Source of the DNA: an uncultured Acidobacteriota bacterium
GTDB lineage: Bacteria > Acidobacteriota > Thermoanaerobaculia > UBA5066
Assembly (NCBI GenBank): GCA_963779415.1
Contig: CAVZYA010000001.1
Location: 1,568,001-1,632,000 of the forward strand
Length of the DNA: 64,000 nt
Direction: 5' to 3'
Part shown: positions 1 through 64,000 of the stretch, piece by piece
Layout: the number at the start of each line of letters is the position of its first letter
Numbering within the stretch: position 1 is the first letter of the stretch
The notes under the pieces: model-generated
Told to the model about the DNA's origin: nothing
The model's database searches: none
What the model saw: the letters and a program-made list of their open reading frames with translations, nothing else
Made by a program: the position numbers and the translations under genes

Positions 1-1
1 T

Positions 2-2089
2 CCCGCCCGTCTTGACGTGGTCCATCTTCGCCGCGGAGCGGAAGACCGCCGTCGGCCCCCGCCGGTCCGCCCCCTGGACCGGAGAGATCCCCTCCGAGAG
101 GGGCCGTCCCGCCTTCCGGCCGTCGGGCGTCGCCCCCGTAACCGACCCGAAGTAGACGTGACAGGTCGTCGGGAGCATCTCGAGGCGGTACGTCCCTCCC
201 CGCGCGCTCGGCCGCCCGTCGATCGCCGCGAAGGCCGTCCGGAAGACGCGGACCATCAGGTCGTCGGCCGCGTCGTCGTCGTTCCCGTACTTGGGCATTT
301 TGTTCACGAGGCGCTGCCGGAGCGACTCCGTCCCCGCGAAGTCGGCGTCCATCGCCCCGACGAACGCCTCGAGCGGCATCGCCTTCTCCTCGAAGACGAA
401 GCGGCGGAGCGCGGCGAGGGAATCGGTGACCGTCCCGATCCCGACGGCCTGGATGAACGTGTTGTTGTAGCGCGCGCCGCCGGAGTTGTAGTCGCGCCCC
501 TTCGCGATGCAGTCGTCCGTCAGGACCGAAAGGAAGGGCGCCGGCATCTCCGTCGCGTAGAGCCGCTCGATGAGCTGGTTCCCCCGGATCTTCACCTCCA
601 CGAGGTGCCGGAGCTGGGCCTCGAACGCGCGGAATAGGTCGTCGAAGCTCCCGAACGCAGCCGCGAGGCCGGTCGCCGGGCCGAGGCGCTCACCGCTCCG
701 CGGATCGACTCCGTCGTGGAGCGCAAGCTCGAGCACCTTCACGAGGTTGAAGTAGCCGGTCAGGATGTAGGCCTCCTTGCCGAAGGCGCCCACCTCCACG
801 CACCCGCTGCACCCCCCAGCGCGGGCGTCCTCGAGCGTCTTCCCCTGCCGAAGCTGCTCCTCGACGACCGCGTCGGCATTGAAGAGGGAGGGGAATCCGT
901 ACCCCTTCCGGACGACGCGGAGGACCGCCTTGAGGACCGTGTCCGGGGTCTTCCGCGAGATCTGGGCGTTCGAGGAGGGCTGGAGGAGGTGCATCTCTCC
1001 GATCACGTCGAGTAGAAGGGTCGTCACCTCGTTCGAGCCGTCGGAGCCGTCCGGGAGGAGCCCGGCGAGATTGATGTTCGCGAAGTCCGTGTACGTCCCG
1101 CTCTCGGCCGCCGTCACTCCGACCTTCGGGGGGGCCGGATGGTTGTTGAACTTCACGAAGAAGCACTCGATCAGCTCCCGGGCCGACTCGCGCGTCAGGC
1201 TCCCGTCGGCGAGGCCCCGCCGATAGAACGGGAGGAGATGCTGGTCGAGGTGCCCCGGGCTGAAGGCGTCCCAGCCGTTCAGCTCGGTGATGACGCCGAG
1301 GTGGCAGAACCAGTACGACTGAAGCGCTTCGTGAAAATCGTGCGGCGGGTGCGCCGGGACACGGCGGCAGACCTCGGCGATGCGCCGGAGCTCCTTCTTC
1401 CGGTCCGGGTCCTTCTCCGACTCGGCGAGCTCCTCGGCGCGCGCGGCGTGCCGGCGAGCGAAGAGGAGGACCGCGTCGCACGCGATCTCCATCGCGGCCA
1501 GCTCTTCCCGTTTGTCGAGCGCACACGGGTCGCGCTCCTCGTCGAGAGCCGAGAGGGCCTTTGCGATCTCCGCCTTGAAATCGAGAAGACCCTTCCGGTA
1601 GATCTTGTCGTCCAGGACCGTGTGGCCGGGAGCACGCTGCTCCATGAACTCGGTGAAGACGCCCGCGCCGTACGCCGCGTGCCAGTCGGGAGGAAGAAGC
1701 GGAAAGATCCGGTCGCGGAGCGAACGGCCGCGCCAGAAGGGAATGACCGTTTTCTCGTACGCCTCGAGCATCCCGGGCGGAACGCGGTACGACGTGAGAG
1801 GGCGCGAGTCGAGGATCCGGAGGTCTTCGAGGCTGTGACAAGTCAGCTCGGGGTAAGTCGGCACCGCCTTCGGCCGCTCTCCGCGCTCGCCCACGATCAG
1901 CTCGCCCTCGCCGATCCAGATCGTCTTCCGCTCGCAGAGAAAGTGGAACGCCCTCGCGCGGAGGGCCGGCTTCGAGTGGCGTCCGAGATTCTCCCGATAG
2001 AACGCGGTCAGGAGCTCGGCACGCTCCGCCGACAGCGTGGGGACGGCGTCAAGACTCTCGCGGCGGAGCCGTTCGGTGCGGGGGTTCAT
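2..2089 (-). CDS. hypD: Glycyl radical enzyme, trans-4-hydroxy-L-proline dehydratase (C-terminus runs off the window)
   Basis: Missing from the ORF track because it is open at the edge. Manual translation from ATG 2089 (MNPRTERLRRES...) gives HypD-type motifs FMEQRAPGH, NGWDAFSPG, AESGTYTDFAN, SGCVE, LTGYFN and MLPTTCHVYFG. An activase gene lies directly upstream. Confidence 0.88.
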   Translation of the reverse strand, partial: MNPRTERLRRESLDAVPTLSAERAELLTAFYRENLGRHSKPALRARAFHFLCERKTIWIGEGELIVGERGERPKAVPTYPELTCHSLEDLRILDSRPLTSYRVPPGMLEAYEKTVIPFWRGRSLRDRIFPLLPPDWHAAYGAGVFTEFMEQRAPGHTVLDDKIYRKGLLDFKAEIAKALSALDEERDPCALDKREELAAMEIACDAVLLFARRHAARAEELAESEKDPDRKKELRRIAEVCRRVPAHPPHDFHEALQSYWFCHLGVITELNGWDAFSPGHLDQHLLPFYRRGLADGSLTRESARELIECFFVKFNNHPAPPKVGVTAAESGTYTDFANINLAGLLPDGSDGSNEVTTLLLDVIGEMHLLQPSSNAQISRKTPDTVLKAVLRVVRKGYGFPSLFNADAVVEEQLRQGKTLEDARAGGCSGCVEVGAFGKEAYILTGYFNLVKVLELALHDGVDPRSGERLGPATGLAAAFGSFDDLFRAFEAQLRHLVEVKIRGNQLIERLYATEMPAPFLSVLTDDCIAKGRDYNSGGARYNNTFIQAVGIGTVTDSLAALRRFVFEEKAMPLEAFVGAMDADFAGTESLRQRLVNKMPKYGNDDDAADDLMVRVFRTAFAAIDGRPSARGGTYRLEMLPTTCHVYFGSVTGATPDGRKAGRPLSEGISPVQGADRRGPTAVFRSAAKMDHVKTGG

Positions 2090-2093
2090 CGGG

Positions 2094-3020
2094 TCATCCT
2101 CCGATCGTCGTCGTCACGCCGGTGGGGACGAAGAGGGTGGCGAGCGCCGCCATCCGCTCGGGAGAGGGCGTCGCCACGCCAGCGAGCGGATCGGTCCGGC
2201 CGAGCCGAACTCTCTTTCCCGAGCCGGTTCGATGGTACGGGAGAAGGCTGATGCGTCGAATCGAAGGGGTCTTCGACGCGAGGCGGGCGACGGCCGTACA
2301 GAACTCCTCGTCGTCCGTCAGTCCCGGGATGACCGGAATCCTGATCCAGAGCGGAATGCCCCGCCCGGCCACGGCGGCGAGGTTCCCGAGTATCGTTTCG
2401 AGGGGTGCGCCGGTCAGGGCGAGATGCCGGTCCGGGTCGAGCGTCTTCAAGTCCCAGAGGAAGAGGTCTGTGCGCGCCGCCACCTCCAGGACGGCCTCGC
2501 GGGGGGCGAAACCGCAGGTGTCGACCGCGGTCTTCAGGCCCGCCGCGCGGCACGCCTCCAGGCAGCCGAGAAGAAATCCCCGCTGCGCAAGCGGCTCTCC
2601 GCCCGAAAACGTGATACCGCCCCCCGACTCCTCATAGACGGCCCGATCGCGCTCGACCTCGGCCACCAGCTCCTCGACGGAGAGGACTCGTCCGGCCACT
2701 TCCCGGGCCCCGGAGGGACATGCCTCGGCGCACCGCCGGCACCCCTCGCACCCCTCCTCCCCGAGGCTCCGTCCGGCCTCGAGGGGACCTCCCGGGCGGG
2801 GGCAGGCGTCGCGGCAGGCGCCGCAGGAAAGGCAACGGGACTCGGTCCAGAGGATTTCCGGGGAAGAGCCGATCCCTTCGGGGTTGTGGCACCAGGGGCA
2901 CCTCAAGGGGCACCCCTTGAGAAAGACGGTCGTCCGGATTCCCGGGCCGTCGTGGAACGATGCCCTCTGGACGTTGAAGACCGTCCCGACCGTCCCCCGG
3001 GGCGCCGGTTCCCCTCGCAT
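2094..3020 (-). CDS. Glycyl-radical enzyme activating protein (radical SAM with ferredoxin insert)
   Basis: HDGPGIRTTVFLKGCPLRCPWCHNPEG (CxxxCxxC), CLSCGACRDAC and CEGCRRCAEAC ferredoxin motifs, FSGGEP. Confidence 0.95.
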   Translation of the reverse strand: MRGEPAPRGTVGTVFNVQRASFHDGPGIRTTVFLKGCPLRCPWCHNPEGIGSSPEILWTESRCLSCGACRDACPRPGGPLEAGRSLGEEGCEGCRRCAEACPSGAREVAGRVLSVEELVAEVERDRAVYEESGGGITFSGGEPLAQRGFLLGCLEACRAAGLKTAVDTCGFAPREAVLEVAARTDLFLWDLKTLDPDRHLALTGAPLETILGNLAAVAGRGIPLWIRIPVIPGLTDDEEFCTAVARLASKTPSIRRISLLPYHRTGSGKRVRLGRTDPLAGVATPSPERMAALATLFVPTGVTTTIGG

Positions 3021-3128
3021 GACGACTCTGCTCCTGGCCCAGAGATTGCGACTGCGGGCGCCGCCCGTCTTGTACGATCCGGGCGGAGACGCTGCGCCTT
3101 CGGCACATCGCGCGTCCCCGAAAGCCTG

Positions 3129-3869
3129 ATGCGTTCCTCAAAGGAGCTCGAAGCCGCCCTCGATGCCGCGGGCTTCGCCCTGACGCTCTTCGACCGGCTT
3201 CCGGACGTGGTCTTCTTCGCCAAGGATGCCGTCGGGCGTTACGTCGCCGTGAACTCGACGCTCGTCCGGCGGCTCGGCTGGAATCATCCGTCCCAGCTTC
3301 TCGGCCGGACGGCGCGCGACCTCTTTCCCGCCCCGCTTGGCGAGCGCTACCTCGCCCAGGACCTCGGCCTCCTCCGGAGCGGGAGCGAGGTCGTGGACCT
3401 CCTCGAGCTTCACCTCTATCCGGACCGGCGGGAAGGGTGGTGCGTCACGAACAAGGTCCCGATCCGGGGGAGCTCAGGGCGAACCATCGGCCTCGTGGGG
3501 ACGTCACGCGACGTGCGGGCGCCCGCGCAGGGGTCGGAGGAGTTCGCCGATCTCGCGGAAGCGGTCCGGACGATCCAGGAGGAGTTCCACCATTCGCTCC
3601 ACGTCGAGGAGCTCGCCGCGCTCGCACGGATCTCTCCCTGGCAGCTCACCCGGCGGACCCGGACCCTTTTCGGCCTCACCCCGACGCAGCTCATCATCCG
3701 GACCCGCCTCGACGCCGCACGGCGGATGCTCGCGAGCCACGACGAATCGATCGGCCAGATCGCCGTCGCGTGCGGTTACTGCGACCAGAGCGCGTTCACC
3801 CGCCAGTTCAAGGCCTCAGTCGGCCTCACGCCGGCCCAGTACCGCGAGCGGACCGCGCCGGCGCCCTAG
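3129..3869 (+). CDS. AraC-family transcriptional regulator with N-terminal PAS domain
   Basis: LFDRLPDVVFFAKDAVGRYVAVN PAS-like region; C-terminal IAVACGYCDQSAFTRQFKASVGLTPAQYR AraC HTH. ATG 3129 chosen over the long track ORF. Confidence 0.9.
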   Translation: MRSSKELEAALDAAGFALTLFDRLPDVVFFAKDAVGRYVAVNSTLVRRLGWNHPSQLLGRTARDLFPAPLGERYLAQDLGLLRSGSEVVDLLELHLYPDRREGWCVTNKVPIRGSSGRTIGLVGTSRDVRAPAQGSEEFADLAEAVRTIQEEFHHSLHVEELAALARISPWQLTRRTRTLFGLTPTQLIIRTRLDAARRMLASHDESIGQIAVACGYCDQSAFTRQFKASVGLTPAQYRERTAPAP

Positions 3870-3890
3870 TTCGCGGACGCCCGACGAAGG

Positions 3891-5561
3891 TCATTCCTCG
3901 AGGAGCTCCCTCGCGAAAGAGATCGGGACGCCGAAGCTGGCGCCGCCGAAGTCGCGGAGAAACGCCGCGTTGACGCCGATCACTTTCCCTCGCTGGTTGA
4001 AAACGGGTCCACCGCTTCCCCCGAGCGCCGTCGAGGCGTCGTACGTGAGGCGGTTCTCCAGGATGTCGCCGAGGTGCCCCTGCGTGGCCAGCGGGCGAAT
4101 CAGGTGACGCCGGGCCAGCTCGGCGGAGATCTTCTCCTCGTCGCCCTCGACCGCCGACACGATCGGGTCGACGACCGTCTCGTCGAGCCGGGCCAGAAGC
4201 GCGTCGAGGCCGGTCGGATATCCGATCAGGATCACCGGCTGGCCCGGACGTGTCGTGCGCGGGTCCTTCTCGATCTGAAGCACCGGGAGCCGCTTCCCTC
4301 CGAGGTCTCCCCGGACCAGCGCCACGTCGGCCTTCGTCGAGACCCGGAGGACCTCCAGCTTCACGGGGTCGGGCAGCGCCGGGAAGTACGCCCTCAGCGC
4401 CTCGAGGCGGGGACGGAATCCTTTCTCGGCGAGCTCCCTGGCCTCCGCGTCCTGCCACCAGGGTTCGGCCACGTGACGGTTCGTGAGGAGTTCCCCCTTC
4501 TCGGAGACCAGAAAGGCGGTTCCCGTATACCTCCGTCGGTGAATGGAGCCCACACCGGCCGTCGTATAGAGGCCCTGACCTTCGGCGCCGATCCGGAGCT
4601 CCCCCTTCTCGATCACGATCTCACGGAGCGGCTCCCCCTCGGCGTCGGCGTAGGTGAAAGCCCCTTCGACGAGCGCCACCCCGCCCGACATGTCCCGGAT
4701 GACCGCCTCGGCCTGCGTTCGTTCACGCTCCTGGGCGGCGATCCTCCGGGCATTGCTCGCGAGGCTCCGCTGCAGATCGGCGATCTCCCTTCCCCGGGAC
4801 GAGGCGCTCGCCTCGGCCTCCGAGAGCCGCTCCTTCAGGATCCGCTGCTGTTCGAGAAGCGCCGCGACCTGGCGCCTCGTCTCCTCATCGTGGTCCGCCA
4901 GAAGCGACGCGACCCTCCGCCTCTCCTCGGCCAGCTCCGCCCGGAGACTCGCCAGCGAGCGCCTGTCCGAGGCGGACTCCGACCTCACCTGGACCACCTG
5001 CTTCTCCAGCCGGCGTCGCGAGACGACGCTCTGGACGAGGACCGCGCCGCTCGCCACGAGCGAGAGCGCGAGGACGCCAATCAGTACGGCACGCGCGCGC
5101 GACGACGTGTCCCGGACGAGCGCGCGAGGCATTTCGCGAAGAACCCCGGACACCCTGCGGCCCGGCGACGCGCCGAGCCGCCCCGCTTTCCGGACGGAGT
5201 CCCGAAGGGCGATCCGGACGGGCTTCTGGACCTCGCCGTCGGCCGCTTCCACGCGGAGGCGGAGTCTCGGGCCGCCGGACCCGAACTGCAGGTGGTCCCC
5301 GTCCAGCAGCATGACCTCGTCGACCTGTCGATCGTTGACGAACGTTCCGCCGGCCGTTCCGAGGTCTTTCAGGTAATACTCGAAGTTGTCGCGGAAGATC
5401 TCCGCCTGCGGAACGGCGGCGGGATCCGGATCGAGCCTCACGTCGCTCGACGGACCCCCCCCGACGACGAACCGCGTCTTGTCGATGCTCTGCGTTTCGC
5501 CCGCCAGCGGCCCGGAAAGGTGTGTCAGGACGGCTCTCAGATGACGGACCTCCTCCGGCAG
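3891..5561 (-). CDS. FHA-like domain + TM helix + coiled coil + trypsin-like (S1C) serine protease; start probably CTG (5561 or 5540)
   Basis: C-terminal part of track ORF 3891..9377. Triad motifs LLTNRHV, ADVALV, GGSGGPV; FHA-like YLKDLGTAGGTFVND..LLDGDHLQFG; hydrophobic AVLIGVLALSLVASGAVLV. Confidence 0.8.
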   Translation of the reverse strand: MPEEVRHLRAVLTHLSGPLAGETQSIDKTRFVVGGGPSSDVRLDPDPAAVPQAEIFRDNFEYYLKDLGTAGGTFVNDRQVDEVMLLDGDHLQFGSGGPRLRLRVEAADGEVQKPVRIALRDSVRKAGRLGASPGRRVSGVLREMPRALVRDTSSRARAVLIGVLALSLVASGAVLVQSVVSRRRLEKQVVQVRSESASDRRSLASLRAELAEERRRVASLLADHDEETRRQVAALLEQQRILKERLSEAEASASSRGREIADLQRSLASNARRIAAQERERTQAEAVIRDMSGGVALVEGAFTYADAEGEPLREIVIEKGELRIGAEGQGLYTTAGVGSIHRRRYTGTAFLVSEKGELLTNRHVAEPWWQDAEARELAEKGFRPRLEALRAYFPALPDPVKLEVLRVSTKADVALVRGDLGGKRLPVLQIEKDPRTTRPGQPVILIGYPTGLDALLARLDETVVDPIVSAVEGDEEKISAELARRHLIRPLATQGHLGDILENRLTYDASTALGGSGGPVFNQRGKVIGVNAAFLRDFGGASFGVPISFARELLEE

Positions 5562-5633
5562 CGCCAGATCCTCCGTACACGATAGTCCGTAAAACTTCAG
5601 ACGCCATAATGCGTATCTCGCGTGGAGGTATAC

Positions 5634-8600
5634 ATGCGCCATCTCTTCCGGGTCCTCGGCGTGGCTCTCCTTCTGCACACCGGTCTCCTGCAGGCCCTGA
5701 CGGTGGACGAGATCGCCGCCCGCCACATCGAGGCGCGCGGCGGGATGGAGAAGATCCGGGCCATCCGGTCGCTCCGCCTCACCGGAAAGGTCCTTTTCGG
5801 CGGGGGCGACTTCTCGATCAACGTGGCCTTTGCCCGGGCGGTCGAGCGCCCGGGGCTTCTTCGCGACGAGATCACGCTGCAGGGGCTGACCGCCGTGGAC
5901 GCCTGGGACGGGAAGGACGCCTGGAGCGTCCAGCCCTTCGAGGGCCGCCGCGATCCCTACCGGGCCGCGGCCGACGAGGCGCGCGCCCGCGCCGAGGAAG
6001 CCGACTTCGAGGGGCCGCTCGTCGGGTGGCGCGAGAAGGGGAACACCGTGGAGTACCTCGGGACCGAGGACGTGGACGGGACGCCGGCCCTCAAGCTCCG
6101 CGTCACGCTCAAAGACGGCAACGTCGTGACCCTCTACCTCGACCCCGACCTCTACTTGACGATCCGGGAGGCCCGCAAGCGGTTCGTCCGCGGGACCGAG
6201 CAGCTCCAGGAGTCCGACTTCGGGAGCTACGGACCGATCGCCGGCGTCCTCTTCCCGTTCTCGATCGAGTCGGGCGCGCCGAACCGGCCGCGCATGTCGA
6301 AGCTGACGATCGAGACGGCCGAGGCGAACGTCGAGTTCGACCCGTCGCTCTTCCGCTTCCCCGCCGCCGGAGCCGCGGTGACCCGCGCGATCCTCCCCGG
6401 GCCGAACGCGAAGGTCGAGGCCGCGAAGGCGACGCCCCGCCCGGCGGCCGCGGGGGCGCCGGTCCTCGACGCCGGCATCCTCTCCGGCCTCGGCGCCCGG
6501 AACATCGGGTCGGCCACGATGAGCGGCCGGATCTCGGCCCTCGACGCGCACAACAAGGGGGGGAAGACGACCTTCTTCGTCGGCGCGGCGAGCGGCGGCG
6601 TCTGGCGGTCGATCGACGGCGGGACGACCTTCCGCCCGGTCTTCGACAAGATGCCGGTCCAGTCGATCGGAGCCATCACGATCGACCCGACGAACCCGAA
6701 AACGGTCTGGGTCGGGACGGGCGAGAGCTGGGTGCGGAACTCCGTCTCCGTCGGCGACGGGATCTACAAGTCGACGGACGGGGGCGAGACCTGGACGAAC
6801 ATGGGGCTCCCCGAGTCGGAACGGATCGTCCGGATCCTCGTCCACCCGAAGGACGGGAACGTCGTCTACGCCTGCGTCCCCGGAAAGCTCTGGAGCGACA
6901 GCGCCGACCGCGGCCTCTACAAGACGACCGACGGCGGGAAGAACTGGTCGCTCGTCCTTCCGGGCCCGAACCTCTCGACGGGGTGCGGCTCGGTGACGAT
7001 GGACCCGAAGGACCCCGAGGTCCTCTTCGCCTCCCTCTGGGACTTCCGCCGGAAGGGGTGGACTTTCCGCTCCGGCGGCGACGGCCCGAAGGCCCCGAGC
7101 GGGAGCGGCCTCTTCCGGACGGCCGACGGCGGGAAGAGCTGGACGCCCTTGACCTCCGCGTCGAACAAGGGGCTCCCGCCGGCGCCCTGGGGGCGCGTCG
7201 AGGCGGCGTTCGCCCCCTCCGACCCGAAGGTCGTTTACGCCCTCGTCGAGGACACCGACTCGGCCCTCTACCGCTCGGCCGACGGCGGCGCCACGTGGGA
7301 GGCGCGCGACAAGAGCCAGGGGATGGTCTGGCGCCCCTTCTACTTCGCGCGGCTCATCGTCGACCCGAAGAACCCTGACAAGGTCTGGAAGCCCGGCCTC
7401 GGCCTGACGGTCAGCGAGGACGGGGGGCGGAGCTTCGCATACAGCGGAGGGCGCGCCCACGGCGACTGGCACGACGTCTGGGTCGACCCGGACAACCCGC
7501 AGCACGTGGCCGGCGGGGACGACGGCGGGTTCTGGATCTCGTGGGACGGCGGGACGCGCTGGTGGAAGACCGGCAACCTGCCCGTCTCGCAGTTCTACCA
7601 CGTGAGCGTCGACGCCAAGGACCCCTACCACGTCTACGGCGGCCTCCAGGACAACAGCAACTGGGTCGGCGACTCCTTCTACGGCGGCGGCATCACGAAC
7701 GCGCGCTGGGAGAACCTCGGAGGAGGGGACGGCTTCTGGGTGGTCGTCGACCCGTCCGACCCGAACATCGTCTACGCCGAGTCGCAGGGGGGCTACGTCA
7801 CGCGCGTCGACCGGCGGACCGACGCCTCGCGCGACATCCAGCCGAAGGCCCTCTACAAGGAGAAGCTCCGCTTCAACTGGAACACGCCGCTCGCCGTGAG
7901 CCCGACCGACGGCAAGTCCGTCTACATCGGCTCGCAGTACCTCTTCCGGACGCGGGACAAAGGGGACACCTGGGAGCGGATCTCGCCGGACCTGACGACG
8001 AACGACCCGGAGAAGCAGAAGCAGGAGGAGTCCGGGGGCGTCACGGTCGACAACTCGTCGGCCGAGATGTACACGACGATCTACTCGATCTCCGAGTCGC
8101 CGAAGGATCCGAGCGTGATCTGGGTCGGGACGGACGACGGAAACGTCCAATTGACGCGCGACGGCGGGAAGAGCTGGACGAACGTCGTCGGGAACGTCCC
8201 GGGCCTGCCGAAGGGGGCGTGGGTGAGCTGGGTGGAGGCGAGCCGCTACGACGCCGCGACCGCCTACGCCACCTTCGACCGGCATACCTACGGCGACGTG
8301 TCGCCGTGGGCCTACCGGACGACCGACTACGGGAAGAGCTGGACGCGGATCGTCGGCCCCGCGAGCGGAGTCCGCGGTTACGCCCACGTGATCCGGGAAG
8401 ACACGGTCAAGCCGACCCTCCTCTTCCTCGGCACGGAGAAGGGCCTCTTCATCTCCGTCGACGGCGGCGGGCAGTGGGCCGAGTTCAAGGGCGGGGAGTT
8501 CCCGAGCGTCGCTGTCCGCGACCTCGTGGTCCAGCCGCGCGAGAACGACCTCGTGATCGGGACGCACGGGCGGGGGATCTGGATCGTGGACGACCTGACG

Positions 8601-9491
8601 CCGCTGCGCGCCCTCGGCCCCGAGGTCCTCGCGAAGGACGCCGCCTTCCTCCCGGGCCGCCCCGTCCAGCAGCGGATGGGGGCCGTGGGAGGCTGGGTCG
8701 AAGGGGACGCCGCCTTCGTCGGCGAGAACCCGCCCGGCGGCGCCGTCATCACCTACTACCAGAGGACCCGCCATCTCCTCGGGCCGATCAAGCTCGAGAT
8801 CCTCGACGCGTCCGGCAAGGTCGTCGCGACGCTGAACCCGCCCAAGCGCCGCGGTATCAACCGCGTCACCTGGTCGATGCAGGTCCCGCCGCCGCGCGTG
8901 CCGCGGGCGGCCACGCTCGCCTTCGGCGCCTCGCAGGGGCCGAGGGTTCTCCCGGGTGTTTACTCGGTCCGGCTCACGAAGGGGAGCGAGGTCATCGAGG
9001 GGACGCTTCCGATCGGCCTCGACCGCCGGGCCCCTTACACGGCGGCCGACCGGAAGGAGCAGTTCGACGCCGCGATGCGCGTTCACGCCCTCTTCGGCGA
9101 CATGAGCGCCCTCGTCGACAAGATCGAGGCTTCGAAGGGCGCCGCCGACGCGAGGGCGAAGGCGGTCGGGGACGCGGACGCCCTGAAGCCGAAGCTCGCG
9201 ACGCTCTCGGGAAAGCTCGAGGAGGTCCGGAAGAAGATCGTCGCGACAAAGGAAGGGGGCGCGATCACGGGCGAGGAGCGGATCCGCGAGCATGCGGACC
9301 TCCTCTATTCGGCGCTCCTCGGCTGGGAAGGGAAGCCGGCCGCCTACCAGGTCGCGCGGATCGACGCCCTCCGGCACGAGCTGGACGACGTCGCGAAGGT
9401 GTATGCGGAGATCTCGGTGAAGGAGATCGCGCCGCTGAACGCCGAACTCGGGAAGAAGGGCCTCGCCGCGATCCCGGCCGGGACGCCGTGA
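5634..9491 (+). CDS. Secreted VPS10/BNR-repeat beta-propeller (glycosyl hydrolase-like) protein with N-terminal LolA-like domain
   Basis: SD GGAGGT before ATG 5634; signal peptide; many S/TxDGGxT/SW Asp-box repeats; RNIGSATMSGRI and GTHGRGIWIVDD. Confidence 0.85.
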   Translation: MRHLFRVLGVALLLHTGLLQALTVDEIAARHIEARGGMEKIRAIRSLRLTGKVLFGGGDFSINVAFARAVERPGLLRDEITLQGLTAVDAWDGKDAWSVQPFEGRRDPYRAAADEARARAEEADFEGPLVGWREKGNTVEYLGTEDVDGTPALKLRVTLKDGNVVTLYLDPDLYLTIREARKRFVRGTEQLQESDFGSYGPIAGVLFPFSIESGAPNRPRMSKLTIETAEANVEFDPSLFRFPAAGAAVTRAILPGPNAKVEAAKATPRPAAAGAPVLDAGILSGLGARNIGSATMSGRISALDAHNKGGKTTFFVGAASGGVWRSIDGGTTFRPVFDKMPVQSIGAITIDPTNPKTVWVGTGESWVRNSVSVGDGIYKSTDGGETWTNMGLPESERIVRILVHPKDGNVVYACVPGKLWSDSADRGLYKTTDGGKNWSLVLPGPNLSTGCGSVTMDPKDPEVLFASLWDFRRKGWTFRSGGDGPKAPSGSGLFRTADGGKSWTPLTSASNKGLPPAPWGRVEAAFAPSDPKVVYALVEDTDSALYRSADGGATWEARDKSQGMVWRPFYFARLIVDPKNPDKVWKPGLGLTVSEDGGRSFAYSGGRAHGDWHDVWVDPDNPQHVAGGDDGGFWISWDGGTRWWKTGNLPVSQFYHVSVDAKDPYHVYGGLQDNSNWVGDSFYGGGITNARWENLGGGDGFWVVVDPSDPNIVYAESQGGYVTRVDRRTDASRDIQPKALYKEKLRFNWNTPLAVSPTDGKSVYIGSQYLFRTRDKGDTWERISPDLTTNDPEKQKQEESGGVTVDNSSAEMYTTIYSISESPKDPSVIWVGTDDGNVQLTRDGGKSWTNVVGNVPGLPKGAWVSWVEASRYDAATAYATFDRHTYGDVSPWAYRTTDYGKSWTRIVGPASGVRGYAHVIREDTVKPTLLFLGTEKGLFISVDGGGQWAEFKGGEFPSVAVRDLVVQPRENDLVIGTHGRGIWIVDDLTPLRALGPEVLAKDAAFLPGRPVQQRMGAVGGWVEGDAAFVGENPPGGAVITYYQRTRHLLGPIKLEILDASGKVVATLNPPKRRGINRVTWSMQVPPPRVPRAATLAFGASQGPRVLPGVYSVRLTKGSEVIEGTLPIGLDRRAPYTAADRKEQFDAAMRVHALFGDMSALVDKIEASKGAADARAKAVGDADALKPKLATLSGKLEEVRKKIVATKEGGAITGEERIREHADLLYSALLGWEGKPAAYQVARIDALRHELDDVAKVYAEISVKEIAPLNAELGKKGLAAIPAGTP

Positions 9492-9517
9492 GGTCCGCGA
9501 GTCTCTACAATCGGGCC

Positions 9518-9751
9518 ATGACAGCGAAGAAGAGCGTCGTCATCTTCGGCAAGGACACCTGACCGCACACGACGGCGGCCCGTGAGGACTTCGCCGCGCG
9601 CGGATACCGGGTCGACTACCGGAACGCGAAGGAGTCGCCCGGGGACCTCGAGGAGATGCTCCGCCGGACGAACGGCCGGCGGCAGGTCCCCGTCATCGTC
9701 GAGGGAGACGTCGTCTCGATCGGATTCGACGGAGGAGCCTGAGGGATCTGA
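9518..9751 (+). CDS. Glutaredoxin-like selenoprotein with two Sec (UXX-star type), 77 aa
   Basis: MTAKKSVVIFGKDT-U-PHTTAAREDFAARGYRVDYRNAKESPGDLEEMLRRTNGRRQVPVIVEGDVVSIGFDGGA-U-GI*. UGA at 9560 and 9740, each followed by a hairpin; Grx VP (cis-Pro) motif and IGF. Confidence 0.8.
9563..9603 (+). promoter_or_regulatory. Putative SECIS element for UGA 9560
   Basis: Stem CGGCGG/TCGCCG capped by CC-GTGA-GG; G-initiated apical loop about 19 nt after the UGA. Confidence 0.5.
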
Positions 9752-9770
9752 CGGGGCCGGTCCGGCCCCG
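9752..9770 (+). promoter_or_regulatory. Putative SECIS element for UGA 9740
   Basis: Perfect hairpin CGGGGCC-GGTCC-GGCCCCG; loop starts 16 nt after UGA 9740 but only 7 nt after the terminal UGA 9749; no U-tract. Confidence 0.55.
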
Positions 9771-9797
9771 CCGAGAACCCGAGGCCGGGCGCGCGGA

Positions 9798-10673
9798 TCA
9801 GAGGTCGCGCGCCTTGAAGGTGTCGCAGCCGGCGACGTCGCCGGTTTCGAGCCCCCGCCGGAACCACTTGACACGTTGCGCCGAGGAGCCGTGGGTGAAC
9901 GACTCCGGGCGGACGCCGCGTCCCGCGCTCCGCTGGAGCCGGTCGTCACCGATGGCGGCCGCCGCGTTCAGCCCCGACTCGACGTCCCCGGACTCGAGGA
10001 TCCCACGCTCGCTCGTCGAGTGGCCCCAGACGCCCGCAAGGCAGTCGGCCTGAAGCTCCAGCCGGACGGAGAGAGCGTTCGCGAGGTCCGGCCGCGACTC
10101 CTGCGCGCGGCGCATCTCGCGCTCGATCCCGAGGAGGTTCTGGACGTGATGCCCCAGCTCGTGAGCGACGACGTAGGCCTCGGCGAACTCGCCCGGCGCC
10201 CCGAAGCGGCGCTGAAGATCGTCGTAGAAGGCGAGGTCGATGTAGACCTTCCGGTCGCCCGGGCAGTAGAAGGGACCGCTCGCCGCGCTCGCGAAGCCGC
10301 AGGCGGAGTCGATCGCGTCGGTGAAGAGAACGAGTTTCGCCCGCTCGTACCGCCCGTCGAGGAGTCGCCCCCACGTCGCTTGCGCGTCGTCGAGGACGAA
10401 GGAGACGAACTGCACCCGCTGATCCTCGCTCGCCCGCGCCGCGGTCGAGGGGCCGGGCCGCGTCGAGGACGAAGGGGCAGGGGCGACGGTCGCCTCCGGG
10501 CCGCCGGAGAGAAGGGCGAAGAAGTCCTTCTTGAAGACGATCGAGAGGACCGCGAGAAGAATAAAGCCTCCGAGTCCGAGGCGCATTCCCCCGCCGCCGA
10601 AGCCCCCTCCCGCCGGAGTCTCACCTCTCCGATCCTCGACGTCCTCGCTCTGCCCGCCCGGCGTCCAGCGCAT
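9798..10673 (-). CDS. Neutral zinc metallopeptidase (YpfJ-like)
   Basis: SEDVEDRRG N-terminus, SGPFYCPGD, AHELGHHVQ (HExxH), ELQADCLAG, FTHGSSAQR. Confidence 0.92.
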   Translation of the reverse strand: MRWTPGGQSEDVEDRRGETPAGGGFGGGGMRLGLGGFILLAVLSIVFKKDFFALLSGGPEATVAPAPSSSTRPGPSTAARASEDQRVQFVSFVLDDAQATWGRLLDGRYERAKLVLFTDAIDSACGFASAASGPFYCPGDRKVYIDLAFYDDLQRRFGAPGEFAEAYVVAHELGHHVQNLLGIEREMRRAQESRPDLANALSVRLELQADCLAGVWGHSTSERGILESGDVESGLNAAAAIGDDRLQRSAGRGVRPESFTHGSSAQRVKWFRRGLETGDVAGCDTFKARDL

Positions 10674-10698
10674 GCTCGTCCCCCTCCCGGTGCGGAAT

Positions 10699-12336
10699 CT
10701 ACTCGATCGCCGCCGTCGACCGCACCTGCTGGCGGAGCAGGTACTTCTGGATCTTCCCGGTGGACGTCTTCGGGATCGGCTGAAAGATGAACGCCTTCGG
10801 CACCTTGAAGTGGGCCATCCGCTCGCGGCAGAACTCCCGAAGCTCCTCGGCGGTGGCGCTCCTTCCCTCCCGAAGCTCGACGTAGGCGCACGGGACCTCT
10901 CCCCACTTCGGGTCGGGGGTCGCGACGACCGCGGCGGTCAGGACCGCCGGATGCCGGTAGAGCGTCTCCTCGATCTCGACGGAGGAGATGTTCTCTCCCC
11001 CCGAGATGATGATGCCCTTCGACCGGTCCCTGATCTTGACGTACCCGTCCTCCTCCCGCACGGCGAGGTCGCCCGTGTGGTACCAGCCGCCGCGGAAGGC
11101 CTCCTCGGTCGCCTTCGGGTTCTTCAGGTACCCCTTCATCGTCAGGTTCCCTCGAAACATGATTTCGCCCATCGTCTCGCCGTCACGCGGGACGGGCTGC
11201 ATCGTCTGCGGATCGAGGACCGTGACCGCCTCCTGCATGTGATAGCGGACCCCCTGCCGGCCGTTCCGCTCCGTTCGCTCCTCGATCGTCAGGGCTCCCC
11301 ACTCCTGGTGCTTGGCGCAGATCGCGGCCGGCCCGTAGGTCTCGGTCAGGCCGTAGACGTGGGTGATGTCGAAGCCGATCCGCTCCATCCCCTCGATCAC
11401 GGCGGAAGGCGGCGGCGCCGCGGCCACGAGTGCAAAGACCCGGTGGTCGATCCCCTCCCGCCACGCGGCCGGAGCGCTCACGAGGAGCGAGTGGACGACG
11501 GGCGCGCCGCAGTAATGCGTCACCCGGTGCTTCCGGATCGCTTCGAGGATCCGCTTCGCGTCGACGCGGCGAAGGCAGATGTTGGTCCCCGAATTCGCCG
11601 CGAGAGTCCAGGGGAAGCACCAGCCGTTGCAGTGGAACATCGGAAGCGTCCAGAGGTAGACGGCGTGCGGCGGCATCCCCCAGCTGACGATGTTGGAGAC
11701 GGCGTTCAGGTAGGCGCCCCTGTGGTGATAGACGACCCCCTTCGGATTCCCGGTCGTCCCCGACGTGTAGTTGAGGGAGATCGCGTCCCACTCGTCGGCG
11801 GGGCCCCGCCACGCGTATTCGGCGTCGCCCCCGGCGAGAAGCTCCTCGTAGCCGATCCCGCCGATGCCGTCGGCGGGGAGGCGCGCCTCGGAGTCGTGCA
11901 CGTCGACGAGGAGGAGCGGCCGCGGGATCCGGGCGACGGCCTGCCTCATCCGCTCGGCGAACTCGCTGTCGCAGATCACGGCCCGGGCCTCGCCATGTTC
12001 GAGCATGAAGGCGATCGTCTCGACATCGAGGCGGGTGTTGATCGTGTGGAGGACCGCTCCCGCCATCGGCACGCCAAAGTGACATTCGTACATCTCCGGC
12101 GTGTTCGCGAGCATCACGGAGACTGTCTCTCCCGGGCCGACCCCGCTCGCGGCGAGCGCCGACGCGAGGCGCCGGCAGCGCGCGTACGTCTCGCTCCAGG
12201 TGTAGGAGCGCGCGCCATGGACGACCGCGAGGCGGTCCGGGTAGACGGAGGCCGAACGCTCGAGAAAGGTGAGCGGCGTCAGCGGAACGTAGTTCGCGGC
12301 GTTCCTTTCGAGACCGGTCCGGTAGAGGTTCGTCAT
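10699..12336 (-). CDS. Acyl-CoA synthetase (AMP-forming)
   Basis: YTSGTTGNPKG, YGLTE, WYHTGDLA, IISGGENI, PKTSTGKIQK. Confidence 0.95.
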   Translation of the reverse strand: MTNLYRTGLERNAANYVPLTPLTFLERSASVYPDRLAVVHGARSYTWSETYARCRRLASALAASGVGPGETVSVMLANTPEMYECHFGVPMAGAVLHTINTRLDVETIAFMLEHGEARAVICDSEFAERMRQAVARIPRPLLLVDVHDSEARLPADGIGGIGYEELLAGGDAEYAWRGPADEWDAISLNYTSGTTGNPKGVVYHHRGAYLNAVSNIVSWGMPPHAVYLWTLPMFHCNGWCFPWTLAANSGTNICLRRVDAKRILEAIRKHRVTHYCGAPVVHSLLVSAPAAWREGIDHRVFALVAAAPPPSAVIEGMERIGFDITHVYGLTETYGPAAICAKHQEWGALTIEERTERNGRQGVRYHMQEAVTVLDPQTMQPVPRDGETMGEIMFRGNLTMKGYLKNPKATEEAFRGGWYHTGDLAVREEDGYVKIRDRSKGIIISGGENISSVEIEETLYRHPAVLTAAVVATPDPKWGEVPCAYVELREGRSATAEELREFCRERMAHFKVPKAFIFQPIPKTSTGKIQKYLLRQQVRSTAAIE

Positions 12337-12379
12337 CGGCGTCTCTCCCCAAGGTGAAGTCTAAATGCCCGGAGAGACG

Positions 12380-12405
12380 AAAAAGCCCCCGTTTCCGGGG
12401 GCTTT
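12380..12405 (-). terminator. Rho-independent terminator downstream of the DUF3300 gene
   Basis: Minus strand AAAGCCCCCG-GAAA-CGGGGGCTTTTT. Confidence 0.7.
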
Positions 12406-12535
12406 GGGGTGCTCTGCCCCCCAATTTTCCAGACACATGGCTCCGACGGATGATGACGTTGCGCACGTCTTTCAACCGAATATCGAACGGCGGTCGGCCC
12501 GGCGCCGGCGACTCGGAATTCCTTCTACGGCACCG

Positions 12536-13870
12536 TCAGCGACGGTGCCCGCCGCCATGCGAACCGCCACCGGCGCTGAAGCCACCGCCGGACCAGTGTG
12601 AGCCGCCGGCGCTACCGAAGCTGCGCCCGCTACTTGTCGGCGCATACCCCCGCGGCGCCGGAGCCGAGTACCGCTGTGCCGGAGCCGAGTACCGCTGTAC
12701 CGGTGCCGAGTACCGCTGTACGGGAGCCGAGTACCGCTGTACCGGAGCCGAGTACCGCTGTGCCGGAGCCGCGGATCGCCGCGTCGGAATCTGGCCGCGT
12801 GTCGTGCCGCGGGAGGTTCGCCACGCCTCATCCGATGCGCGGCTCACGCGAGGCGAACCCGCATAGCGAGAACTCTGCTCAAACGACCGGCTTTGGTTCC
12901 TTGACACCGTCCCGGCCCCGAACCGGTTCCAGTTCCCGGGTCTCGCCGTCAGGTTCCGGGAAGCCATCGAGCCAGCGTTGTAGCGCGCGGCAACCCTTCT
13001 GTCCGGGTAGCTGACTCCGTGACGGTGACCGGGATCGTGATGCCAGTCCCCTCTGCCGCCATGCCCGCCCGGCAAGTACCTGCAGTGGTAGCCATAGTGT
13101 CGGAAGAAGGGTCCGTTGACGTACACCGATCCGCCGAACCAGTTCGGGCCCCAGCCCCAGCCCCACGCCCAGCCCGGCCAGCTGCCGAAGCAGAATCCGA
13201 TGTCGATGGCCGGACCGAATCCATAACCCCAAGGGTACGAGAGGGCCGGATAGTAACCCCACGCCGGAGCTCCCCAGACATAGGCGGGATCGTATTGGGG
13301 CACGTAGATCACCTGCGGATCGGCCGGTGCGATGTCGATGGCCGTCAGTCCGTTATCCGTCTCGGTCGTGACGATCTGCTGTGGAGTGGAAGAGAGCTTG
13401 CCGCTGGCCTTCGCCCGCGCACGCAGCCGCTGAACCGCGGCCATCACATCCGATCGCTGCGCGAGGAAGGCGTTGCCTAATGCCGCCGTCCACTCGACGT
13501 CCCGGTTCATCGTCGCCAGGACGTCGGGGAAGGCCACGAGGCTCTGAACGCTGGCGTCCCAATCCTGCTCGCGGGCGGCATCCGTCAGCTGCTGTCCCTT
13601 GAGACTTCCATTCCGCTCCAGCCACTGCTGCGCCTCTACGACCTCCAGCGGGTAAGTGCTCGCCACGAGGATCTGACTCAGCAGAGGATCGGGATAGAGC
13701 GCGATGGGAGCCACGAGATCAGCCAGCTGGTCCGGAGTCAGCTTCTCCGCCTGGATCGACGCCTGATCTCCGGCCCCCCCGGTGGACGCCTGTTCCTGGG
13801 CCATCGACACGAACGGAATTCCCGTTAAAACCGCTAACACCAAGACCTGACGCGCCAATCGAGATTTCAT
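12536..13870 (-). CDS. DUF3300 domain exported protein with low-complexity Gly/Arg tail
   Basis: LVAPIALYPDPLLSQILVASTYPLEVV, WDASVQSL, IYVPQYDP; signal peptide after ATG 13870. Confidence 0.88.
   Translation of the reverse strand: MKSRLARQVLVLAVLTGIPFVSMAQEQASTGGAGDQASIQAEKLTPDQLADLVAPIALYPDPLLSQILVASTYPLEVVEAQQWLERNGSLKGQQLTDAAREQDWDASVQSLVAFPDVLATMNRDVEWTAALGNAFLAQRSDVMAAVQRLRARAKASGKLSSTPQQIVTTETDNGLTAIDIAPADPQVIYVPQYDPAYVWGAPAWGYYPALSYPWGYGFGPAIDIGFCFGSWPGWAWGWGWGPNWFGGSVYVNGPFFRHYGYHCRYLPGGHGGRGDWHHDPGHRHGVSYPDRRVAARYNAGSMASRNLTARPGNWNRFGAGTVSRNQSRSFEQSSRYAGSPRVSRASDEAWRTSRGTTRGQIPTRRSAAPAQRYSAPVQRYSAPVQRYSAPVQRYSAPAQRYSAPAPRGYAPTSSGRSFGSAGGSHWSGGGFSAGGGSHGGGHRR
12658..12771. repeat. 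21-bp coding tandem repeat, about 5.4 copies, encoding SAP(V/A)QRY
   Basis: CCGGAGCCGAGTACCGCTGT(A/G) units at 12658, 12679, 12700, 12721, 12742 plus a partial copy. Confidence 0.95.
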
Positions 13871-14094
13871 CTTCCACCCCCTTGGCGGACCCACACCGAG
13901 AAGACGCAACGCTCGTGCCGCCGTGGCGTCACCCCAAGGATACGTCGAGGGGAAACGTATGGTGCCGACTTTCGGTGTGCGCCGCGCTCCCGGTGCCGCG
14001 ATTGTCCCTGAAGCCCCTGCTGGGCCCTGTGCGACGATTGGTCCGTGGACATCTCTGATCCCGAGATCTCGTGCCGAGCGGTCTCGGGCCACCG

Positions 14095-15063
14095 ATGAGG
14101 GTCAGCGTCGTCATTCCGACCTACAACTGTGCGGCGTATCTGCCGACCTGTCTGGAAGGGGTCTTCGCGCAGACCTGGCGGGACCTCGAGGTGATCGTCG
14201 TTGACGATGGCAGCACCGATGGCACCGGGGACGCGCTGCGCCCGTGGATGGAAAAAATCCGCTGCATCCGGCAGGCGAACGCCGGCGTCGCGGCCGCCCG
14301 GAATGCCGGCATCTGTTCTTCCTCCGGCCCGCTGGTCGCTTTCCTCGATGCGGACGACCTGTGGGCGGAGCGGAAGCTCGAGCTCGAAGTCGCGGCCCTC
14401 ACGGCCGAACCGGGCGCGGGACTCGTCTGCTCTGACTTCTCGATCGAGCACGCCGACGGAACGGTCCTCGATTCCTACTTTCGGCAGCGCGGCGGCTACG
14501 AGACCGGCCGTGTCTTCTCGCCGCTGGTGCGAAGCTGCTTCATCTTCACCTCGACCGTCATCATGCGGCGCTCCCTCATCGACACCCTCGGCGGATTCAA
14601 CGAGTCCATCGGCTGGGGCGACGACTACAACATGTGGCTCCGGGCGGCGCTACGGAGCCGCATCCAGGTCGTCCCGGAAGTCCTATGCACGAAGCGGGAG
14701 CGCCCGGGCAACGTGAGACCCTTCGAGGAGATGGCCGCCTACACGATCGGGGCGCTCCGGAACCTCTTCACGCAAGCGCCGGAAATGACCCGGGAGGAGT
14801 GGCTGCTCCTTCGGCGCGAGGTCGGACGGCTCGAGTATTCCCTCGGGAGGCATCTACTCTTGCGGGAAAGGAGCAGGGACGCGCGTCCCAGGCTCCGGGC
14901 GGCCGTGGAGCTGGGCCACTCGCGCGCGTCGGCCGCAGCCCTGGTCTGCCTGAGCTTCCTGCCGGGGGCGGCCTTTCGTCAGGCCGTCAAAACCCGGCGG
15001 CGCCTGCGAGCGTTGATCGACGACATTCGGGTTGCCCGGACTGCACCGGGGAGCGAGCCATGA
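14095..15063 (+). CDS. Glycosyltransferase family 2
   Basis: MRVSVVIPTYN, VVDDGSTDGT, AARNAG, FLDADD. Confidence 0.93.
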   Translation: MRVSVVIPTYNCAAYLPTCLEGVFAQTWRDLEVIVVDDGSTDGTGDALRPWMEKIRCIRQANAGVAAARNAGICSSSGPLVAFLDADDLWAERKLELEVAALTAEPGAGLVCSDFSIEHADGTVLDSYFRQRGGYETGRVFSPLVRSCFIFTSTVIMRRSLIDTLGGFNESIGWGDDYNMWLRAALRSRIQVVPEVLCTKRERPGNVRPFEEMAAYTIGALRNLFTQAPEMTREEWLLLRREVGRLEYSLGRHLLLRERSRDARPRLRAAVELGHSRASAAALVCLSFLPGAAFRQAVKTRRRLRALIDDIRVARTAPGSEP

Positions 15064-15116
15064 ACTCTCGCGCGTTCCAGGTGATCTGCCCGATCGTCAC
15101 CCTGACTATTCCAAAA

Positions 15117-15193
15117 TGGCGGGGCCGACGAGGCTCGAACTCGCGACCTCAGGCGTGACAGGCCTGCGCTCTAACCAACTGAGCTACGACCCC
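15117..15193 (-). tRNA. tRNA-Asp (GTC)
   Basis: GGGGTCGTAGCTCAGTTGGTTAGAGCG CAGGC-CTGTCAC-GCCTG ...GTTCGAG...CCCCGCCA cloverleaf with encoded CCA. Confidence 0.97.
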
Positions 15194-15243
15194 GCGTGAT
15201 GCGTGACTTTTCTCCCGCCCGTGCCGCGGCCGGCAGCTCCACA

Positions 15244-15319
15244 TGGTGGGAGGTACCGGACTCGAACCGATGACTTCCTGCGTGTAAAGCAGGCGCTCTA
15301 CCAACTGAGCTAACCTCCC
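15244..15319 (-). tRNA. tRNA-Val (TAC)
   Basis: GGGAGGTTAGCTCAGTTGGTAGAGCG CCTGC-TTTACAC-GCAGG ...GTTCGAG...CTCCCACCA. Confidence 0.97.
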
Positions 15320-15426
15320 GCGGCTTCCGGGAGACTCGTGCCAAAGACCGGCCCAGGACAATTCGCCGGGGCGGGCGAAGATACCTCCGGGGTCCCGTTC
15401 CGTCAAGAAACGTACTCGCCGCGCGT

Positions 15427-16077
15427 CTACTTCAGCGAGTCGCTTCCGCCGGCCGTCGAGCGAAATTCGGGCGGGATGTGGCCGACGTCGTCGAGCAGGA
15501 TCGACGTGACGGAGCCGCGCCCGTTCCAGTCGAACGTCGAGAGAGATCCGTTCCGCTGGCGGATCTCGTCCATCCGCGAAAGCGGCCTGGAGAGGAGCGT
15601 CGCCATCAGGATCCGGTTGAACCGGCCGTGGGCCACGACGAGGGCGTGGGTCGTCTGCAGTCCGCTGAGGCGCTCGAGAAAGCGCGCCGCGCGCCGGCCA
15701 GCCGCCACGGGGGATTCGCCGTCGGCTGGCGCCGCTTCGAGGTCCCCCGCGCGCCAGCGGGCGCGGATGACGGCCACTTCGCGCTCCATCGCGTCGTCGA
15801 GGGGCCGGCCGCACCAGACGCCCCAGTCGAACTCGAGGAGGTCTGTGTCGAAGGCGATCGGCAGCCTGTGGGGAGCGGTGACGATCTCGGCCGTCTCGCG
15901 GGCCCGGATCATCGGGCTCGCGAACGCCGCATCGATCGGCTCGGCCGAAAGGCGCGTCGAGAGAGCCTCGGCCTGCCGGATCCCCCGCGGGGAGAGCGGC
16001 TCGTCCACCCGCGAGCCCTGCAGCGTGCCGGCGAGGTTTCCCCGGCTCTCGCCGTGCCGCACGATGTAGAGACGCAC
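15427..16077 (-). CDS. Histidine phosphatase family protein (phosphoglycerate mutase-like)
   Basis: IVRHGES, SPMIRARETA, LLEFDWGVW, VVAHG. Confidence 0.92.
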   Translation of the reverse strand: MRLYIVRHGESRGNLAGTLQGSRVDEPLSPRGIRQAEALSTRLSAEPIDAAFASPMIRARETAEIVTAPHRLPIAFDTDLLEFDWGVWCGRPLDDAMEREVAVIRARWRAGDLEAAPADGESPVAAGRRAARFLERLSGLQTTHALVVAHGRFNRILMATLLSRPLSRMDEIRQRNGSLSTFDWNGRGSVTSILLDDVGHIPPEFRSTAGGSDSLK

Positions 16078-16116
16078 GGGCGGATTCTAGGACGGCTCCC
16101 CCGTATCATTCGGCGA

Positions 16117-17268
16117 ATGGCCCAGGACCGCGCCCGACGGCACCCCGAGGTGGCCGCGCTCCTTCGCGAGGACGGCCTCGAGGCGCTCTTCTCCGAGCGG
16201 TTCATGTCGGCGGCGGAGATCTTCGACGACCTCGTGAATGCCGCAGGCTGGCGGATTCTCGAGGCGATCGGGAGGCTCCCCTCGATCGAAGGAGAACCGG
16301 AGGACGCGGCGACCGACGCGACGTCCTTCCCTCCGCGGACGCGCCCCGCCTTTCGGTACCTCGTCCAGAAGCTTCTCTCCTCGGGCTTCCTCATCCGAAG
16401 AGATGGCCTTCTGGGCCGCTCGGAATCGTCACCGGCCTCCGTCGAGACGCTCGCCGCCGAGCTCGCCGCGCGCGAGCCGGGCGCCGCCGTCGGCGCCGAG
16501 ATCGTGACGCTCCTCGTCGACGAGGCGGCGGCGTTCTTCGCCGGGACGAAGTGCGGCGAGGAGATCCTCTTCGCGCCGAACCGTCTCCCGCTCTGGATCC
16601 GCTACTTCTCGAACGACAACGGTCTTTATGCGATCAACAACACCCTCGGCGCCGAGATCCTCGCGCGCTCCGTCCCGGCGGGCGCGGAGATCCTCGAGGT
16701 CGGCGGGGGGTGCGGAAGCGCGGCCGAAGCGGCTCTCCGCCGGCTCCAAAACGACGTCGCGAGGTACCGGTTCACGGAGATCGTCCCCGCGTTCGCCCGG
16801 CGGGGCGAGCGCGCGGCCCGCGCGGCGGCGTCGCCGGCGACCGTCGTGGAGGCAGCCCGGCTCGACATGACGAGGCCCTGGGCCGATCAGGGAGTCCCGC
16901 CCGGTTCCTTCGACGCCGTCTACTCCGTCAACTGCTTCCACGTCGCCCCCGACCTCGGCTTCGTCCTCGCGGAGGCGAACGCTGCCCTGAAGAGCGCCGG
17001 CGCCGTCGTCGTCTCCGAATGCATCCGCCCCTCGGTTCACGACCGGCCGACCTACGTCGAGTTCATCTTCGATTTTCTCGAGAGCTTCACGAACGTGGCG
17101 ACGGACCCTCTTCTCCGGCCGACGCACGGGTTTCTGACGCCCGACGCGTGGCGGCGGTCGTTCGTGGCGGCCGGATTCCCGATCGTGGAGATCGTCCCCG
17201 ACGTCGACCGCCTCGCCCGCCACTACCCGGATTTCTTCGTCGGCGCCGTCGTGGCGCGGAGGGGATGA
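16117..17268 (+). CDS. Class I SAM-dependent methyltransferase
   Basis: ILEVGGGCGS, FTEI, FDAVYSVNCFHVAPD; ATG 16117. Confidence 0.82.
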   Translation: MAQDRARRHPEVAALLREDGLEALFSERFMSAAEIFDDLVNAAGWRILEAIGRLPSIEGEPEDAATDATSFPPRTRPAFRYLVQKLLSSGFLIRRDGLLGRSESSPASVETLAAELAAREPGAAVGAEIVTLLVDEAAAFFAGTKCGEEILFAPNRLPLWIRYFSNDNGLYAINNTLGAEILARSVPAGAEILEVGGGCGSAAEAALRRLQNDVARYRFTEIVPAFARRGERAARAAASPATVVEAARLDMTRPWADQGVPPGSFDAVYSVNCFHVAPDLGFVLAEANAALKSAGAVVVSECIRPSVHDRPTYVEFIFDFLESFTNVATDPLLRPTHGFLTPDAWRRSFVAAGFPIVEIVPDVDRLARHYPDFFVGAVVARRG

Positions 17269-17284
17269 GGGGGCCGCCCTCCCG

Positions 17285-18592
17285 TCAGCGCTTCCGGCCC
17301 ATCGCCGCGAGAAGCTCCGCCGGCTCCTTCGGCGCGCCGTGCGTCAGGACGCGGGGCTCTCCTTCCGTCACGAGGACATCGTCCTCGATACGGACCCCGA
17401 GGCCGAGGTACTCCTTCGGGACGTTCCTTTCGTCGGGACGGACGTAGAGCCCCGGCTCCACCGTCAGAACCATTCCGGGGACGAGCGGCCGCGACTTCCC
17501 TTCCTCGTCGACGTAGCGCCCCCGGTCGTGGACGTCGAGGCCGAGCCAGTGCGACGTGTTGTGGAGGCAGAAGCGCTGGGCGGCGTTTTTCTTCTCGAGC
17601 ACCGCGCGGCGGCCGCGGACGAGCCCCATGTCGAGGAGCGCGTCGAGGAGGACCTCCCGCGCCGCGTCGTGGATCTGTGTGAAGCGGGCCCCGGCGACCG
17701 CCTTCCCGATCGCCGTCTTCTGTGCGCCGAGGACGGCATCGTAGAGGCGTCTCTGCGGCCGCGTGAAGCGTCCCGAGGCGGGAAAGGTGCGCGTGATGTC
17801 GCTCGCGTACCCTTCGAACGCGCACCCCGCATCGACGAGGACGAGGTCTCCGGTGGCGATCCGCGCGCGGTTCTCGTGGTAGTGGAGGATCGTGGCGTTC
17901 ACGCCCGCCGCGACGATCGAAGGGTAGGAGGGGCCGGAAGCCCCCGACTTCCGGAATCGCCTCTCGATCGCGGCCTCCATCTCGTATTCGAAGAGCCCCG
18001 GAGCAGCGAGAGCCATGGCGTCGCGGTGGGCGCGGGCCGCGATCGCGGCGGCGCGCTCCATCGCCCGGAGCTCTTCGGGCTCCTTGACGAGCCTCATCTC
18101 GTGAAGGATCTCCGTCGGGTCCTTCACGACGACCGGCCCCCGTTTCGGATTGCGGGCCTCGCGCCGGAACCGGCCGAGGAGGTCGGCCACCTGCCGGTCG
18201 GCCGACCCGCTCTGCCCGAGCGCGTGAAAGAGGACCGCGTGCTTCCGGATCAGCTCCGGGAGCCTCTTCGCGACTTCGCCGATCGGGAACGCGGCGTCGG
18301 CCCCGAAATCGCGCGTCGCCCCTTCGGGCCCCGCGCGGCGCCCCTCCCACGTCTCCCGCTCGCGATCCTTCGGCCGGACGAACATCGTCAGCCGCCGGCG
18401 GTCGGCGTCGAGAACGGCCATGGCCTCCGGCTCGGAAAAGCCGGTCAGGTACCAGAGGTCGGGGTCCGGGCGGTAACGGTAGTGGAGGTCCCATCCGAGC
18501 GACGCCTCGGGCGGGGCGAAAAGGAGAGCGATCCCCTCCCCCATCCGTTCGTAGAAACGCTCGCGGCGGCGGCGGAAGAGGTCGTGTGCCAC
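17285..18592 (-). CDS. pepP: Xaa-Pro aminopeptidase (M24B)
   Basis: YRPDPDLWYLTGF, LHY, DAGC..YASDITRT, HWLGLDVHD, TVEPG, GVRIEDD. Confidence 0.93.
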   Translation of the reverse strand: MAHDLFRRRRERFYERMGEGIALLFAPPEASLGWDLHYRYRPDPDLWYLTGFSEPEAMAVLDADRRRLTMFVRPKDRERETWEGRRAGPEGATRDFGADAAFPIGEVAKRLPELIRKHAVLFHALGQSGSADRQVADLLGRFRREARNPKRGPVVVKDPTEILHEMRLVKEPEELRAMERAAAIAARAHRDAMALAAPGLFEYEMEAAIERRFRKSGASGPSYPSIVAAGVNATILHYHENRARIATGDLVLVDAGCAFEGYASDITRTFPASGRFTRPQRRLYDAVLGAQKTAIGKAVAGARFTQIHDAAREVLLDALLDMGLVRGRRAVLEKKNAAQRFCLHNTSHWLGLDVHDRGRYVDEEGKSRPLVPGMVLTVEPGLYVRPDERNVPKEYLGLGVRIEDDVLVTEGEPRVLTHGAPKEPAELLAAMGRKR

Positions 18593-18642
18593 GGGTGAAG
18601 TCTAATCGGCCCTCGGCCGGCCCCCGTGCGACGATTCGCGGG

Positions 18643-19545
18643 ATGAGCCCGGTGCGGATCGTCCGCCGCCTGCAGGAGATCCATCCCGGGGCCTCCGCGT
18701 CGCGGCTGAAGCGCGCCGTCCTCGAGGGGCAGGTGACGATGGACGATGCGCCGGTGAACGACCCCGGAGCCCTCGTCGACGAAGGCTCCCGCGTCGTCTG
18801 GGACAGAGATCGCGAGGTGCGGCGGCGCGTCGACGCGAAGATCGCGGTTCTCTACGAGGACGACGACGCCGTCGCCGTCTTCAAGCCCGCGGGGCTTCTC
18901 ACGCACCCGACGGAGGCGAAGGAGAAAGAGACGCTCCTCTCGCGCGTCTCGCTCTGGGCCCAGCGCCGCTTCGGACACGGTGCGGGGCGCGCCTACGTGG
19001 CCGTCGTCCACCGGCTCGACAAGGAGACGTCGGGAATCCTCGTCTTCGCCCTCTCGCGTCGGGGCCTCGTCCAGCTGCAGGCCCAGCTCCGGGCACACGC
19101 GATGGAGCGGCGGTATGTCGCCGTCGTGGAAGGGAACCTCTCCGGAGAAACCGGCACTTTCGACCGGGACCTCGTGGAGGACCGCGGAGACCGAAGGCGT
19201 GGCGTCGCGAGGCCGGGCGAGAAAGGGATCCGCGCCGTGACGGAATGGCGTGTCCTCGAGCGGTTCGGGATCGCGACCCTCGTCGAGGCGCGTCTCCGGA
19301 CGGGGCGGACCCACCAGATTCGTGTCCATTTCGCGAGCGCGGGGCACCCTCTCGTCGGCGACCCGGTCTACCGAGATCCGCGCCGCCCTCCTTTCCCCGT
19401 GCCATTTCCCCGCCAGGCGCTCCACGCCGGACGGCTCGGCTTCACGACACCGGGAGGCAGGAAGGTCTCGCTGGACGCGGACCCTCCCGCCGACTTCCAG
19501 GCCCTGCTGGAAGAATTGCGCCGACGCAAGCGCCGCCGAGGCTAG
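18643..19545 (+). CDS. RluA-family pseudouridine synthase
   Basis: KPAGLLTHP, VHRLDKETSG, TGRTHQIRVH, QALHA. Confidence 0.93.
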   Translation: MSPVRIVRRLQEIHPGASASRLKRAVLEGQVTMDDAPVNDPGALVDEGSRVVWDRDREVRRRVDAKIAVLYEDDDAVAVFKPAGLLTHPTEAKEKETLLSRVSLWAQRRFGHGAGRAYVAVVHRLDKETSGILVFALSRRGLVQLQAQLRAHAMERRYVAVVEGNLSGETGTFDRDLVEDRGDRRRGVARPGEKGIRAVTEWRVLERFGIATLVEARLRTGRTHQIRVHFASAGHPLVGDPVYRDPRRPPFPVPFPRQALHAGRLGFTTPGGRKVSLDADPPADFQALLEELRRRKRRRG

Positions 19546-19560
19546 GGACCGAAGAACCGG

Positions 19561-19738
19561 GATTCTTCAGCTATCGGTGGCCGCGTTCGCGGCCACCGGA
19601 GACAAAACCTGCTGCCGAGGGGCGGTTGTCAAGGGTGCACTCCGTGCGCCGCGAAGCGGTCGAAGATCCTTGACAGCCGCCCCCGGCCCAGATTCGGCCC
19701 AAGGGCGGCGGCGAATGCCGCCGCCGATAGCAGAAAAT
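19561..19738. repeat. Structured intergenic repeat, copy 1 (hairpin-GATAG modules flanking a TGTCAAGG...CCTTGACA branched stem)
   Basis: Reverse complement aligns with 33323-33446 with compensatory changes; imperfect terminal inverted repeats GCTATCGGYGGC. Confidence 0.75.
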
Positions 19739-19757
19739 ATCCTTTTTTCCCCTCGTT

Positions 19758-20393
19758 CTATTCGAGGACGACGATCACGACGCGGCGATTCTCCGCCCGC
19801 CCCTTCGCGGTCTTGTTCGGGGCGATCGGAAGGGTGTCGCCGTACGAGATCGTCGACATCCGCGCCAGCGGGAGCTTGTGCTCGCGGGCGAGGTAGCGGC
19901 GGACCGCCTCGGCCCGCTGCTGCCCGAGGGCGTCGTTGATCGCGGCGCCGCCGGTGTCGTCCGTGTGTCCCTGGATCTCGAGCCAGACCGGCTCGTTCAG
20001 CTTCTTGACCTTCGAGGCGAACTCGTCGAGCGCGGCCTTCGCCTCCTTCGACAGGTCATAGGACGACGTCTTGAAGTGGACCCGGTCCTCGGTGAAGGTC
20101 TGCTCGAAGACCACCTTCCCCTTCGCGAGAACGCCGGCCTCCTGCGCCCGCTTGAGGGCGTCCTTGGCCGACTGGCTGAGCTGGTCGAGCTCCTTCTGCT
20201 GCTCCTCGACCTGGGCGGCCGTCGCCTTCTGCTTCTCCTGAAGATCCTCCACCTGCGTCTCGACCGATTCGATCTTCTTGTCGGTCTGCGACTGCGCCTG
20301 GGCGATCTTCGTATCGACGTCCTTCGACGAAACGCACGCGGTGACGCCGAGGGCCAGAAAGCCCGCCAGCGCCTTGTGGATTCCACGGATCAT
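19758..20393 (-). CDS. OmpA/MotB-family peptidoglycan-binding lipoprotein
   Basis: Lipobox VTAC, coiled coil, IQGHTDDTG..N.ALGQQRAEAV, NRRVVI. Confidence 0.92.
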   Translation of the reverse strand: MIRGIHKALAGFLALGVTACVSSKDVDTKIAQAQSQTDKKIESVETQVEDLQEKQKATAAQVEEQQKELDQLSQSAKDALKRAQEAGVLAKGKVVFEQTFTEDRVHFKTSSYDLSKEAKAALDEFASKVKKLNEPVWLEIQGHTDDTGGAAINDALGQQRAEAVRRYLAREHKLPLARMSTISYGDTLPIAPNKTAKGRAENRRVVIVVLE

Positions 20394-21367
20394 GTTCCGT
20401 TTCCTTTCTTTACCGTCTCTGTCTCCCGCCACGGAGGCTCCGTGCCTCTGTACCCCGTCCGCATCCGGAAGGGTTTCGGGGGGCCCGGAAGCTCCAAGAA
20501 GAACTGACGATACCTCACGGGACCTTTCCCGGTGGGGGTGAAGCCGAGGAGGTACTGGAAACGGAGGTCCCGCTCGATCGCCCGGACGGCTTCCGGGAGT
20601 TTCGCCGTATCGTCGACGATGGAGAGCCTCCCGCCCGTGATTCGCGCGATCCGCCCGAGGACCTCGAGGTTCAGGTAGCGCTCCAGGGTCTCGCCGGGCG
20701 GCGGTCGGACGGGCGCTCCCGGGGAGCGGAGCCCGATCGGAAAGATGGGAACGTCGACCCCCTCGAGGAGAGTGCCGAGGCCCTCCTCCGAGAGCGCCGA
20801 TGCGTTATCCACCCCGTCGGACAGAAGGACGATCGCACGGGAGCCGTTCCGCCCCAGAAGCGACCGGTCGGGCATCTTCGCGAGAGCGTCGAAAAAGGCG
20901 GTCTTTCCGAAGGGCTTCACCGCGGCCGCCGCCTGTCGTAGGCGCTCGGCATCGTCGGTGAACGGCACGACCTCGCGGACCGCCCCCTCGGAGAAGACGA
21001 AGAGGGAGAAATCGTCTCCCGGTCGCTTCTCCCGGAGGAGCGCCTCGAGAGCCGCCCGCGCCCCCTCCATTTTTCCGGCGAGCGCCATCGAGCCCGAGCC
21101 GTCGAGGAGGATCGTGAAGGAGACCGGCGCGTCGTCGCTCGCGGTGAAGAGGTCGAGAACGACCGGCCTCCCGTCGACCTTGAGCGTGACGTCCTTCCGG
21201 GAGAGTCCCGCAACTGTACGCCCCTTCGTGTCGGTCACGACGACCGGGACGAGGACGTACCCGACGGAGACGGCCGCGGCGGCTTTCTGTGGCGGGCTCT
21301 CCTGGGATGAGGCGGGCGCCCCGAGGGCGCCCGAAAGGAGAACGGCGGAGAGAAGACGGAGGCTCAG
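20390..21367 (-). CDS. Exported VWA domain protein; probable CTG start overlapping the ndk stop
   Basis: MIDAS LLDGSGSM, GKTAFFDAL, LLSDGVDN. A signal peptide lies upstream of the track start in the same open frame. Confidence 0.85.
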   Translation of the reverse strand: MSLRLLSAVLLSGALGAPASSQESPPQKAAAAVSVGYVLVPVVVTDTKGRTVAGLSRKDVTLKVDGRPVVLDLFTASDDAPVSFTILLDGSGSMALAGKMEGARAALEALLREKRPGDDFSLFVFSEGAVREVVPFTDDAERLRQAAAAVKPFGKTAFFDALAKMPDRSLLGRNGSRAIVLLSDGVDNASALSEEGLGTLLEGVDVPIFPIGLRSPGAPVRPPPGETLERYLNLEVLGRIARITGGRLSIVDDTAKLPEAVRAIERDLRFQYLLGFTPTGKGPVRYRQFFLELPGPPKPFRMRTGYRGTEPPWRETETVKKGNGT

Positions 21368-21777
21368 ATCAGGTCGGCCTGCGGGAAGAAGAACGTGACT
21401 TCACGCGCGGCGTCGGCGGGATTCGCCGAGCCGTGGACGGCATTTCGCTCGATCGACTGGCCGTACTCCTTCCGGAGCGTCCCGGCGTCGGCCTTCGCCG
21501 GATCGGTCGCCCCCATCACGGTGCGCCAGTGGGCGACGCCGTTCGCGCGCTCCAGGACGGCCACGAAGACCGGCCCGGAGGTCATGTAGGCGACGAGGGA
21601 GCCGAAGAAACCCTTCCCCCGGTGCTCGGCGTAGAAGCCCTCGGCTTCGGCCGCCGTCAGCCGGTGCTTCCGGAGGGCGACGACCCGGAAGCCTTCGGCC
21701 TCGATCCGGGAGAGGATCTTTCCGGCATTCCGCGCCTCGACGGCGTCGGGCTTGATGATCGCGAATGTCTTTTCCAT
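21364..21777 (-). CDS. ndk: Nucleoside diphosphate kinase
   Basis: MEKTFAIIKPDAV, FYAEH, MTSGP, NAVHGS. Confidence 0.97.
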   Translation of the reverse strand: MEKTFAIIKPDAVEARNAGKILSRIEAEGFRVVALRKHRLTAAEAEGFYAEHRGKGFFGSLVAYMTSGPVFVAVLERANGVAHWRTVMGATDPAKADAGTLRKEYGQSIERNAVHGSANPADAAREVTFFFPQADLI

Positions 21778-21848
21778 GCGGGGCGTGAGTATACGCGGCG
21801 CCTGCCGCCCGTTGCGCACCGGACCGCCTCTCTTTTAGGCTTTCTTCC

Positions 21849-22298
21849 ATGAAGAACCTCTTTGCGACGTCCGAACGGTCGGAGATTCTCGGCCGGCTCG
21901 GCCGGCTTCAGCCCGGCGCCGCGCGGCTGTGGGGAACGATGGATCCCGCCCGGATGCTCGCCCATTGTGCCGTCGCGATGGAGATGGCGACGGGCGACGC
22001 GCCCCGGGAACAGAAGCTCATCGGGAAGCTCCTCGGCCCCATCGTCAAGGCAAGGCTGCTCGGCAACGAGCCCTTCTCGAAGAACTCTCCGACCGACCCG
22101 GCCTTCATCGTGAGCGACCCGCGCGACTTCGCGGCGGAGAAGGCTCGGCTCACCGCGCTCCTCACCCGCTTCTGCGATGCCGGCCCCGCGGCCGCCGCCC
22201 GGCATGTCCACTCCCTCCTGGGCCGCCTCCAGGGGGACGAGTGGGGCGTGATGATGTACAAGCACCTCGACCACCACCTCCGGCAGTTCGGGGCGTAG
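21849..22298 (+). CDS. DUF1569 / DinB-like protein
   Basis: WGTMDPARMLAHC, WGVMMYKHLDHHLRQFG. Confidence 0.85.
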   Translation: MKNLFATSERSEILGRLGRLQPGAARLWGTMDPARMLAHCAVAMEMATGDAPREQKLIGKLLGPIVKARLLGNEPFSKNSPTDPAFIVSDPRDFAAEKARLTALLTRFCDAGPAAAARHVHSLLGRLQGDEWGVMMYKHLDHHLRQFGA

Positions 22299-22313
22299 CG
22301 GCGGCCGGGCGGC

Positions 22314-23189
22314 TTACTTCCCGAGGACCTTCTTCAGCGTCTCGCCCATCAGCGCGGGGGAGTCGGCCACGTGGACGCCGGCCTCCTTGAGGGCCTTCAC
22401 CTTCTCGGCGGCGGTTCCCTTCCCCCCCGAGATGATGGCGCCCGCGTGCCCCATCCGCCGTCCCGGCGGAGCCGTCCGTCCCGCGATGAACGAGACGACC
22501 GGCTTCTTCAGGTTGACGCGGATCCAGGCCGCCGCTTCCTCCTCCGCGCTCCCGCCGATCTCGCCGATCATGATGACGGCCTGCGTCTCGGGGTCGTCGC
22601 GGAAAAGGGTCAGGGTGTCGATGAAGTTCGTCCCGTTGATCGGGTCGCCGCCGATTCCGATGCAGGTCGACTGGCCGAAGCCCATCGCGGTCGTCTGGCC
22701 GACCGCCTCGTAGGTGAGCGTCCCCGAGCGGGAGACGACGCCGACGAATCCCGGCTTGTGGATCCGGGCCGGCATGATGCCGATCTTCACCTTCGCCGAG
22801 GGCCGGATGATCCCCGGGCAGTTCGGGCCGATGAGGCGGCTCTTCTTCTTCGCGAGGTACGCCTTCGCCCGGATCATGTCGTTGACGGGGATCCCCTCCG
22901 TGATCGCGACGATGAGCGGGACGAGAGCGTCCGCGGCCTCCACGATCGCGTCGGCGCAGCCGGCCGGCGGAACGAAGATCATCGACGCGTTCGCGCCCGT
23001 CTTCTGGACCGCCTCGGCCACCGTGTTGAAGACCGGAATCCCCTCGACCCAGGACCCTCCCTTGCCGGGGGTGACGCCGGCCACGACCTGCGTGCCGTAC
23101 GCCTTCGCGGCGAGGGCGTGGAACGTTCCCTCGCGCCCGGTCAGCCCCTGTACGACGAGCTTCGTCTCCGTGTCGATCCAGGCGCTCAT
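22314..23189 (-). CDS. sucD: Succinyl-CoA synthetase alpha subunit
   Basis: [34 protein letters not shown]. Confidence 0.97.
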
Positions 23190-24352
23190 TTGCCACCTCC
23201 GAGCGCGGCGATGACCTTCTCGGCCGCGTCCTTCATCCCGTCGGCGGGGATGATGGCGAGGCCCGAGCTCTTCAGGATCGCCTTCCCCTCCTCGACGTTC
23301 GTCCCTTCGAGGCGGACGACGACCGGGACCTTGATCCCGATCTCCTTCACGGCGTTGACGACGCCGGTCGCGATGATGTCGCAGCGCATGATGCCGCCGA
23401 AGATGTTGATGAGGACGGCCTTCACGTTCCGGTCGGAGAGCAGGATCCGCATCGCGTTCTTCACCTGCTCCTCGTTCGCGCCGCCCCCCACGTCGAGGAA
23501 GTTCGCGGGCCGGCCGCCCGCGTACTGGATGATGTCCATGGTCGCCATCGCGAGCCCGGCGCCGTTCACCATGCAGCCGACGTTCCCGTCCAGCTTGATG
23601 TAGTTGAGGTCGAACTTCGAGGCCTCGACCTCCAGCGGGTCCTCTTCGTCGAGGTCCCGGAACTCCTTGATGTTCGGGTGCCGGAAGAGGGCGTTGTCGT
23701 CGAAGTTCATCTTCGCGTCGAGAGCGAGGACGTCCCCCTGCGCCGTGACGAGGAGCGGGTTGATCTCGGCGAGCGAGGCGTCCGTCTCGAGATAGGCCTT
23801 CGCGAGGGCGATGAAGAAGGTGCAGGCCTTCTTGTGCGTGTCGCCGGAGAGGCCGAGCGCGAACGCGAGCTTCCGAGCCTGGAAAGGTTGAAGCCCCCAT
23901 GCCAGCTCGAACGGCTCCTTGACGATGGCCGACGGGTCTTTGGCGGCCACCTCCTCGATCTCCATCCCCCCCTGCGCCGAGACCATCATGACCGGCTTGC
24001 CGACCGCCCGGTCGAGCGTGATGCCGGCATACAGCTCACGGGCGATGTCGAGCGCCTCCTCGACGAGCACCTTCTTCACCTTCCGCCCCTCGGGGCCGGT
24101 CTGGTGCGTGACGAGCTGCATGCCGATGATCTTCTTCGCGTGCTCGACCGCCTCCTCGGGAACGCGGGCGAGCTTCACGCCGCCCCCCTTGCCGCGGCCT
24201 CCGGCGTGGATCTGCGCCTTGACGACGGCGCGCCCGCCGAATTCCTTCGCGATCCGTCCCGCCTCTTCGGGCGAGTCCGTCACCTGCCCGCGAGGCGTCG
24301 GAACACCATAGCCGCGCAGGATCTGCTTCGCCTGGTACTCGTGAACTTTCAT
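23186..24352 (-). CDS. sucC: Succinyl-CoA synthetase beta subunit
   Basis: [42 protein letters not shown]. Confidence 0.97.
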
Positions 24353-24491
24353 CGGAGCGCCTTTCGCGATGTCGTAATGGAAGGCGCGCGGGAGATTAAC
24401 AGAACCTCTCGCCGGTGGAGACGCAACGGAGACGCGAAAAAGTAGACTACCGGGGGACGCCGCCCCGGAGAATCCGACCGAAGGAGAGATC

Positions 24492-25079
24492 GTGAAAGTC
24501 GCCTTCCGCCTCGTTGCCGGACTTCTCCCGGCTCTCGGCCTCCTCTCCGCCCGCCCGGCCGCCGCCCAGTTCTTCGCCTCGGTCGGCGTCCACGCGGGCT
24601 ACTCGCAGACGAAGGACGCCCCGAGCGGATCCTTCATCGGAGGCGCGCAGGCCCGGTTCCGCCTCCTCTCCTTCATCGGCGCCGAGGCGCTCGCCGAGTA
24701 CCGCGAGACAACGTACCAGTCGGGAGGGACCGACGTCCTCAAGGTGAAGGACATCCCGGTTCAACTCTCGGCCATGCTCTACCTCATTCCGGCGGGGCCG
24801 CTGCAGCTCTATGCCCTCGGCGGGGTCGGCTGCCACTTCACGAAGTCCGAGGGGCTCGGACCCGCGGCGGGCGCCCCGACGACGAATCAGTCGAAGTGGG
24901 CGCCCCAGGCCGGCGCCGGCGTCGAGATCTGGCCCAGCAAGAGCTGGTACCTCTCGGCGGACGTCCGATACGTCTTCCTCTCGATCAGCTCGGTCCGCGA
25001 CCTCGAGAACGCCGTCAAGAGCGGGAGCTTCTCGGCCGACTACTGGCAGGCCACGGCCGGCCTCAACTACAAGTTCTGA
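24492..25079 (+). CDS. Small outer-membrane beta-barrel protein (OmpW/Opa-like)
   Basis: Signal peptide ending AAA-Q, alternating beta strands, C-terminal YKF. Confidence 0.8.
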
Positions 25080-25104
25080 AGGAAGGCCGCGATCCGGCTC
25101 CGGC

Positions 25105-25434
25105 ATGCCTTCTTGCACTCCTCTCCCGCTCTCCGACGAGACGCTCGCTCTGCTCGAAGCGCTCGCGAAGAGATCGGGGCGCCCGCCGGAGGAGGTGCTG
25201 GCGGATCTCGTCCGGGCGGCGGCCGAGGCGGACGGGCTGACGATTCCGCCGGGAGGCGCTTTCCTCGAGCTCGAAGCGGTCGACGAGACGCCGGCCATCG
25301 GCCCCGGGGGACGCGGGCGGAGGGTTCACTTCGTCGCCGTCGACGAGACCGGCGAGCAGGACGTCGGCAGCTTCTTCGTGCCGGACGCGCCCGAGCGGAA
25401 GAAAGGGGGGCCGAAAGAGCCGGAATCCGGCTGA
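25105..25434 (+). CDS. Hypothetical protein, possible ribbon-helix-helix-like N-terminus
   Basis: [30 protein letters not shown]; codon usage typical of the window. Confidence 0.5.
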
Positions 25435-25564
25435 GCCCTCTCCTGCTAAAGTCCGCCTCCGCCCGGAAGACGACCGGCTTCCCGATGCCCCGTTTCCATC
25501 GACATCCGCCCCGGCGCGGGGCAAGCTCTCCCCGATGACACCGGGCCGTGAGGAGCATCACCCC

Positions 25565-26905
25565 ATGTACCGAACACAGTCCGTCAACGAGCTCGAGCGG
25601 TCGTGGGCAAACGACCTCCGCTGGAAGGGAATCGTCCGCCCCTACTCGCCCGTGGAGGTCGATCGCCTCCGCGGAACGGTCCAGCTCGACCACTCCATCG
25701 CCCGGATGGGATCGGAGCGCCTCTGGAATCTCCTCCATACCGAGAAGATCGTCCGGGCCCTCGGGGCCCTCACCGGCAACCAGGCCGTCCAGCAAGTGCA
25801 GGCGGGGCTGAAGGCGATCTACCTCTCCGGCTGGCAGGTGGCGGGAGACGCCAACGACGCCCTGACGATGTATCCCGACCAGAGCCTCTACCCGGTGACG
25901 AGCGTTCCGAACGTCATCCGGAAGATCAACAACGCCCTGATGCGCGCCGACCAGATCCAGCACATGGAGGGGAGGAACGACGTCTACTACTTCGCCCCCA
26001 TCGTGGCGGACGCGGAGGCCGGCTTCGGCGGCCCGCTCAACACCTTCGAGCTGATCAAGGCGATGATCGAGGCCGGAGCCGGCGGCATCCATCTCGAGGA
26101 CCAGCTCTCCTCGCTGAAGAAGTGCGGTCACATGGGGGGAAAGGTCCTCGTCCCGATCCACGACTTCATCCAGAAGCTGATCGCGGCGCGCCTCGCCGCC
26201 GACGTCATGGGGGTCCCGACCGTCTTCATCGGGAGGACCGACTCGCTCGGCGCAAGCCTGATCCGCGGGGACATCGACCGGGTGGACCAGGACTTTCTGA
26301 CGGGCGAGAGGACCCGCGACGGCTTCTACATCGTCAAGGGGGGGATCGACTACGCCGTCGCGCGCGCCTGCGCGTTCGCCCCGTACACGGACGTGATCTG
26401 GTGCGAGACCGCGACGCCCGACATGGACGAGGCCCGGGCGTTCGCCCGCGGAGTCCACGAGAAGTTCCCGGGGAAGATGCTCGCCTACAACTGCTCCCCC
26501 TCGTTCAACTGGAAGCGGAAGCTTTCCGACGACGAGATCGGACGCTTCCAGGAAGAGCTGGCCGACATCGGCTACAGGTTCCAGTTCATCACGCTCGCGG
26601 GCTTTCACACCCTGAACGCCGCGATGTTCGAGCTGGCCCACGGCTACAACGCGACGGGGATGCCGGCCTTCGTGAACCTGCAGGAGCGCGAGTTCGAGAT
26701 GGAGCGGACCGCCGGCTTCCAGGCCGTCCGGCACCAGCGCTTCGTCGGCGCCGGCTACTTCGACGTCGTCCAGATGACCGTCACGGGCGGCGACGTCTCC
26801 ACCTCGGCCCTCAAGGGATCGACCGAGGAGGAGCAGTTCCACCCCGAAGGAGGGTCCGGAGGGCCAAAGCCCCCCGGTCGAAAGGAAGGAGTTCAGAAGG
26901 GATGA
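25565..26905 (+). CDS. aceA: Isocitrate lyase
   Basis: [41 protein letters not shown]. Confidence 0.97.
26852..26877 (+). repeat. REP-like palindrome, copy 1 (inside the aceA 3' end)
   Basis: GGGTCCGGAGGGC-CAAA-GCCCCCCGG. Confidence 0.65.
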
Positions 26906-27789
26906 GATCCGCACCTGCTCTCGCCGCGTTGCTTCTCCTGTCGCCCGCCCTTGCCGCGCCCCCCGTACCCGCCACCTACACGGCGGAGGTCGAGAACTTC
27001 CGCAAGGAGCGGGAAGCGAGCCTCAAAACGAACGAGCCGTGGCTGAGGCTGGTCGGCCTCTCGTGGCTCGAGGAAGGCGACAACGCCGTCGGCAGCGCCC
27101 CGAAGAGCCGCGTCCTCCTGCCGAAGGGGAACGCGCCGGCGACGCTCGGCACCCTCCGGCTCGAGAACGGGGTCGCCACCTTCACGGCGGCGCCGGGCGC
27201 CGACGTCACGTCGGACGGAAAGCCGGTGAAGACGATTGCGATGAAGTCCGGCCCTCCGACGGTGCTGGCGCACGGGACGCTGAGATTCTTCCTCCTAGGA
27301 CGCGGTCGTCGAATCGGAGTTCGCGTCCTCGATCTCGAAGCGCCTGCCCTGAAATCCTTCACCGGGATCGAATGCTTCCCGGTTGATCCCGCGTGGCGCG
27401 TCGTCGCGAAGTTCGAGGCGTACACGCCGAAGAAGAAGATCGACGTACCGACGAACGTCATCGGAACGCCGGAAATGCAGGATTCCCCCGGCGCCGTCGT
27501 CTTCGAGAAGAACGGCAAGAGCTGCCGCCTCGACGCGCTCATCGGCGGCCCGAAGGGAGAGCTCTTTCTCGTCTTCGGCGACCAGACGAACGGAAAGGAG
27601 ACCTACGGGGGCGGGCGCTTCCTCCACACGGCCCCTCCTGCGGCCGACGGCTCCGTCGTCGTCGATTTCAACCGGGCCCTCAACCCGCCCTGCGCCTTCA
27701 CCCCCTACGCGACCTGCCCCCTTCCGCCCAAGGGGAACCGTCTCGCGCTGTCGGTGACCGCGGGAGAGAAGAGCTACGGGAAGCATTAG
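26902..27789 (+). CDS. DUF1684 domain exported protein
   Basis: [49 protein letters not shown]. Confidence 0.92.
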
Positions 27790-27790
27790 G

Positions 27791-27816
27791 GGGTCCGGGG
27801 GGCGACAGCCCCCCGG
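27791..27816 (+). repeat. REP-like palindrome, copy 2
   Basis: GGGTCCGGGGGGC-GACA-GCCCCCCGG; 23/26 identical to copy 1. Confidence 0.65.
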
Positions 27817-27841
27817 CAAGAGAAACCCAAAGGAGTCCTCT

Positions 27842-28906
27842 ATGAACGAAAGCGAGGATCCAAGGAACACCCTCCCCCGTCGTGACGTCCTGAAGCTCGG
27901 AGCCGCCGCGGCGGCCGGATTCATCGCCCGGGACCTCGCCGCCGAGGTCCCGATGGACGCCCCGAAGCCCGGCGCGTTTCCCGAGAACCCGCGCACGCCG
28001 GCGGCGATGCCGATGAGGAACTTCGGAAAGACCGGCTACCGCGTCGGGATTTTCAGCCTCGGCGGGCAGGCGGCCGTCGAGCAGCCCGAGAACGACGCCG
28101 TCGCCGTGCCGATCGTCGAGAAGGCGCTCGACCTCGGCCTCAACTACATCGACACCTCCGCCCGGTACGGAGGCGAGGCCCGCTGGAGCGAGCGGTACGT
28201 CGGGCAGGTGATGAAGCGCCGGCGGCACGAAGCCTTCCTCGCCACGAAGACGCACGACCGGACGCGCGACGGCTCGTGGAAGCTCCTCGAGACGTCGCTG
28301 AAGCTTCTCCAGACCGACCACGTCGACCTCTGGCAGATCCACAACCTGAACGCGATGGAGCAGGTCGACCGGATCTTCGCGCCGGACGGCGCCGTCAAGG
28401 CGATGCAGGAGGCGCGCGAGCAGAAGCTCGTCCGTTTCCTCGGCGTCACGGGACATGCCGACCCCGATGTCCTCCTCGCGGCGATCCGCCGCTTCCCGTT
28501 CGACACGATCCTGATGGCGTTGAACGCGGCCGACCCGCACCACAAGAGCTTCCAGAAGGAGCTTCTCCCGACGGCCGTCGAGAATGAGATGGGGATCGTC
28601 GGGATGAAGATCCCCGCGCGAGGGCGGATCCTCGCAAGCTGGAGGCCGCCCCCGGCGGGGAAGGAGCCCGCGTGGACGGGAAACGCGACGGGGCCCGGGA
28701 CGCTGACGATGTCCGAGGCGATGCGTTACGTCCTCTCGCTTCCCGTCTCGACGGTCATCATCGGGGTCGACTCGATCGGCCAGCTCGAGGAGAACGTCCG
28801 GATCGCGAGGACCTTCACGCCCCTCTCCGCGGGCCAGCTCGCCGACCTCGCGGCGAAGGCCGAGCCCGTCAAGAAACAGGCGCTCTTCTTCCGGACCATC
28901 GCGTAG
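27842..28906 (+). CDS. Aldo/keto reductase with twin-arginine signal
   Basis: PRRDVLK Tat motif; IDTSARYG, ATKT, WQIH, GVTGH. Confidence 0.9.
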   Translation: MNESEDPRNTLPRRDVLKLGAAAAAGFIARDLAAEVPMDAPKPGAFPENPRTPAAMPMRNFGKTGYRVGIFSLGGQAAVEQPENDAVAVPIVEKALDLGLNYIDTSARYGGEARWSERYVGQVMKRRRHEAFLATKTHDRTRDGSWKLLETSLKLLQTDHVDLWQIHNLNAMEQVDRIFAPDGAVKAMQEAREQKLVRFLGVTGHADPDVLLAAIRRFPFDTILMALNAADPHHKSFQKELLPTAVENEMGIVGMKIPARGRILASWRPPPAGKEPAWTGNATGPGTLTMSEAMRYVLSLPVSTVIIGVDSIGQLEENVRIARTFTPLSAGQLADLAAKAEPVKKQALFFRTIA

Positions 28907-28915
28907 AGCGGCGAT

Positions 28916-30412
28916 TCAGGCGGGCCGGGGCGGGCGCCGAGCCGCCCAGGGGCGGGCCCGTTCGAGCTGTCCCGCGAGGCGGAAGAGCGTCGCCTCGTCC
29001 GCGAACCGGCCGACGACCTGGACGCCGACCGGAAGGCCGTCGGCCGAGACGCCGAGCGGCACAGACATGGCGGGCTGCCCGGAGACGTTGAACGGAGGGG
29101 TGAACGGCATGAAGTCGAACGTCTTCTTCGCGGTCGCCTCGAGGATCCCTGCCGCGCGAAGAAGCCACCCCGCCCGAAGCGCGGCCATCGTCTTCGCGGC
29201 GATCTTCTCCGCCGGGCGGAGCTGAAGCGAGCCGATCGGGACGGGAGGGGAGGCGAGCGTCGGCGTCACGAGGACGTCCCACTTCTCGAAGAACGATCCG
29301 ACACGCCGCCCGGCGAGGCGAAGACGCCGGACCGCTCCGTCGTACTCCCCCGCCCGGATCGAGCCGCCCAGGAGCCGGAGGGCGTGCGTCGCCGCTTCCA
29401 GCTCGAAGAGCGCCGGGGCCCGGCCGAGCTTCTTCCCGGCCTCGTCCAGCTCCGCGCGGACCTCGCCGCAGAGCATCGTGACGAAGTCGAGGGCGAACGC
29501 CTCGCCGTCGAGTTCGGGCGAGGCCTCCTCGACGTCGTGACCGAGATCGCGAAGGAGGCGCGCCGCCTCGCCGAAGACGCGGAGGCAGTCCGGGTGGACG
29601 CGGCTCCCGAGGAACGGACGTGCCGTGATCGCGATCCGGAGCTGCCCCGGCTCGCGCGAGACCTCCTCGAGGAAGGGCCGCTCCGGCGGAGGCGGGTACC
29701 AGGGCGCGCCGGGGTCCGGGCCGGAGGTCGCGTCGAGGAGGGCCGCGCTGTCGCGCACCGAGCGGGTCAGCGCGTGCTCGACGACGAAGCCGTTCCAGGC
29801 GTCTCCGATGTCGGGGCCCATCGGCGTCCGGCCCCGCGTCGGCTTCAGCCCGAAAAGGCCGCAGCACGATGCCGGGATCCGGATCGAACCGCCGCCGTCG
29901 CCGCCGTGTGCCATCGGGACGATTCCGGCCGCCACGGCGGCGGCCGATCCGCCGCTGGAGCCTCCGGGCGTCCTCGAGAGGTCCCACGGATTCCGGGCCG
30001 GGCCGAACAGCTCCGGCTCGGTATAGGGGACCAGGCCCAGCTCCGGCGTGTTCGTCTTGCCGAAGAGGACGAGGCCGGCGGCCCGGTGACGCCGGACCAG
30101 CTCTCCATCCGACGAGGGGACGTAATCCGCCATGAACCGCGAGCCGTTCGAGAGCGGCACCCCCGCCACGGCCGACATCAGGTCCTTGAGGAGGAACGGG
30201 ACGCCGGAGAACGCCCCTTCCGGAAGCCCCCGCGCGAGTTCGCGGCGGGCGGGTTCCTCCATCAGGCGGACGACGGCGTTGATCTTCGGGTTCCAGATCG
30301 CGACACGGGAGAGCGCCTCGTCGAGAAGCTCGCCCGGCGTCACCGCCTTCGCGCGGATGAGCGCCGCGAGGCCGAGGGCGTCGTGGGCGTCGTACTCGGG
30401 AAACGGGGTCAA
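28916..30412 (-). CDS. Amidase-signature enzyme
   Basis: [30 protein letters not shown]. Confidence 0.95.
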
Positions 30413-31383
30413 GGCCGGAACGCTTCCACGAGCGCGTCCATCCGCTCGCCGCTCCGGAGGAGCCGGATCCGCGTGAACCCCGCCCGCGCGAGGCCCGAGC
30501 GGATCTCGTCGAACGTGTAGGTCCCGCCCTCCGCCGTCCCGACGAGCATGTTCACGGCGAAGAGCGCCCCGGCGCGCGGGTGGGTGCGCGAGTCGTCCAT
30601 GACGTGATCACGGACGAGAAGGCGTCCCCCCGGGACGAGCGCCCGGAAGATCCGCGCGTAGAGGGCCTCGTTCTGCTCCGGGCCGTTCTGGTGAATGACG
30701 GCCGAGAGCCAGGCGAGATCGTGCCCCGGCGGAAGCTCGTCGGTCTCGAAGTCCCCCGAAACGAGCGTCACGCGCGAAAGAAGACCCGCCTTTTCCAGCC
30801 GCTCGCGGGCGATCTCGACGACGGCCGGCAGATCGAAGAGCGTGGCCGAGAGATCCGGCGAGGCGGCCAGGAACGCCATCGTGTAAGTGGCCGGCCCGCC
30901 GCCGACGTCGAGGAGCCGGCGGGCGCCGGAGGCCCCGGCCTCCGCGATGATGCGGTCCGCCCGCGGCGCGCCGACGACGTGCATGGCGAGGATGAAGGCA
31001 CGGAGCGACTCCGCCGGCGGGCGCTCGTGAAGCGGGACCCCCCCGACCCGCTTCGTCAGCGTCGTCCAGCGCGCCCAGAGGGCGGCCGCATGGAGGAGCA
31101 TCGGGTGGAGCGAGTCCGGCGCGTCGGCCGAAAGGCACGACGCCGCCGGCGCCGTCCGGTAGAGGCCTTCTTTCTTTTCGAGGACTTCCATCGCCGAGAG
31201 CGCGTCGAGGACGACGGCGATCGCCCGGAGATCGGCCCCGAGATGCGCGGCGACTGCCTCGGCGGAGAGGGGCTTGCGCGCGAGGAGCGTGAAGAGGTCG
31301 AACTCCGCGCCCGTCAGAAGGACGCGGCTTTCCTGGAAGCCGCGTGCGAGGGCGAGGAGGGAGTCGGGCGAGTGCGGAGCCAT
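30409..31383 (-). CDS. O-methyltransferase (family 2, with dimerisation domain)
   Basis: LLDVGGGPA, FDLP, GDF, SAVIH, LVPGGRLLVRD. Confidence 0.9.
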   Translation of the reverse strand: MAPHSPDSLLALARGFQESRVLLTGAEFDLFTLLARKPLSAEAVAAHLGADLRAIAVVLDALSAMEVLEKKEGLYRTAPAASCLSADAPDSLHPMLLHAAALWARWTTLTKRVGGVPLHERPPAESLRAFILAMHVVGAPRADRIIAEAGASGARRLLDVGGGPATYTMAFLAASPDLSATLFDLPAVVEIARERLEKAGLLSRVTLVSGDFETDELPPGHDLAWLSAVIHQNGPEQNEALYARIFRALVPGGRLLVRDHVMDDSRTHPRAGALFAVNMLVGTAEGGTYTFDEIRSGLARAGFTRIRLLRSGERMDALVEAFRP

Positions 31384-31489
31384 GGGCTTTTGGAAACTCT
31401 AACCCCGGCCCGCCCGAACCACCATGAGGAACCTGAATGAAACGGGGAGACCACTGGCCTCCCCCGCGTCCCGAAGTACTTTGGGGGTC

Positions 31490-31966
31490 TTACTTCTTCT
31501 CGTCCGGAACGAGGTCGAACGGCGCGCTCTGCGTGACGAGGAAGACGCATTCCGCTCCCCCCGCCTTGCAGCCGCTCCGGTGCCGCGACTTGGCGGGGTT
31601 GTCGATGAACGAGCCGGGGCCCAGCTCCTTCACGCCGCCGCTGCTCTCGGTCTCCAGCGTGACGGTCCCCTGCAATACGGTGTCCTGAAGGCGGTACGAG
31701 TGCGTGTGCCAGCCGGCGTCGAAACCGGGGGCCCACTTGAAGAGCGTGCCGTAAGCCCCCTTCTTCATGTCTCCCCAGAGCGGCGCCATCTGAGCTCCCT
31801 TCATCCCCTCGACGTCGACGAACTTGATGTCGGGCGCCGCCCAGATCTTCCAGGCGGACTTCGCCGCCGGCTTCTTCACCGGGGCCTTGGCGCCTTCCGC
31901 CCCGGCGATTCCGGAGAGGCCTGCACCGAGCGCCAGCGCGATGGAGAGAATTGCGACTCGTCTCAT
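31490..31966 (-). CDS. Exported cupin (DUF4437-like) protein
   Basis: Signal peptide; LWGD, WHTHS, GPGSF..NPAKSRH cupin motifs. Confidence 0.75.
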   Translation of the reverse strand: MRRVAILSIALALGAGLSGIAGAEGAKAPVKKPAAKSAWKIWAAPDIKFVDVEGMKGAQMAPLWGDMKKGAYGTLFKWAPGFDAGWHTHSYRLQDTVLQGTVTLETESSGGVKELGPGSFIDNPAKSRHRSGCKAGGAECVFLVTQSAPFDLVPDEKK

Positions 31967-32049
31967 CTCGACTTCCTCCTTCAATCGGGCGTTTGAGAAA
32001 GTCTATCCCAGGTCTCAATTGACCTCTCAACGCAGCGCGTCCGGGGTCG

Positions 32050-32215
32050 TCAGGCCGGCCGGAACGCCTCCACCGGCGCGCGGGCGATCTCCTCCGCAGC
32101 GAGCCTCTCTTTGGAGAGGAGCGTGAAGAGGTCCAGCTCGGCGCCCGTCAGCAGAACGCGGCTCTCCTGGAATCCGCGCAAGGGCGAGGAGCGCCTCGAG
32201 GGAGGTCGCGCTCAC
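32050..32215 (-). pseudogene. Internally deleted, frameshifted paralog of the 30409-31383 methyltransferase
   Basis: LLALAR / FQESRVLLTGAELDLFTLL joined to VEAFRPA*, matching both termini of the intact gene. Confidence 0.8.
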
Positions 32216-32297
32216 GGGACACCTCCTCGCGGAAGCTGCCCCGCGACGCGAGAGGCGCGCCGGGCGGGCCCGGCACCCCGGATCGGCCGGCGACGGG

Positions 32298-32726
32298 TCA
32301 TTCGCAGGTGATGCGGACCGTCGCTCTTCCCTGGTCCACGTCCACCGTCAGCTCGCCCATCTCCTTCAGCGCCGCCTCGAGGTCGCCCGTTGCGAGCTTC
32401 GAGGAGTCGAGGTCGATTCCGAGCTGGCGCAGCCGCTCGCCGATCGCCTCGCCATACCCGGGGAGCATGGCGCCGAGACGCATGCCACCCCGGACCAGCG
32501 AGAGGGGAACCCGGATGTTCACCTGCTTGCCCGGGGAGCCACTGACGCCGGCCTTCAGCACCGACATTCGCAGGAAGCGGCTCCGGGGTTTCTCTGCCGA
32601 AGGGGAAACCCCGTCCGTCGCCACGGCGGGCGCGGCTCCGATCGCCCTCAGCAACTGGTCGGCCTCGTCGACGGTCACCTTGCCGCTCGCGAGCAGCTCC
32701 AGAACCCGGCGCGCGTCGTCAGACAT
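32298..32726 (-). CDS. SHOCT-like domain protein (DUF2089 partner)
   Basis: RRVLELLASGKVTVDEADQLL, VNIRVPLSL. Confidence 0.8.
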   Translation of the reverse strand: MSDDARRVLELLASGKVTVDEADQLLRAIGAAPAVATDGVSPSAEKPRSRFLRMSVLKAGVSGSPGKQVNIRVPLSLVRGGMRLGAMLPGYGEAIGERLRQLGIDLDSSKLATGDLEAALKEMGELTVDVDQGRATVRITCE

Positions 32727-33111
32727 CGTCGTCTTCCTTTCTCCCGGCCCGCAGCTGCTCAAGCGCTTCAGCCGCCGTGATCACCCCTTGCTCCAGCCGG
32801 GCCAGGACGTCGCTCGCGGTCGGCGTCTCCTCGCGCTCGATCTCCACGAACGAAAGGGCCTCGCCAATCCGGTTGAGACGGCTCTTGATCGTCGGGTAGC
32901 TCACGCCGAAGTACTTCTCCATCTGCTTGATCGAACCGTGGCATCGGACGAACGCCGCCACGAAGACCTGGTCCTCGCCGGAAAGGCAGGCGAGCGGCGG
33001 CAGCTCGAATCGCCCCTCGATGCTCACGTCGCTCCCCGGAAGGAACGCGCGTTCGATGAGGATGGGCGCCCCCTGGGTGAGCCGGGTCAGCGTCTGCCAC
33101 TCTTGAGTCAT
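32719..33111 (-). CDS. DUF2089 domain HTH protein
   Basis: IEGRF, GSIKQMEKYFGVSYPTIKSRL, GVITAAEAL. Confidence 0.88.
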   Translation of the reverse strand: MTQEWQTLTRLTQGAPILIERAFLPGSDVSIEGRFELPPLACLSGEDQVFVAAFVRCHGSIKQMEKYFGVSYPTIKSRLNRIGEALSFVEIEREETPTASDVLARLEQGVITAAEALEQLRAGRKEDDDV

Positions 33112-33174
33112 ACTAAAGGAAGATAGCTTTTTAAATTAATAAAGTCAAGTTAAGAATTAAGAAAATTAATAAAA
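33112..33174 (-). promoter_or_regulatory. Sigma70 promoter with AT-rich direct-repeat operator
   Basis: TTGACT (33148-33143), 17 nt, TATCTT (33125-33120), 8 nt, ATG; AAATTAATAAA repeated at 33133 and 33163. Confidence 0.75.
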
Positions 33175-33322
33175 GCGCGCCGCAGCATCAAGAGTTCTTC
33201 TGGACGCCATGAGAGCGCGCACGGGCTCCCGGGAGAAAGTCCCCTCGGCGTGGCCGGTAGCGACCTTCTCTCCCCGAACGGCGGCCGCGGGGACGGCTGC
33301 CGGCAGGAGAGTCGTGCTGATA

Positions 33323-33446
33323 TCCGGCGGCTGCTGATGCAGCCGCCGATAGACGAAAAATCTGTCCTTGGCGGACCGGTGTCAAGGGTCTTCGACCGCC
33401 CCGCGGCGCGCGAAGCGCGCCCTAGACACCGGTCTGCCGAGGGCAG
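33323..33446. repeat. Structured intergenic repeat, copy 2
   Basis: Hairpin GGCGGCTGC/GCAGCCGCC + GATAG, then 18-bp outer stem and TGTCAAGGG...CCCTAGACA enclosing two small hairpins; homologous to 19561-19738. Confidence 0.75.
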
Positions 33447-33472
33447 CGGCTTTCGCAGATTGCGATGAGGCT

Positions 33473-34246
33473 TCAGCCGCCGCCAGCGGCGGCGGACTCC
33501 GGCCGGTCGATGATCGAGGCCTTGAGGTAGTCGCGGTTCAGGCGGGCGATGAACTCCTGCCGAATCTCCTTCGGGCAGGCGTTCGAGCACTCGCCGTGGT
33601 TCGTGCAGGTGCCGAAGCCTTCCTTGTCCATCTGCTCGACCATCTTCAGGGCGCGCGAGTAGCGCTCGGGCTGCCCCTGGGGGAGATAGCCGAGGTGCGA
33701 GACCTTGGCCGCGACGAAGAGCATCGCCGAGGCGTTCGGACAGGCCGCCACGCACGCCCCGCAGCCGATGCAGGCGGCGGCGTCCATCGAAAGGTCGGCC
33801 GCCTGCTTCGGGACGGGGATCGCGTTGCCGTCGGGGGCGCTTCCGGTCGCGACGCTGATGAAGCCGCCGGCCGCGAGGATCCGGTCGAAGGCGCCGCGAT
33901 CGACAATGAGGTCCCTGAGGACCGGGAAAGCCTTCGCCCGCCACGGCTCGAGGACCAGCTCGTCGCCGCTCCGGAAGCTCCGCATGTGGAGCTGGCAGGC
34001 GGTCGTCGCCTTGCGGGGCCCGTGCGGGACGCCGTTGATGACGACCCCGCACATGCCGCAGATCCCCTCGCGGCAGTCGTGGTCGAAGGCGATCGGATCC
34101 TCGCCCTTGTGAATGAGCCCCTCGTTCACCACGTCGAGCATCTCGAGAAAGGACATGTCGGGGCTGATGTCCTTCGCGTCGTACGTGACGAACCGCCCCG
34201 CGCTCTGGGCGTTCTTCTGGCGCCAGACGTGCAGCTTGAGATTCAT
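33473..34246 (-). CDS. sdhB: Succinate dehydrogenase/fumarate reductase Fe-S subunit
   Basis: [36 protein letters not shown]; ATG 34246 overlaps the sdhA stop. Confidence 0.95.
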
Positions 34247-36159
34247 CACTTGTAGCTCCTCGTCGCGAGATGGACGTTCTCGAAGACGAGCGGCTCCACG
34301 TTGCGGACCGGCGTCTTCCCCTCCCCCGCGTATTCCCAGACGGCCACGTGGGAGTAGTTCGCGTCGTCGCGCTGCGCTTCGCCGTCGGCCGTCTGGAACT
34401 CCTCGCGGAAGTGCCCGCCGCACGACTCGCGGCGCTCGAGGGCGTCGCGGCACATCAGCTCCCCCAGCTCGAGGAAGTCGGCCACGCGCCCCGCCTTCTC
34501 GAGCGACTGGTTGATCTCCTCGTTCTCGCCGAGGACCCGGACGTTCTTCCAGAACTCCTCGCGGAGGACGGGGATCCTCTCGAGCGCGGTCTTGAGCCCC
34601 GCCTCGTTCCGCCCCATCCCGCAGAACTCCCACATGATCTTGCCGAGGTCGCGGTGGAAGGAGTCGACGGTGCGGGAGCCGTGGATCGCGAGGAGCTTCC
34701 GGATCTGCCCGGCGACCTGCGCCTCGACCTCCTTGAAGGCGGCGTGGGTCGAGTCGACCTTGACCTGCTTCGTGGAGCCGAGGAAGTTTCCGATCGTGTA
34801 CGGAAGGACGAAGTAGCCGTCGGCGAGTCCCTGCATCAGGGCGCTCGCCCCGAGGCGGTTCGCGCCATGGTCCGAGAAGTTCGCCTCTCCCGCCACGAAG
34901 AGACCAGGGATCGTCGACATCAGGTTGTAGTCGACCCAGAGGCCCCCCATCGTGTAGTGGGAGGCCGGGAAGATCCGCATCGGGGTCTTGTACGCATTCT
35001 CGTCCGTGATCCGCTCGTACATCTCGATGAGGTTGCCGTATCGGTCGGCGATCGTCTTCTGGCCGAGCCGCTTGATGGCGTCCGAGAAGTCGAGAAAAAC
35101 GCCGAGGCCCGTCGCCCCCACGCCCCGCCCCTCGTCGCAGACCTGCTTGGAGGCCCGCGAGGCGATGTCACGGGGCGCGAGGTTCCCGAAGCTCGGGTAC
35201 TTCCGTTCGAGAAAGTAGTCGCGCTCCTCTTCGGGGATGTCGCCCGGGGCTCTCTTGTCCCCTTTCTTCAGCGGCACCCAGATCCGGCCGTCGTTGCGGA
35301 GCGACTCGGACATGAGCGTCAGCTTCGACTGGTGCTCGCCGGTGACCGGGATGCAGGTGGGGTGGATCTGCGTGTAACAGGGGTTTCCGAAGCCGGCGCC
35401 TTTCTTGTAGGCACGCCAGATCGCGGTCGTCGAGCACCCCTTGGCGTTCGTCGAGAGGTAGAAGACGTTGCCGTAGCCGCCGGTCGCGAGGACGACGGCG
35501 TCGGCGGCCCACGACTCGATCTTTCCGGTCACCATGTCGCGCGTCACGATGCCGCGGGCCCGGCCGTCGACGACGACGAGCTCCAGCATCTCGTGGCGCG
35601 TGAACATCTTCACCGCGCCGAGGCCGATCTGCCGCTCGAGGGCCTGATAGGCGCCGATCAGGAGCTGCTGCCCCGTCTGGCCCCGGGCGTAGAAGGTGCG
35701 CGAGACCTGCGCGCCGCCGAAGGAGCGGTTCGAGAGGGTGCCGCCGTACTCGCGGGCGAAGGGGACCCCCTGCGCGACGCACTGGTCGATGATGTTGACC
35801 GACACCTCGGCGAGGCGGTGGACGTTCGCCTCGCGGGCGCGGAAGTCTCCCCCCTTGATCGTGTCGTAGAAGAGGCGGAAGACGCTGTCGCCGTCGTTCT
35901 GGTAGTTCTTCGCGGCGTTGATCCCCCCCTGCGCGGCGATCGAATGGGCGCGGCGGGGGCTGTCCTGATAGCAGAAGCAGAGGACGTTGTAGCCGAGCTC
36001 GGCGAGGCTCGCGGCCCCGGAGGCGCCGGCGAGGCCCGACCCGACCATGATGACCGTGTACTTCCGCTTGTTGGCGGGGTTCACCAGCTTCATGTCGAAG
36101 CGGTGCTTCGTCCATTTCTCGGCGAGGGGGCCCGACGGGACGGCGGATTTCAGTTCCAT
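34246..36159 (-). CDS. sdhA: Succinate dehydrogenase/fumarate reductase flavoprotein
   Basis: [37 protein letters not shown]. Confidence 0.96.
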
Positions 36160-36175
36160 CTCATCTCCTCCCGTC

Positions 36176-36832
36176 TCACTTCACGAAGCCGAAGAGGACG
36201 GCCAGCGGGACGGCCATGAACCCTCCGGCGACGACGACGGTGAAGACGATCGCGATCTTCTTCCGGACGGGATCGAAGCGCGGGTGCGAGAGGCCGAGGG
36301 TCTGCAGCATGCTCCAGGTTCCGTGCCATGTGTGGACCCCGAGGCAGAGCATCGCCACGACGTAGAAGAGGCCGACCGGCACGACCGAGAGCCCCCGCAC
36401 GACGTTCCCGTAGGCGTCGAGGTGCTTGAAGGCGGGGTGGATGCTCCCGACCGTCATGTGAAGGATGTGGAAGACGATGAAGACGGCGAGGATCGGGCCC
36501 GTCCAGCGCATCGTGCGGGAGGCGAGATCCGAGGCCTCGTAGGCCGTCTTCCGGTAGCCGACGGGGCGGGCGCTCCAGCTCTCCGCGGTCGTCGAGAGAT
36601 ACGCCCAGGCATGAAGCCCGACGCAGACGAGGAGGACGAGGCGGACGGCCCAGAGCCCCGTTCCGAGGCCCTGGAGGAAGGCCGCGTAATGGTTCATCGC
36701 CTCCGGGCCCTTGAAGACGAGGGTGTTCCCCGTCATGTGCCCGAGGACGAAGAGCGACAGGACGATGCCCGTCACCGCCATCACGATCTTCTTTCCCACC
36801 GAGGAGTTGATGAATACCAAGGCTCGGGACAT
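36176..36832 (-). CDS. sdhC: Succinate dehydrogenase cytochrome b subunit (single five-TM anchor)
   Basis: [33 protein letters not shown]. Confidence 0.93.
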
Positions 36833-36870
36833 CCGCGTCGCCCCTCCTCCCGACGGAATTTCCGCCGCGC

Positions 36871-37901
<1,031 letters not shown>

Positions 37902-37982
37902 TCAAACGCTCCAAATGCCCGCTTTTCCCCCGAGGGGGTCGGGGAACGTCGGGGGCCTTCCGAACGTATAGTCTTTCGGGGA

Positions 37983-38345
37983 ATGGACGCCCACGGAAGG
38001 ATCCCGACCTGGCGCCGCGGACTGGAGTTCGCCCACACGGTCTGTGCGGCCGTGGCGGGGGGGCCGCTCGGCGGGACCGACGCCGGACGGCGGCTCCGGT
38101 CGGCTGCCGTCTCCGTCCCCTCGCTCGTCGGCGAGGCTTTTCTCGATCAGGGAGCGGCCGAGGCCGCCCGGTCGCTCCTGGCGGCCGCCGAGAAGCTGGC
38201 CGAGGTGGCGGGGATCCTGTCGCTCGACCCGATCCGTCAGGCTCTCGGGGAGCCCGAGCGGATGGCCCTCTTGCGCGAGATCGAATCCCTCCGCGCCGAG
38301 CTGGACCTCCTCCGGGACGGACTCCCGGGTACCCCCTCCCACTGA
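37983..38345 (+). CDS. Four-helix bundle protein (divergent 23S rRNA IVP-like)
   Basis: WRRGLEFAHTV...RLRSAAVSVPSLVGEA resembles the family RAAVSIPSNIAEG motif. Confidence 0.6.
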   Translation: MDAHGRIPTWRRGLEFAHTVCAAVAGGPLGGTDAGRRLRSAAVSVPSLVGEAFLDQGAAEAARSLLAAAEKLAEVAGILSLDPIRQALGEPERMALLREIESLRAELDLLRDGLPGTPSH

Positions 38346-38356
38346 GCCTTCGCCGG

Positions 38357-39883
38357 TCACCGCCGGAAATGCTGGAGGGCGTCGGTCGGGCTGTAGTCGT
38401 CCGTCAGGACCGGAACGCCCTTCGTCCGCATCTCGCCGTCGAAAAGGCTCCCCGCCCACGTCGCGACGCCGGCGCGGCCGAGACGCTTCGCGAGGGCGGA
38501 TGCCCGGTCGGCGATCTCCCCGCCGCCGAGACGGTCGGGCGAGCGGGATGCCACCACGATCGCGTTCCCCCGGAAGAGCGGATCGCCCCGCGCCAGCTCG
38601 CCGGAGAAGATGTAGACACGCGGGAAGACCTCCGAGAGGGTCCGGATCGCCGCCCAGAAGAGCCCGTTCCCCTTCCCGGTGAAGTCCCCGACGAAGTTCG
38701 CGGCGAGAACGCCGCCCGGCGAGAGCCGGTCGCGGGCGAGCGTGAAGAACTCCTTCGTCAGGAGGTGGAACGGCACACCGTCGGCGAAGTAGGCATCGAC
38801 GATGAGGACGTCGGTTCCGGAGATTTCCCGCTTGAGCTCCCACCGGCCGTCCCCGGTGAGGATCCGGCTGCCGGCTCCCGGGGCGACGCCGAAGCGCCGT
38901 GCCACCGCCACGACCTCCGGGTCGATCTCGATCGTCGTCACGGCGATCTCCGGCGCGCGGGCGGAGAGAATCGCCTGGATCATCCCGGCGCCGAGGCCGA
39001 TGGCGACGAGGCTTTCCGGCCGGCGCGGGAAGGCGAGAGAGAGGAGGAGCGCGTCCGAGTAGTTCGGCGGGATCCCGGCCCCATCGCCCCTCGGAAAGTA
39101 GCCCTGCAGGAAACGGTCGAAATAGAGCATCCGGCGGGGGCCCTGCTCCACGACGCGGATCCGGTGGTACGCGGTCTCCTTCTGGAAAAGGACCGTCCCG
39201 CCGAAGATCGGCGCCGAGGCCGCTCCCGGCGCGAGGAACGTCGCGGCAGACGCCGCGCCGACGAGGAGGAGATCGCGCAGGGCGCGTCCCGCGGAGACCG
39301 GCGCCGGAACGAGCCATGCGGCGACGACCAGAGCAAGGCCGATCCCGAACAGGATCGGGGGGGTCGAGAGGATCGGGATGAGAAAGAAGGTCGTCGCGAA
39401 AGTCCCGGCGATCGACCCGACGGTCGAGACGGCCGAGATCCGCCCCGCCGCGGCGCCGAGCGTCGAGATCTCGCGCGCGACGAGACGGACCGCGAAGGTC
39501 GTCACCGTCCCCATCAGGGTGCAGGGGCCGGCGAAGAGGGCGAGCGCCGCGAGGAGCGAACGATACCGGTCCGGGACGTCGGCCTCCGCGAAGAGGCGGA
39601 GTATCGGGCCCGGCGCGAAAAAGACGATCCACGTCAGAACCCCCGAGACGGTGAGCATCTGCGCGAGGGCCGACGCGCGGGGCATTCTGTCCGAGAGCTT
39701 TCCGCCGAGCGCCGCGCCGAGGGCGAGCGAGGCGAGAAATACGGTGATGAGCGAGCCCCAGACGAAGATCGAGGTCCCGAAGACCGGCGCGAGGATCCGG
39801 GCTCCGACGATCTCGAGGCTCATGAGCGCGGCTCCGGCGACGAAAACGGCCAGCTCCAGCCGGAGAAGCTCGCGTCGGCCCAC
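38357..39883 (-). CDS. Fused MFS-like membrane domain / spermidine synthase-like protein
   Basis: MSLEIVGARILAPVFGTS TM region; IGLGAG, IEIDP, GDGR, VDAY, LTDDYSP. Confidence 0.88.
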   Translation of the reverse strand: MGRRELLRLELAVFVAGAALMSLEIVGARILAPVFGTSIFVWGSLITVFLASLALGAALGGKLSDRMPRASALAQMLTVSGVLTWIVFFAPGPILRLFAEADVPDRYRSLLAALALFAGPCTLMGTVTTFAVRLVAREISTLGAAAGRISAVSTVGSIAGTFATTFFLIPILSTPPILFGIGLALVVAAWLVPAPVSAGRALRDLLLVGAASAATFLAPGAASAPIFGGTVLFQKETAYHRIRVVEQGPRRMLYFDRFLQGYFPRGDGAGIPPNYSDALLLSLAFPRRPESLVAIGLGAGMIQAILSARAPEIAVTTIEIDPEVVAVARRFGVAPGAGSRILTGDGRWELKREISGTDVLIVDAYFADGVPFHLLTKEFFTLARDRLSPGGVLAANFVGDFTGKGNGLFWAAIRTLSEVFPRVYIFSGELARGDPLFRGNAIVVASRSPDRLGGGEIADRASALAKRLGRAGVATWAGSLFDGEMRTKGVPVLTDDYSPTDALQHFRR

Positions 39884-39982
39884 GAAGGCAGTCTAGCCGG
39901 ACGGAACCGGCGGCCCCTTGACGCTCTCCCGTCCAGCCGTTAGCGTTCCGGCCGACGTCGTCCCCGTTCCAAAGGAGATCCG

Positions 39983-40327
39983 ATGTGCTTCCGCCCCGCC
40001 CTTTCGGTCCTCGTCCTCGGAGCCCTTCTCGCCGCCGCCGCTCCCGCGATCTCGGACGAGAAGGCCCCGGCCCCCGCGCCCGCCTCCACGACGGCGGCCC
40101 CGGCGACGGCGCCCGGCAGCGTGACCACGGCCCCTGCCGGCGAAGCTCCCGCCACGGCGTCGAGCGCGGCCCCGGCTTCGGCGGCCCCCGCGGCCAGGGC
40201 CCCGGCCGAGAAGACGACGAACGAGGTCCCGGCCGGCGCCTCCCGGACGACGACGATCGTCATCGGCCTGATCGTCCTCCTGCTCCTCGTCGTCCTCGTC
40301 GTTCTCGGGACGAAGAAGCAGGAGTAG
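39983..40327 (+). CDS. Small exported Ala/Pro/Thr-rich protein with C-terminal membrane anchor
   Basis: SD AAGGAG; signal peptide; low-complexity linker; IVIGLIVLLLLVVLVVLG-TKKQE. Confidence 0.7.
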   Translation: MCFRPALSVLVLGALLAAAAPAISDEKAPAPAPASTTAAPATAPGSVTTAPAGEAPATASSAAPASAAPAARAPAEKTTNEVPAGASRTTTIVIGLIVLLLLVVLVVLGTKKQE

Positions 40328-40339
40328 CCTCCTCCGCGC

Positions 40340-41914
40340 TCAGCCTCCGGAGCGCATCTCCTCGAGATCCAGCTCGTGCTGGAGGCGGTGGAGGACGTCG
40401 TCGCCGATCGATTCCTCCTGCCTCAGGAGGAGGAGCTTCTCCCGCTGCGCCGTGAGCGCCTCGCGGCGGAGCCAGCGGATCCGCTCGGGCGTGGAGCTCG
40501 GGACCGGTTCCCCCGGCTCCTCGCGGAGAAGCTGCCGCAGCCGGTCCAGAAGCTCCTGCCGGACCGGATGTATCTGGTGGGCCGGGATCATCTGCTCCTC
40601 GGTGAGCGTGTCGACGCGTGAGAGCCCGGCCTCGGCGAGCGCTTTCCGGGCCAGACGCTCTTCGCGCCAGGCGGTGACGTCGGATCCGATCCCGAGCCAG
40701 CGGATGAAGGCGGGGAGCGTCAGCCCCTGGACGACGAGCGTGCCGAAAATGACCGCGAAAGTGACGACGAGGACGAGGTCGCGGGCGGGAAAGGGCGCCC
40801 CGGAGGCCGTCTGCGAAGGGAGGGCGAGCGCCGCCGCGAGCGAGACGATCCCCCGCATCCCCGTCCACCCGGCGAGGAGGACCCAGGGCCAGGGGGGCTT
40901 CGGGCTCCGCGCCGCATAGGAAGGGAAAAGGAGGCGCGGGAGGTAGGCGCCGGGGAACATCCAGAGGATCCGGATCCCGACCGCCGCCGCGAGCGTCGCG
41001 AAGACGGCGTCCACGACCGTCTCGCGGGAGAAGCCCGAGAGCCCCGCCACGACGGACCGGAGCTGAAGGCCGATGAGGACGAAGATCAGGGCGTTCAGGA
41101 CGAAGACGACCGTGTCCCAGAACGCCGTCGCCTCGATCCGGACCTTCGCGTTCCAGACGTGAGGGACGGCGCGTCCCTGGATCAGTCCCGCCGCGACGAC
41201 GGCGAGGACGCCGGAGACGTGCAGCCGCTCGGCCACGATGTAGGTCAGGAACGAGACGAGGAGGGACGCGGTGGCGGCCAGGACGCTGTCGTCGAGGAAG
41301 CGCTGCACCTTCGCGAAGCCGACGCCGACCGCGATCCCTACGGCGAGGCCCCCGGCGACGACGAGGACGAAGTCTAGCGCCCCCTCTCCGGCCGAGAAGG
41401 AGCCGGTGACGACGGCCGCCGTCGCGAATTTCAGGAGAACCAGGCCCGTCGCGTCGTTCACGAGGCTCTCCCCCTCGAGAATCGTGACGATCCGGCGGGG
41501 AAGATGGAGACGCCGGGCGATCGCGGTCGCCGCGACGGCGTCCGGCGGAGAGACGATGGCCCCGAGAACGAAGGCCGCCCCCCAGCCGGCCTCCGGAACG
41601 ACGGCGTGGAAGGCGAGCGCCACGGCCGCCGTCGTCGCCGCGACGAGCCCGACCGCGAGAAGCGAGATCGAGAGGAGGTTGTCCCGAAAGTCGCGCCACG
41701 ACGTGAAATAGGCCGCCGCGTAGAGGATCGGCGGCAGGAAGAGGAGAAAAACGAGCTGCGGGTCGAGGCGCGGCTCGGGAAGACCGGGAACGAAAGCGAG
41801 AAGGCTCCCGCCGATCACGAGGACGATCGGGTACGGGACCGAGAGCCTCCGCGCGACGACGGCGAGAACCGTCGTCGGGACGAGAAGCGCCAGGACGGTC
41901 TCGACGGGGTGCAT
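40340..41914 (-). CDS. Na+/H+ antiporter (CPA1, NhaP-like)
   Basis: LFLPPILY, SPPDAVA, ILEGESLVNDA, GMRGIVSLA. Confidence 0.93.
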   Translation of the reverse strand: MHPVETVLALLVPTTVLAVVARRLSVPYPIVLVIGGSLLAFVPGLPEPRLDPQLVFLLFLPPILYAAAYFTSWRDFRDNLLSISLLAVGLVAATTAAVALAFHAVVPEAGWGAAFVLGAIVSPPDAVAATAIARRLHLPRRIVTILEGESLVNDATGLVLLKFATAAVVTGSFSAGEGALDFVLVVAGGLAVGIAVGVGFAKVQRFLDDSVLAATASLLVSFLTYIVAERLHVSGVLAVVAAGLIQGRAVPHVWNAKVRIEATAFWDTVVFVLNALIFVLIGLQLRSVVAGLSGFSRETVVDAVFATLAAAVGIRILWMFPGAYLPRLLFPSYAARSPKPPWPWVLLAGWTGMRGIVSLAAALALPSQTASGAPFPARDLVLVVTFAVIFGTLVVQGLTLPAFIRWLGIGSDVTAWREERLARKALAEAGLSRVDTLTEEQMIPAHQIHPVRQELLDRLRQLLREEPGEPVPSSTPERIRWLRREALTAQREKLLLLRQEESIGDDVLHRLQHELDLEEMRSGG

Positions 41915-41936
41915 CGTCCGCGTCGCTCCGGCCTTG

Positions 41937-44122
41937 TCAGGCCACCCAGGCGACGCCGACCGCGAGGAGATCCACGCTCGACTTCGGCGGAAGGACGGTG
42001 ACGCTCTCGAAACGGGACGGGTCCGGCGGGGCCACCTTCGCTTCCAGATCGGCGATCTCCGCGCGGAGCGCCTCGACTTTCGCTTCGGCGGCCCCCTCCA
42101 TCCGGTTCTTCGTCAGGACGCTTCCGACCTTCCCCGTCCGGAGGGTCTTCTTCTTCCCGAAGAGCCCGCCGAGGAGGTCGACGGCCGCCGTCGCCATCGC
42201 CGTGAATTTCTCGACCTCTCTCCCCTTTTCCTGGGCCTCGGCGGCCGCGAGATCGCGCCGCTTCTTCTCGAGCTTCTCCTTCAGGGCGGCCGGCGCCGAT
42301 TCGGCGGCGATCCGCCGGGCGAAATCCCCGGCCGGCTCGCCGGGCTTCGAGAGCGCTTTCGTCACCGGATCCCTCAGGAGCGTCGCCTCCAGCTTGTCGG
42401 GAAGGCGGACGGAGAGCGCGTTTTCGAGAGTCTTGATCGCCGACGCGCCAAACCAGGCCGGAAGGCTCGCGTACCGGAGATTCCCTTCGATGGGGGAATT
42501 CAGGAGCTCGGCGGGGGTCGCGTCGAGAACGTCCCCCTCGAGGACGTCCGAGGCCTCCTCGGCCGAGAGAGGGAACAGTTTCACGAGCGTAAGTCTCCGG
42601 AGCCGCCGTCTTCGGATCGACCCTGTAGCGGACGGCGCATTTCGCGTAGAGATAAGGGGTGGCGATCTCGGCCCCCCGCTTCCTGAGCCACTTCGCGATC
42701 CACGGGGCGGGAACCGGCGGCGGGCCCGACGGAGAGGACGACCGGAGCTTCGGCGCCGGCGGCTGCCGCCGGCGCACTCCCCTGGACGCGGGCGATCTCC
42801 TCGCGGGTCATCGGGCCCCTGAGGTAGCTCATCGCCCAGCGCGTCTCCATCAGGACGGCTCCCTTCGCGTGGACGTCGTGGAGGAGAAAGACCCGCTTTC
42901 GCGTCTTTTCGAGGAGCTTCGCCGCGTCGCCGCCCCCCGCATCGGAGAGGCCCGACGAGAGCCGGTCCCGGTCGCGCTCGGTCTGCAGCGTCCCGACCCA
43001 CCAGCAGCCGCAGTTCGCGAGCCCCTTGTAATCGAGGTCGACCGGGTTCTGCGTGGCGAGGACGACACCGACGCCGAAGGCGCGGGCCTGCTTGAGGAGC
43101 GAAAGGAGGGGCGTCTTCGTCGGCGGGCTCGCCGACGGCGGAAAGAAGCCGAAGATCTCGTCGATGTAGAGGAGCGCCTTCAGCGACGAGCTTCCCGGCT
43201 GTGTCCGCATCCACGCCTTGACGCGAGTGAGGAGCGTCGCCACGACGAATAGGCGCTCGGCGTCGCCGAGATGGGCGATGGAGACGATCGAGAGGCGCGG
43301 CCTGCCCGAGGCGCCCGGCGCGAACATCGACGCGACGTCGAGGGCCGCCCCTTTCCGGAACGACGCCGTCGCCGGGGAGGCGGCGACGTTGTTCAGGGCG
43401 AGGACCAGCGCCTGCCGCTCCTTCGCCGGATAAAAGGTCTCGAGAGGAAGGGCCCCCACCGTCGCGAACGGCGGCGACGCCACCGCCCGAACGAGAGACT
43501 CCAGCCGGGCTGTCTCCCCTTTCGCCCAGAGTGCCTCGATGCAGCCCGAAAGGAGAATCAGCTCGCGCGATCGGACCGGATCGGCGTCGATTCCCGCGAG
43601 GCCGAGGACGCCGGAAGCGAACGCGGTGACGACGTCCCGCCGATCCTCCCCGTCGGCATCGGCGGGAGGGGGCGGGCAGGAGCCGACGAGGTCGAGCGGC
43701 AGCCCCGCCGCCCCGCCGGGCGTGTAGATCGTCGCCTCCCGCGAAGCGGCATACGCGGCCACGTCGGACGGGCCGAGCCCCCATCCCGCGAGACCCTCCG
43801 TCCAGCTCTTTGCCTCGCTCTCCGCGCTCTTCCCGGCCGTCGCCTCGACGTACGGCGCGAACTCCTCCGGCGAGAGCTTCGGGAAGGCAAGGAGGAGGTT
43901 TCCGAGGTCTCCCTTCGGATCGACCGCGAGGACCGGGACGCCCGCCTTCAGAAGCTCCTCGATCAGGACGATGCCGAGGGCGGTCTTGCCGCTCCCGGTC
44001 ATCCCGACGACGAGGCCGTGCGTCGTCAGGTCGTCCGGGTCGAACGAAAGGGGATCTCCGGTTGTCTTTCCGGAGGCCGGGTCGACCGATCGGCCGAGGA
44101 AGAGTCTGCCATCTCTCGCCAT
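41937..44122 (-). pseudogene. HerA/DUF87-like P-loop ATPase with two frameshifts (about 42750 and 42590)
   Basis: GMTGSGKT, VDPKGD, IDEIFG, LATQNPVDLDYKG. The C-terminal part continues through two other frames (PPPVPAPW..YLYAK; LVKLFPLS...GVAWVA). Confidence 0.8.
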
Positions 44123-44190
44123 GTGTTCGAGTCTAGTCAAAAGCCCGGGATTCCTGAGCCGCTTCGTTTATCCTCGCGGCGGTCCGATTC

Positions 44191-47100
44191 ATGAGCCGCT
44201 CCCGCCGCATCGTCCTCCAGGCGTGCTTCTTCTTCTCGGGAGGGGCCGGCCTCGTCTACCAGGTCGTCTGGGGGCGAAAGCTCGCAGCCTTTTTCGGCTC
44301 CACACTGGAAGGGGTGAGCGTCGTCCTCGCCGTCTTCATGGCTGGGCTCGGCGCCGGCGCATTCGTCCTTGGCCGCCGCGCCGACCGGTCGGCCGACCCG
44401 GGACGCCTCTACGGAATCCTCGAGATCCTCATTGGGATATACGGCGCCGCCAGCCTTGCAATCCTCTCTCGCTGGCGTGTCATTTCAGGCGGCTGCCGGC
44501 TCGCTGGAGCGCGGTTTCGCCCTCGTCCTCCTAAAGCTCTCGGCGTCGTTTCTGGCACTCTTCTTCCCCTGCTTCCTCATGGGCGGAACCCTACCCGCCC
44601 TCGTGCGCGTCTTTACGGAGAAGGAGGACGACGCGGCGCGTCCGCTCGGGATCCTTTACGCCCTCAATCTCACCGGTGCGGTCGCGGGCGCGCTCGTCGC
44701 CGGCTTCGCGCTCATCGAGTTTCTGGGACTCCTCCGGACGACGCTCGCGGCCGCCGCAGTCAACCTCCTCGCCGGCGCCGCGGTCCTCGCCATGAGGCGC
44801 CCGGCGGCGAGCGCGGCGAGTCGGACCGCCACGCCCCGGCCGGTCCCGATCCCGGTGGAGGGCCGATCCCGGCGCGAAGCGCTTCTCCTCGCAGGGCTTT
44901 TCGCCTCGGGAGTGCTCCTTTTTTCCGCTGAAGTTGTCTTCACCCGGGTGCTGGCTCTCGTTTTCGGCGTTTCGACCTACGCCTTCACTCTGATCCTCGC
45001 GACGTTCCTCCTCGGACTCGGGCTGGGAGCGATCCTTCTCGCCCATCTCGGCCGCCGCGGCGTTTCGCCCCTGGCCGCGTTTGCCGCCGCCCAGACGGGA
45101 ATGGCACTCGCAGTCCTCGGCGCGCTCGCCTGCATGCCGGTCATTCCCCGGATCGTCCTCCTTCTCCGCCAGATTCCCGAGGCCTCCTTTTGCGAGATCC
45201 TCGTCGGGAAGGCACTCCTCGCCGTGGCGTTGATTCTGCCGGCGGCGGCTCTCGGCGGCGTCGGAACGCCCGCACTTCTCGCCGCGCTCGCTGCGGGACC
45301 GGGACGCGTCGGCCGGCGCGTCGGCGATGGATACCTCGCCAACTGCGCGGGAACGGTCGCCGGCGCACTGCTGACGGGCTTCCTCGCGATTCCAGCGCTT
45401 GGAACCGAGGGAACGCTGAAGGCCGTCGCAGCCGCGAGCGCGCTCACCGGCCTCGCGGCGCTGGCCGGCGCCGAAGTCGGGCGCCTTCGGTGGGCCGGCG
45501 TGGCTGTCGGCGCCGCCGTGGTGGCCGGAAGCCTTCTGGTCCCGGCGTGGCCGGTCTGGCTCTTCCTGAACGCGGACGCCGACGCGCGGAGCTCTGTCTC
45601 GAAGACGCGCCGCGAGTTCGAGGAACGACTTCACGCCTTCCCTTACGAAGTCCTCTTCTTCCGCGAGGGGAGGGAGGCGACCGTCGCGGTGGTTCAGGCG
45701 CCGCGGTTCCGCTCACTCATCGTGAACGGCCATGCGGACGCGTCGGACCACGACGACATGTCGACCCAGCTGATGCTCGCCGTTCTCCCCCTCGGCCTCC
45801 ACCCGGCCCCCGAGGAGGTCCTCGTCGTCGGGTACGGCGCCGGCGTCTCGGCCGAAGCCGCTGCGAGGAGTCCCGGCGTACGGCACGTGGACGTCGTCGA
45901 GATCGAGCCGGCGATCCTCTCCGCCGCGCCGAAGTTCGCCCACGTGAACGGCGGCGTCGAAGCGAACCCGCGCGTCGACGTCATCAGCGACGACGCCCGG
46001 AGCTTCGTCGGCCGGACGCGGCGGACGTGGGACGTCGTCATCTCCGAGCCCTCCAATCCCTGGCGCGCCGGCGTGGCAGCCCTCTACTCCGCCGACTTCT
46101 ACCGCGACCTCAAGAAACACCTCAAGAAGGGCGGCCTCGTCGCCCAATGGATGCATCTCTATGACCTCGACGGGCCGACGCTCCGGATCGTCTTCCGCAC
46201 GCTGACGGCAAGCTTTGCGGACGTGAATGTCTGGTGGCTCGACGAGGGAAACGTCGTCCTCATCGCTTCGGATGCCCCGATCGTTCTCCACACGGAGCGC
46301 CTCCGTGCTCTGCTCGAAGGCCCCTTCAGGGCCGACCGGATCCGGTGGGCACACCTCGAGAGCGCCGATGAGGTTTGGGGCCGCTTTCTCCTCGACCGTT
46401 CGGGGATATTGGGTCTCCTCTCGCCCGGGGATCCCGTTCACGACGACGACCGGCCTGTCCTCGAGTTCCGCGCGCCGCGCGGCGCCTTTCTTGCGGACCC
46501 ATTCATCGCCGAACGGCTCCTGGCCCGCAAGCTGGAGCGTGGCGTGGACCTTCCGCCCGTCGAGGGGCCCGAACCTCCGCCCGCCGCACGCTGGCTCGGC
46601 GTGGCCCGTATGTACGAGCAGATCGAGCGCGGCCCCGAAGCCGCCGCCGCGATTCGCCGGGCCGCGGAGAGCCCGTCGCCCTTCGCCCGTGTCCGCCTCG
46701 CAGAGCTGGCCATCGCAGGCGGGAGGATGCGGGAGGCGGCAGAGCTGCTGACAACCGACGTCACCGCCGGGCGCGGGGGTCCTCCCGACTTCGTGCGGGC
46801 GTTCTCATATGCCGAAGCGCGATTCCTGGCGTCGCAGGGGCAGCTCGACGGTGCGCGCGCGGCATGGGAGAGGAGCGGGGAGATCGAGGGAAGAGCGGGC
46901 CTCGAGCTCCTCTCCGTCCTGGTCTCTTCGGGCCAGAGCGCGACGGCGCTCGCGCTCGCCGAACGCCTCCTCGCCGCGGCCCGGCTCGATGGGCCGATTG
47001 GCGCGCCCGAGGTCCTGCTCGTCTACGACTATCTCGACGAGATCGCGGCGCTCCCCGCGCAGATCGCGGAGGTGGTCCGGATCGTCGAGAGCGTCCCCGA

Positions 47101-47410
47101 GCGAGCGCGCGGTCTGCCCCAGCTGCCGCGCCAGCGCCTGCTCGCAACGCTCTACGAGCGGCAGGGCCGTCCCGCCGACGCTCTCGCCGCCTGCGAGCGC
47201 TGGGGAGAGATCGGGGTCTTCGACGTCGACCTCCTCGCCCTCCGCGCGCGCGTCCTCCGCGCCCTCGGCCGGACCGAAGAGGCCGATCAGGCCCAGGCGG
47301 CGCTCGCTTCGGTCGCGCCCGGCGATGCCCTGCCGCCGGTCCGGAGGCCCCTGCTCGAGTCCCGCTCAGGCGCACCGCTCCCGAGCGCTTCGGGCCCCCG
47401 GCGCCGCTGA
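44191..47410 (+). pseudogene. Fused MFS/spermidine synthase-like protein with helical-repeat tail; frameshift at about 44467
   Basis: FFSGGAGLVYQVVW start; after CTCTCTC continues as FLMGGTLP.., VGYGAG, VEIEP, DDAR, SEPSNPW. Confidence 0.82.
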
Positions 47411-47421
47411 GGAGGAGCCTG

Positions 47422-47808
47422 ATGGAACTGCACGAAGCGTCGCGCCCGCAGCCCGCCATCCGCGTCACGATGCTCCCCCGCGACACGAATGCCAACGGGA
47501 CGATCTTCGGGGGCATCCTCCTCGCCTATCTGGACCAGGCCGGCGCCATCGCGACGCGGGAGCACTGCGAGCGTGTCGTGACGGTGAAGATGACCGAGGT
47601 CGTCTTTCACGAGCCCGTCTACGTCGGAGACGTCGTCAGCTTCTATGCGAAGGTGACGCGGATCGGCCGGACCTCGATTTCCGTCCACGTCGACGTCGAG
47701 TCGGAGCGGTGGACAGGGGACCGGCGCCCCGTGAAGGTGACGGAGGCGGAGATCGTCTACGTGAACGTCGACGGGGACCGCCGGCCCGCCCTGATCCCGT
47801 CCCGCTGA
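47422..47808 (+). CDS. Acyl-CoA thioesterase (hotdog, YciA-like)
   Basis: DTNANGTIFGG, FHEPVYVGD, GRTSI; SD GGAGGAG. Confidence 0.92.
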   Translation: MELHEASRPQPAIRVTMLPRDTNANGTIFGGILLAYLDQAGAIATREHCERVVTVKMTEVVFHEPVYVGDVVSFYAKVTRIGRTSISVHVDVESERWTGDRRPVKVTEAEIVYVNVDGDRRPALIPSR

Positions 47809-47838
47809 CCGGCCCTCCCGAGGGAGGCTGAAGTCGCC

Positions 47839-48219
47839 TTTTCCGAACGAAGATCCATTTCGTTGGTTCGGGAAGACGAATCAATCACTTCTTCGTCGAG
47901 AAACTCCCGGGAACGACGGTCCGGTCGCCACGGCAAGCCGTTGATTCCAGATCGCTTACCTGTGGGGAGAGGCGGGACATGCCGGGCCCTCGAAACGAGC
48001 CGGGATCGGCGGAGTTCTTGCTTGAGAGAGAGTTGGAATTCGTTTAGGCTTTAGAAAGAATCGCGAAAGCTCTTTCCAGAGGGGAATCTGTTCGAATGTC
48101 CATCGTGAGCGTCATCGCTTTTTTCACGCTCGAGCAAGGAGGCAGATATCGGTAAGTCGAGGAGAAGGTAACTCTTGTTCTCGTCTCAAGCATCGAAGAA
48201 AAAAAGAAAGGCAGGTCCT
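47839..48219 (+). promoter_or_regulatory. Duplicated TBDT regulatory region, copy A (palindrome, IHF-like site, -24/-12 and -35/-10 motifs, leader)
   Basis: Collinear with 61054-61437. CAAGCCGTTGATT at 47934; GG 48008 / GC 48020; TTGAGA-17-TAGGCT at 48022-48050. Confidence 0.7.
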
Positions 48220-51141
48220 ATGCAGTTCAAGGAGAAGAAGGGATGGCGCGGGGCCGCGATAGTGGCTCTCGCGCTCCTGTGCGCCTCCGGAATCGCCTTC
48301 GGCCAGGCACAAACCGGAAACCTCTACGTCAAGGCCACGGACGAGCAGGGTGGCGCGCTTCCGGGCGTGAGCGTCACGCTCTCGGGGCCCAGTGCGCCGA
48401 TCACCCAGGTCACGAACGTGAACGGCGAAGTCCGGTTCCTGAATCTGGCTCCCAATGTCTACATCCTCGATTTCGCCCTCCAGGGCTTCCAGAAGATTCA
48501 TCGGACGAACGTGACCGTCTCCCTCGCCAGGAACACGGAACTCCCTGTAACGATGAAGCTCGCCGGCGTGCAGGAGAGCATCGTCGTTGCCGGTGAAAGC
48601 CCGCTTCTCGACACGAAGAAGACCGGCTCGACGGCCACCGTCTCCCAGGTCGAGTTGCAGGACATCCCGTCCGCGCGCGACCCGTGGGTCGTCCTCGCGG
48701 CAGCCCCCGGCGTCATGACCGACCGCGTGAACGTCGGCGGCTCGGAGAGCGGCCAGCAGGCGGTCTATATCGGCAAGGGGGCCGCGACGACCCAGGGCAC
48801 CTGGAACGTCGACGGCGTCAACATCACCGACATGGCCGCCACCGGCTCCTCGGCCATGTACTGGGACTTCGACTCCTTCGCCGAGCTGAACTTCTCGACC
48901 GGCGGCGCCGACGCATCCATCTCGTCGCCCGGCGTCCAGCTCAACATGGTCACGAAGCGCGGGACGAACGACGTCCACGGGTCGGCCCGCTTCTTCTACG
49001 AAGACAAGAACCTGGCCTCCACGAACACTCCCGAGGAGCTGACCAAGCAGACCCCCGGGGGCGGCAACCAGGTCAACCAGCTGCAGGACTACGGCATCGA
49101 GGTGGGGGGACCGGTCATCAAGGACATGCTCTGGCTCTGGGGCAGCGCCAACCAGAATTACATCAACCTTCAGACGGCTGGCGGCAGTGGGGCCACAGAC
49201 GTGACGACCCTGAAGAACTTCGGCGCCAAGCTGAACTTCCAGCCCATCCCGGAGAACAGCTTCTCCGCCCAGTACCTGGATAACAACAAGATCAAGCTCG
49301 GGCGCAATGCCGGCCCGCAGCACCCTCCCCCGTCGACGTGGAACCAGAACGGCCCCGACAAACTCTACAAGCTGGAGGATTCGGAGGTCTTCAGCGCGAA
49401 CGTCTTCGCGACGGCCACGTACGCGCGGGTCATGGGCGGCTTTTCGCTCCTCTCCGTGGGGCGGACTCAGTCGTACGTGGACTCCGCCGGCGTCTACACC
49501 TCGAGCTACCTCGACGAGGTGATCCAGCGGCCGCAGACCCAGTTCGGAGTCACCCCGTCCTTCTTCCTCCGGACCGGGAACGTGGGCCATGAGATCAAGG
49601 CCGGCTTCCAGTACCGGCACACGCCATACAACACCATTTTTTCCTGGCCGCAAGGCATCAAGGGCGTCAACGGCGAGTGGGCCGGAGCCCCATACAACCT
49701 GGCGGGGTTCACCCGGCCGCAGTTGAACAACACGGACTTGAAGACGTACAACGGCTTCGTCTCCGACACGATGACGATCGACAGGCTGACGGTGAACGTC
49801 GGCGTCCGGTACGACTACCAGTGGGGCGAGAACGCGCCCGGAACCGTTCCCCTCGGCGAGTACGACCCGGCGGTCTGGCCGCAGGTCCCGCTGACGGCAC
49901 TCGACATGCCGGGGACTCCTCCGCTCACCTGGAAGGACTGGTCGCCGCGCGTCGGGTTGACGTACGCGCTCGGGCCGGAGAACAAGACGATCCTTCAGGC
50001 GAGCTACGCGCGCTTCGTCAACCAGATGGGCGGCAACTCCGCAAACGTGGGAGCCAACTCCTACTCCGCCGGAATTGCCTACCTCTACTACGAGTGGCAC
50101 GACGCGAACACCAACCGCAGGGTGGATCCGGGCGAGGTCAACTTCAACAACCTCTATTCCTATTACAACTGGGATCCCGCCCATCCGAACTCCGTCACGC
50201 AGTCAATCAACAAGCTCAACTACGACCAGAAGACCCCCAAGACCGACGAATTCATCCTCGGCGTCCAGCACGAGCTGATGCCGGCTTTCGTCGTCGGCGT
50301 GCAGGGGACCTACCGCCACATGACCGACTTCCTGTACAACGCCAGGCTCTCGGCCGACGGGTCGCGGATCCTGACCCCCGCGGACTTCACCTGCACGCAG
50401 GTGGGTCCGTGGCCCGTCCCGCATTCCGACCCGCAGTACGTCCAGCAGTGTGTCGCCAAGCCGGGAGCCGCCGGGGTCAGCACCATCAACACGAACCGGC
50501 CCGGCTACTACCAGAATTACTGGGGCGTCGACTTCAGCGCCGAGAAGCGCTACTCCGACAAGTGGATGGGGCGATTCAACTTCACGTGGAACAACTGGAC
50601 ACAGCACGGAATCGCCGAGGGGCAGGTAAACCCTGCGAACCTCTATCCAACCGGCTCCGAGACCGAGGGGGGTGCCCTGACCTACTCGGGCACCACGTCG
50701 GGGGGCAAGGGCTACGTCTTCGTGAACGCCCCCTGGGTCGCTTCGCTCACCGGAATGTACACGCTGCCGTATGACTTCAACATCTCCACCAACATCTACA
50801 CCCGTTCGGGCTACCCGGCCGAGTACTATCGCGTGGTCTCCGGGACCGGTATCCCGGGCGTCTCCTCGTACAATTACCAGCTCGGGGCGACGGACTTGGT
50901 CCGGCTGCCGACCGTCTTCGAGTGGGACCTTGGCATCAGCAAGGTCGTCAAGGTGGGCCCGCTCGCAATCACGCTCCAGGCCGACTGCTTCAACGTCCTC
51001 AACCGCAACACCCCGCTCCAGCGGACGTCCCGGATCTACGACGCCGCCGGGACTCCGACCCCGACCGACTCGCGCGACAGCACCCTCTACGAGATCCAGT
51101 CGCCGCGGATCTTCCGGTTCGGCGCCCGCCTCGCCTTCTAG
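48220..51141 (+). CDS. Oar-like TonB-dependent receptor with N-terminal carboxypeptidase-regulatory-like domain
   Basis: Signal peptide; GGALPGVSVTL; plug VDGVNITD..VTKRGTNDVHGS; GVRYD, SPRVGLTY; C-terminal RLAF. Confidence 0.9.
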   Translation: MQFKEKKGWRGAAIVALALLCASGIAFGQAQTGNLYVKATDEQGGALPGVSVTLSGPSAPITQVTNVNGEVRFLNLAPNVYILDFALQGFQKIHRTNVTVSLARNTELPVTMKLAGVQESIVVAGESPLLDTKKTGSTATVSQVELQDIPSARDPWVVLAAAPGVMTDRVNVGGSESGQQAVYIGKGAATTQGTWNVDGVNITDMAATGSSAMYWDFDSFAELNFSTGGADASISSPGVQLNMVTKRGTNDVHGSARFFYEDKNLASTNTPEELTKQTPGGGNQVNQLQDYGIEVGGPVIKDMLWLWGSANQNYINLQTAGGSGATDVTTLKNFGAKLNFQPIPENSFSAQYLDNNKIKLGRNAGPQHPPPSTWNQNGPDKLYKLEDSEVFSANVFATATYARVMGGFSLLSVGRTQSYVDSAGVYTSSYLDEVIQRPQTQFGVTPSFFLRTGNVGHEIKAGFQYRHTPYNTIFSWPQGIKGVNGEWAGAPYNLAGFTRPQLNNTDLKTYNGFVSDTMTIDRLTVNVGVRYDYQWGENAPGTVPLGEYDPAVWPQVPLTALDMPGTPPLTWKDWSPRVGLTYALGPENKTILQASYARFVNQMGGNSANVGANSYSAGIAYLYYEWHDANTNRRVDPGEVNFNNLYSYYNWDPAHPNSVTQSINKLNYDQKTPKTDEFILGVQHELMPAFVVGVQGTYRHMTDFLYNARLSADGSRILTPADFTCTQVGPWPVPHSDPQYVQQCVAKPGAAGVSTINTNRPGYYQNYWGVDFSAEKRYSDKWMGRFNFTWNNWTQHGIAEGQVNPANLYPTGSETEGGALTYSGTTSGGKGYVFVNAPWVASLTGMYTLPYDFNISTNIYTRSGYPAEYYRVVSGTGIPGVSSYNYQLGATDLVRLPTVFEWDLGISKVVKVGPLAITLQADCFNVLNRNTPLQRTSRIYDAAGTPTPTDSRDSTLYEIQSPRIFRFGARLAF

Positions 51142-51168
51142 GAGACGGACGGACTATTCGCTTCCAGC

Positions 51169-51200
51169 ACCCCCGGGCGGCCCGGCCGCCCGGGGGTTTT
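51169..51200 (+). terminator. Rho-independent terminator after TBDT 1
   Basis: ACCCCCGGGCGGC-CCG-GCCGCCCGGGGGT followed by TTT. Confidence 0.75.
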
Positions 51201-51238
51201 CTCTTGATGATCGGCCTCGCGGCTGAGAACCTTCGCGC

Positions 51239-53419
51239 GTGACAGCGAGAACCGGAATCGGAGCCGTCCTCCTTGCCGCGCTCTCTCTCCTCGGAGCCGC
51301 CTGCGGAAAGGGGCACCTGCCGGAACGGAGCTGGCCCGGGTCCCCGGTCATCCTCGTCTCGATCGACACGCTCCGGTCGGACCACTTGCCGATGTACGGA
51401 GACGCGGACGTCGAGACGCCCGCCCTTTCGGCCTTCCGGAAGGAATCGATTCTCTTCGAGAAGGCCTACAGCCAGGTCCCGCTGACTCTTCCCTCGCACG
51501 GCAGCCTTCTCACGGGACACCTCCCCGCCGTCCATGGCCTCCGCGACAACCTCGGCTACCGCCTCGACCCGAAAACAGTGACGCTCGCGGAGGCACTCCG
51601 GAAGTCCGGCTACGCCACCGGCGGCGCGGTCTCGTGCATCGTTCTTTCCGGAGCGAGCGGAATAGGCCGCGGCTTCGATCTCTGGGAGGATTCGATCGAG
51701 CCGACGAAGGCCAACGAGGCGCTCAGCCGAATCCAGCGCCCGGGGGGAGAGACCGAGAGACTCCTCGAAGGCTGGATCGAAAGGCAGCCGGCGGAGAAGC
51801 CCCTTTTCGCCTTCCTTCATCTCTACGAGCCGCACACCCCCTACGAGCCTCCGGAGCCGTACGCGAGCCGGTACCGGGGCCGGGAGTACGACGGGGAGAT
51901 CGCCTTTGCCGACGAGCTGGTCGGTCGCTTTTTCGACTTCCTGAAGAAGAGGGGGCTCTACGACCGGGCGCTCGTTTTCGTTCTTTCGGACCACGGAGAG
52001 GGACTCGGCGAGCACGGCGAGGACGAGCACGGCCTCTTCCTCTACCGCTACGCGCTGCAGGTCCCGCTCATGGTGAAGCTCCCTGGAAGCGGGAACGCGG
52101 GCGCTTCCGTCGCGACGGCGGTCCCGCTGATCGACGTCTTCACGACGGTGATCCAGGCGGCAGGCGTCGCCGGCGTCGCGCCACCGCCGGGGACCGACTC
52201 GCTTCTCGACGTGGCGGCGGGACGGGCCGGGGAAGGGAGGAGGATCTTCGCCGAGACGCTCTTCCCACGGCTCCACTTCGGCTGGGCCGACACCGCGTCC
52301 CTCGTCGACGGTCCCTGGCACTACATCGAGTCGCCGAAGCCGGAACTCTACGACCTAAAGAAGGACCCCCGGGAGATCGAGAACCTCGCGGAGGGAAAGC
52401 CGCCCTCATTCCGGACGCTCCGGATCGAGATGGAGAAGCGCCGGAGTGCCTTCACCGCGCCGGGGCCCATTGACCCCGAGGAGGCGAAAAAGCTCGCGTC
52501 GCTCGGATACCTCTCGTCCGGCGTCCCCGCGGGAAGCGGCCCGCTCCCAGACGCGAAGGACGAGGTCTTCGTCATTCGCGACCTCAAGACGGGCTCGGAC
52601 CTCCTGAGAGCCGGGCGGTACCCGGAGGCCATCGTCCTCTTCCGGAAGCTCCTCGACCGGAATCCCCGGATGCTCGAGGTCTGGGATCTCTATGCCGAGG
52701 CACTCCAGAAGATGCACCGGAATGAGGAGGCTCTCGCGGCGCTGAAGCAAGCGATTGCGTCCTCGCCGGATGGAGCGACGAACTACTTCGTCGCGGTCGC
52801 GAAGTTCTGTCTGCGGCTGGGAAGGCTGGAAGAAGCCGAAAAGAACGCCGAGATCGCCCGGGGCCGCGGGGATCCGGCTGCCGATGACGTTCTCATCCGG
52901 ATCCATCTCATGAAGAAGGAGTGGCCGGTGGCCGAAGCGGAGGCGAAGGCGATGCTCGCCGCGCAGCCCAACAAGCGCCTCCCCTATCTCGCCCTCGCCC
53001 GCGTCGAGGTCGAGAGAAACAACCTCCCGACGGCACTCCAGCTCGTGGAACGGGCGCGAAATCTCGGAGGAGGCCGCGAGAGCATGGCGATCTTCAGCCT
53101 CCACTTCCTCCGGGGGGACATCCTTGCCCGGATGGGGCGTCCGGCGGAGGCCGAGCCGGAGTTCCTCGAGGAGATCCGCCTCTTCCCCGACAACCTCGAC
53201 GCCTATGCGTCCCTCGTCGCCCTCTCTGCCTCGCAGGGCCGGCTCGAAGAGGCGCGGGACGTCGTCCGACGTCTCGTGACGGCGAACCCGATGCCCGAGT
53301 CCTTCGCGCTCGGAATGAAAGCGCTCGCGGTCGTCGGGGACCGCGCCGGGGCCGAGAGTGTCCGCCGCGCCGGCGCGGCCCGCTTTCCGTCGGACCGCCG
53401 GTTCTCGGCAAAGACGTGA
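51239..53419 (+). CDS. Sulfatase-like (alkaline phosphatase superfamily) lipoprotein with TPR tail, copy 1
   Basis: Lipobox GAAC; SIDTLRSDH, PLTLPSH, HLYEPHTPY, SDHGEGL, EHG; C-terminal TPRs. Confidence 0.9.
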   Translation: MTARTGIGAVLLAALSLLGAACGKGHLPERSWPGSPVILVSIDTLRSDHLPMYGDADVETPALSAFRKESILFEKAYSQVPLTLPSHGSLLTGHLPAVHGLRDNLGYRLDPKTVTLAEALRKSGYATGGAVSCIVLSGASGIGRGFDLWEDSIEPTKANEALSRIQRPGGETERLLEGWIERQPAEKPLFAFLHLYEPHTPYEPPEPYASRYRGREYDGEIAFADELVGRFFDFLKKRGLYDRALVFVLSDHGEGLGEHGEDEHGLFLYRYALQVPLMVKLPGSGNAGASVATAVPLIDVFTTVIQAAGVAGVAPPPGTDSLLDVAAGRAGEGRRIFAETLFPRLHFGWADTASLVDGPWHYIESPKPELYDLKKDPREIENLAEGKPPSFRTLRIEMEKRRSAFTAPGPIDPEEAKKLASLGYLSSGVPAGSGPLPDAKDEVFVIRDLKTGSDLLRAGRYPEAIVLFRKLLDRNPRMLEVWDLYAEALQKMHRNEEALAALKQAIASSPDGATNYFVAVAKFCLRLGRLEEAEKNAEIARGRGDPAADDVLIRIHLMKKEWPVAEAEAKAMLAAQPNKRLPYLALARVEVERNNLPTALQLVERARNLGGGRESMAIFSLHFLRGDILARMGRPAEAEPEFLEEIRLFPDNLDAYASLVALSASQGRLEEARDVVRRLVTANPMPESFALGMKALAVVGDRAGAESVRRAGAARFPSDRRFSAKT

Positions 53420-53474
53420 GCGGCCTCTTTTCCGTGGCCGTCCGAAGGAGTAGCGTAGCCTTCAGAGAAGGCTG

Positions 53475-55670
53475 ATGACGGAACACGAACGCTTCAAGGT
53501 CGCGATTCTCCTCGGCGCTCTCCTGCCGGGTCTCATCGGCGCGCAGACGCCGTCCGCCCCTCCCGATCGAAAAGGCGCCGTCCAGACCTCCGCGGACGTC
53601 ACGGTCGTCGAGATCCCCGTCTATGTCGCCGGGAGCAACGGCCGGCCCGTCCGGGGCCTGACGAAGGCCGACTTCGAGCTCTACGACGAAGGGAAGCGCG
53701 TCGACGGCTTCGATCTGGACGTCATCGACCTCGAGGACTTCACGAAGCAGACGGTGACCCCCGACATCCCGCTCCCCCCGGCGGCGCAGCGCCACTTTTT
53801 CTTCCTCTTCGACCTCACGTTCGGCCAGCCGATCAACGTCGCCCGGGCGCGTCATGCGGCCGTCAACTTCGTCCAGAACACGATGAAGAACGGCGACCTC
53901 GGGGCCGTCGCGACCGTCGACGTCGAGAAGGGGATCAAGTTCGTCCTCGCCTTCACCGCCGACCGCGACCAGCTCTCCGCGGCCCTCTCCTCGCTCTCGC
54001 TTCCGAGCCTCCTCCCGGCGACGGCTGACCCCCTGGCCCTGACGATCTTCGACCCGTCGGGCAACGCCTCCGTCTCGGGGGGCTCCACGGCGGAATCGGG
54101 GCAGACGGCGAACGACGCCGAGTGGGCCGACATCCTTGCGTCGATCAAGAGGGCGTCGGACAAGAACTTCGACGCCTATTCGTCGGGGCGCATTCAGGCC
54201 CTCTCGAAGGAGCTTTCCGGCCTCGCCCGGATGCTCAGCTCGATTCACGGGCGGAAGAACGTCGTCTACTTCTCGGAAGGGTTCGACCAGAAGCTCCTTT
54301 CCGGCGTCACCGGAGAGATGTCCGGACGGACCGTGGGAGACCAGATCGTCTACGGCGCACACCAGTACGTCGATACGACCGACCAGTTCGGGCGGAGCGA
54401 GCTTCGCTCGGCTCTCGAGGAGATGTACCAGGTCTTCAAGCGGTCCGACTGCGCCATCTACACGGTCGACATCGCCGGCCTCGCGCCGCAGGCCGCCGCG
54501 AGCGTCGAGGGGATCTCGCCGACCGACCGGGGCGCCTCCACGGCGAGGCTCGGGAGCCGCGGCCGGGGTCAGGACTCGCTGTATGCATTCGCGGCAGAGA
54601 CCGGGGGGCAGTTCTTCAAGAACTCGAACGACCTCGGCGAGCACCTCGAAAAGCTCCAGGAGCAGACGGCGCTGGTCTACCTCCTGACCTACTCGCCGGG
54701 CGATCTCCGGGAGCCGGGACGATTCCATAGCCTGAAGGTCAAGGTGAAGTCGTCCGGCGCGCAGGTCTCGTCCCGGCCCGGCTACTACGAACCCAGAGCC
54801 TGGTCGAAGCTGACGCCGGGTGAGCGGCGTCTCCTCGCCGCCCAGCAGATCACTTACGGTCTCCCCCGGACCGATATCGCGGCCCGGGCCATCGCGACGC
54901 CGCTCCTGGCCGGAGACCGGGACGGCGCCCGCGTCCCCGTGATCCTCGAGATTCCCGGCGACACCCTCGTCAGGCAAGCGCTCGGTGACAAGCTGAATCT
55001 CGAGATCTACGCCTATGCGAGCGACCAGAGGCTCCGGACGAAGGGATTCTTCTCGCAATCGATCGGCCTCGACCTCGCCCGCATCGGGCCGCAGCTTTCC
55101 GCCTCGGGGCTGAAGTTCTACGGCGAGATGTACCTCCCCCCCGGAATGTACTGGCTGAAAGTCCTCATCCGGATTGCGGAAACCGGCCGGAGCGGCCTGA
55201 TCATCGTCCCCGTGACGGTCCCCTCGCACGAGAACCGCCAGCTCTTCACGGTCGGCCCCCTCTTCCATGAGACGGCCGGAAACTGGCTGATGGTCAAGGC
55301 GCGGGCAAAGCCGGGAAGCCCGGCTGCCGGCTCCTATCCGTTCATCTCGCGGGGCACCTCCTTCATCCCCGCGGCGGACCCGGTTCTCGACCGCACAGGA
55401 GAGTCCGCACTGTCGCTCTATGTCTACAACGCACCGGCCGGAGACGAATTCGACGTACGGGGCGAGGTCCGTGGAAAGACAGGCGTGAGGCTCGGCCCCG
55501 CGGCGATCTCGAAGGTCTCCTCCTCGCGCGACGCCGGCGGCCCCCTGAACCTTCTCTGCTCCTTCCGGCCTGAGAAGCTGGAGAAAGGAAGCTATACCCT
55601 CTGGGTCGGCATCAAGGATCGCGCCACGGGCACAGAGGGAGAATCACTCGGATTTTTCGAGGTGCGCTGA
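53475..55670 (+). CDS. Acidobacterial-type VWA domain protein with C-terminal Ig-like domains
   Basis: VEIPVYV..GLTKADFELYDEG, GRKNVVYFSEG, AAETGG, YLLTYSP, RPGYY; degenerate MIDAS (FDLTF). Confidence 0.85.
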   Translation: MTEHERFKVAILLGALLPGLIGAQTPSAPPDRKGAVQTSADVTVVEIPVYVAGSNGRPVRGLTKADFELYDEGKRVDGFDLDVIDLEDFTKQTVTPDIPLPPAAQRHFFFLFDLTFGQPINVARARHAAVNFVQNTMKNGDLGAVATVDVEKGIKFVLAFTADRDQLSAALSSLSLPSLLPATADPLALTIFDPSGNASVSGGSTAESGQTANDAEWADILASIKRASDKNFDAYSSGRIQALSKELSGLARMLSSIHGRKNVVYFSEGFDQKLLSGVTGEMSGRTVGDQIVYGAHQYVDTTDQFGRSELRSALEEMYQVFKRSDCAIYTVDIAGLAPQAAASVEGISPTDRGASTARLGSRGRGQDSLYAFAAETGGQFFKNSNDLGEHLEKLQEQTALVYLLTYSPGDLREPGRFHSLKVKVKSSGAQVSSRPGYYEPRAWSKLTPGERRLLAAQQITYGLPRTDIAARAIATPLLAGDRDGARVPVILEIPGDTLVRQALGDKLNLEIYAYASDQRLRTKGFFSQSIGLDLARIGPQLSASGLKFYGEMYLPPGMYWLKVLIRIAETGRSGLIIVPVTVPSHENRQLFTVGPLFHETAGNWLMVKARAKPGSPAAGSYPFISRGTSFIPAADPVLDRTGESALSLYVYNAPAGDEFDVRGEVRGKTGVRLGPAAISKVSSSRDAGGPLNLLCSFRPEKLEKGSYTLWVGIKDRATGTEGESLGFFEVR

Positions 55671-55722
55671 GGCGCCCCTCTTCCGCGCCGGCGGCCCGAA
55701 CGCCCGCGCCAGGAGCCAGACT

Positions 55723-56685
55723 ATGAGACGTCGCATCCGACGCACCACCGTCCTTCTCGCTCTCGCTGCGGCCCTTCTCGCGCTTCCGGCCTCCTCTCAG
55801 GACTGGAAGGGACGGGGGCGGCTCGAGGGGCGGGTGACCGACATGGACGGGAAGCCGATCGAAGGGGCCAAGATCCGGATCAGCCTTCCGGACCACCCGG
55901 AACAGGGAGCCGACACCAAGACGGACGCCAAGGGGCGCTGGGCCTACATGGGCCTCCGGGGCGGCGAGTGGAAGGTCACGATCGAGGCGCCGGGATACAT
56001 CACCGGGGAGACCGTTCTCAGCGTCAGCGAGGTCATGCGCGGTAATCCCGCCAACTATTCGATGAAACCGGTGCCGAAAGAGGTTCCGGCGGCGGCGGGA
56101 GGCCTCGCTCCCGAGATCGCCGAGGCGCTCAAGGCCGGAAACGCCGCGCTGGAGGAGAAGCGCTGGGCCGACGCGAGCGCGGCCTTCGAGAAGGTCCTCG
56201 TCGTGGCCCCCGACAACGTGGGTCTGCTGATGGCGCTGGCTCGCTCCTACTCCGGAGAAGGGAAGAACGAGAAAGCCATCGAGATGCTTGAGAAGGTGAC
56301 CCAGAAGGATTCGTCGAACTGGGGCGCCTGGCTCCTCGAAGCGAACATGCTCCTGGACAAGGGAAGGCTCGACGAAGGGCGGGCGGCTCTGGAACACGTG
56401 CCGGCGCAATCCGTCACCGACCCGAACATCTTCATCAACGTCGGCGTCCTCTTCATGAACCAGAAGAAGAACGACGAGGCGGAGACGTACTTCTCGAAGG
56501 CCATCGACATCGCCCCCGGCCAGTTCGACGGTTACTACTACCGCGGCCTCGCTCGAATCGGCCTCAAGAACTACGACGGTGCCCGGGCGGACCTCTCGAA
56601 GGTGGTAGAGCTCGCCCCGAAGGACGCCAGCGAGGCCAAGGAGGCCGAGCAACTCCTCGAGGCGCTCAAGGGCTCGAAGAAATAG
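55723..56685 (+). CDS. Carboxypeptidase-regulatory-like domain + TPR exported protein
   Basis: GRLEGRVTDMDGKPIEGA..TDAKGRW..EAPGY; TPRs (YYYRGLA). Confidence 0.85.
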   Translation: MRRRIRRTTVLLALAAALLALPASSQDWKGRGRLEGRVTDMDGKPIEGAKIRISLPDHPEQGADTKTDAKGRWAYMGLRGGEWKVTIEAPGYITGETVLSVSEVMRGNPANYSMKPVPKEVPAAAGGLAPEIAEALKAGNAALEEKRWADASAAFEKVLVVAPDNVGLLMALARSYSGEGKNEKAIEMLEKVTQKDSSNWGAWLLEANMLLDKGRLDEGRAALEHVPAQSVTDPNIFINVGVLFMNQKKNDEAETYFSKAIDIAPGQFDGYYYRGLARIGLKNYDGARADLSKVVELAPKDASEAKEAEQLLEALKGSKK

Positions 56686-56695
56686 GGAGCGCGCG

Positions 56696-58804
56696 ATTCG
56701 GTACTCGCGCCCCGCCGCTGCGCTCGGTGCAGCGCTCCTGATCCTCGCCGGCTGTCGGCGGGAAGAGGCGCCTGCGCGCCCGGCTGCCGCGGGCCTCGAC
56801 GTCGTCCTCATCACGGTCGACACGTGGCGTGCCGACGCTGCCGGCTTCGCGGGATCGACGCGCGTCCGGACTCCCGCCTTCGACCGGCTGGCCGCCGCCG
56901 GACGGGTCTTCACGAACGCGCGCGCCCACAACGTCATCACGCTCCCGTCGCACGCCAACATCCTGACCGGGCTCTTCCCCTTCCAGCACGGCATCCGCGA
57001 CAACTCGGGGTTCCGCCTCGGAGCCGACGTCCCGACCCTCGCGACGCGCCTCTCGGCACGCGGGTACGCCGCCGGGGCCTTCGTCTCGGCCTTCCCGCTC
57101 GATGCGCGGTGGGGCCTCGCGCGCGGCTTCGCCGTCTACGACGACCGGGTGGGCCAGGGATCCGACACCGGAAGCTTCCAGTTCCCGGAGCGTCCCGGAA
57201 CGGAGACGGTCGCGAAGGCGCTTGCCTGGTGGAGGACTCAGCCGCCCGGGAAGCGGTTTCTCTGGGTCCACGTCTTCGAGCCGCACGCCCCGTACATGCC
57301 TCCTCCCCCATTTGACGCCGAATACCGGGATGCGCCCTATCTTGGCGAGGTGGCCGCGGCCGACGCCGCGCTCGCCCCTCTTCTCGACGAGATTCTTTCC
57401 GCCCCCGCCGGCTCCGTCCTCGCATTCCTCACGGGTGACCACGGCGAATCCCTCGGCGAGCACGGCGAGGAGACCCACGGCCTCTTCGCCTACGACGCGA
57501 CGCTGAAGATCCCGCTCGTCGCCTTCGGACCACGCATTGCGGCGGGACGCGACGCCCGCCCCGTCGGGCACGTCGACATCGTCCCGACCGTTCTCGACGC
57601 GATCGGGGCGCCTTCCGATCCCGCGCTCCCCGGGCGCTCGCTGATCGGGCCGGACGAGACCGGCCGAACTCTCTACTTCGAAGCGCTCTCCGCGAGCTTC
57701 AACCGGGGCTGGGCGCCTCTCACGGGAGTCCTGCGCGGCGGACTCAAGTACATCGACCTGCCGATCCGCGAGCTGTACGACCTCCCCTCGGACCCGAAGG
57801 AAGCGGTGAATCTCGCCGCGGCACGCGATGCGGATCTTCGCGCTCTCGCACGCGTTCTCCCGCCGGAGGCCAAGCAGCCGCCCCGCCCCGGCACCCCGTC
57901 CGCGGAGGAGATCGCGAAGCTGCGCGCCCTCGGCTACGTCGCCTCAGCGACCCGCCCTGCGGCGCGCGCGACGTACACGGAGGCCGACGACCCGAAGCGG
58001 CTCATCGGCATCGACCAGGCGATCCACCGGATGATCGACCACTACCAGCGCGGACGAATGGCGGAGGCCATCGCCGAGGCCGAGCACCTCGTCGCACGGC
58101 ACCCGCGCCTCGGGGTCTGCGTCGAGCAGCTTGCGTTTCTCTACCAGCAGGCGAACCGCCTGCCGGACGCCGCGCGCGTCCTGAGAGCATTTTTCGAAGG
58201 GCCGGGGAAGGAAGGCGCCGCGCCGGAAGCGCTTCGTGCCCGGTACGGCATGGTCCTCTCGGAGATGGGCCGTCCGAAGGAGGCCGTCCGCGTCCTTTCT
58301 CCTCTTTCGGCGAGCACCGACCCGGACTCCCTCGACGCCCTCGGCATCGCCCTCGCGGATGCCGGCGACTTCGCGGCCGCTCGCGACTCGTTCGGCCGGG
58401 CGCTCGTGCTCGACCCCAAGGATCCAAGAGCGCTCGAGAGTCTCGGTGTCGTCGCCCTCCGCGAGAAGAAATACGAGGAGGCGCGGGCGACGTTCCAGAA
58501 GGCCCTCGACGTGAACCCGAAGCTCCCCGGCTCTCTCAACGGGCTCGGAGCCGCCGAGGACGCGCTCGGGAATCTCGACGCCGCCCTCGCGGCGTGGAAC
58601 GCGGCGCTGGCCGTGAACCCCAACGACCTCGACGCGCTCTTCAACCTCGGGACGACGGCAGCGCGGGCCGGCCGGCCGGAGGGGGCCCCCGCCCTGTCGC
58701 GCTATCTCGCCATCGCAGCGCCGGCGCGCTTTCCCCGCGAGCGCGCCGAGGCCGAGGCGCTCCTCCGTTCCCTCGCGTCCGCGCCCCGGCCATTGGCCCG
58801 ATAA
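56696..58804 (+). CDS. Sulfatase-like TPR lipoprotein, copy 2; probable ATT start
   Basis: Frame is open upstream of the track start: IRYSRPAAALGAALLILAGC lipobox, TVDTWRAD, ITLPSH, HVFEPHAPY, GDHGES. SD GGGAG lies 6 nt before ATT. Confidence 0.85.
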   Translation: MRYSRPAAALGAALLILAGCRREEAPARPAAAGLDVVLITVDTWRADAAGFAGSTRVRTPAFDRLAAAGRVFTNARAHNVITLPSHANILTGLFPFQHGIRDNSGFRLGADVPTLATRLSARGYAAGAFVSAFPLDARWGLARGFAVYDDRVGQGSDTGSFQFPERPGTETVAKALAWWRTQPPGKRFLWVHVFEPHAPYMPPPPFDAEYRDAPYLGEVAAADAALAPLLDEILSAPAGSVLAFLTGDHGESLGEHGEETHGLFAYDATLKIPLVAFGPRIAAGRDARPVGHVDIVPTVLDAIGAPSDPALPGRSLIGPDETGRTLYFEALSASFNRGWAPLTGVLRGGLKYIDLPIRELYDLPSDPKEAVNLAAARDADLRALARVLPPEAKQPPRPGTPSAEEIAKLRALGYVASATRPAARATYTEADDPKRLIGIDQAIHRMIDHYQRGRMAEAIAEAEHLVARHPRLGVCVEQLAFLYQQANRLPDAARVLRAFFEGPGKEGAAPEALRARYGMVLSEMGRPKEAVRVLSPLSASTDPDSLDALGIALADAGDFAAARDSFGRALVLDPKDPRALESLGVVALREKKYEEARATFQKALDVNPKLPGSLNGLGAAEDALGNLDAALAAWNAALAVNPNDLDALFNLGTTAARAGRPEGAPALSRYLAIAAPARFPRERAEAEALLRSLASAPRPLAR

Positions 58805-58813
58805 TCCGCGCCG

Positions 58814-61018
58814 ATGAAGATCCGGGGACTCCTCGCGCTCGTCGTCCTCCTCGTCGCGGCACCAGGCTGCCGGAAACGCGCCGGAAGCACGCGGTATCCG
58901 AACGCTCCCGTCGTGATCGTCTCGATCGACACGCTCCGGTCCGATCACCTTCCCGTGTACGGCTACCGGAACGTGGAGACCCCGGCGATCGACGCGTTCC
59001 GGCGTGAGGCCATTCTCTACGAGCGGGCTTACTCGCACGTGCCGCTCACGCTTCCCTCGCACGCCACGATCTTCACCGGCCTCCTTCCCGCCCAGCACGG
59101 CCTCCACGACAACCTCGGCTACACGCTCGCCCCGTCGGCGGAGACGCTCGCCTCCCGGTTGAAGAAGGCCGGCTACCGGACGGGCGGCGCCGTGTCGGCC
59201 GTCGTCCTCTCGCATCTCTCGGGAATCTCGCGCGGTTTCGACTTCTATGACGACGCGGTCGAAGTCACGGAAGGGCGCAAGATCCTCTCGTATGTGCGGC
59301 GGCACGGCGCCGCGACGGCGGCGTCGCTGGAGAGCTGGATCACCGACGCGGGTGTGGAGCGTCCGCTCTTCGCCTTTCTGCACCTCTACGAACCGCACGC
59401 CCCGCACGAGCCTCCCGAGCCCTGGAAGAGTCGCTTCGCCAATCCGTACGACGGCGAGATCGCGACGGCGGACGCGATCGTTGGCGACTTCTTCGGCTTC
59501 CTGAAGAGGAACGGCCTCTACGACCGCTCCCTCATCCTCGTCCTGTCGGATCATGGCGAGGGACTGGGCGACCATGGCGAGGCGGAGCACGGCATCTTCC
59601 TCTATCGCGAGGCGCTCCAGGTCCCGCTCCTCGTCAAGCTTCCGGGCGGCGCGCACGGGGGTGAGTCCGTCTCGACCCCCGTCGGTCTCGCGGACGTCCT
59701 TCCCGGCGTCCTCTCGCTCACGGGGGTCCCGCTTCCCGCAGGGTTGTCTCTCCAGGGCCGTCCTTTTCCGATTCCAGGCGATCCAGAGCCGCCGGCCCGG
59801 CGCCTCTTCGCCGAGTCGTATTACCCGCGGATCCATTTCGGCTGGAGCGATCTCGCGTCGCTCACGGACGGACACCTCCATTACATAAAGGCGCCACGCC
59901 CCGAGTTCTACGACCTCGAAACGGACCCCGGCGAGAAGACGGATCTCGCGGCCGAAAAGCCGGAAGGCCTCCGTTCGATGAAGATCGAGATCGAGAAGAT
60001 TCCGGCGGTCTTCGACCGGCCGCGGGACGTCGACCCCGAGCAGGCGAAGAAGCTCGCCTCCCTCGGCTACCTGACGGGAGGTGCGGCCCAGACGGCCGGG
60101 CCGCTCCCCGACCCGAAGGACGGCATCGCGACCCTCGCGGCGCTCGGGGAGGGCTTCGCCGCGCTCAAGGCGGGCCGGTACGAGGAAGCGGCCACGACAT
60201 TTCGGCGGCTCCTGAACGCGAATCCCCGGATGCAGGACGTCTGGGACGCCGAGTCGCGCGCCCTCTTCCGCCTGGGGCGCTACGACGAGGCGCTCGCGGC
60301 GCTCAAGAAGGGGGCGGAGCTTTCCCCGTCGAGCGCCGCCTATTTCTTCATCTCGATCGCGAATGCCTGCCTCGTCCTCGGCCGGGTCGACGACGCCAAG
60401 GCGCACGCGGAGATCGCCCTGTCCCGCGGTGACCCTTCCGCTCACGAGATCCTCGCCCGCGTCGCGCTCGCGAAGGGCGACGTCGCGACCGCCGAGAAGG
60501 AGGCTCGCGAAGCGGTTGCGGCCTTCCCCCGCTCCCGTCTTCCGATCCTCGCCCTCGCGCGTGTCGAGATCGCCCGGGGGAATTTTCCGGCCGCACTCGC
60601 CCGCGTCGACGAGGCGGAGAAGATGACGGCGGCGTTCTCTCTCGAGCCGATCGAGTCTCTCGACTTCCTGAGAGGCGAGATCTTCGCCCGGATGAGCCGC
60701 CCCGAGGAGGCCGAGAGGGAGTTCAAGGCGGAACTCCGGGCCTTTCCGCAGAACGCCGACGCGCAGGCATCTCTCGCACTCCTCTACGCGGCGTGGGGAC
60801 GGAAGGCGGACGCTCGCCGGGTCCTCGGCGAGCTTGTCTCCGGGAATCCAAGCGCCAATCTGCTCCTGACCGCTGCGCAAGTCTCGACGATTCTCGGCGA
60901 CACCGCCGAGGCGTCCGTCTACCGGAAACGGGCCGCGGCGAAATCCGCTTCTTCCGTCGGTCCTCCTCGGGCACGAGGCGCCGACAGAGGTCGCCCCGCT
61001 CCCATCCCGTCCCGCTGA
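58814..61018 (+). CDS. Sulfatase-like TPR lipoprotein, copy 3
   Basis: APGC lipobox-like; SIDTLRSDH, PLTLPSH, HLYEPHAPH, SDHGEGL; close paralog of copy 1. Confidence 0.9.
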   Translation: MKIRGLLALVVLLVAAPGCRKRAGSTRYPNAPVVIVSIDTLRSDHLPVYGYRNVETPAIDAFRREAILYERAYSHVPLTLPSHATIFTGLLPAQHGLHDNLGYTLAPSAETLASRLKKAGYRTGGAVSAVVLSHLSGISRGFDFYDDAVEVTEGRKILSYVRRHGAATAASLESWITDAGVERPLFAFLHLYEPHAPHEPPEPWKSRFANPYDGEIATADAIVGDFFGFLKRNGLYDRSLILVLSDHGEGLGDHGEAEHGIFLYREALQVPLLVKLPGGAHGGESVSTPVGLADVLPGVLSLTGVPLPAGLSLQGRPFPIPGDPEPPARRLFAESYYPRIHFGWSDLASLTDGHLHYIKAPRPEFYDLETDPGEKTDLAAEKPEGLRSMKIEIEKIPAVFDRPRDVDPEQAKKLASLGYLTGGAAQTAGPLPDPKDGIATLAALGEGFAALKAGRYEEAATTFRRLLNANPRMQDVWDAESRALFRLGRYDEALAALKKGAELSPSSAAYFFISIANACLVLGRVDDAKAHAEIALSRGDPSAHEILARVALAKGDVATAEKEAREAVAAFPRSRLPILALARVEIARGNFPAALARVDEAEKMTAAFSLEPIESLDFLRGEIFARMSRPEEAEREFKAELRAFPQNADAQASLALLYAAWGRKADARRVLGELVSGNPSANLLLTAAQVSTILGDTAEASVYRKRAAAKSASSVGPPRARGADRGRPAPIPSR

Positions 61019-61053
61019 TCCGGGGGGTCTCGCCGGGGGGTCCGGCATCGCGC

Positions 61054-61437
61054 TTCCCGAATAAGAATCCACTTTGTTGAATCGAGAAACGGTCTCAAGC
61101 TCGTCTCCCGAGGAAGCCTACCTGATGCAGCGGGCCGCGGCGGCGGCAATCCACTGATTTCACGTCGTTTCCCATTGAAGAGAGGCCGGCCGAGCCGGGC
61201 CGTCGAAATCTGTCACGACCGGCTGAGTTCTTGCTTGAGTATGGCCAGAAATCGGTCTAGGCTTCAGAGAAATCGATTGAGTGTTCTTTCCCAAGGGGGA
61301 GTGGCTTGAAGGTTCGCATTGAGCGTCGTCGCTCTTTTCGTTCGGGAGGTACGAGGCAGATATCGGTGAGTCGGGGTGCAGGTGACTACTGGGTTTTCGT
61401 CTCCCACTTCGAAAAATCTGAAAGAAAGGCAGGTCAT
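61054..61437 (+). promoter_or_regulatory. Duplicated TBDT regulatory region, copy B
   Basis: CAATCCACTGATT at 61147; GG 61221 / GC 61233; TTGAGT-17-TAGGCT at 61235-61263; leader blocks shared with copy A. Confidence 0.7.
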
Positions 61438-64000
61438 ATGGAGTTGATCAAGAACAAGGGGTGGCGAAGCGCCGGAGTCATGGCGATCGCTCTTCTCTTT
61501 GCCTCCGGGATCGCCTTCGGCCAGGCGCAGACGGGCAACATCTTCGCCAGAGCTTCGGACGACCAAGGGGTCGGGCTTCCCGGCGTGAGCGTCACGCTGT
61601 CGGGAGTCGGCGCTCCGCTCACGCAGGTGACGAACGTCAACGGCGACGTCCGGTTCGTCAGCCTCTCTCCGGGCATCTACGCCCTCGACTTCAGCCTTCA
61701 GAGCTTCGCGAAGGTCAGCCGGAAGAACGTCACCGTCGGCCTCGGGGCGAATACGCAGATCAACGTGACGATGAAGCTGGCCGGGGTCCAGGAGAGCGTC
61801 GTCGTGACGGGGGAGAGCCCGCTCCTCGACAGGCGCTCCACGGGCTCCACCGAGCAGATCAGCAAGGTCGAGCTGGAGAACATCCCGACCGCGCGTGACC
61901 CGTGGGTCATCCTTCAGACGGCCCCCGGCGTCCAGATCGACCGCGTCAACGTCGGCGGCTCCGAGAGCGGCCAGCAGTCGACCTATCTAGCCAAGGGAGC
62001 CGGCCTCGACCAGGGGACCTGGAACGTGGACGGCGTCAACATCACCGACATGGGCGCCCTCGGCTCCTCGCCGACGTACTACGACTTCGACTCCTTCGCC
62101 GAGATGAACGTCGTGACGGGCGGCTCCGACGCGTCGGTCCAGACGCCCGGCGTCCAGCTCAACATGGTGACGAAGCGCGGGACGAATGACGTCCACGGGT
62201 CGGCCCGCGTCATCATCTCGGACAAGGGGCTCCAGTCCAACAACATCTCCGATGAACTGGCCGCGCAGCTCGCCAGAGACGGTCTGCCGGTCACCGCCAA
62301 CCAGCTCAACAACCTCCAGGACTTCGGCGCCGAGATCGGCGGCCCGATCGTGAAGGACAAGGTCTGGCTCTGGGGAAGCTACGGCCGGCAACAGATCAAT
62401 AACATCACGGCCGCGGGCTACCCCGACAATACTCAGCTGATCGGCTTCGGCGGAAAGCTGAATGCACAGATCGTCCCGGAGAACACCTTCACGGCCGACT
62501 ACTCGTACAACGACAAGAGGAAGCAGGGGCGCAATGCCTCTCCGACCCGTCCGCCCGAGACGACGTGGGACCAGACCGGCCCGACGAAGCTGTACAAGTT
62601 GGAGGACTCGCACGTCTTCACCCCGGACATCTTCGCGACCGCAAGCTACGCGCGCATCCTCGGCGGATTCAACCTCGTCTCCGAGGGCCAGGGCCAGCCG
62701 TACCTCGATGACAGCGGCGTCTGGCACGGCGGCTTCGTGAACTACTACACCCAGCGTCCTCAGACCCAGGTCACCTTCACGCCGTCGTTCTTCTTCAGGA
62801 CGGGGAGCGTCGGACACGAAATCAAGGCCGGCTTCAACTACCGGTCGACGCCGATCGCGTCCCAGAGCGGCTGGCCGGGAGGGATCATCGGCTACAGCGC
62901 GGGCGCATACGGGACCAGCGAGAACGTCGCAGCCTTCACGCGCGACCGGAACCAGCAAAGCGCGCAGACGTACTACTCCGGCTACCTCTCCGACACGATG
63001 ACCGCCGACAAGCTGACCATAAACCTGGGCGTCCGGTACGACGACCAGAAGATGACGGACGAGTCGATCGCCATTCCCTGCTGCGGATACAACAGCACTC
63101 TCTTTCCGCAGGTCCCCTTCACACCGATCACCTATCAGGGTGCTCCCCCGGTCACATGGAAGGACTGGGAGCCGCGCGCCGGCATCACGTACGCGCTCGG
63201 GGACCAGAACAAGACTCTTCTGAAGGCCAGCTACGCCCGCTTCGCCAACCAGCTCGGGGGGCTCGCAAGCTGGGGCCTCTTCCCGAGTGACGGTGGCGTC
63301 CCCCACTATCTCTACTACTACTGGAACGACGCGAACGGGAACCACAAGGTCGATCCGGGCGAGGTCGACTTCAATACCGATTACGGGTACGGCCCCAACG
63401 GCATCTATGGTGCCTACAACGTCGACCCCAACAATCCCAACAGGACGACACCGATCAACCAGCTCGACCCCAACCTGAAGGCCACGAAGACGGACGAGTT
63501 CATCATCGGCTTCGAGCACGAGCTGCTGCCGGCCTTCGTCGTGGGTTTGAGCGGCACGTACCGCCACACCTTCGACCTTATCCAGACGGCCCCTCTCTCC
63601 GCGGACGGGACCCGGGTCCTGACACCGGCCGACTACACCTGCAAGACGATCGGCCCGTACCCGGTCCCGGGCGGCTCCCCGCAAACGGTCCAGCAATGTG
63701 ATCCGTTGCCGGGCGTTGCCGGGCAGGGACGGCTCGTGAGAAACAGGCCCGGCGCGTACCTCACGTACTGGGGCATCGACTTCGTCGCAACAAAACGCTA
63801 CGCCGACAAATGGATGGCGCGCTTTGCCTTCACCTACTCCGACGACACGCAGCACGGCCTGTCCGACGGGGTGGTCGATCCGTCCAACCTTCAGCCGGGC
63901 ACGGAAGCGGACGGGGGCCTCTACGTCCAGGGCGCGGGCACAGGCTCCGGAGCGAAACAGTACGTCTGGCTCAGCTCTCACTGGCAGGCCACCCTCTCCG
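61438..64000 (+). CDS. Oar-like TonB-dependent receptor paralog 2 (truncated by the window end)
   Basis: Missing from the ORF track. MELIKNKGWRSAG..FGQAQTGN..LPGVSVTLSG, WNVDGVNITD, VTKRGTNDVHGS; collinear with 48220-51141. Confidence 0.9.
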   Translation, partial: MELIKNKGWRSAGVMAIALLFASGIAFGQAQTGNIFARASDDQGVGLPGVSVTLSGVGAPLTQVTNVNGDVRFVSLSPGIYALDFSLQSFAKVSRKNVTVGLGANTQINVTMKLAGVQESVVVTGESPLLDRRSTGSTEQISKVELENIPTARDPWVILQTAPGVQIDRVNVGGSESGQQSTYLAKGAGLDQGTWNVDGVNITDMGALGSSPTYYDFDSFAEMNVVTGGSDASVQTPGVQLNMVTKRGTNDVHGSARVIISDKGLQSNNISDELAAQLARDGLPVTANQLNNLQDFGAEIGGPIVKDKVWLWGSYGRQQINNITAAGYPDNTQLIGFGGKLNAQIVPENTFTADYSYNDKRKQGRNASPTRPPETTWDQTGPTKLYKLEDSHVFTPDIFATASYARILGGFNLVSEGQGQPYLDDSGVWHGGFVNYYTQRPQTQVTFTPSFFFRTGSVGHEIKAGFNYRSTPIASQSGWPGGIIGYSAGAYGTSENVAAFTRDRNQQSAQTYYSGYLSDTMTADKLTINLGVRYDDQKMTDESIAIPCCGYNSTLFPQVPFTPITYQGAPPVTWKDWEPRAGITYALGDQNKTLLKASYARFANQLGGLASWGLFPSDGGVPHYLYYYWNDANGNHKVDPGEVDFNTDYGYGPNGIYGAYNVDPNNPNRTTPINQLDPNLKATKTDEFIIGFEHELLPAFVVGLSGTYRHTFDLIQTAPLSADGTRVLTPADYTCKTIGPYPVPGGSPQTVQQCDPLPGVAGQGRLVRNRPGAYLTYWGIDFVATKRYADKWMARFAFTYSDDTQHGLSDGVVDPSNLQPGTEADGGLYVQGAGTGSGAKQYVWLSSHWQATLS

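Follow-up and report, generated by a model that had tools for sequence, protein, structure and literature searches.

The 64,000-nucleotide stretch of DNA analysed here (the window) very probably carries, at 9518-9751 of the forward strand (stop codon included), a genuine and intact gene for a 77-residue glutaredoxin-like selenoprotein of UXX-star family 1, in which two in-frame UGA codons are decoded as selenocysteine (Sec, U). The hairpin directly behind the stop codon (9752-9770, SECIS 2) is, on comparative sequence evidence, a bacterial SECIS element that sits completely in the 3' untranslated region (UTR), beyond the coding sequence. A reading that joins these elements and goes further, which we offer tentatively and regard as possible rather than probable, is that this natural 3'-UTR SECIS recruits SelB for UGA75 while it blocks recoding of the terminal UGA, and that the protein is a minimal diselenide selenoredoxin made of an active site and a three-residue tail. 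The gene is missed by standard gene callers, since they would stop at codon 15, and it is evidence of selenocysteine use by this soil-type bacterium.

The gene and its product

The ATG of the gene lies at 9518 and its frame contains TGA triplets at 9560-9562, 9740-9742 and 9749-9751, which correspond to codons 15, 75 and 78, the last being the stop codon. With both UGAs read as Sec, the product of 77 residues is MTAKKSVVIFGKDT-U-PHT...QVPVIV...IGFDGGA-U-GI-stop, where codon 15 (9560-9562) supplies the Sec of the active-site motif U-P-H-T and codon 75 (9740-9742) that of a C-terminal U-G-I-stop tail. A glutaredoxin-like read-through frame ending in a U-x-x-stop tail had been proposed for the gap between the VPS10 and peptidase genes in a preliminary description of this DNA, and all of its elements, including the tail, were indeed read at the positions described.

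Upstream, a Sortilin-Vps10/BNR open reading frame (ORF) of 1289 aa (5622-9491, + strand) ends 26 nt before the gene, and downstream a PF04228 zinc-peptidase ORF (9798-10673, - strand) is convergent with it. Three further ORFs that overlap the small gene or its neighbors, 9344-9949 (-), 9582-10790 (+) and 7541-9562 (+), were dismissed as shadow ORFs typical of DNA with 68% G+C. Farther downstream, a 518-aa DUF3300 protein (12536-14092, -) adjoins an AMP-binding ligase (10699-12336, -), both unrelated to the selenoprotein gene.

In metagenomic data, the window is matched without a difference over 9555-9828 by two contigs of run X1, each of 151 nt, which places all three TGAs in short-read data as well; X1 is possibly the source sample, and the identity hence speaks for the accuracy of the sequence and not for an independent occurrence. 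In covering contigs of other runs, with 85-99% identity to the window, the first UGA is unchanged. At 9565 and 9571 the variants alter third codon positions synonymously and no TGA is touched, and we count these variants in favor of the gene, as a sign of purifying selection on it. The contigs matched here are of DNA, and no RNA run was found for 9100-10100.

Family assignment and fold

The product (with Sec passed as Cys) matches NF041114, the NCBIfam equivalog model "UXX-star selenoprotein family 1," with 102.2 bits against a cut-off of 72 and over positions 1-70 of the 70 in the profile, and the parent model NF041212 with 84.2 bits against a cut-off of 66. Both scores bear out the UXX-star membership suggested in the preliminary description, while the models of UXX-star families 2 and 3 and of ordinary glutaredoxins stayed far below their cut-offs. 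In Pfam, the product is recognized by PF00462 (Glutaredoxin, 38.4 bits). An AlphaFold2 model computed on a 44-row alignment reached a mean pLDDT of 95.5, and a Foldseek search returned glutaredoxin and NrdH folds with TM-scores of about 0.7-0.76. The alignment profile matched Escherichia coli Grx3 with an E-value of 3e-7 and aligned its CPYC to the C/U-P-Y-T of the UXX-star family. The first UGA thus falls on the first Cys of CPYC, i.e., on the N-terminal active-site Cys of glutaredoxins, as had been claimed for it. A chance ORF is ruled out by the HMM score and by 118 homologous loci.

The gene therefore belongs to a known family and its novelty is low, since the family is already curated and reviewed. 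A recent review lists it as "Distant Grx-like protein 1" with a UxxT motif and two Sec, and credits Zhang and Gladyshev, 2008 (PMC13188914, published in 2026). The passages seen of the latter paper contain a "Grx-like" row with the motif UxxC, and the family name used in the review is not among these passages (Zhang and Gladyshev, 2008, PMC2398784). For other UXX-star families the review refers to Haft and Tolstoy, 2025 (mSystems, doi 10.1128/msystems.01417-24).

Conservation at the two UGA codons

Translated in six frames, 401 genomes from the same phylum were scanned with NF041212; matches with E <= 1e-5 occurred in 237 genomes and matches above the cut-off in 86 (tallies that include three unpublished genomes), and many of the matches contain one or two in-frame TGAs. 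From these, 44 loci were parsed: the window, 24 of the 30 best matches, and 19 of 20 further loci picked for having two TGAs, a choice by which the share of forms with Sec at both sites (U/U) is inflated among the 44. The twentieth of these two-TGA loci (L055) was off-pattern and is a U/U form when read by eye. The loci dropped from the 30 best were two from unpublished genomes (L030, L031), three CPYC-type loci that were off-pattern (L039, L048, L053) and a misparsed one (L041). These last four encode CPYC-type glutaredoxin-like proteins whose tails, e.g., ...GRGUTV.., are closed by an in-frame stop after a few more codons, and probably represent other UXX-star families (NF041211, NF047338).

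At the active site (site 1), 34 of the 44 loci have U and 10 have C; at the tail site, 43 have U and one (L047) has C. In all of them the tail site is followed by exactly two codons and then by TGA, TAG or TAA. The U/U form is kept in five of seven genomes of the same genus.

A second set was retrieved from named public genomes using a pattern that requires Cys at site 1. It comprised 80 loci, mostly from Acidobacteriota (Vicinamibacteria) and also from Deltaproteobacteria/Myxococcota and Thermodesulfobacteriota, with one locus from Planctomycetales and one from Betaproteobacteria. Seventy-four of them could be parsed; all 74 have Cys at site 1, as the retrieval pattern demanded, and 73 of them carry TGA at the tail site and one (L112) carries TGC, again with two codons and a stop in every case. 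The stop itself is TGA in 34 loci, TAG in 24 and TAA in 16. As the three stop codons interchange at the same place in the homologues, the terminating UGA of the window (codon 78, 9749-9751) is a true stop, which agrees with its earlier description as one that is not recoded.

Aligned at both UGAs, the homologues thus conserve Cys or UGA at codons 15 and 75, the very pattern whose absence would have spoken against the preliminary description. The invariant columns are G11, C/U15, P16, T18, V57, P58, G69, G72 and C/U75. The two codons past the tail UGA follow the pattern G-G-N G-U-N with free third positions, i.e., a conservation of the coding type. The tail Sec, with UGA in 116 of the 118 loci, is more constant than the active-site Sec, and the gene is a good example of this stricter retention.

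A SECIS element behind the stop codon

The sequence 9752-9770 (+ strand) is CGGGGCCG-GUC-CGGCCCCG, a perfect G+C hairpin stem of 8 bp with the loop GUC, whose first base directly follows the stop codon. It folds with -17.2 kcal/mol (z -2.54) and its loop G lies 17 nt past the second UGA. The published model of bacterial SECIS elements (bSECIS; PMC13188914, legend of Fig. 2) describes a loop of 3-9 nt, an upper stem of 4-16 bp, a G in the first two loop positions, a distance from UGA to loop of 16-37 nt and an MFE <= -7.5. SECIS 2 agrees with it in loop length (3 nt), stem (8 bp), position of the G (first) and spacing (17 nt).

A comparable hairpin (perfect stem of at least 7 bp, loop start at +18 to +26) was found behind the tail UGA in 34 of 43 phylum loci and in 44 of 73 loci from named genomes, compared with 157 of 2872 control UGA triplets (5.5%) of the first locus set. 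The position of its loop is fixed relative to the UGA (+19 to +24 in 35 of the 43 phylum loci), and the loops of the homologues are mostly GUC, GGC, GGU or GGUC. Covariation was evaluated on 12 relatives aligned with MAFFT without gaps (the window, five of the same genus, one of the same family and five of the same order; unpublished genomes were excluded), on which the hairpin structure of the window was imposed. Compensatory changes are seen in seven of the eight stem pairs, and 83.3% of the cells are paired, compared with 60.8 ± 3.8 in shuffles, none of which (0/500) reached this value; the covariation score is 0.54, vs. 0.11-0.27 for slid partners. Shuffles of the single tail hairpins are weak one by one in this G+C-rich DNA (e.g., 9/200 for the window), so that positional enrichment and covariation carry the argument for SECIS 2.

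The hairpin is not followed by a T-run and is therefore not terminator-like, and a consensus scan for promoters and terminators of the region 9300-9900 returned no site of either kind. A scan of 9300-10000 against Rfam with E-values up to 10 gave no SECIS family, but chance matches only (mir-602, HDV ribozyme and others), far below their gathering scores. Bacterial SECIS elements are in general stated to be placed in coding regions (PMC13188914). In contrast to this consensus, SECIS 2 sits entirely past the stop codon, a position that is forced by the U-x-x-stop architecture.

A candidate element behind the first UGA

The preliminary description had placed a G-led hairpin 16-19 nt behind each UGA. 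This is borne out for the second one (8 bp, GUC, 17 nt, covarying), while support for the first is indirect and comes from the conservation of codons, not from thermodynamics. The candidate SECIS 1 spans 9570-9602 (+ strand) inside the coding region and has the apical loop GUGA at 9582-9585. In MFE folds, G9582-U9583 lie in this 4-nt loop, closed by two C-G pairs, with an internal loop and a further 6-9 pairs below, and the fold has no extra stability over shuffles (z +0.62). RNAalifold on the 34 Sec forms retained only the mini-stem CC[GUGA]GG (2 pairs), and the G-U is found in the apical MFE loop in 12 of the 34, the others favoring a CCGUGA-GGA-UUACGG hairpin.

Codons 6-8 after the first UGA (9578-9586) are nevertheless highly uniform among the Sec forms, with GCC in 33, CGU in 31 and GAG in 27 of 34, which may owe something to the kinship of these loci, even though the Cys forms compared include those of the same phylum. 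Among the Cys forms of the two sets, GCC is found as the sixth codon in 2/10 and 17/74 and CGT as the seventh in 2/10 and 9/74, CGC and GCG being dominant; CGU accounts for a minority of the Arg codons in these G+C-rich genomes. The G-U lies about 20 nt downstream of the first UGA, at positions 23-24 with the U of UGA as position 1, which we take to match the loop bases contacted by SelB in the E. coli fdhF element. Compared with the bSECIS model, loop, G and spacing fit, but the upper stem comprises only 2 bp before the internal loop. In relatives of the same genus the codon behind GAG reads GCC and a clean GGCC-CGUGA-GGCC hairpin results, whereas in the window GAC breaks one pair, so that Asp24 weakens the stem. 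Judging from these patterns, SECIS 1 is probably a real element. Contigs of two metagenomic runs carry the variant A9588C (Asp24 to Ala), which would restore the GGCC/GGCC stem.

Gene start and putative leaderless mRNA

A -10-like hexamer, TACAAT (9506-9511, + strand), is located 6 nt before the ATG and is a candidate promoter of a leaderless mRNA. No Shine-Dalgarno motif was found near the ATG, the nearest GAGG being 24 nt upstream. A -10 box that ends 6 nt before the AUG is what one expects of leaderless mRNAs, as in Actinobacteria and other groups. The promoter scan of 9300-9900 gave no sigma-70-like consensus site upstream of the gene, because a -35 element is missing. TA[GC]AAT recurs at the same spacing in four of five homologues of the same genus, the fifth having GGAG. 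In the family as a whole, a TAnnnT hexamer starts exactly at -12 in 31 of the 116 loci with enough upstream sequence, compared with a background mean of 1.0 per position over 135 positions, among which no other exceeds 5. The leaderless transcript envisaged in the preliminary description has thereby gained comparative support, and the mRNA probably starts at the AUG, 7 nt after the TACAAT box. In 54 of the 118 family loci a Shine-Dalgarno-like motif takes the place of the hexamer, and the family seems to use leaderless expression in some members and leadered expression in others. In one genome of the same genus (G401, locus L169), the 3' end of the upstream gene nearly abuts the start codon and GGAG stands in place of TACAAT; this locus looks as if it had lost about 60 nt that are found in the window.

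Selenocysteine machinery and the apparent selB frameshifts

The genome was to be expected to contain selA, selB, selC and selD if the preliminary description was right. Three of these were found above their cut-offs: selA (C1:1779024-1780367; 439.7 bits, cut-off 267.9), selD (C2:866668-867636; 347.8 bits, cut-off 125) and tRNA-Sec (C3:20407-20501; 66.1 bits, also called as SeC with anticodon tca by ARAGORN). The fourth, selB (C2:454603-456530, - strand), is present and split over three frames. The selD gene (L010) itself contains one in-frame TGA, which is read as U in the translation ...SAGUACK..., presumably the catalytic Cys/Sec position, and it is therefore a second selenoprotein gene of this genome.

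Compared with the intact selB of a genome of the same genus (G403, 78% nucleotide identity), the gene has two 1-nt insertions, near C2:456128 and C2:455553. It shows no other indel and no stop in any of the three frame segments, and its C-terminus is conserved. The selB gene is uninterrupted in 19 of 21 relatives, including six of seven genomes of the same genus (a tally that includes two unpublished genomes), and not in the genome of the window (G000). If the two insertions were real, neither UGA could be decoded.

We counted frameshifts using 94 long ORFs with high GC3 from 160 kb around selB of G403 as queries against 290 kb of contig 2 of G000. Sixty-nine of them had ortholog-like matches, and for nine of these the match in G000 jumps between frames. 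Among the nine, six other genes share about eight clean switches of frame, two queries represent antisense shadows of selB and one is ambiguous. Consensus indels thus appear to occur roughly once per 8-10 kb of coding sequence in this region, and given such frequent frame switches elsewhere in G000, the breaks in selB look like consensus indels too. The rpoB and rpoC genes of the same genome, about 8.5 kb together, are free of frame breaks. With 3 contigs, the assembly reaches a completeness of 92.4%. The selB insertions are most likely errors of a frameshift-prone assembly.

Proposed decoding, function and alternative readings

In the scheme that we propose, SelB and Sec-tRNA(Sec) would decode both UGAs, and the final UGA would terminate translation because the SECIS 2 hairpin begins right after it. 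The protein itself consists of a monothiol-type active site (U/C-P-Y/H-T), the cis-Pro motif V-P and a GG motif that is followed by one residue, the Sec, two residues and the end of the chain; according to alignment and model, the C-terminal helix of glutaredoxins is absent. The GG motif lines the active site in glutaredoxins, and in some of these a Cys right after it can bond with the active-site Cys. The active site U-P-H-T would operate without the second Cys of CxxC, and the Sec of the short C-terminal tail, just past the GG motif, would act as partner in place of the missing resolving Cys. Residues 15 and 75 might then cycle between a diselenide (a selenenylsulfide in the Cys forms) and the reduced state, which would make the protein a minimal tail-assisted oxidoreductase. 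That tail Sec and active-site Sec form a redox couple is the best-supported reading of function, and we give it a roughly even chance.

Genomic context offers no functional lead, since no neighbor is conserved. The 88 flanking ORFs scanned for 22 loci (of 174 computed for the 44 loci) belong to unrelated families, such as MFS in three loci, succinyl-CoA ligase with S8 peptidase in two, SDF symporter in two, and others, and a tblastn search of the 12-kb loci from two genomes of the same order gave no match to the four neighbor proteins of the window.

With the same gene and the same decoding, the two Sec could instead serve as ligands of soft metals or metalloids (mercury, arsenic, copper or selenium itself), so that the protein would be a chaperone, a carrier or a detoxification protein, a reading that is also voiced in the review (PMC13188914). 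A flexible C-terminal selenolate beside a second selenolate or thiolate would be a plausible chelating pair, and no reductase partner is encoded nearby. However, there is also no metal-resistance gene among the flanking ORFs scanned for the 22 homologues or the neighbors in the window, and the protein has the fold and the active-site geometry of a thiol-disulfide oxidoreductase; we consider a metal-binding role rather unlikely, though worth keeping in mind.

The remaining alternatives concern decoding. One of them takes the first UGA alone as Sec, the second as the real stop and the hairpin as a transcription terminator. A G+C-rich hairpin right behind a stop does resemble a terminator, and three extra codons add little mass. 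But the in-frame stop exactly two codons later in all of the 44 and 74 parsed loci, the coding-type conservation of the codons between, the Cys that stands at the tail site in L047 and L112, again before two codons and a stop, the missing T-run, the loop held at +19 to +24 from the UGA in 35 of 43 loci, and the NF041114 model, which itself extends over the tail residue, all argue against this reading, and we regard it as extremely improbable. The other assumes that selB has truly been inactivated in this organism and that the gene is a recently stranded relic whose translation ends at codon 15. It would explain the two insertions relative to G403 in a gene that is uninterrupted in 19 of 21 relatives, and it gains from the intactness of rpoB and rpoC over about 8.5 kb. 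Against it stand the frequent frame switches of the assembly (9/69 ortholog-like queries split), its completeness of only 92.4% for 3 contigs, and a selB without other indels or stops and with a conserved C-terminus; moreover, selA, selD with its own UGA, tRNA-Sec and all invariant UXX-star residues are intact. Loss of decoding is in our estimate quite improbable, and we retain the reading of an intact gene with two decoded UGAs.

Comparison with known systems

The gene opens no new kind of system. What the present analysis adds is the comparative evidence for two recoding signals and for a leaderless start, together with a caution on selB in a frameshift-prone assembly. The comparative data amount to ready-made constructs for a first biochemical test, with a covarying SECIS behind the stop, the codons specific to Sec forms behind the first UGA and a recurrent promoter of the leaderless type.

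The product agrees with UXX-star family 1 in its glutaredoxin fold, its length (about 70-77 aa), its UxxT active site and its U-x-x-stop tail, and nothing essential differs. Traits at the level of the genus are UPHT for UPYT, GGAUGI for GGTUGV, an N-terminal extension of 6 residues and Asp24. Dithiol glutaredoxins and NrdH (Grx3, 3grx/1fov; NrdH, 1h75; Clostridium cGrx1, 7c10) have the same fold (TM 0.72-0.76) and have the position of the active site, the cis-Pro motif V-P and the GG motif in common with the product, whereas the latter has Thr in place of the second active-site Cys, lacks the C-terminal helix and ends three residues after the Sec that follows the GG motif.

Redox-active C-terminal tails are also known from animal thioredoxin reductase, and selenoproteins S and K have a penultimate Sec. 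The UXX-star product resembles them in having its Sec within the last residues, in a flexible tail and with a proposed pairing to Cys or Sec; the proteins are unrelated and the likeness is one of analogy only. With respect to the recoding signal, eukaryotic SECIS elements are located far downstream in the 3' UTR, whereas SECIS 2 directly abuts the stop codon.
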